Translations under genes and position numbers: made by a program
Shown: piece by piece, positions 1 through 5,400 of the stretch
How the letters are laid out: each line of letters begins with the position of its first letter
Position numbering within the stretch: position 1 is the stretch's first letter
Virus record (IMG/VR): IMGVR_UViG_2541047758_000012
Direction: 5' to 3' (one strand)
Length of the DNA: 5,400 nt
Origin: a virus
Taxonomy: Duplodnaviria > Heunggongvirae > Uroviricota > Caudoviricetes
The notes under the pieces: model-generated
Database searches by the model: none
What the model saw: only the letters and a program-made list of their open reading frames with translations
Told to the model about the DNA's origin: nothing

Positions 1-519
1 ATGGCAATGCCGCGCAAACTCAAGTTAATGAACGTCTTTCTGAACGGCTACAGCTATCAGGGCGTTGCAAAGTCCGTCACGCTGCCAAAACTGACCCGTA
101 AGCTCGAAAACTATCGCGGTGCGGGAATGAACGGCAGCGCACCGGTAGACCTCGGCCTTGATGACGATGCGCTGTCAATGGAGTGGTCGCTCGGGGGCTT
201 CCCGGATTCGGTTATCTGGGAGCTTTACGCCGCAACCGGTGTGGATGCTGTGCCGATTCGTTTTGCCGGTTCTTACCAGCGCGACGATACCGGCGAAACG
301 GTGGCCGTCGAGGTGGTCATGCGTGGCCGTCAGAAAGAAATCGACACCGGCGAGGGTAAACAAGGAGAAGACACCGAGTCGAAAATCTCCGTGGTCTGCA
401 CCTATTTCCGGCTGACGATGGACGGTAAGGAGCTGGTCGAAATCGACACCATCAACATGATTGAGAAGGTGAACGGCGTCGACCGGCTGGAGCAACACCG
501 CCGCAATATCGGCCTGTAA
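1..519 (+). CDS. FII: Major tail tube protein (P2 gpFII family), 172 aa
   Basis: ORF starts at ATG at nt 1 and ends at TAA 517-519. The translation (MAMPRKLKLMNVFLNGYSYQGVAKS...) matches the P2 FII tail tube protein from memory, and it sits directly upstream of E/E'/T as in the P2 FETUD operon. The upstream RBS and promoter lie outside the window, so the start is only as certain as the first ATG. Confidence 0.88.
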   Translation: MAMPRKLKLMNVFLNGYSYQGVAKSVTLPKLTRKLENYRGAGMNGSAPVDLGLDDDALSMEWSLGGFPDSVIWELYAATGVDAVPIRFAGSYQRDDTGETVAVEVVMRGRQKEIDTGEGKQGEDTESKISVVCTYFRLTMDGKELVEIDTINMIEKVNGVDRLEQHRRNIGL

Positions 520-526
520 TTTTCAT

Positions 527-547
527 CCGGTCAGCCTGGCTGACCGG
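527..547. promoter_or_regulatory. 21-bp perfect palindrome / RNA stem-loop (9-bp stem, 3-nt loop) in the FII-E intergenic region
   Basis: CCGGTCAGC-CTG-GCTGACCGG, with every position of the two arms complementary. It lies 8 nt after the FII stop and 29 nt before the E start. There is no downstream U-tract, so it is not a canonical intrinsic terminator. Confidence 0.45.
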
Positions 548-575
548 TTAACCCTGATTCAGAAGTGAGAAAACC

Positions 576-851
576 ATGAACAAAGAAAATGTCATTACCC
601 TGGACAATCCGGTCAAACGTGGTGAGCAGGTTATCGAACAGGTCACGCTGATGAAACCCAATGCCGGGACGCTGCGCGGTGTCAGTCTGGCTGCGGTTGC
701 AAACTCCGAAGTCGATGCACTGATTAAGGTGCTGCCGCGCATGACGGCACCGATGCTGACCGAGCAGGAAGTCGCCGCGCTGGAACTGCCTGACCTTGTG
801 GCGCTGGCCGGTAAGGTGGTCGGTTTTTTGTCGCCGAACTCGGTGCAGTGA
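576..851 (+). CDS. E: Tail assembly chaperone gpE, 91 aa (zero-frame product)
   Basis: ATG at 576 follows a purine-rich stretch (AGTGAGAAAACC), and the ORF stops at TGA 849-851. Size and position between the tube and tape measure genes match P2 gpE and are analogous to lambda G. It contains the slippery heptamer near its 3' end. Confidence 0.85.
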   Translation: MNKENVITLDNPVKRGEQVIEQVTLMKPNAGTLRGVSLAAVANSEVDALIKVLPRMTAPMLTEQEVAALELPDLVALAGKVVGFLSPNSVQ

Positions 852-1003
852 CGTTTCCAAAAAATCTCTCGGTCGATGACCTGATGGCGGATGTGGCAGT
901 GATATTTCACTGGCCGCCATCAGAACTGTATCCCATGAGCCTGACCGAACTCATCACATGGCGCGAAAAGGCGCTCCGGCGAAGCGGAAACACGAATGAG
1001 TAA
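576..1003 (+). CDS. E+E': Tail assembly chaperone E+E' fusion made by programmed -1 ribosomal frameshift; join(576..830, 830..1003), about 142 aa
   Basis: Slippery heptamer T_TTT_TTG at 824-830 lies in the E frame (GGT TTT TTG). After a -1 slip, reading continues from nt 830 (GTC GCC GAA CTC ...) for 57 codons to TAA at 1001-1003 without a stop, overlapping the T start codon at 996. This matches the known P2 E/E' arrangement, which is analogous to lambda G/GT. Confidence 0.75.
824..830 (+). other. -1 programmed ribosomal frameshift slippery heptamer TTTTTTG (X_XXY_YYZ)
   Basis: Read directly from the sequence: cggTTTTTTGtcg, with zero-frame codons TTT (825-827) and TTG (828-830). The -1 frame is open from here to 1003. 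Confidence 0.75.
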
Positions 1004-3443
1004 CAATGTAAAATTACAGGTATTGCTCAGGGCTGTTGACCAGGCATCCCGCCCGTTTAAATCCATCCGTACAGCGAGCAAATCGCTGTCGGGGGATATC
1101 CGGGAAACACAAAAATCACTGCGCGAGCTGAACGGTCACGCATCCCGTATTGAGGGATTTCGCAAGACCAGTGCACAGCTTGCCGTGACTGGTCATGCAC
1201 TTGAAAAGGCACGGCAGGAAGCTGAAGCCCTTGCCACACAGTTTAAAAACACCGAACGTCCGACCCGTGCTCAGGCGAAAGTCCTGGAATCCGCAAAGCG
1301 TGCGGCGGAGGACTTACAGGCGAAATATAACCGCCTGACAGATTCCGTTAAACGCCAGCAGCGGGAACTGGCCGCTGTGGGAATTAATACCCGCAATCTT
1401 GCACATGATGAGCAGGGACTGAAAAATCGTATCAGTGAAACCACCGCACAGCTTAACCGGCAGCGTGACGCGCTGGCGCGTGTCAGTGCGCAACAGGCAA
1501 AACTTAATGCAGTAAAACAGCGTTATCAGGCCGGAAAGGAACTGGCCGGAAATATGGCCTCAGTGGGCGCTGCCGGTGTGGGGATTGCTGCTGCGGGAAC
1601 GATGGCCGGAGTTAAGTTGCTGATGCCCGGTTATGAGTTTGCGCAGAAAAACTCAGAATTGCAGGCCGTGCTCGGTGTGGCAAAAGACTCCGCCGAAATG
1701 ACCGCACTCCGCAAACAGGCGCGCCAGCTCGGCGACAACACCGCCGCCTCAGCGGATGATGCGGCTGGTGCGCAGATTATCATTGCGAAAGCGGGTGGAG
1801 ATGCTGCGGCTATTCAGGCGGCAACGCCGGTAACACTGAATATGGCACTGGCGAATCAGCGGTCGATGGAAGAAAACGCGCAACTGTTGCTGGGGACTAA
1901 GGCATCCTTTCAACTGTCAAATGATAATGTCGCCCATATCGGCGACGTGCTCTCGACAACGATGAATAAATCGGCCGCTGATTTTCACGGAATGAGTGAT
2001 GCACTGACTTATGCCGGACCGGTGGCTAGGACTGCCGGTGTAAGCATTGAACAGGCCGCCGCAATGACAGGTGTGCTGCATGATGATAAAATTAGGGGTT
2101 CAATGGCGGGGACGGGGAGCCGTGCCGTGGTCAGCCGTTTGCAGGCACCGACGGGAAAAGCATGGGATGCACTCAAAGAGCTTGGCGTGAAAACCTCAGA
2201 CAACAAGGGAAACATGCGTCCGTTGTTTACCATTCTGAAAGAGATGCAGGCCAGCTTTGATAAACACAGGCTGGGAACGTCCCAGAAGGGTGAATACATT
2301 AAAACTATTTTCGGTGAGGAAGCCCTGAAATCAGCGAACGTTTTGCTGGCAGCGGCAGCAAGCGGAAAACTGGATAAGCTGACCGCCACGCTGAAAGCCT
2401 CGGACGGTAAAACGGAAGAGCTGGTTAAAATCATGCAGGATAACCTCGGCGGTGACTTTAAGGAGTTTCAGTCTGCTTATGAGGCGGTGGGGACTGACCT
2501 GTTTGACCAGCAGGAAGGCGCACTGCGTAATCTCACACAGACGGCCACAAAGTATGTGTTAAAACTCGATGGCTGGATCCAGAAAAACAAATCACTGGCG
2601 TCAACCATCGGCCTCATTGCCGGTGGCGCACTGGCGCTGACTGCTGTCATCGGTGCCATTGGCCTCGTAGCCTGGCCGGTTATCACTGGCATCAATGCCA
2701 TCATCGCGGCAGCAGGCGCAATGGGGGCAATCTTCACGACGGTTGGCAGTGCTGTTATGACGGCCATCGGGGCGATTAGCTGGCCGGTTGTGGCTGTGGT
2801 GGCCGCCATTGTCGCCGGGGCGTTGCTTATCCGTAAATACTGGGAGCCTGTCAGCGCATTCTTTGGCGGTGTGGTGGAAGGGCTGAAAGCGGCATTTGCG
2901 CCGGTGGGAGAACTGTTCACGCCACTGAAGCCGGTGTTTGACTGGCTGGGCGAAAAGTTACAGGCCGCGTGGCAGTGGTTTAAAAACCTGATTGCCCCGG
3001 TTAAAGCCACACAGGACACCCTGAACCGTTGCCGTGACACGGGCGTCATGTTCGGGCAGGCACTGGCTGACGCGTTGATGCTGCCGCTTAATGCGTTCAA
3101 CAAACTGCGCAGTGGTATTGACTGGGTACTGGAAAAACTCGGTGTTATCAACAAAGAGTCAGACACACTTGACCAGACCGCCGCAAGGACTAATGCCGCC
3201 ACGTATGGCACTGGTGGTTATATTCCGGCGACCAGCTCTTATGCAGGCTATCAGGCTTATCAGCCGGTCACGGCACCGGCTGGCCGCTCTTATGTGGACC
3301 AGAGTAAAAACGAATATCACATCAGCCTGACGGGAGGTACTGTGCAGGGGACACAGCTCGACCGCCAGTTACAGGATGCACTCGAAAAATATGAGCGGGA
3401 TAAACGAGCGCGCGCCCGTGCCAGCATGATGCATGACGGTTAA
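996..3443 (+). CDS. T: Tail tape measure protein gpT, 815 aa
   Basis: Long ORF immediately after the chaperone genes. The N-terminal about 180 aa is charged and rich in Q/R/A/L/E (coiled-coil-like); the middle is Ala/Gly-rich; a long hydrophobic Gly/Ala/Ile/Val-rich segment spans about aa 533-612. This is the standard tape measure architecture, and the length matches P2 gpT. The start codon overlaps the end of E'. Confidence 0.9.
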   Translation: MSNNVKLQVLLRAVDQASRPFKSIRTASKSLSGDIRETQKSLRELNGHASRIEGFRKTSAQLAVTGHALEKARQEAEALATQFKNTERPTRAQAKVLESAKRAAEDLQAKYNRLTDSVKRQQRELAAVGINTRNLAHDEQGLKNRISETTAQLNRQRDALARVSAQQAKLNAVKQRYQAGKELAGNMASVGAAGVGIAAAGTMAGVKLLMPGYEFAQKNSELQAVLGVAKDSAEMTALRKQARQLGDNTAASADDAAGAQIIIAKAGGDAAAIQAATPVTLNMALANQRSMEENAQLLLGTKASFQLSNDNVAHIGDVLSTTMNKSAADFHGMSDALTYAGPVARTAGVSIEQAAAMTGVLHDDKIRGSMAGTGSRAVVSRLQAPTGKAWDALKELGVKTSDNKGNMRPLFTILKEMQASFDKHRLGTSQKGEYIKTIFGEEALKSANVLLAAAASGKLDKLTATLKASDGKTEELVKIMQDNLGGDFKEFQSAYEAVGTDLFDQQEGALRNLTQTATKYVLKLDGWIQKNKSLASTIGLIAGGALALTAVIGAIGLVAWPVITGINAIIAAAGAMGAIFTTVGSAVMTAIGAISWPVVAVVAAIVAGALLIRKYWEPVSAFFGGVVEGLKAAFAPVGELFTPLKPVFDWLGEKLQAAWQWFKNLIAPVKATQDTLNRCRDTGVMFGQALADALMLPLNAFNKLRSGIDWVLEKLGVINKESDTLDQTAARTNAATYGTGGYIPATSSYAGYQAYQPVTAPAGRSYVDQSKNEYHISLTGGTVQGTQLDRQLQDALEKYERDKRARARASMMHDG

Positions 3444-3450
3444 GGAGGTG
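3442..3450 (+). promoter_or_regulatory. Shine-Dalgarno sequence for U (AAGGAGGTG)
   Basis: AAGGAGGTG lies 7 nt upstream of the ATG at 3458 and overlaps the T stop codon TAA at 3441-3443. Confidence 0.65.
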
Positions 3451-3457
3451 ACGAAAA

Positions 3458-3937
3458 ATGATGCTCGCGTTAGGTATGTTTGTTTTTATGCGCCAGACGT
3501 TGCCACACCAGACCATGCAGCGTGAATCAGATTATCGCTGGCCGTCAAATTCCCGTATCGGTAAACGGGATGCCTATCAGTTTCTCGGTGTTGGTGAGGA
3601 AAACATGACGCTGGCCGGTGTGCTTTATCCCGAACTGACTGGCGGCAAGCTGACGATGACCACGCTCAGGCTGATGGCAGAGGAGGGGCGGGCGTGGCCG
3701 TTGCTGGATGGCACCGGCATGATTTACGGCATGTATGTCATCAGCAGGGTGAGTGAAACAGGGAGTATTTTCTTTGCAGACGGCACACCCCGGAAAATTG
3801 ATTTTACGCTGTCGCTCACCCGCGTTGATGAATCACTGGCCGCGCTTTATGGCGATATCGGTAAACAGGCGGAATCGCTCATCGGTAAGGCTGGCAGTAT
3901 GGCGACTAAATTCACGGGTATGACGGGGGCGGGATAA
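3458..3937 (+). CDS. U: Tail protein gpU (P2 GpU family), 159 aa
   Basis: ATG-ATG at 3458/3461 preceded by a strong SD; stop TAA at 3935-3937. The translation (MMLALGMFVFMRQTLPHQ...) matches P2 gpU from memory, and the gene sits between T and D as in P2. Confidence 0.85.
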   Translation: MMLALGMFVFMRQTLPHQTMQRESDYRWPSNSRIGKRDAYQFLGVGEENMTLAGVLYPELTGGKLTMTTLRLMAEEGRAWPLLDGTGMIYGMYVISRVSETGSIFFADGTPRKIDFTLSLTRVDESLAALYGDIGKQAESLIGKAGSMATKFTGMTGAG

Positions 3938-5100
3938 TGCTGGATGCACTGACATTTGATGCAGGCAGTACGCTGACGCCGGATTACATGCTGATGCTCG
4001 ACAGCAGGGATATTACTGGCAATATCAGCGACCGTCTGATGAGCATGACCCTGACGGATAACCGGGGCTTTGAGGCTGACCAGCTTGATATTGAACTGAA
4101 CGATGCCGACGGGCAGGTCGGGCTGCCGGTTCGTGGCGCTGTCCTGACGGTGTATATCGGCTGGAAAGGTTTTGCCCTGGTATGCAAAGGGAAATTTACC
4201 GTTGATGAGGTTGAACACCGGGGCGCACCGGATGTGGTCACCATCCGCGCCCGGAGTGCAGATTTTCGCGGGACGCTCAATTCCCGCCGTGAAGGCTCAT
4301 GGCATGACACCACGCTCGGTGCGATTGTTGAGGCGATAGCCTCCCGTAACAGGCTGGAAGCCAGTGTCGCGCCGTCACTGGCCGGAATTAAAATCCCGCA
4401 CATCGACCAGTCGCAGGAGTCTGATGCGAAATTCCTGACCCGTCTTGCAGAACGCAACGGCGGTGAGGTGTCGGTAAAAATGGGAAAACTGTTGTTTCTC
4501 AAAGCGGGGCAGGGGGTGACGGCCAGCGGTAAAAAAATCCCGCAGGTCACCATAACCCGCAGCGACGGCGACCGCCATCATTTTGCGATTGCTGACCGTG
4601 GAGCCTATACCGGCGTAACGGCAAAGTGGTTACACACCAAAGACCCGAAGCCGCAAAAGCAGAAGGTAAAACTGAAACGCAAAAAGAAAGAGAAACACCT
4701 GCGCGCACTGGAGCACCCGAAAGCGAAACCAGTCACGCAGAAGAAAGCGCCAAAAGTACCGGAAGCGCGCGAAGGTGAATACATGGCTGGTGAGGCTGAC
4801 AATGTTTTTGCCCTGACTACGGTATATGCCACAAAAGCGCAGGCCATGCGCGCCGCTCAGGCGAAGTGGGATAAACTGCAACGGGGCGTTGCGGAGTTCT
4901 CCATCAGCCTGGCTACCGGTCGGGCAGATATTTACACGGAAACGCCGGTCAAAGTATCAGGCTTTAAGCGCGTCATAGACGAGCAGGACTGGACAATCAC
5001 TAAGGTGACACATTTTCTGAATAATAGCGGCTTCACGACGTCCTTAGAGCTTGAGGTCAGGCTTTCTGATGTGGAGTACGAAACAGAAGATGATGGGTGA
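3937..5100 (+). CDS. D: Tail protein gpD (Phage_GPD / late control gene D family; gp27/VgrG-N-like baseplate hub), 387 aa
   Basis: ATG at 3937 overlaps the U stop codon (ATAATG, 1-nt overlap); stop TGA at 5098-5100. Length and position match P2 gpD. It contains a lysine-rich low-complexity segment at about aa 234-278. Confidence 0.85.
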   Translation: MLDALTFDAGSTLTPDYMLMLDSRDITGNISDRLMSMTLTDNRGFEADQLDIELNDADGQVGLPVRGAVLTVYIGWKGFALVCKGKFTVDEVEHRGAPDVVTIRARSADFRGTLNSRREGSWHDTTLGAIVEAIASRNRLEASVAPSLAGIKIPHIDQSQESDAKFLTRLAERNGGEVSVKMGKLLFLKAGQGVTASGKKIPQVTITRSDGDRHHFAIADRGAYTGVTAKWLHTKDPKPQKQKVKLKRKKKEKHLRALEHPKAKPVTQKKAPKVPEAREGEYMAGEADNVFALTTVYATKAQAMRAAQAKWDKLQRGVAEFSISLATGRADIYTETPVKVSGFKRVIDEQDWTITKVTHFLNNSGFTTSLELEVRLSDVEYETEDDG

Positions 5101-5118
5101 TGTTTTTATTTTATCTGT

Positions 5119-5147
5119 TTGTTTTATAAGGATAAATTAACTAAAAT
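5119..5147 (+). promoter_or_regulatory. Candidate sigma70-type promoter for ogr (-35 TTGTTT, 17-bp spacer, -10 TAAAAT)
   Basis: AT-rich D-ogr intergenic region with TTGTTT at 5119-5124 and TAAAAT at 5142-5147, separated by 17 bp. It is positioned so that a transcript would start about 30 nt upstream of the ogr ATG at 5182. This is a hexamer match by eye only. Confidence 0.3.
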
Positions 5148-5181
5148 GGCACCATCAACAAAACCGGAAGAGGTGCTCGCG

Positions 5182-5400
5182 ATGTTTCATTGTCCTTTAT
5201 GTCAGCATGCCGCACATGCGCGTACAAGTCGCTATATCACTGACACGACAAAAGAGCGTTATCACCAGTGTCAGAACGTGAATTGCAGCGCCACGTTCAT
5301 CACTTATGAGTCGGTACAGCGATACATTGTGAAGCCGGGAGAAGTCCACGCCGTAAGGCCGCACCCGTTGCCATCAGGGCAGCAAATTATGTGGATGTAA
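5182..5400 (+). CDS. ogr: Late gene transcriptional activator Ogr (Ogr/Delta zinc-finger family), 72 aa
   Basis: The translation from ATG 5182 (MFHCPLCQHAAHARTSRYITDTTKERYHQCQNVNCSATF...) has a Cys4 motif CX2C-X22-CX4C and matches P2 Ogr from memory. It is preceded by GAAGAGG about 9 nt upstream and stops at TAA 5398-5400. In-frame upstream starts exist (ATG 5146, TTG 5119), but the 72-aa form is the described protein. Confidence 0.85.
   Translation: MFHCPLCQHAAHARTSRYITDTTKERYHQCQNVNCSATFITYESVQRYIVKPGEVHAVRPHPLPSGQQIMWM

Follow-up and report, generated by a model that had tools for sequence, protein, structure and literature searches.

A conserved hairpin between the tail tube and tail chaperone genes of P2-like phages, a homologue of the phage 186 element annotated as partial terminator tI

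The tail operon and the hairpin in the FII–E gap

The window, i.e., the whole 5,400-nt stretch of DNA that was analysed, carries the late tail operon of a P2-like phage or prophage, and its DNA is 95–97% identical to P2 and other peduoviruses. FII, the upstream, high-copy gene, encodes a protein identical to P2 FII, and E heads the low-copy downstream genes (E, E+E', T, U and D). The genes are arranged as follows.

1–519, + strand: FII, major tail tube gene (open reading frame; Pfam PF04985 Phage_tube, 2.3e-60)
517–519, + strand: FII stop codon TAA
520–575: FII–E gap, 56 nt
576–851, + strand: E, tail assembly chaperone gene (open reading frame; Pfam PF10109 Phage_TAC_7, 3e-12; P2 annotation)
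996–3443: T (open reading frame list; Pfam confirms a tape measure in the window)
3458–3937: U (open reading frame list)
3937–5100: D (open reading frame list)
Window end: ogr, start of the gene only (open reading frame list)

An earlier, sequence-only reading of this DNA had placed a 56-nt gap between a tail tube and a chaperone gene, and both genes are supported by Pfam and by identity to P2. In the mechanical list of open reading frames ogr begins at TTG 5119. The start in the P2 record is an ATG equivalent to window position 5182, and the −35 and −10 signals of ogr in that record correspond to 5119–5148; the longer ogr frame (window 5119–5400 region) is an artefact of the rule by which frames were called.

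As for transcription, the P2 record places one mapped start for the operon before FI (“encodes FI, FII, E, E', T, U, D”) and one terminator behind ogr. The P2 reference record has no annotated feature in the FII–E gap. A sequence scan of the gap found no promoter-like site, and the TGT-N12-ACA dyad of Ogr/B/Delta-type late activators has no match anywhere in the window, and a late-activator site or internal promoter in the gap was therefore rejected. Because E, T, U and D are essential and, according to the P2 record, have no promoter of their own, polymerases must be able to read through whatever lies between FII and E.

What lies there, starting 7 nt past the FII stop codon, is CCGGTCAGCCTGGCTGACCGG (527–547). 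The palindrome had been described as 9 + 9 nt around a 3-nt centre, which holds and even extends, as DNA, to a perfect inverted repeat of 10 + 10 nt around one base. As RNA, the same segment is predicted to fold into a 9-bp stem containing seven G-C pairs, closed by a loop of 3 nt, at about −16 kcal/mol, and the hairpin is found in both the minimum-energy and the centroid folds of 500–600. The gap can be divided into the following elements.

520–526, + strand: pyrimidine-rich spacer UUUUCAU from stop codon to stem (7 nt)
527–535, + strand: hairpin 5' arm CCGGUCAGC
536–538, + strand: hairpin loop CUG
539–547, + strand: hairpin 3' arm GCUGACCGG, in which A543 pairs with U531
548–555, + strand: weak tail UUAACCCU at the U-tract position, two U and then C-rich
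556–575, + strand: A-rich E leader with a UUCAGA motif and the Shine-Dalgarno region GUGAGAA (about 565–571)

The stem is of the type seen in intrinsic terminators (G+C-rich, 5–14 bp, loop of 3–8 nt). A U-tract directly 3' of the stem is missing in the window and present in some relatives; the tail after the stem (TTAACCCT) has no U-run, in agreement with the earlier reading, and a consensus terminator scan of the window did not flag 527–547. No other perfect hairpin of at least 9 bp with a 3–8 nt loop exists in the whole window. The chance expectation is 0.14 such hairpins per 5,400 nt, with at least one in 11% of dinucleotide-preserving shuffles, and would be about 0.0015 if scaled to the 56-nt gap. 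Taken on its own, the palindrome is mildly unlikely and only suggestive; the hairpin is clearly non-random because it is conserved across relatives, as described below. Perfect pairing is a property of this variant and not of P2, where a G at the position of A543 gives a U·G wobble. In IMG/VR the perfect A543 variant is the commoner form, and the exact 21-mer occurs in at least 120 contigs as compared with 20 for the P2 form.

The terminator scan did flag a second hairpin at 803–824 (GCTGGCCGGTAAGGTGGTCGGT), followed by a T6 run at 824–829 (region 803–830). The −1 frameshift from E to E' slips on this T-run (the frameshift site of the P2 record corresponds to window position 831), and the stem is thus placed directly upstream of the slip site. 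In its 5' part the stem reads GCTGGCCGG, which is also the sequence of the 3' arm in the P2-type FII–E hairpin. Inside the E' extension (881–890 and 914–923), CTGATGGCGG/CCGCCATCAG form a perfect inverted repeat of 10 bp around a 23-nt loop; at about 50 nt past the frameshift site, it is too far away for a classical frameshift stimulator. Six further copies of the word CTGGCCGG are found on the + strand of the window (804, 1542, 2672, 2780, 3611 and 4378) and none on the − strand. These extra GCTGGCCGG/CTGGCCGG sites are common to P2, absent from 186, and located in Leu-Ala-Gly or Trp-Pro codons; across 80 loci, CTGGCCGG is found 82 times on the + and 11 times on the − strand, dominated by one conserved coding site in FI. 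The word excess was rejected as part of the FII–E element, and is probably a coding or compositional effect.

Conservation of the hairpin among relatives

The comparison covered 80 loci that encode FII relatives (65–100% identity), taken as one genome per species, to which P2 and 186 were added. Of 81 prophage junctions, about 79 have a G+C-rich hairpin at 4–10 nt, mostly 5–8 nt, past the FII stop codon, and the diverged junctions come from Enterobacterales prophages. Among 63 unique hairpins the spacer between stop codon and stem measures 4–10 nt in all but one and 5–8 nt in 57, and among relatives it consists of 78% T+C. The gap itself is 49–67 nt long in all but four of 82 unique junctions. 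The loop is free to vary in sequence and length (3–10 nt), with the arms remaining complementary. One hairpin (L034) has an internal mismatch, and the hairpin is absent in Yersinia aldovae (L057), where the tube–chaperone gap is 26 nt, and in the more distant Burkholderia phage KS5 (L086), where it is 32 nt; these two loci could serve as natural hairpin-less controls for expression studies. Among 5426 complete E. coli genomes, 1550 carry the junction. In Rfam, no relevant family was found for the hairpin even at E values up to 10.

The sequence-only reading had proposed that the FII–E region be aligned across P2-like phages to look for compensatory changes, and these are indeed found. In an alignment of 72 sequences, which are not phylogenetically independent, the seven core pairs form in at least 93%, two-sided changes are seen in 8 of 12 pairs, and the observed covariation score was reached by none of 500 shuffles. 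Pairing also depends on the register, with 81% of cells paired as aligned versus 14–44% when the 3' partner is slid by 1–3 columns. Two-sided change is mostly confined to the outer pairs, as exemplified by columns 14:39 that hold C-G, A-U, G·U and G-C, and A-U to G-C swaps in the core are limited to a few lineages (L059, L076 and L078). At columns 19:34, which correspond to the U531–A543 pair of the window, UG is found in 37, CG in 31 and UA in 3 sequences; P2, 186 and most aligned relatives have G at the position of A543.

The pairing is better preserved in the sense RNA than in its complement. Between one and three G·U pairs are present on the + strand in 45 of the 63 unique hairpins. In an independent search of both strands, the + strand gave the better hairpin for 52 of 72 sequences and the − strand for 15, with mean energies of −17.1 and −9.0 kcal/mol, respectively. 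The frequency of the majority base is 0.93 in the stem core compared with 0.77, 0.76 and 0.64 at codon positions 1, 2 and 3 of the adjacent FII C-terminus, and the loop and flanks are near saturation among relatives. The tight conservation of the core probably derives largely from the double constraint on a G+C-rich stem. In the 8-nt tail, relatives have 41% T, 38% C, 16% A and 5% G, with a median of three T; at least five T are present in 12 of 63 unique hairpins, and three loci of this closer set (L031, L039 and L068) have a hairpin with a U-run resembling canonical terminators.

In more distant P2-like phages, with tube proteins that are 34–56% identical, hairpins of unrelated sequence occupy the equivalent site.

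Klebsiella phi13.2: hairpin arms CUGGCGCG/CGCGCCAG
SEN8: hairpin arms GGCGCGG/CCGCGCC
Ralstonia RsoM1USA, Stenotrophomonas Smp131, Burkholderia PhiBP82.2 and Klebsiella Kp4846-1: hairpin after the tube gene
Mannheimia 1127AP1: AAAAGCCCCUU...AAGGGGCUUUUU with a U-run; the record annotates a TransTermHP-predicted terminator at the tube junction
PPpW-3: hairpin and then a U-run, ...CCGGCCUUUUCCCC
Escherichia phage ECOO78: hairpin and then a U-run, ...GGCUGGCCAUUUUC

As judged by these sequences, the structures at the tube–chaperone junction form a range, with a hairpin and U-run at one end and, at the other, a hairpin followed by a weak pyrimidine tail. ECOO78 (L095) is a Jilinvirus outside Peduoviridae with a tube protein that is just 34% identical. 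Its hairpin, GGCCAGUC-AUUU-GGCUGGCC followed by AUUUUC, has the GGCCAG/CUGGCC core of the P2 group, which can be either an ancient retention or a convergence.

Some observations concern individual records. In Enterobacter sp. EA-1 (L081) the FII frame breaks off about 65 nt short of its usual end, with hairpin and E start intact, reflecting either a decaying prophage or a sequencing error. The assemblies labelled Chryseobacterium sp. 18061 and Vagococcus sp. WN89Y (L005, L070 and L079) contain enterobacterial P2-like prophage sequence, and the L005 junction is identical to that of a Citrobacter locus (L006); contamination or mislabelling of these assemblies is likely.

The closest annotated counterpart is found in phage 186. 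Its record (GenBank U32222.1, 15906–15932) lists a “terminator, tI; partial terminator of pJ transcript” with the sequence TGACCGGTCAGCACTGCTGGCCGGTTA. As for the window hairpin, tI belongs to an equivalent late operon, is situated between the FII homologue I and the E homologue H at an equal distance from the stop codon, and is followed by a C-rich type of tail (UUACCCCC). The stem core of tI, CCGGUCAGC/GCUGGCCGG, is shared with P2, and the window differs from tI here by the loop and by one base, A543 for G; written as DNA, CCGGTCAGC-ACT-GCTGGCCGG in 186 corresponds to CCGGTCAGC-CTG-GCTGACCGG in the window. Both match CCGGYCAG-N3-10-CTGRCCGG, which is found once per locus. The stem of tI is extended to 12 bp by UGA/UUA, whereas the window stem has 9 bp that are perfect and free of wobble. 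At the sequence level, this comparison establishes the hairpin, its position and its conservation as a sense-strand RNA element, as well as its homology to the annotated element of 186. Other features in the 186 record carry the label “predicted”, but tI does not. The missing label hints at transcript data behind the annotation, which would otherwise be a statement of the depositors only, and transcript mapping for tI would not by itself separate termination from processing. A search of the open full-text literature found no paper that describes the hairpin or maps the tail-operon transcripts of P2 or 186.

A probable leaky terminator and its alternatives

Because pairing and position are conserved with a variable loop, G·U pairs occur that only the sense strand tolerates, and unrelated stems take the same place in distant phages, the comparative data point to the palindrome being an RNA hairpin on the sense (+) transcript and not a binding site on DNA. 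The reading that we prefer, with a probability of roughly 0.6, is that of a leaky intrinsic terminator that ends the sheath–tube gene pair, a counterpart of 186 tI that would also cap and protect the FI–FII message. An RNA hairpin acting either as a partial attenuator or as a 3' stabiliser of that message had been put forward in the sequence-only reading, and such an element is supported by the sense-strand conservation, by 186 tI and by the Mannheimia annotation.

We infer 3'-end formation in this phage, its efficiency and the effect of the ribosome according to the following scheme. Transcription would start at the late promoter PF, and the palindrome would act in the sense RNA. As polymerase leaves FII, the 9-bp G+C-rich hairpin would form 7 nt past the stop codon, some polymerases would be released there, and the remainder would read through into E-E'-T-U-D. 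Termination would be partial because of the poor U-tract (UUAACCCU), and also because the stem is so near to the stop codon that a terminating or trailing ribosome would hinder its folding. E. coli terminators placed a few base pairs past a stop codon are strongly repressed by the ribosome, and their efficiency grows with distance, as for tR2 (PMC4824070); applied by analogy, the same may hold for the FII–E hairpin. On the released FI–FII transcript the hairpin would cap the 3' end and shield it from 3' exonucleases, the outcome being more FI-FII message than E-T-U-D message.

Such an excess fits the composition of the virion, for which 192 gpFI sheath subunits, 6 gpU and 3 gpD have been counted (bioRxiv 10.64898/2026.09.14.750843). 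The tube has the same helical geometry as the sheath, and the demand is for about 190 sheath and tube subunits and only a handful of U and D. A protein ratio of 30- to 60-fold is beyond what partial termination alone can produce, and translation rates must contribute. Points against a terminator are that the tail contains two U and then AACCC, and that L057 and KS5 do without a hairpin.

A possible, though less probable, account is that the hairpin is purely a 3'-end stabiliser, with all polymerases reading through and no real termination taking place. An endonuclease such as RNase E would cut downstream of the hairpin, in the A/U-rich RNA that precedes the E ribosome-binding site, and the hairpin would then block 3'-to-5' exonucleases so that the FI–FII half outlives the E-T-U-D half. 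Such an element is expected to be a stable hairpin directly after the more abundant gene within one transcription unit, and that is what is found here. The stem is strong and conserved, a proper U-tract is missing in the window, in P2 and in 186, and the virion stoichiometry is accounted for equally well. Moreover, the leader downstream of the hairpin is rich in A and single-stranded, and a CUGAA/UUCAGA motif recurs in it some 20 nt ahead of the E start codon, being present in 35 of 80 unique junctions compared with 3.8 in shuffles, a count inflated by kinship. The motif could be a candidate processing site or part of the E translation-initiation region. However, the cleavage site is putative and the motif count suffers from the kinship just noted, the depositors of 186 name the homologue a partial terminator, and true U-runs after the stem in several relatives, as well as T-enriched tails (41% T), would be needless for a pure stabiliser. 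The terminator and stabiliser models are not mutually exclusive.

We also consider, more speculatively and as a rather doubtful proposition, that the hairpin is a sequence-specific RNA element read by a host or phage factor or nuclease, or else a terminator with its leakiness set by how near the ribosome trails the polymerase. This is suggested by the conservation of the stem GGYCAG/CUGGCC (0.93 versus 0.64–0.77 in adjacent codons), by the recurrence of the core in a Jilinvirus with a 34% identical tube protein, and by the position of the stem, which is held 5–8 nt away from the stop codon between pyrimidine-rich flanks and lacks a U-tract. If true, a sequence-specific or ribosome-tuned hairpin of this kind would make the tube:chaperone ratio depend on the cell's translational state.

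It is very unlikely that the hairpin acts through translational control, in which hairpin and flanks would hide the E Shine-Dalgarno region and lower E translation relative to FII. The minimum-energy fold of the window does pair UUUUCAU (520–526) with GUGAGAA (565–571), closing a larger structure around the hairpin, and the region is 0.32 unpaired compared with 0.45 in the control. Across 82 unique junctions, however, mean openness is 0.58 versus 0.53 in shuffled controls, the region is more paired than the control in just 26, and the flanks are poorly conserved. Occlusion of the Shine-Dalgarno region was rejected as a general mechanism, being present in the window fold but not conserved.

Equally hard to sustain is the alternative raised in the sequence-only reading, that a dimeric protein binds the palindrome as double-stranded DNA; the binder could be a regulator or a nucleoid protein, or the site could be a restriction-type target. 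The palindrome is perfect in the window, and the half-site GGYCAG/CTGRCC is very well conserved, but a dimer site needs fixed spacing and symmetric half-sites, neither of which is required by a sense RNA hairpin. The spacing between half-sites ranges from 3 to 10 nt, and most copies, including those of P2 and 186, are asymmetric with a T opposite G, which is tolerated solely by RNA pairing on the sense strand. Distant relatives retain a hairpin and not the sequence, the TGT-N12-ACA box is missing, and the motif occurs once per phage segment examined, all of which disfavours a DNA site. Finally, an equally good hairpin arises somewhere in 11% of shuffled windows, but a chance palindrome without function has a negligible likelihood and, as far as sequence analysis reaches, is refuted by the comparative data, with position and pairing conserved across about 80 diverged loci and beyond the neighbouring codons, and other hairpins taking its place in distant phages.

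The element is real, looks functional and is very widespread. A leaky terminator with a protective stem would help to explain how about 190 sheath and tube subunits are produced alongside few downstream tail proteins from a single promoter. There is also a gain for annotation, as P2-like records, including the P2 reference, are without the feature that the 186 record has, and a caution, since automated terminator finders miss the hairpin because of its poor U-tract. A further unannotated structure is noted in the P2 record, where the 99-nt gap between M (small terminase) and L (NC_001895.1, 5901–5999; L082) contains a long and very strong hairpin of −46 kcal/mol followed by CUUUUC. This hairpin follows the capsid gene block and may likewise serve as an attenuator or stabiliser inside an operon.

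Relation to known terminators and intercistronic hairpins

Through its 186 homologue, the hairpin is already known as an annotated partial terminator, and partial termination is an ordinary mechanism for unequal expression within an operon. Canonical intrinsic terminators, such as those found after ogr in P2 and in Mannheimia 1127AP1, share with the window hairpin a G+C-rich 9-bp stem with a short loop, located on the sense strand after a gene. Unlike these, the window hairpin has no U-tract (UUAACCCU, compared with UUUUUUGU after the ogr hairpin), and it lies inside an operon with essential genes downstream, which is why it can be at most leaky.

Intercistronic hairpins that stabilise mRNA and set unequal expression in operons are known from the malE–malF REP sequence of malEFG, from Rhodobacter pufBA and from papB–papA in papBA, and the pure stabiliser model would make use of the same mechanism. 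The FII–E hairpin differs from REP-type repeats in that its motif is not dispersed; a single copy each is present in the window, in a 27-kb segment of P2 and in a 24-kb segment of 186, and there is no Rfam match. A dispersed repeat of the REP/BIME type was rejected in view of this single copy per phage segment examined. As for the malE–malF, pufBA and papB–papA hairpins, a stable stem-loop separates the gene of an abundant product from genes of low-abundance products in one transcription unit, and the same outcome would be expected, namely more message for the upstream than for the downstream genes.

Follow-up and report, generated by a model that had tools for sequence, protein, structure and literature searches.

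Within the window, by which we mean the whole 5,400-nucleotide stretch of DNA analyzed here, the overlapping E and E' reading frames are, as judged from their sequence, a near-identical prophage copy of the already described phage P2-type E/E+E' −1 frameshift, and the feature can be regarded as real, functional, and known. The best explanation of the arrangement is almost certainly a −1 ribosomal shift on U_UUU_UUG, which would make the fusion protein E+E' alongside E. Our additions to what is already described are modest and comprise family-wide statistics, the frozen codons AAG GUG, a clade-specific hairpin, and a conflict with reporter data for the heptamer. Beyond annotation and these stimulator candidates, the finding adds nothing new, and the call is correct but ordinary.

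The E/E' frameshift site and its counterpart in phage P2

The shift site is the slippery heptamer T_TTT_TTG at positions 824-830 of the plus strand, the strand on which all features discussed here lie. Gene E starts at 576, and as (824-576) mod 3 equals 2, the E-frame codons across the heptamer are GGT (822-824), TTT (825-827), and TTG (828-830), which is the canonical X_XXY_YYZ register for a −1 shift. Six more sense codons (SPNSVQ) are read before TGA at 849-851, the seventh codon after the heptamer, ends E. In the −1 frame, 57 codons are open from G830 (VAELGAVTFPK...NTNE; complete translation, VAELGAVTFPKNLSVDDLMADVAVIFHWPPSELYPMSLTELITWREKALRRSGNTNE) to the TAA at 1001-1003, which overlaps gene T's start (ATG 996) by 8 nt, ATGAGTAA. 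An earlier reading made from the letters of the window (the sequence-only reading) had placed the heptamer in this register seven codons before the E stop and had followed the −1 frame from 830 for 57 codons to a stop 8 nt into T; every one of these coordinates is exact.

Upstream, a TAA at 812-814 closes the −1 frame, so that it extends back into E by 37 nt, to 815. A shift could therefore take place only in the 12 codons of 815-851, within which T_TTT_TTG is the single slippery heptamer. The bare string TTTTTTG is not rare, with 2 matches in the window against 1.4 expected. Unlike the bare string, the combination of heptamer, register, and long −1 ORF is rare: in-register heptamers number 4 per 1701 codons in the window genes, a long −1 ORF follows only the one at 824-830, and a −1 frame with 57 or more open codons is found at only 3% of the codon positions in these genes. 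Conservation in relatives, described below, removes the doubt that the combination occurred by chance. The other in-register heptamers are located in T, at 2153-2159 (G_GGA_AAA) and 2207-2213 (G_GGA_AAC), with −1 ORFs of 33 and 15 codons, respectively, and in D, at 4482-4488 (G_GGA_AAA), with a −1 ORF of 14 codons.

The genes of the window follow the order FII-E-E'-T-U-D-ogr, so that the E/E' pair is flanked by the tail tube gene and the tape measure gene. FII (1-519), the major tail tube gene, matches Pfam Phage_tube with an E-value of 2.3e-60 and corresponds to gpFII in P2, and T (996-3443), the tape measure gene, is an 815-aa ORF that matches Pfam PhageMin_Tail (E-value, 1.4e-43) and corresponds to gpT. 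Gene E (576-851), in the 0 frame, encodes a 91-aa tail assembly chaperone recognized by Phage_TAC_7 (PF10109; E-value, 2.6e-12) and by PHROG 103, "tail protein" (E-value, 2.6e-45). The E' segment (830-1003; 57 codons plus TAA) matches Phage_P2_GpE (PF06528; E-value, 1.2e-21) and PHROG 1756. When E codons 1-85 and the E' segment are joined conceptually into the 142-aa E+E', Phage_TAC_7 falls on residues 7-85 and Phage_P2_GpE on residues 104-139, and the PHROG 1756 match crosses the E/E' junction, covering residues 82-142. At the level of its predicted protein, the −1 ORF is coding. Neither a solved structure nor an NCBIfam model matching E+E' was found. The late-gene activator gene ogr is complete at 5182-5400 (72 aa; NCBIfam PRK09678, E-value 4.9e-52), and the program-made ORF list extends it too far, to a 93-aa ORF starting at TTG 5119.

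Between 500 and 1100, the window is 98.8% identical to P2, and 74 phage records match this segment at an identity of at least 95%. An alignment with P2 E+E', which the sequence-only reading had suggested as a check, gives 3 base differences over E/E', two of them synonymous and one replacing a single residue (N29 here, S29 in P2). The P2 GenBank record contains gpE, a joined CDS for gpE+E' that is described as "-1 frameshift; essential tail protein" with its amino terminus in common with gpE, and a feature marked "site of -1 translational frameshift." Mapped onto the window, these annotations fall at 576-851, at 576-1003, and at 831, the base after the heptamer, respectively. The earlier assignment of the pair to P2 E/E' is supported by this identity together with the join and the shift-site annotation, and its remark that the arrangement is not novel was justified, as the same join and site are already in the P2 record and papers.

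The published description of P2 agrees with the window in detail. According to the passage of PMC3091744 that restates the original P2 work, a −1 shift at TTTTTTG gives the 91-aa E and the 142-aa E+E', and the P2 passage of PMC3931495 describes an E' that reaches 37 nt back into E, is without a ribosome binding site, and overlaps T. The product lengths of 91 and 142 aa and the 37-nt back-extension found in the window are the published values. That a −1 shift produces the fusion and that E' is essential for tails is attributed to Christie 2002 in the citing passages of PMC3091744, PMC3931495, and PMC5009743. P2 (Christie et al. 2002, J Bacteriol 184:6522; GenBank AF063097) and the window thus share the gene order FII-E-E'-T-U-D-ogr, the heptamer, the E-relative coordinates, the 91- and 142-aa products, and the 8-nt overlap with T, and differ in that the window belongs to a different isolate or prophage and is not P2 itself. 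Of 5426 complete E. coli genomes, 2153 contain prophage matches to the whole window, the best of them at 97.2% identity.

One of the two synonymous differences from P2, A859 (G in P2), lengthens an A-run. As a consequence, the E' frame reads CCA AAA AAT and contains an in-register A_AAA_AAT at 859-865, a second slippery-looking site that is specific to this copy relative to P2. It is probably inert, as the motif is weak in E. coli reporters.

Conservation among relatives and the origin of E'

A tblastn search of phage records with the fusion returned 418 records that match in two pieces, 401 of them with at least 80% query coverage. The loci set comprised 20 diverse Peduoviridae and 160 loci from bacterial genomes and IMG/VR, the latter retrieved with two sub-alignments. 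Of 178 loci scored against a fusion HMM, 176 have E' in the −1 frame with respect to E, and 175 of these 176 carry an in-register X_XXY_YYZ heptamer within the overlap. T_TTT_TTN stands in register in 170 loci, with G as the last base in 158, A in 5, T in 4, and C in 3, and these 170 were kept for the context analysis. Clade A denotes the P2/186 clade, represented by 27 non-redundant loci, the window among them; all 27 use GGT as the codon that provides the X base. Close packing against the tape measure gene is also widespread, with the E' stop overlapping the T start or separated from it by at most 9 nt in 59 of 69 non-redundant loci, and with an overlap of exactly 8 nt in 31 of the 69.

Two lineages have replaced the T-run. 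The aligned position is occupied by A_AAT_TTT in Xuanwuvirus P88 (locus L013, about 552-558), and in Mannheimia phage PHL101 (locus L016, about 582-588) the lambda heptamer, G_GGA_AAG, lies further downstream. Such replacement points to selection on ribosomal slipperiness rather than on the T-run sequence. PHL101 also has GAAGAGGA about 14 nt upstream of its heptamer. Other loci depart from the rule in their reading frames: E and E' are fused in frame in L022 (Symbiopectobacterium, 741-746) and in L162 (752-758, with a T7 run), L155 (740-744) has a T5 run and a second 1-nt deletion, and L120 and L121 (about 775-798) are shifted at an upstream G-run. These loci look like homopolymer indels, whether assembly errors or decaying prophages. 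An in-frame E-E' fusion, if genuine, would yield only E+E'.

The RefSeq annotation implies another origin for E', namely, that it is a small gene in its own right, with translation initiating at GTG 848 and no fusion being made. The ORF list does contain a 51-aa GTG ORF at 848-1003, in E. coli prophages PGAP gives exactly this interval as "GpE family phage tail protein," and a separate CDS is annotated in the same way in several phage records. The supposed start is, however, not conserved, as the −1-frame codon at 848 is variously GTG, GTA, ATA, TTA, CTG, CTA, or ACA in the 27 clade-A loci, and on this ground initiation at GTG 848 and the independent gene that depends on it are ruled out. There is also no Shine-Dalgarno sequence at a usable distance, and where PMC3091744 and PMC3931495 deal with E', they describe it as made without a ribosome binding site, as an extension of E. 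An independent gene would, in addition, leave unexplained why the heptamer is kept in register in 175 of 176 loci, and we assign this origin a negligible probability.

The fusion could alternatively arise during transcription, if RNA polymerase stuttered on the T6 run and added one U, which would give E+E' with a Phe-Phe junction. The homopolymer run is kept at 6 to 7 T in about 170 loci, and the fact that U_UUU_UUG is a weak ribosomal shifter in reporters could be taken in the same direction, as could the in-frame fusion of the one T7 locus (L162). A run of six is nevertheless short compared with the reviewed bacterial cases, which are described on runs of about 9 A or T, and the run always stands in the X_XXY_YYZ register. 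The lineages that use A_AAT_TTT or G_GGA_AAG have ribosomal slippery heptamers instead of long homopolymers, a replacement that argues against any mechanism needing a homopolymer, and the P2 work is cited as translational frameshifting in the passages of PMC5009743, PMC3091744, and PMC3931495 that refer to it. Transcriptional slippage is in our view very improbable, and a −1 ribosomal shift on U_UUU_UUG is the reading preferred here.

A weak heptamer and its sequence context

The shift rate in P2 is reportedly about 10%. In an E. coli reporter series, U_UUU_UUG shifted at 0.118% on its own, at 0.247% when combined with the IS911 stimulator, and at 0.765% when combined with the IS3 pseudoknot, which is near background and about ten-fold below U_UUU_UUC or U_UUU_UUU with the pseudoknot (Sharma et al. 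2014, Table S3). A heptamer this poor in reporters does not by itself explain a shift of several percent, and because it is so close to background, we looked for context signals. No element was found at the classical stimulator distance on either side of the heptamer. To our knowledge, tail-chaperone frameshifts are usually said to be without stimulators.

A Shine-Dalgarno-like element, AAGGTGGTC (813-821), lies 5' of the heptamer and is proposed here as a candidate modulator of the shift. Its duplex with GAUCACCUCCUUA of the 16S 3' tail has a dG of −14 kcal/mol, and the spacer to the heptamer is 2 nt, or 4-5 nt when measured from the GGUGG core. In clade A, the motif has the form AAGGTG(G/A)T(C/T). 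A peak of anti-Shine-Dalgarno affinity (a duplex of −5 kcal/mol or stronger in the interval starting at −15) is present in 27 of 27 non-redundant clade-A loci, and the motif is stronger than a synonymous-codon null in both clade A (mean z −1.5) and clade B (mean z −1.06). Codon choice beneath the motif is nearly fixed in clade A, where AAG encodes Lys in 20 of 21 loci and GTG encodes Val in 24 of 27; apart from these and GGT, no synonymous outlier occurs over the last 50 codons of E. Naive binomial p values for the AAG/GTG bias are about 1e-6 to 1e-10, but because the sequences are related, they overstate the significance and are to be read as upper bounds on it. In other clades, GAGGTG stands at the corresponding position or GGGGG/GGAGG is found 8-12 nt upstream, and GGR serves as the first Gly codon in 16 of 30 loci, where 25% would be expected.

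When UUU is in the P site, AAGGUG occupies −12 to −7, which is the normal Shine-Dalgarno position (AAGGUGRUC, −12 to −4). It could be speculated from this codon usage that the frozen AAG GUG constitutes a 16S-complementary context signal, a suggestion that is new here. The −1-frame stop TAA at 812-814 was considered as the cause of the AAG conservation and rejected, as the stop is not conserved and relatives have GGC AAG or GGG AAG. A Shine-Dalgarno-like stimulator of the dnaX or IS type, 9-14 nt 5' of the heptamer as in the reviewed spacing for stimulation of −1 shifts, was not found in the window, where the spacing is 2-5 nt.

Folding of the RNA downstream of the heptamer, another check suggested by the sequence-only reading, gives a weak hairpin nearby and a strong one that begins 50 nt away. 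The weak one, CGCCG-AACU-CGGUG at 832-845 (5 bp; dG −6.0; z −1.6), is the only candidate within 30 nt of the heptamer, in agreement with the earlier statement that no strong hairpin lies within this distance. Although 76% of its cells pair in clade A, it is weak, lies in a dual-coded stretch, has no real covariation, and starts 1 nt past the heptamer, and it is probably not a stimulator. The strong hairpin, at 881-923 inside E', consists of a 10-bp outer stem, CUGAUGGCGG/CCGCCAUCAG, and a 6-bp inner stem, with a dG of −25.2 kcal/mol (z −5.3; 0 of 200 shuffles as stable). Its outer stem is 94.8% paired in the 27 non-redundant clade-A loci, and the synonymous sites involved in pairing are biased in this clade (TCA, 22/27; CCA/CCG, 24/27; GCG, 23/27). 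A hairpin of this type is absent from clade B despite the same or a similar peptide (mean z −0.8, versus −4.0 in clade A). As it starts 50 nt past the heptamer, it is not a classical stimulator, and no stable 3' stem-loop or pseudoknot of the dnaX or IS type was found a few nucleotides past the heptamer.

Further structures were tried and rejected. A long-range helix proposed by RNAalifold, 830-837/873-880, reaches 91% pairing but is matched by 184 of 500 shuffles. A terminator-like 5' hairpin followed by the T-run, at 803-824 (dG −10.5; z −1.9), has its central pairs broken in 10-14 of the 27 loci, shows covariation at or below the shuffled level, and does not span the frozen AAG. Taken as a whole, 790-1010 is not unusually structured (z −0.78). 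Apart from the shift site, the FII-E intergenic region contains a perfect 9-bp hairpin, CCGGUCAGC-CUG-GCUGACCGG, at 527-547 with no T-run after it, and 515-580 has a folding energy of −19.4 kcal/mol (z −2.9). The annotation of phage 186 has a "tI partial terminator of pJ transcript" at the corresponding location, and on this basis the 527-547 hairpin may set the ratio of tube to chaperone/tape-measure transcripts.

It is conceivable, as a variant of the ribosomal shift, that the P2/186 lineage drives the nearly inert U_UUU_UUG to several percent through unconventional context, by pairing of AAGGUGRUC with 16S rRNA while UUU and UUG occupy the P and A sites, by the 43-nt hairpin at 881-923, or by both. 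We hold this variant to be possible but doubtful. The weakness of the heptamer in reporters favors a contribution from context, and the frozen AAG (20/21) and GTG (24/27), which with GGT are the only outliers among 50 codons in clade A, lie just 5' of the heptamer, where affinity for the anti-Shine-Dalgarno sequence peaks above the synonymous-codon null in both clades. The relatedness of the sequences tempers the p values behind this bias, and the spacer of 2-5 nt in the window is outside the 9-14 nt reported for −1 stimulation, whereas the frequent GGGGG or GGAGG of clade B, 8-12 nt upstream, overlaps that range. For the hairpin, the z of −5.3 and the 94.8% pairing of the outer stem in clade A are set against its beginning 50 nt past the heptamer and against weak covariation, with 2 cells changed on both sides and a score reached by 8 of 500 shuffles. 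In addition, PMC3091744, where it summarizes earlier authors, reports no stimulatory structure in P2. If context does act in this way, a Shine-Dalgarno sequence would be affecting −1 frameshifting at short spacing, and a stimulator would for the first time be defined for a phage tail-chaperone frameshift. The frozen AAG GUG and the clade-specific hairpin are concrete candidates that could explain how a heptamer giving 0.1-0.8% in reporters works in P2.

Proposed role, annotation, and relation to known systems

The −1 ribosomal shift on U_UUU_UUG would proceed as follows. Ribosomes translating gene E would reach GGU UUU UUG (822-830), where, on U_UUU_UUG, a minority would slip back by one base and tRNA-Phe would pair again with UUU at 824-826. 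These ribosomes would resume from G830 and read 57 codons in the −1 frame to give the 142-aa E+E', and the majority would remain in frame and stop at 851 to give the 91-aa E. The junction residue could be Leu if slippage is tandem (VVGFLVAELGAVTFPK), or Phe if it occurs in the P site with the A site empty (VVGFFVAELGAVTFPK); the latter junction would also fit an extra U in the mRNA. E is a tail assembly chaperone and the likely counterpart of lambda gpG, and E+E', with the same N-terminal chaperone domain followed by the GpE domain, is the likely counterpart of lambda gpGT. By analogy, many copies of E and few of E+E' could coat the tape measure protein T, with the E' domain recruiting the tube protein FII. 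The efficiency of the shift would then set the chaperone ratio, as suggested by the work on lambda.

The end of E' may have a second function. Shifted ribosomes would stop at 1001-1003, inside the T start (ATGAGTAA), and as this stop lies within the start of T, they may also feed T translation by coupling. Within the E' end/T start junction (980-1003), the codons CGA AGC GGA (AAC) at 980-990 are synonymously frozen in the P2/186 clade (CGA, 22/27; AGC, 24/27; GGA, 23/27). This stretch, 6-16 nt ahead of the T start, is probably a weak ribosome binding site for T. The proximity of the E' stop to the T start, taken together with these frozen codons, makes coupling of T to shifted ribosomes plausible.

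For annotation, the consequences are direct. In E. coli CFS3246 (locus L182), RefSeq/PGAP gives E' as a separate 51-aa CDS over the interval equivalent to 848-1003, with no ribosomal-slippage join, and as a result the 142-aa product is missing from the annotation of this genome and probably from that of many others. The separate 51-aa call at 848-1003 confirms the earlier observation that a simple ORF track misses a real product here. Routine pipelines still miss E+E', which the P2 literature cited above describes as essential, at a locus whose window matches 2153 of the 5426 complete E. coli genomes.

Among the Peduoviridae, the two-frame arrangement is common, as illustrated by orf51/orf52 (gene H) of phage 186 and by the E/E' pairs of KS5, KL3, Smp131, RE-2010, and others. 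Phage 186 and the other pairs resemble the window in their T_TTT_TTG and in their tight packing against the tape-measure start, and 186 also carries the AAGGTGAT motif and a hairpin of the 881-923 type. In all of these, E is 45-75% identical in protein sequence, and the 0-frame tail past the heptamer is 5-22 codons long. Members outside the P2/186 clade lack the hairpin, and their Shine-Dalgarno-like motif is often a G-run 8-12 nt upstream. The cassettes of E. coli dnaX and of IS3/IS911-type elements are alike in making a −1 shift on X_XXY_YYZ with a 5' Shine-Dalgarno-like sequence, but theirs is 9-14 nt upstream and is accompanied by a stem-loop or pseudoknot after a short spacer, whereas the window has its motif 2-5 nt upstream and no supported structure at their 3' distance.

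Phage lambda is a siphovirus with a non-contractile tail. Its gpG/gpGT pair (Levin 1993; Xu 2004, 2013, 2014) likewise lies between the major tail protein and tape measure genes. The lambda heptamer, G_GGA_AAG, is unlike T_TTT_TTG of the window, and the reported shift efficiency is lower, with the relevant passage of PMC5009743 placing the P2-type shift 2-3 fold above lambda G-T. E and lambda G belong to different Pfam chaperone families, and BLASTP of E against gpG gave no alignment at an E-value of up to 100. E/E+E' is therefore an analogue of lambda G/GT by arrangement and not a member at the sequence level. As an analogy, the comparison with lambda drawn in the sequence-only reading holds well: the genes come in the same order, the heptamer precedes the G stop by 5 codons and the E stop by 6, and the end of GT runs 8 nt into the start of H (ATGGCTGA), just as the E' stop overlaps the start of T by 8 nt in the window (ATGAGTAA).

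Follow-up and report, generated by a model that had tools for sequence, protein, structure and literature searches.

The closest described system is the baseplate of phage P2, in which gpD was located by cryo-EM as a trimer at the baseplate centre, between gpU and the spike (Klein-Sousa et al., bioRxiv, Sept 2026, 10.64898/2026.09.14.750843). According to the main text of this preprint, whose baseplate model is deposited as PDB 29ND/29NE with map EMD-57254, an elongated gpD loop, named L23, lies where hub and wedge meet, and three of the six C-terminal helices of gpU are blocked by it; the gpU helix is modelled in three of the six gpU copies, as far as T150, and contacts the wedge (the “triplex”). 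The same text names the genera that carry L23, namely Peduovirus, where its sequence is conserved, Vimunumvirus and Duonihilunusvirus, gives a co-occurrence of loop and gpU helix of 19/27 versus 0/18, and uses the R2 pyocin hub as a loop-less comparison. It also describes flexible loops at the interfaces of the P2 baseplate.

The hub gene and its product

Our window is a stretch of 5,400 nucleotides from a Caudoviricetes genome (IMG/VR record IMGVR_UViG_2541047758_000012). Its genes stand in the order FII, E, T, U, D, ogr, the same as in the annotated P2 record, and the genes of the tape measure and gpU precede gpD in the P2-type tail operon. The DNA of gene D is 97–98% identical to that of P2, and the encoded protein and P2 gpD are identical except for 4 of 387 residues, with T267R among the differences. 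It matches the Pfam family PF05954 Phage_GPD over residues 51–364 (E 4.7e-27, 95.4 bits against a cut-off of 30.1) and PHROG 52, “tail protein” (E 2e-187). The AlphaFold model of gpD has a mean pLDDT of 88 and a pTM of 0.86, and its top Foldseek match is the R2 pyocin hub 6u5h, followed by eCIS hubs, Mu gp44, T4 gp27 and VgrG, with a probability of 1.00 for 6u5h, 7b5h, 9ki1, 1wru, 1k28 and the VgrG entries. gpD is the gp27/VgrG-type baseplate hub of a P2 relative. The features discussed below are as follows.

3833–3934, plus strand: C-terminal extension of gpU, residues 126–159, SLAALYGDIGKQAESLIGKAGSMATKFTGMTGAG, beyond the Pfam domain; partner “helix” of the proposed loop-helix module
3937–5100, plus strand: gene D, baseplate hub protein gpD, 387 aa, gp27/VgrG-type fold (ORF, Pfam, DNA identity, AlphaFold, Foldseek)
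4605–4847 and 4630–4881, minus strand: two overlapping antisense ORFs (span 4605–4881) from the ORF list; compositional artefacts, not genes
4612–4656, plus strand: ascending strand and original hairpin turn, gpD residues 226–240, GVTAKWLHTKDPKPQ, in all homologues
4657–4788, plus strand: insertion proper, residues 241–284, 40 longer than the minimal hairpin of the family; putative “L23” loop (indel, hot spot, pLDDT)
4657–4695, plus strand: basic N-terminal arm, residues 241–253, KQKVKLKRKKKEK, with a short predicted strand (E243–248)
4696–4728, plus strand: conserved tip motif HLRALEHPKAK, residues 254–264 (HP.AK conservation)
4729–4758, plus strand: variable Lys-rich spacer PVTQKKAPKV, residues 265–274, with the lowest column conservation in the loop
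4759–4785, plus strand: conserved C-terminal arm PEAREGEYM, residues 275–283, leading back to the descending strand (conservation; predicted strand E281–285)
5059–5097, plus strand: acidic C-terminal tail of gpD, residues 375–387, RLSDVEYETEDDG, which co-varies with the loop and has low pLDDT

A lysine-rich insertion at a hairpin tip

Nucleotides 4636–4770 encode gpD residues 234–278, TKDPKPQKQKVKLKRKKKEKHLRALEHPKAKPVTQKKAPKVPEAR. A preliminary description of this DNA had singled out this segment with matching coordinates, while the residue string that it quoted is that of 235–279, a trivial shift by one. Its count of about 40% Lys/Arg with interspersed Pro was correct (15 Lys and 3 Arg among 45 residues, and 6 Pro), and so was its A-rich tract at the DNA level, with 43% A and 4.4% T in the segment compared with 24% A and 21% T in the rest of gene D. 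The net charge is +14, against −10 for the other 342 residues of gpD. As many as 16 of the 32 lysines of gpD fall within one span of 45 residues, which was equalled in none of 20,000 shuffles of the protein. The lysine-rich stretch is thus confirmed as a real feature of gpD.

For the comparison with homologues we used about 120 diverse gpD sequences, 105 full-length representatives of the family, and the 120 closest clusters with their 67 distinct loops. Alignment of the diverse set places a 40-residue insertion at the tip of a beta-hairpin (residues 241–284, nucleotides 4657–4788), where in most homologues, the solved R2 pyocin hub included, the hairpin is closed by a tight turn, for example ...WYDTNAAKKKDVVAG... 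in a loop-less homologue. The preceding residues 226–240, with a predicted strand (E226–231), align with YTGVRAYWHDTNAAKKK of loop-less homologues; the segment as first delimited begins inside them, and the insertion boundaries relative to loop-less homologues lie about 7 residues downstream of those first given. Against the R2 pyocin hub this is the sole large indel (query 232–294, chain 217–245), and residues 241–284 are the only site of insertion in gpD relative to the 105 full-length representatives. It is also where the family has its main hot spot of insertion and duplication: 46 of the 105 carry an insertion of at least 5 residues here, and the inserts are unrelated and range from 5 to more than 100 residues. 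The suggestion that the segment is a lineage-specific insertion in a hub-type fold is therefore upheld by the alignment, in which most gpD homologues are without it. The extension lies in the C-terminal part of gpD and, by analogy with the gp27-family fold, probably in the second tube-like domain.

The pLDDT of the insertion is 53–60 with one alignment and 35–45 with the other, in a model that exceeds 90 elsewhere. A shallow alignment as the cause of these low values was rejected, since confidence fell further when the prediction was repeated with 86 loop-bearing sequences. The models thus agree with the flexible basic loop of the preliminary description (pLDDT 35–60 within a confident hub fold, net charge +14), and the extension is predicted to be flexible in the free subunit.

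Peduovirus, Vimunumvirus ST147-VIM1phi7.1 and Duonihilunusvirus YenM_56.17 have the P2-type loop; phiCTX, phiE12-2, Smp131 and Halomonas 4908 lack it. Because residues 241–284 form the sole large indel relative to the R2 hub, show the same genus distribution and are coupled to the gpU helix, we infer that they correspond to the “L23” loop of the preprint, an assignment drawn from sequence comparison and not read off a structure. The lysine-rich loop is almost certainly the one seen at the wedge in the P2 virion structure, and so a genuine and functional feature that has already been described.

Conservation within the loop

Two lysine-rich arms, KQKVKLKRKKKEK and PVTQKKAPKVPEAR, flank the conserved tip HLRALEHPKAK. 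The V-K-x-K-R-K pattern of the N-terminal arm is common to long-loop and short-loop relatives, and the conservation of R248 in alignment A4 is 90% or more. Of the 67 distinct loops of the 120 closest clusters, 64 retain HP.AK, which also occurs in homologues of 39–49% identity, from Pantoea (P0153), Dickeya (P0207), Ewingella (P0196) and metagenomes (P0129, P0151). The C-terminal arm is conserved as PEA(R/K)(E/Q)G(E/D)Y(M/L) in long-loop and short-loop relatives, and G285 is nearly invariant. The spacer 265–274, into which the T267R difference from P2 falls, is the length-variable part, and loop length ranges over 47–58 residues among close relatives.

These data bear on the earlier wording “low-complexity”, which suits the biased composition and the freely varying residues 265–274 but not the tip HLRALxHPKAK and the two arms, which are positionally conserved. 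In the same way, the loop shares with disordered linkers a compositional bias (40% K+R) and low order (pLDDT 35–60), while its conservation is not one of composition only, as HLRALxHPKAK, VKLKRK and PEAREGEYM keep their positions.

Loss of the loop was looked for in the 120 closest clusters and the best 80 related viral contigs, and no case was found. The related loci came from a 12-sequence alignment, and the best 80 were all close relatives; a further search, with a loop-less protein placed first, served to obtain diversity. The dN of the loop is 0.7–2.2 times that of the rest of gpD, higher in most pairs and within about twofold in most comparisons, and amino acid identity is 57–82% in the loop against 63–85% elsewhere in gpD; the comparison used only dN and identity, as dS was saturated (>1 or undefined) in every informative pair. 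The orthologous loops of the Pantoea, Dickeya and Ewingella prophages have a net charge of only 0 to +3 and keep the module described below. The evidence, taken from sequences, suggests that lysine richness is derived in the P2/186-like clade and not required by that module.

Covariation with gpU and with the gpD tail

The Pfam domain Phage_P2_GpU ends at residue 125 of gpU, and the 34 residues beyond it contain the motif SLxxLYGDIxxQ. The motif SLxxMFGDLxxQ was found only alongside loop-bearing gpD. After clustering at 70%, SLxxMFGDL was present in 7 of 9 loop-bearing and 0 of 12 loop-less clusters (Fisher p 3e-4); clusters with loop and helix, loop only, helix only and neither numbered 7, 2, 0 and 12, counts that are not phylogenetically independent, and the co-occurrence could stem from one or two gains in a single clade. 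The pairing of loop and gpU helix is also seen in named phages and in the Pantoea, Dickeya and Ewingella prophages. In addition, loop-bearing representatives have a gpD tail of greater length and acidity (Spearman 0.55, p 1e-9), with a mean net charge of −2.9 versus −0.4 in loop-less ones.

Proposed role of the loop

The best explanation of the whole is a hub-wedge contact loop which, paired with the gpU helices, couples the threefold hub to the sixfold wedges; we put its probability at about 0.75. The insertion, its position at the hairpin tip, the charge, the low predicted order, the conservation and the co-occurrence with gpU were computed here, and it is the main text of the preprint (10.64898/2026.09.14.750843) that supplies the position at the wedge interface, the electrostatic nature of the contact and the break in symmetry. 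In the assembled P2 baseplate the loop most likely points outward from the junction of hub and gpU and would touch every second wedge (the gpJ2-gpI “triplex”) by electrostatic contact. Contacts to the other three wedges would come from three of the six gpU subunits through their C-terminal helices, and the loop would sterically displace the remaining three helices. The loop-helix pair would thereby couple the threefold hub to the sixfold wedge ring and may help to retain the wedges at the hub up to the moment of contraction, at which such weak contacts would break and the baseplate would detach.

The wedge partner is acidic, with net charges of −18 for P2 gpJ and −7 for gpI. Among nine phages, the triplex charge of the loop-bearing members was −39 to −54 and that of the loop-less members −20 to −37. 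This is a trend in the expected direction, but the sample is too small and too confounded by phylogeny to serve as a test, and the two groups nearly touch (phiCTX −37, Cartapus −39) and were treated as overlapping. Such an acidic partner is consistent with an electrostatic contact of the loop. We infer that the lysine arms, and not only the tip, make this contact; the Pantoea, Dickeya and Ewingella loops are not basic, so the arms may not be the contact-making part.

Other explanations were weighed against the hub-wedge contact. One, a neutral low-complexity expansion that is tolerated by a permissive hairpin tip and does nothing itself, would suit a family hot spot holding unrelated inserts (5 to more than 100 residues), the low predicted order, and the variation of residues 265–274 in sequence and length. 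It is highly improbable in view of the loop's retention throughout the 120 closest clusters and best 80 related viral contigs, a tip motif conserved down to about 40% identity, a dN mostly within about twofold of the remaining protein, the covariation with gpU, and the report of an ordered contact in the virion (10.64898/2026.09.14.750843, main text). The A-rich tract could otherwise be a signal at the DNA level, either for a −1 frameshift at C AAA AAG (4680–4686) or for an antisense gene. The −1 frame is open over 4596–4775 (ending at 4778), and within the segment it and two of the three minus frames are free of stops; AAAAAG is moreover a shifty sequence in E. coli. These frames are open because a T is required in every stop codon on the strand that carries it, which means an A opposite, and the segment has 4.4% T. 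The first A of the canonical A AAA AAG is missing from the heptamer, close relatives have KRKPKE in place of the motif, the longest A run is 5 and below the need of transcriptional slippage, the alternative-frame products match no Pfam or PHROG family, nor do the antisense ORFs 4605–4847 and 4630–4881, and a shifted product would miss the C-terminal third of the hub fold (after about residue 251). With T-poor DNA, an unconserved motif and no family matches, programmed frameshifting and an antisense gene are effectively refuted. As for the antisense ORFs, which the preliminary description had ascribed to the A-rich tract, they do exist and are spurious, but the open antisense stretches extend well past the segment and the antisense frames of gene D are stop-poor elsewhere too, so the tract is only part of the reason.

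The remaining alternatives concern what the positive charge would bind. The preliminary description had considered that the loop might face the central channel of the hub and contact the exiting DNA or the tape measure at its C-terminus. The charge of +14 would fit, and the hub ring prolongs the tube that DNA and tape measure traverse; in Mu, contact of the hub's C-terminal domain with the tape-measure C-terminus and with the spike has been described (PMC11915804). Against this, the elongated gpD loop sits between hub and wedge according to the main text of the P2 preprint (10.64898/2026.09.14.750843), and it co-varies with the gpU C-terminal helix, a wedge contact on the outside. Orthologous loops that are not basic keep the module, which speaks against a conserved role in binding nucleic acid. 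The lumen of a tail tube is usually electronegative, and a channel of about 25–40 Å would be crowded by three loops of 40 residues plus the tape measure. We therefore consider a luminal position quite improbable. A role after release is compatible with the wedge contact: exposed polylysine arms might bind LPS core, phospholipid or peptidoglycan and so aid docking or penetration of the tube tip. Kondou and colleagues are said to have proposed in 2005 that a positively charged surface of the Mu hub gp44 interacts with the membrane. Lysine richness that is derived and not required by the module may serve something extra. Contracted P2 particles lose their baseplate (10.64898/2026.09.14.750843, main text), which would expose the hub surface. 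Direct evidence for such a role is lacking, homologous modules function without basic arms, and the strongly acidic wedge partner already accounts for the charge; we regard it as unlikely.

On the hub-wedge reading, a broader scenario can be put forward tentatively, and we think it rather doubtful as a whole. Loop, gpU helix and acidic gpD tail would form a three-part module that predates Peduovirus (Pantoea, Dickeya and Ewingella, at about 40% identity), and the polylysine arms would be a later addition in the P2/186-like clade. These arms could serve as a salt-sensitive electrostatic latch that governs the ease of wedge release from the hub and, once the wedges are gone, as an envelope-binding patch on the penetrating tube tip.

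The P2 baseplate is among the smallest of contractile tails, so a large part of holding the trigger in place falls to each contact between hub and wedge. A loop by which a sixfold ring of wedges becomes a threefold baseplate is relevant to the licensing of contraction and could offer a handle in the engineering of particles of the P2 or pyocin type. Our additions are modest: a probable residue-level anatomy (basic arms, HPxAK tip, variable spacer), lysine richness that appears derived and not essential, a wider phylogenetic range, and a co-varying acidic gpD tail.

Comparison with known hubs

T4 gp27 and the N-terminal module of VgrG share the hub fold with gpD (Foldseek 1k28_D, 4mtk, 2p5z) at 8–12% identity. 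In VgrG the hub is fused to the spike, unlike in gpD, and no equivalent lysine-rich hairpin extension was seen in either in a comparison at the level of the fold. The Mu hub gp44 (1wru, 9ki1), with about 15% sequence identity to gpD, is a gp27-type trimer under a hexameric tube initiator and faces the same threefold versus sixfold mismatch, which in Mu is absorbed by alternate conformations of the pin domain of the wedge protein BW2-i and not by a hub loop (PMC11915804). The closest solved relative is the R2 pyocin hub PA0628 (6u5h; phmmer E 1e-45, Foldseek E 8.5e-24), P2 gpD not being among the PDB entries searched. Its domain order and hairpin are as in gpD, but the hairpin region has 29 residues against 63 in gpD and thus no basic loop.

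The P2 hub with its L23 loop and gpU helix is the same protein as that of our window, from which it differs at 4 of 387 residues. It likewise has an elongated loop, missing from the R2 pyocin hub and most phages and coupled to the gpU C-terminal helix. The main text of the preprint (10.64898/2026.09.14.750843) gives no residue range for L23, and the correspondence with 241–284 is ours; nor is anything said there of the lysine-rich composition, of the HPxAK tip, of the acidic tail of gpD, or of Felsduovirus-type and Elveevirus-type phages with their shorter basic loops. It calls the module “P2-specific”, whereas the module as traced here reaches distant Enterobacterales prophages of Pantoea, Dickeya and Ewingella and is therefore wider than that term implies.

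The lysine-rich segment of gpD

The window covers the distal portion of a tail operon of the P2 type; the DNA of its gene D is 97–98% identical to that of phage P2 and its relatives. The product gpD matches Phage_GPD in Pfam, the baseplate hub family, and differs from P2 gpD by four residues, one of them inside the segment examined here (T267R).

1–519: FII, tail tube gene
after FII and before T: E/E'
996–3443: T, tape measure gene
3458–3937: U
3937–5100 (+): D, baseplate hub gene (387 aa)
4636–4770 (+): Lys-rich segment of gpD
5059–5097: acidic gpD C-terminal tail, residues 375–387, RLSDVEYETEDDG
downstream of D: ogr

Within 576–1003, the gpE ORF (576–851) and an overlapping downstream ORF (848–1003) correspond to the E and E+E' pair of P2, whose record annotates E+E' as the product of a -1 frameshift. 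The gpU stop and gpD start overlap as TAATG (3935–3939), an arrangement typical of translational coupling. The last gene, 5119–5400, begins at TTG 5119 in the mechanical ORF list; homology with the annotated P2 record sets the ogr start at ATG 5182 (72 aa), and its stop codon is the exact end of the window.

The preliminary description had singled out 4636–4770 as a Lys-rich, low-complexity stretch. These nucleotides indeed encode residues 234–278, while the residue string quoted with them was shifted by one. The observation itself is confirmed: the 45 residues contain 15 Lys, 3 Arg and 6 Pro, with a net charge of +14 against -10 for the remainder of gpD, and 16 of the 32 lysines of gpD fall in one 45-residue window, a maximum equalled by none of 20,000 shuffles. 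The DNA of the segment is 43% A and 4.4% T, and for this reason two antisense frames and the -1 sense frame lack stops. Both antisense ORFs reported earlier exist, and no protein family match was found for either; they are owed only in part to the A-rich tract, because they outrun the segment and the antisense frames of the gene are generally stop-poor. A recoding signal or an antisense gene is contradicted, since the open frames are accounted for by composition and the motif is not conserved.

An insertion in the hub hairpin

We scanned 1.84 billion cluster representatives in full with HMMER and aligned 122 matches. The stretch bounded by the conserved anchors 222 and 296 is 75 residues long in the query and 35–36 in the commonest form, the latter being a plain beta-hairpin (e.g. 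DAYSGVRAYWYDTNAAKKKDVVAGLSGNCKRLRTT), so that the segment is an insertion, as had been proposed. By alignment the inserted residues are 241–284 (nt 4657–4788), slightly downstream of the segment first flagged. Among 105 full-length representatives the hairpin site is the dominant insertion hot spot, with at least 5 extra residues in 46 and at least 10 in 40. At no other internal position does the query have an insert; a second, rare hot spot lies at residues 77–81. The R2 pyocin hub (6u5h), the sole solved relative found by sequence, aligns without large gaps on either flank, but the alignment breaks between query residues 231 and 295, where it has 29 residues and gpD 63.

The site is occupied by no insert, by a short basic loop (e.g. 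LHTREPAKKESTTVKRKRRTKKQKKEPEAKQGDY), by the long P2-type loop or, in a few proteins only, by a duplicate of the entire hairpin-plus-helix unit. In some long homologues this duplicate shows up as two separate blastp HSPs against a single 75-residue query, which makes the site a hot spot for duplication as well. The second copy is internal in the gpD homologues P0138, P0156 and P0184 and C-terminal in P0157, P0168 and P0187. Several database entries (among P0003, P0006, P0012 and P0008) fuse gpD to sheath or gpV fragments and are probably assembly or gene-calling chimeras. A 339-aa variant lacks 48 residues of the N-terminal half (about residues 99–146) and keeps the loop.

AlphaFold with a 97-sequence alignment gave a confident hub (mean pLDDT 88, pTM 0.86), whose Foldseek neighbours are the R2 pyocin hub, eCIS hubs, Mu gp44, T4 gp27 and VgrG. 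Blocks 241–280 have pLDDT 53–60 and nearly all else exceeds 90, with strands predicted at 226–231 and 281–285 on either side. That alignment held mostly loop-less sequences; re-predicted with 86 loop-bearing ones, residues 248–287 drop below 50. The persistently low pLDDT predicts a loop disordered in the isolated subunit. The flexible, lineage-specific insertion suggested at the outset is the right reading.

Anatomy and conservation of the loop

The loop is present in all of the 120 closest 90%-identity clusters, with 47–58 residues between W231 and G285. HP.AK is kept in 64 of 67 distinct loops and variability is confined to residues 265–274, so the loop is not free low-complexity filler. 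On these data it can be divided into four parts.

241–253: basic arm
254–264: conserved tip HLRALEHPKAK
265–274: variable Lys-rich spacer
275–283: conserved return arm PEAREGEYM

In pairwise codon comparisons with relatives at 62–83% identity, loop dN amounts to 0.7–2.2 times the value for the remaining residues and exceeds it in most pairs, with amino-acid identity of 57–82% for the loop and 63–85% for the rest; dS is saturated. Neutral expansion is contradicted by the conservation data.

Relation to the P2 contact loop and its partners

A bioRxiv preprint of September 2026 describes the P2 virion by cryo-EM (10.64898/2026.09.14.750843). According to its main text, the hub consists of three gpD beneath six gpU, and every second wedge (gpJ2-gpI) is contacted electrostatically by a gpD loop, the "hub-triplex contact loop". 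Steric hindrance by this loop excludes three of the six C-terminal helices of gpU; the remaining three touch the other wedges, and the baseplate thereby becomes threefold. The P2 variant, named "L23", is described there as conserved in sequence in Peduovirus and present in Vimunumvirus and Duonihilunusvirus, and loop and helix are found to co-occur in 19 of the 27 P2-like phages and in 0 of the 18 others.

That main text gives no residue numbers for L23, and residues 241–284 are likely to correspond to it, which three independent lines of evidence support. They are the only P2 gpD element elongated relative to both the pyocin hub and the family overall. The distribution agrees: the P2-type insertion with HLRALxHPKAK occurs in a Vimunumvirus (Klebsiella phage ST147-VIM1phi7.1) and a Duonihilunusvirus (Yersinia phage vB_YenM_56.17), is shorter and without the tip in Elveevirus, Felsduovirus, Gemsvirus and Reipivirus, and in the gpD comparison is absent from phiCTX, phiE12-2, Smp131 and a Halomonas phage. 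Finally, the loop goes with the C-terminal extension of gpU. In 160 viral contigs with gpU adjoining gpD, loop-bearing gpD pairs with a gpU tail carrying SLxxMFGDLxxQ, and loop-less gpD with short, unrelated, often acidic tails; after 70% clustering, 7 have loop and helix, 2 the loop only and 0 the helix only, and 12 lack both (Fisher p 3e-4, the counts being phylogenetically non-independent). There is thus a good probability that the feature is the L23 loop of the preprint, and we assign about 0.75 to the whole explanation, a wedge-contacting L23 loop.

Long loops tipped with HPxAK also occur in gpD homologues that share 39–49% identity with P2 gpD and come from Pantoea ananatis (P0153), Dickeya (P0207) and Ewingella (P0196) genomes and metagenomes. 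The neighbouring gpU carries the same C-terminal motif (loci L182–L186), and these loops have net charges of 0 to +3 and are not basic.

The gpD C-terminal tail is longer and more acidic with the loop (Spearman 0.55, p 1e-9; mean net charge -2.9 with and -0.4 without), and homologues with identities as low as about 40% share its (V/I)(E/D)Y motif; the tail may co-vary with loop and helix as a third element. The wedge partner is acidic in P2 (gpJ -18, gpI -7). The net charge of the triplex lies between -39 and -54 where the loop is present (five phages) and between -20 and -37 where it is lacking (four phages). This is consistent with electrostatic contact, nine phages being too small a sample for a test. 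gpI is acidic (pI about 5) in the loop-bearing phages and phiCTX; in phiE12-2, Smp131 and the Halomonas phage (L178, L179, L180), all three loop-less, it is basic (pI about 10).

The basic loop had also been suggested to face the central channel and act in the lumen, on DNA or the tape measure. This is disfavoured, and the channel-facing placement is most likely wrong: the preprint's main text sets the loop at the wedge, the loop is coupled to the wedge-contacting gpU helix, and orthologous loops are not basic. The exposed Lys arms may bind the envelope after wedge loss, which could coexist with wedge contact.

With the wedge-contact loop as the preferred reading, what is new here is modest: the sequence anatomy of the loop, its evolutionary range and the co-varying acidic tail. 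Since distant homologues keep the tip and the gpU motif with non-basic loops, the loop-helix module is, on sequence comparison, older and wider than Peduovirus, with the tip as its most conserved element and Lys richness as a derived trait of the P2/186-like clade. Its range, extending to distant Enterobacterales prophages, exceeds the "P2-specific" description in the preprint's main text.
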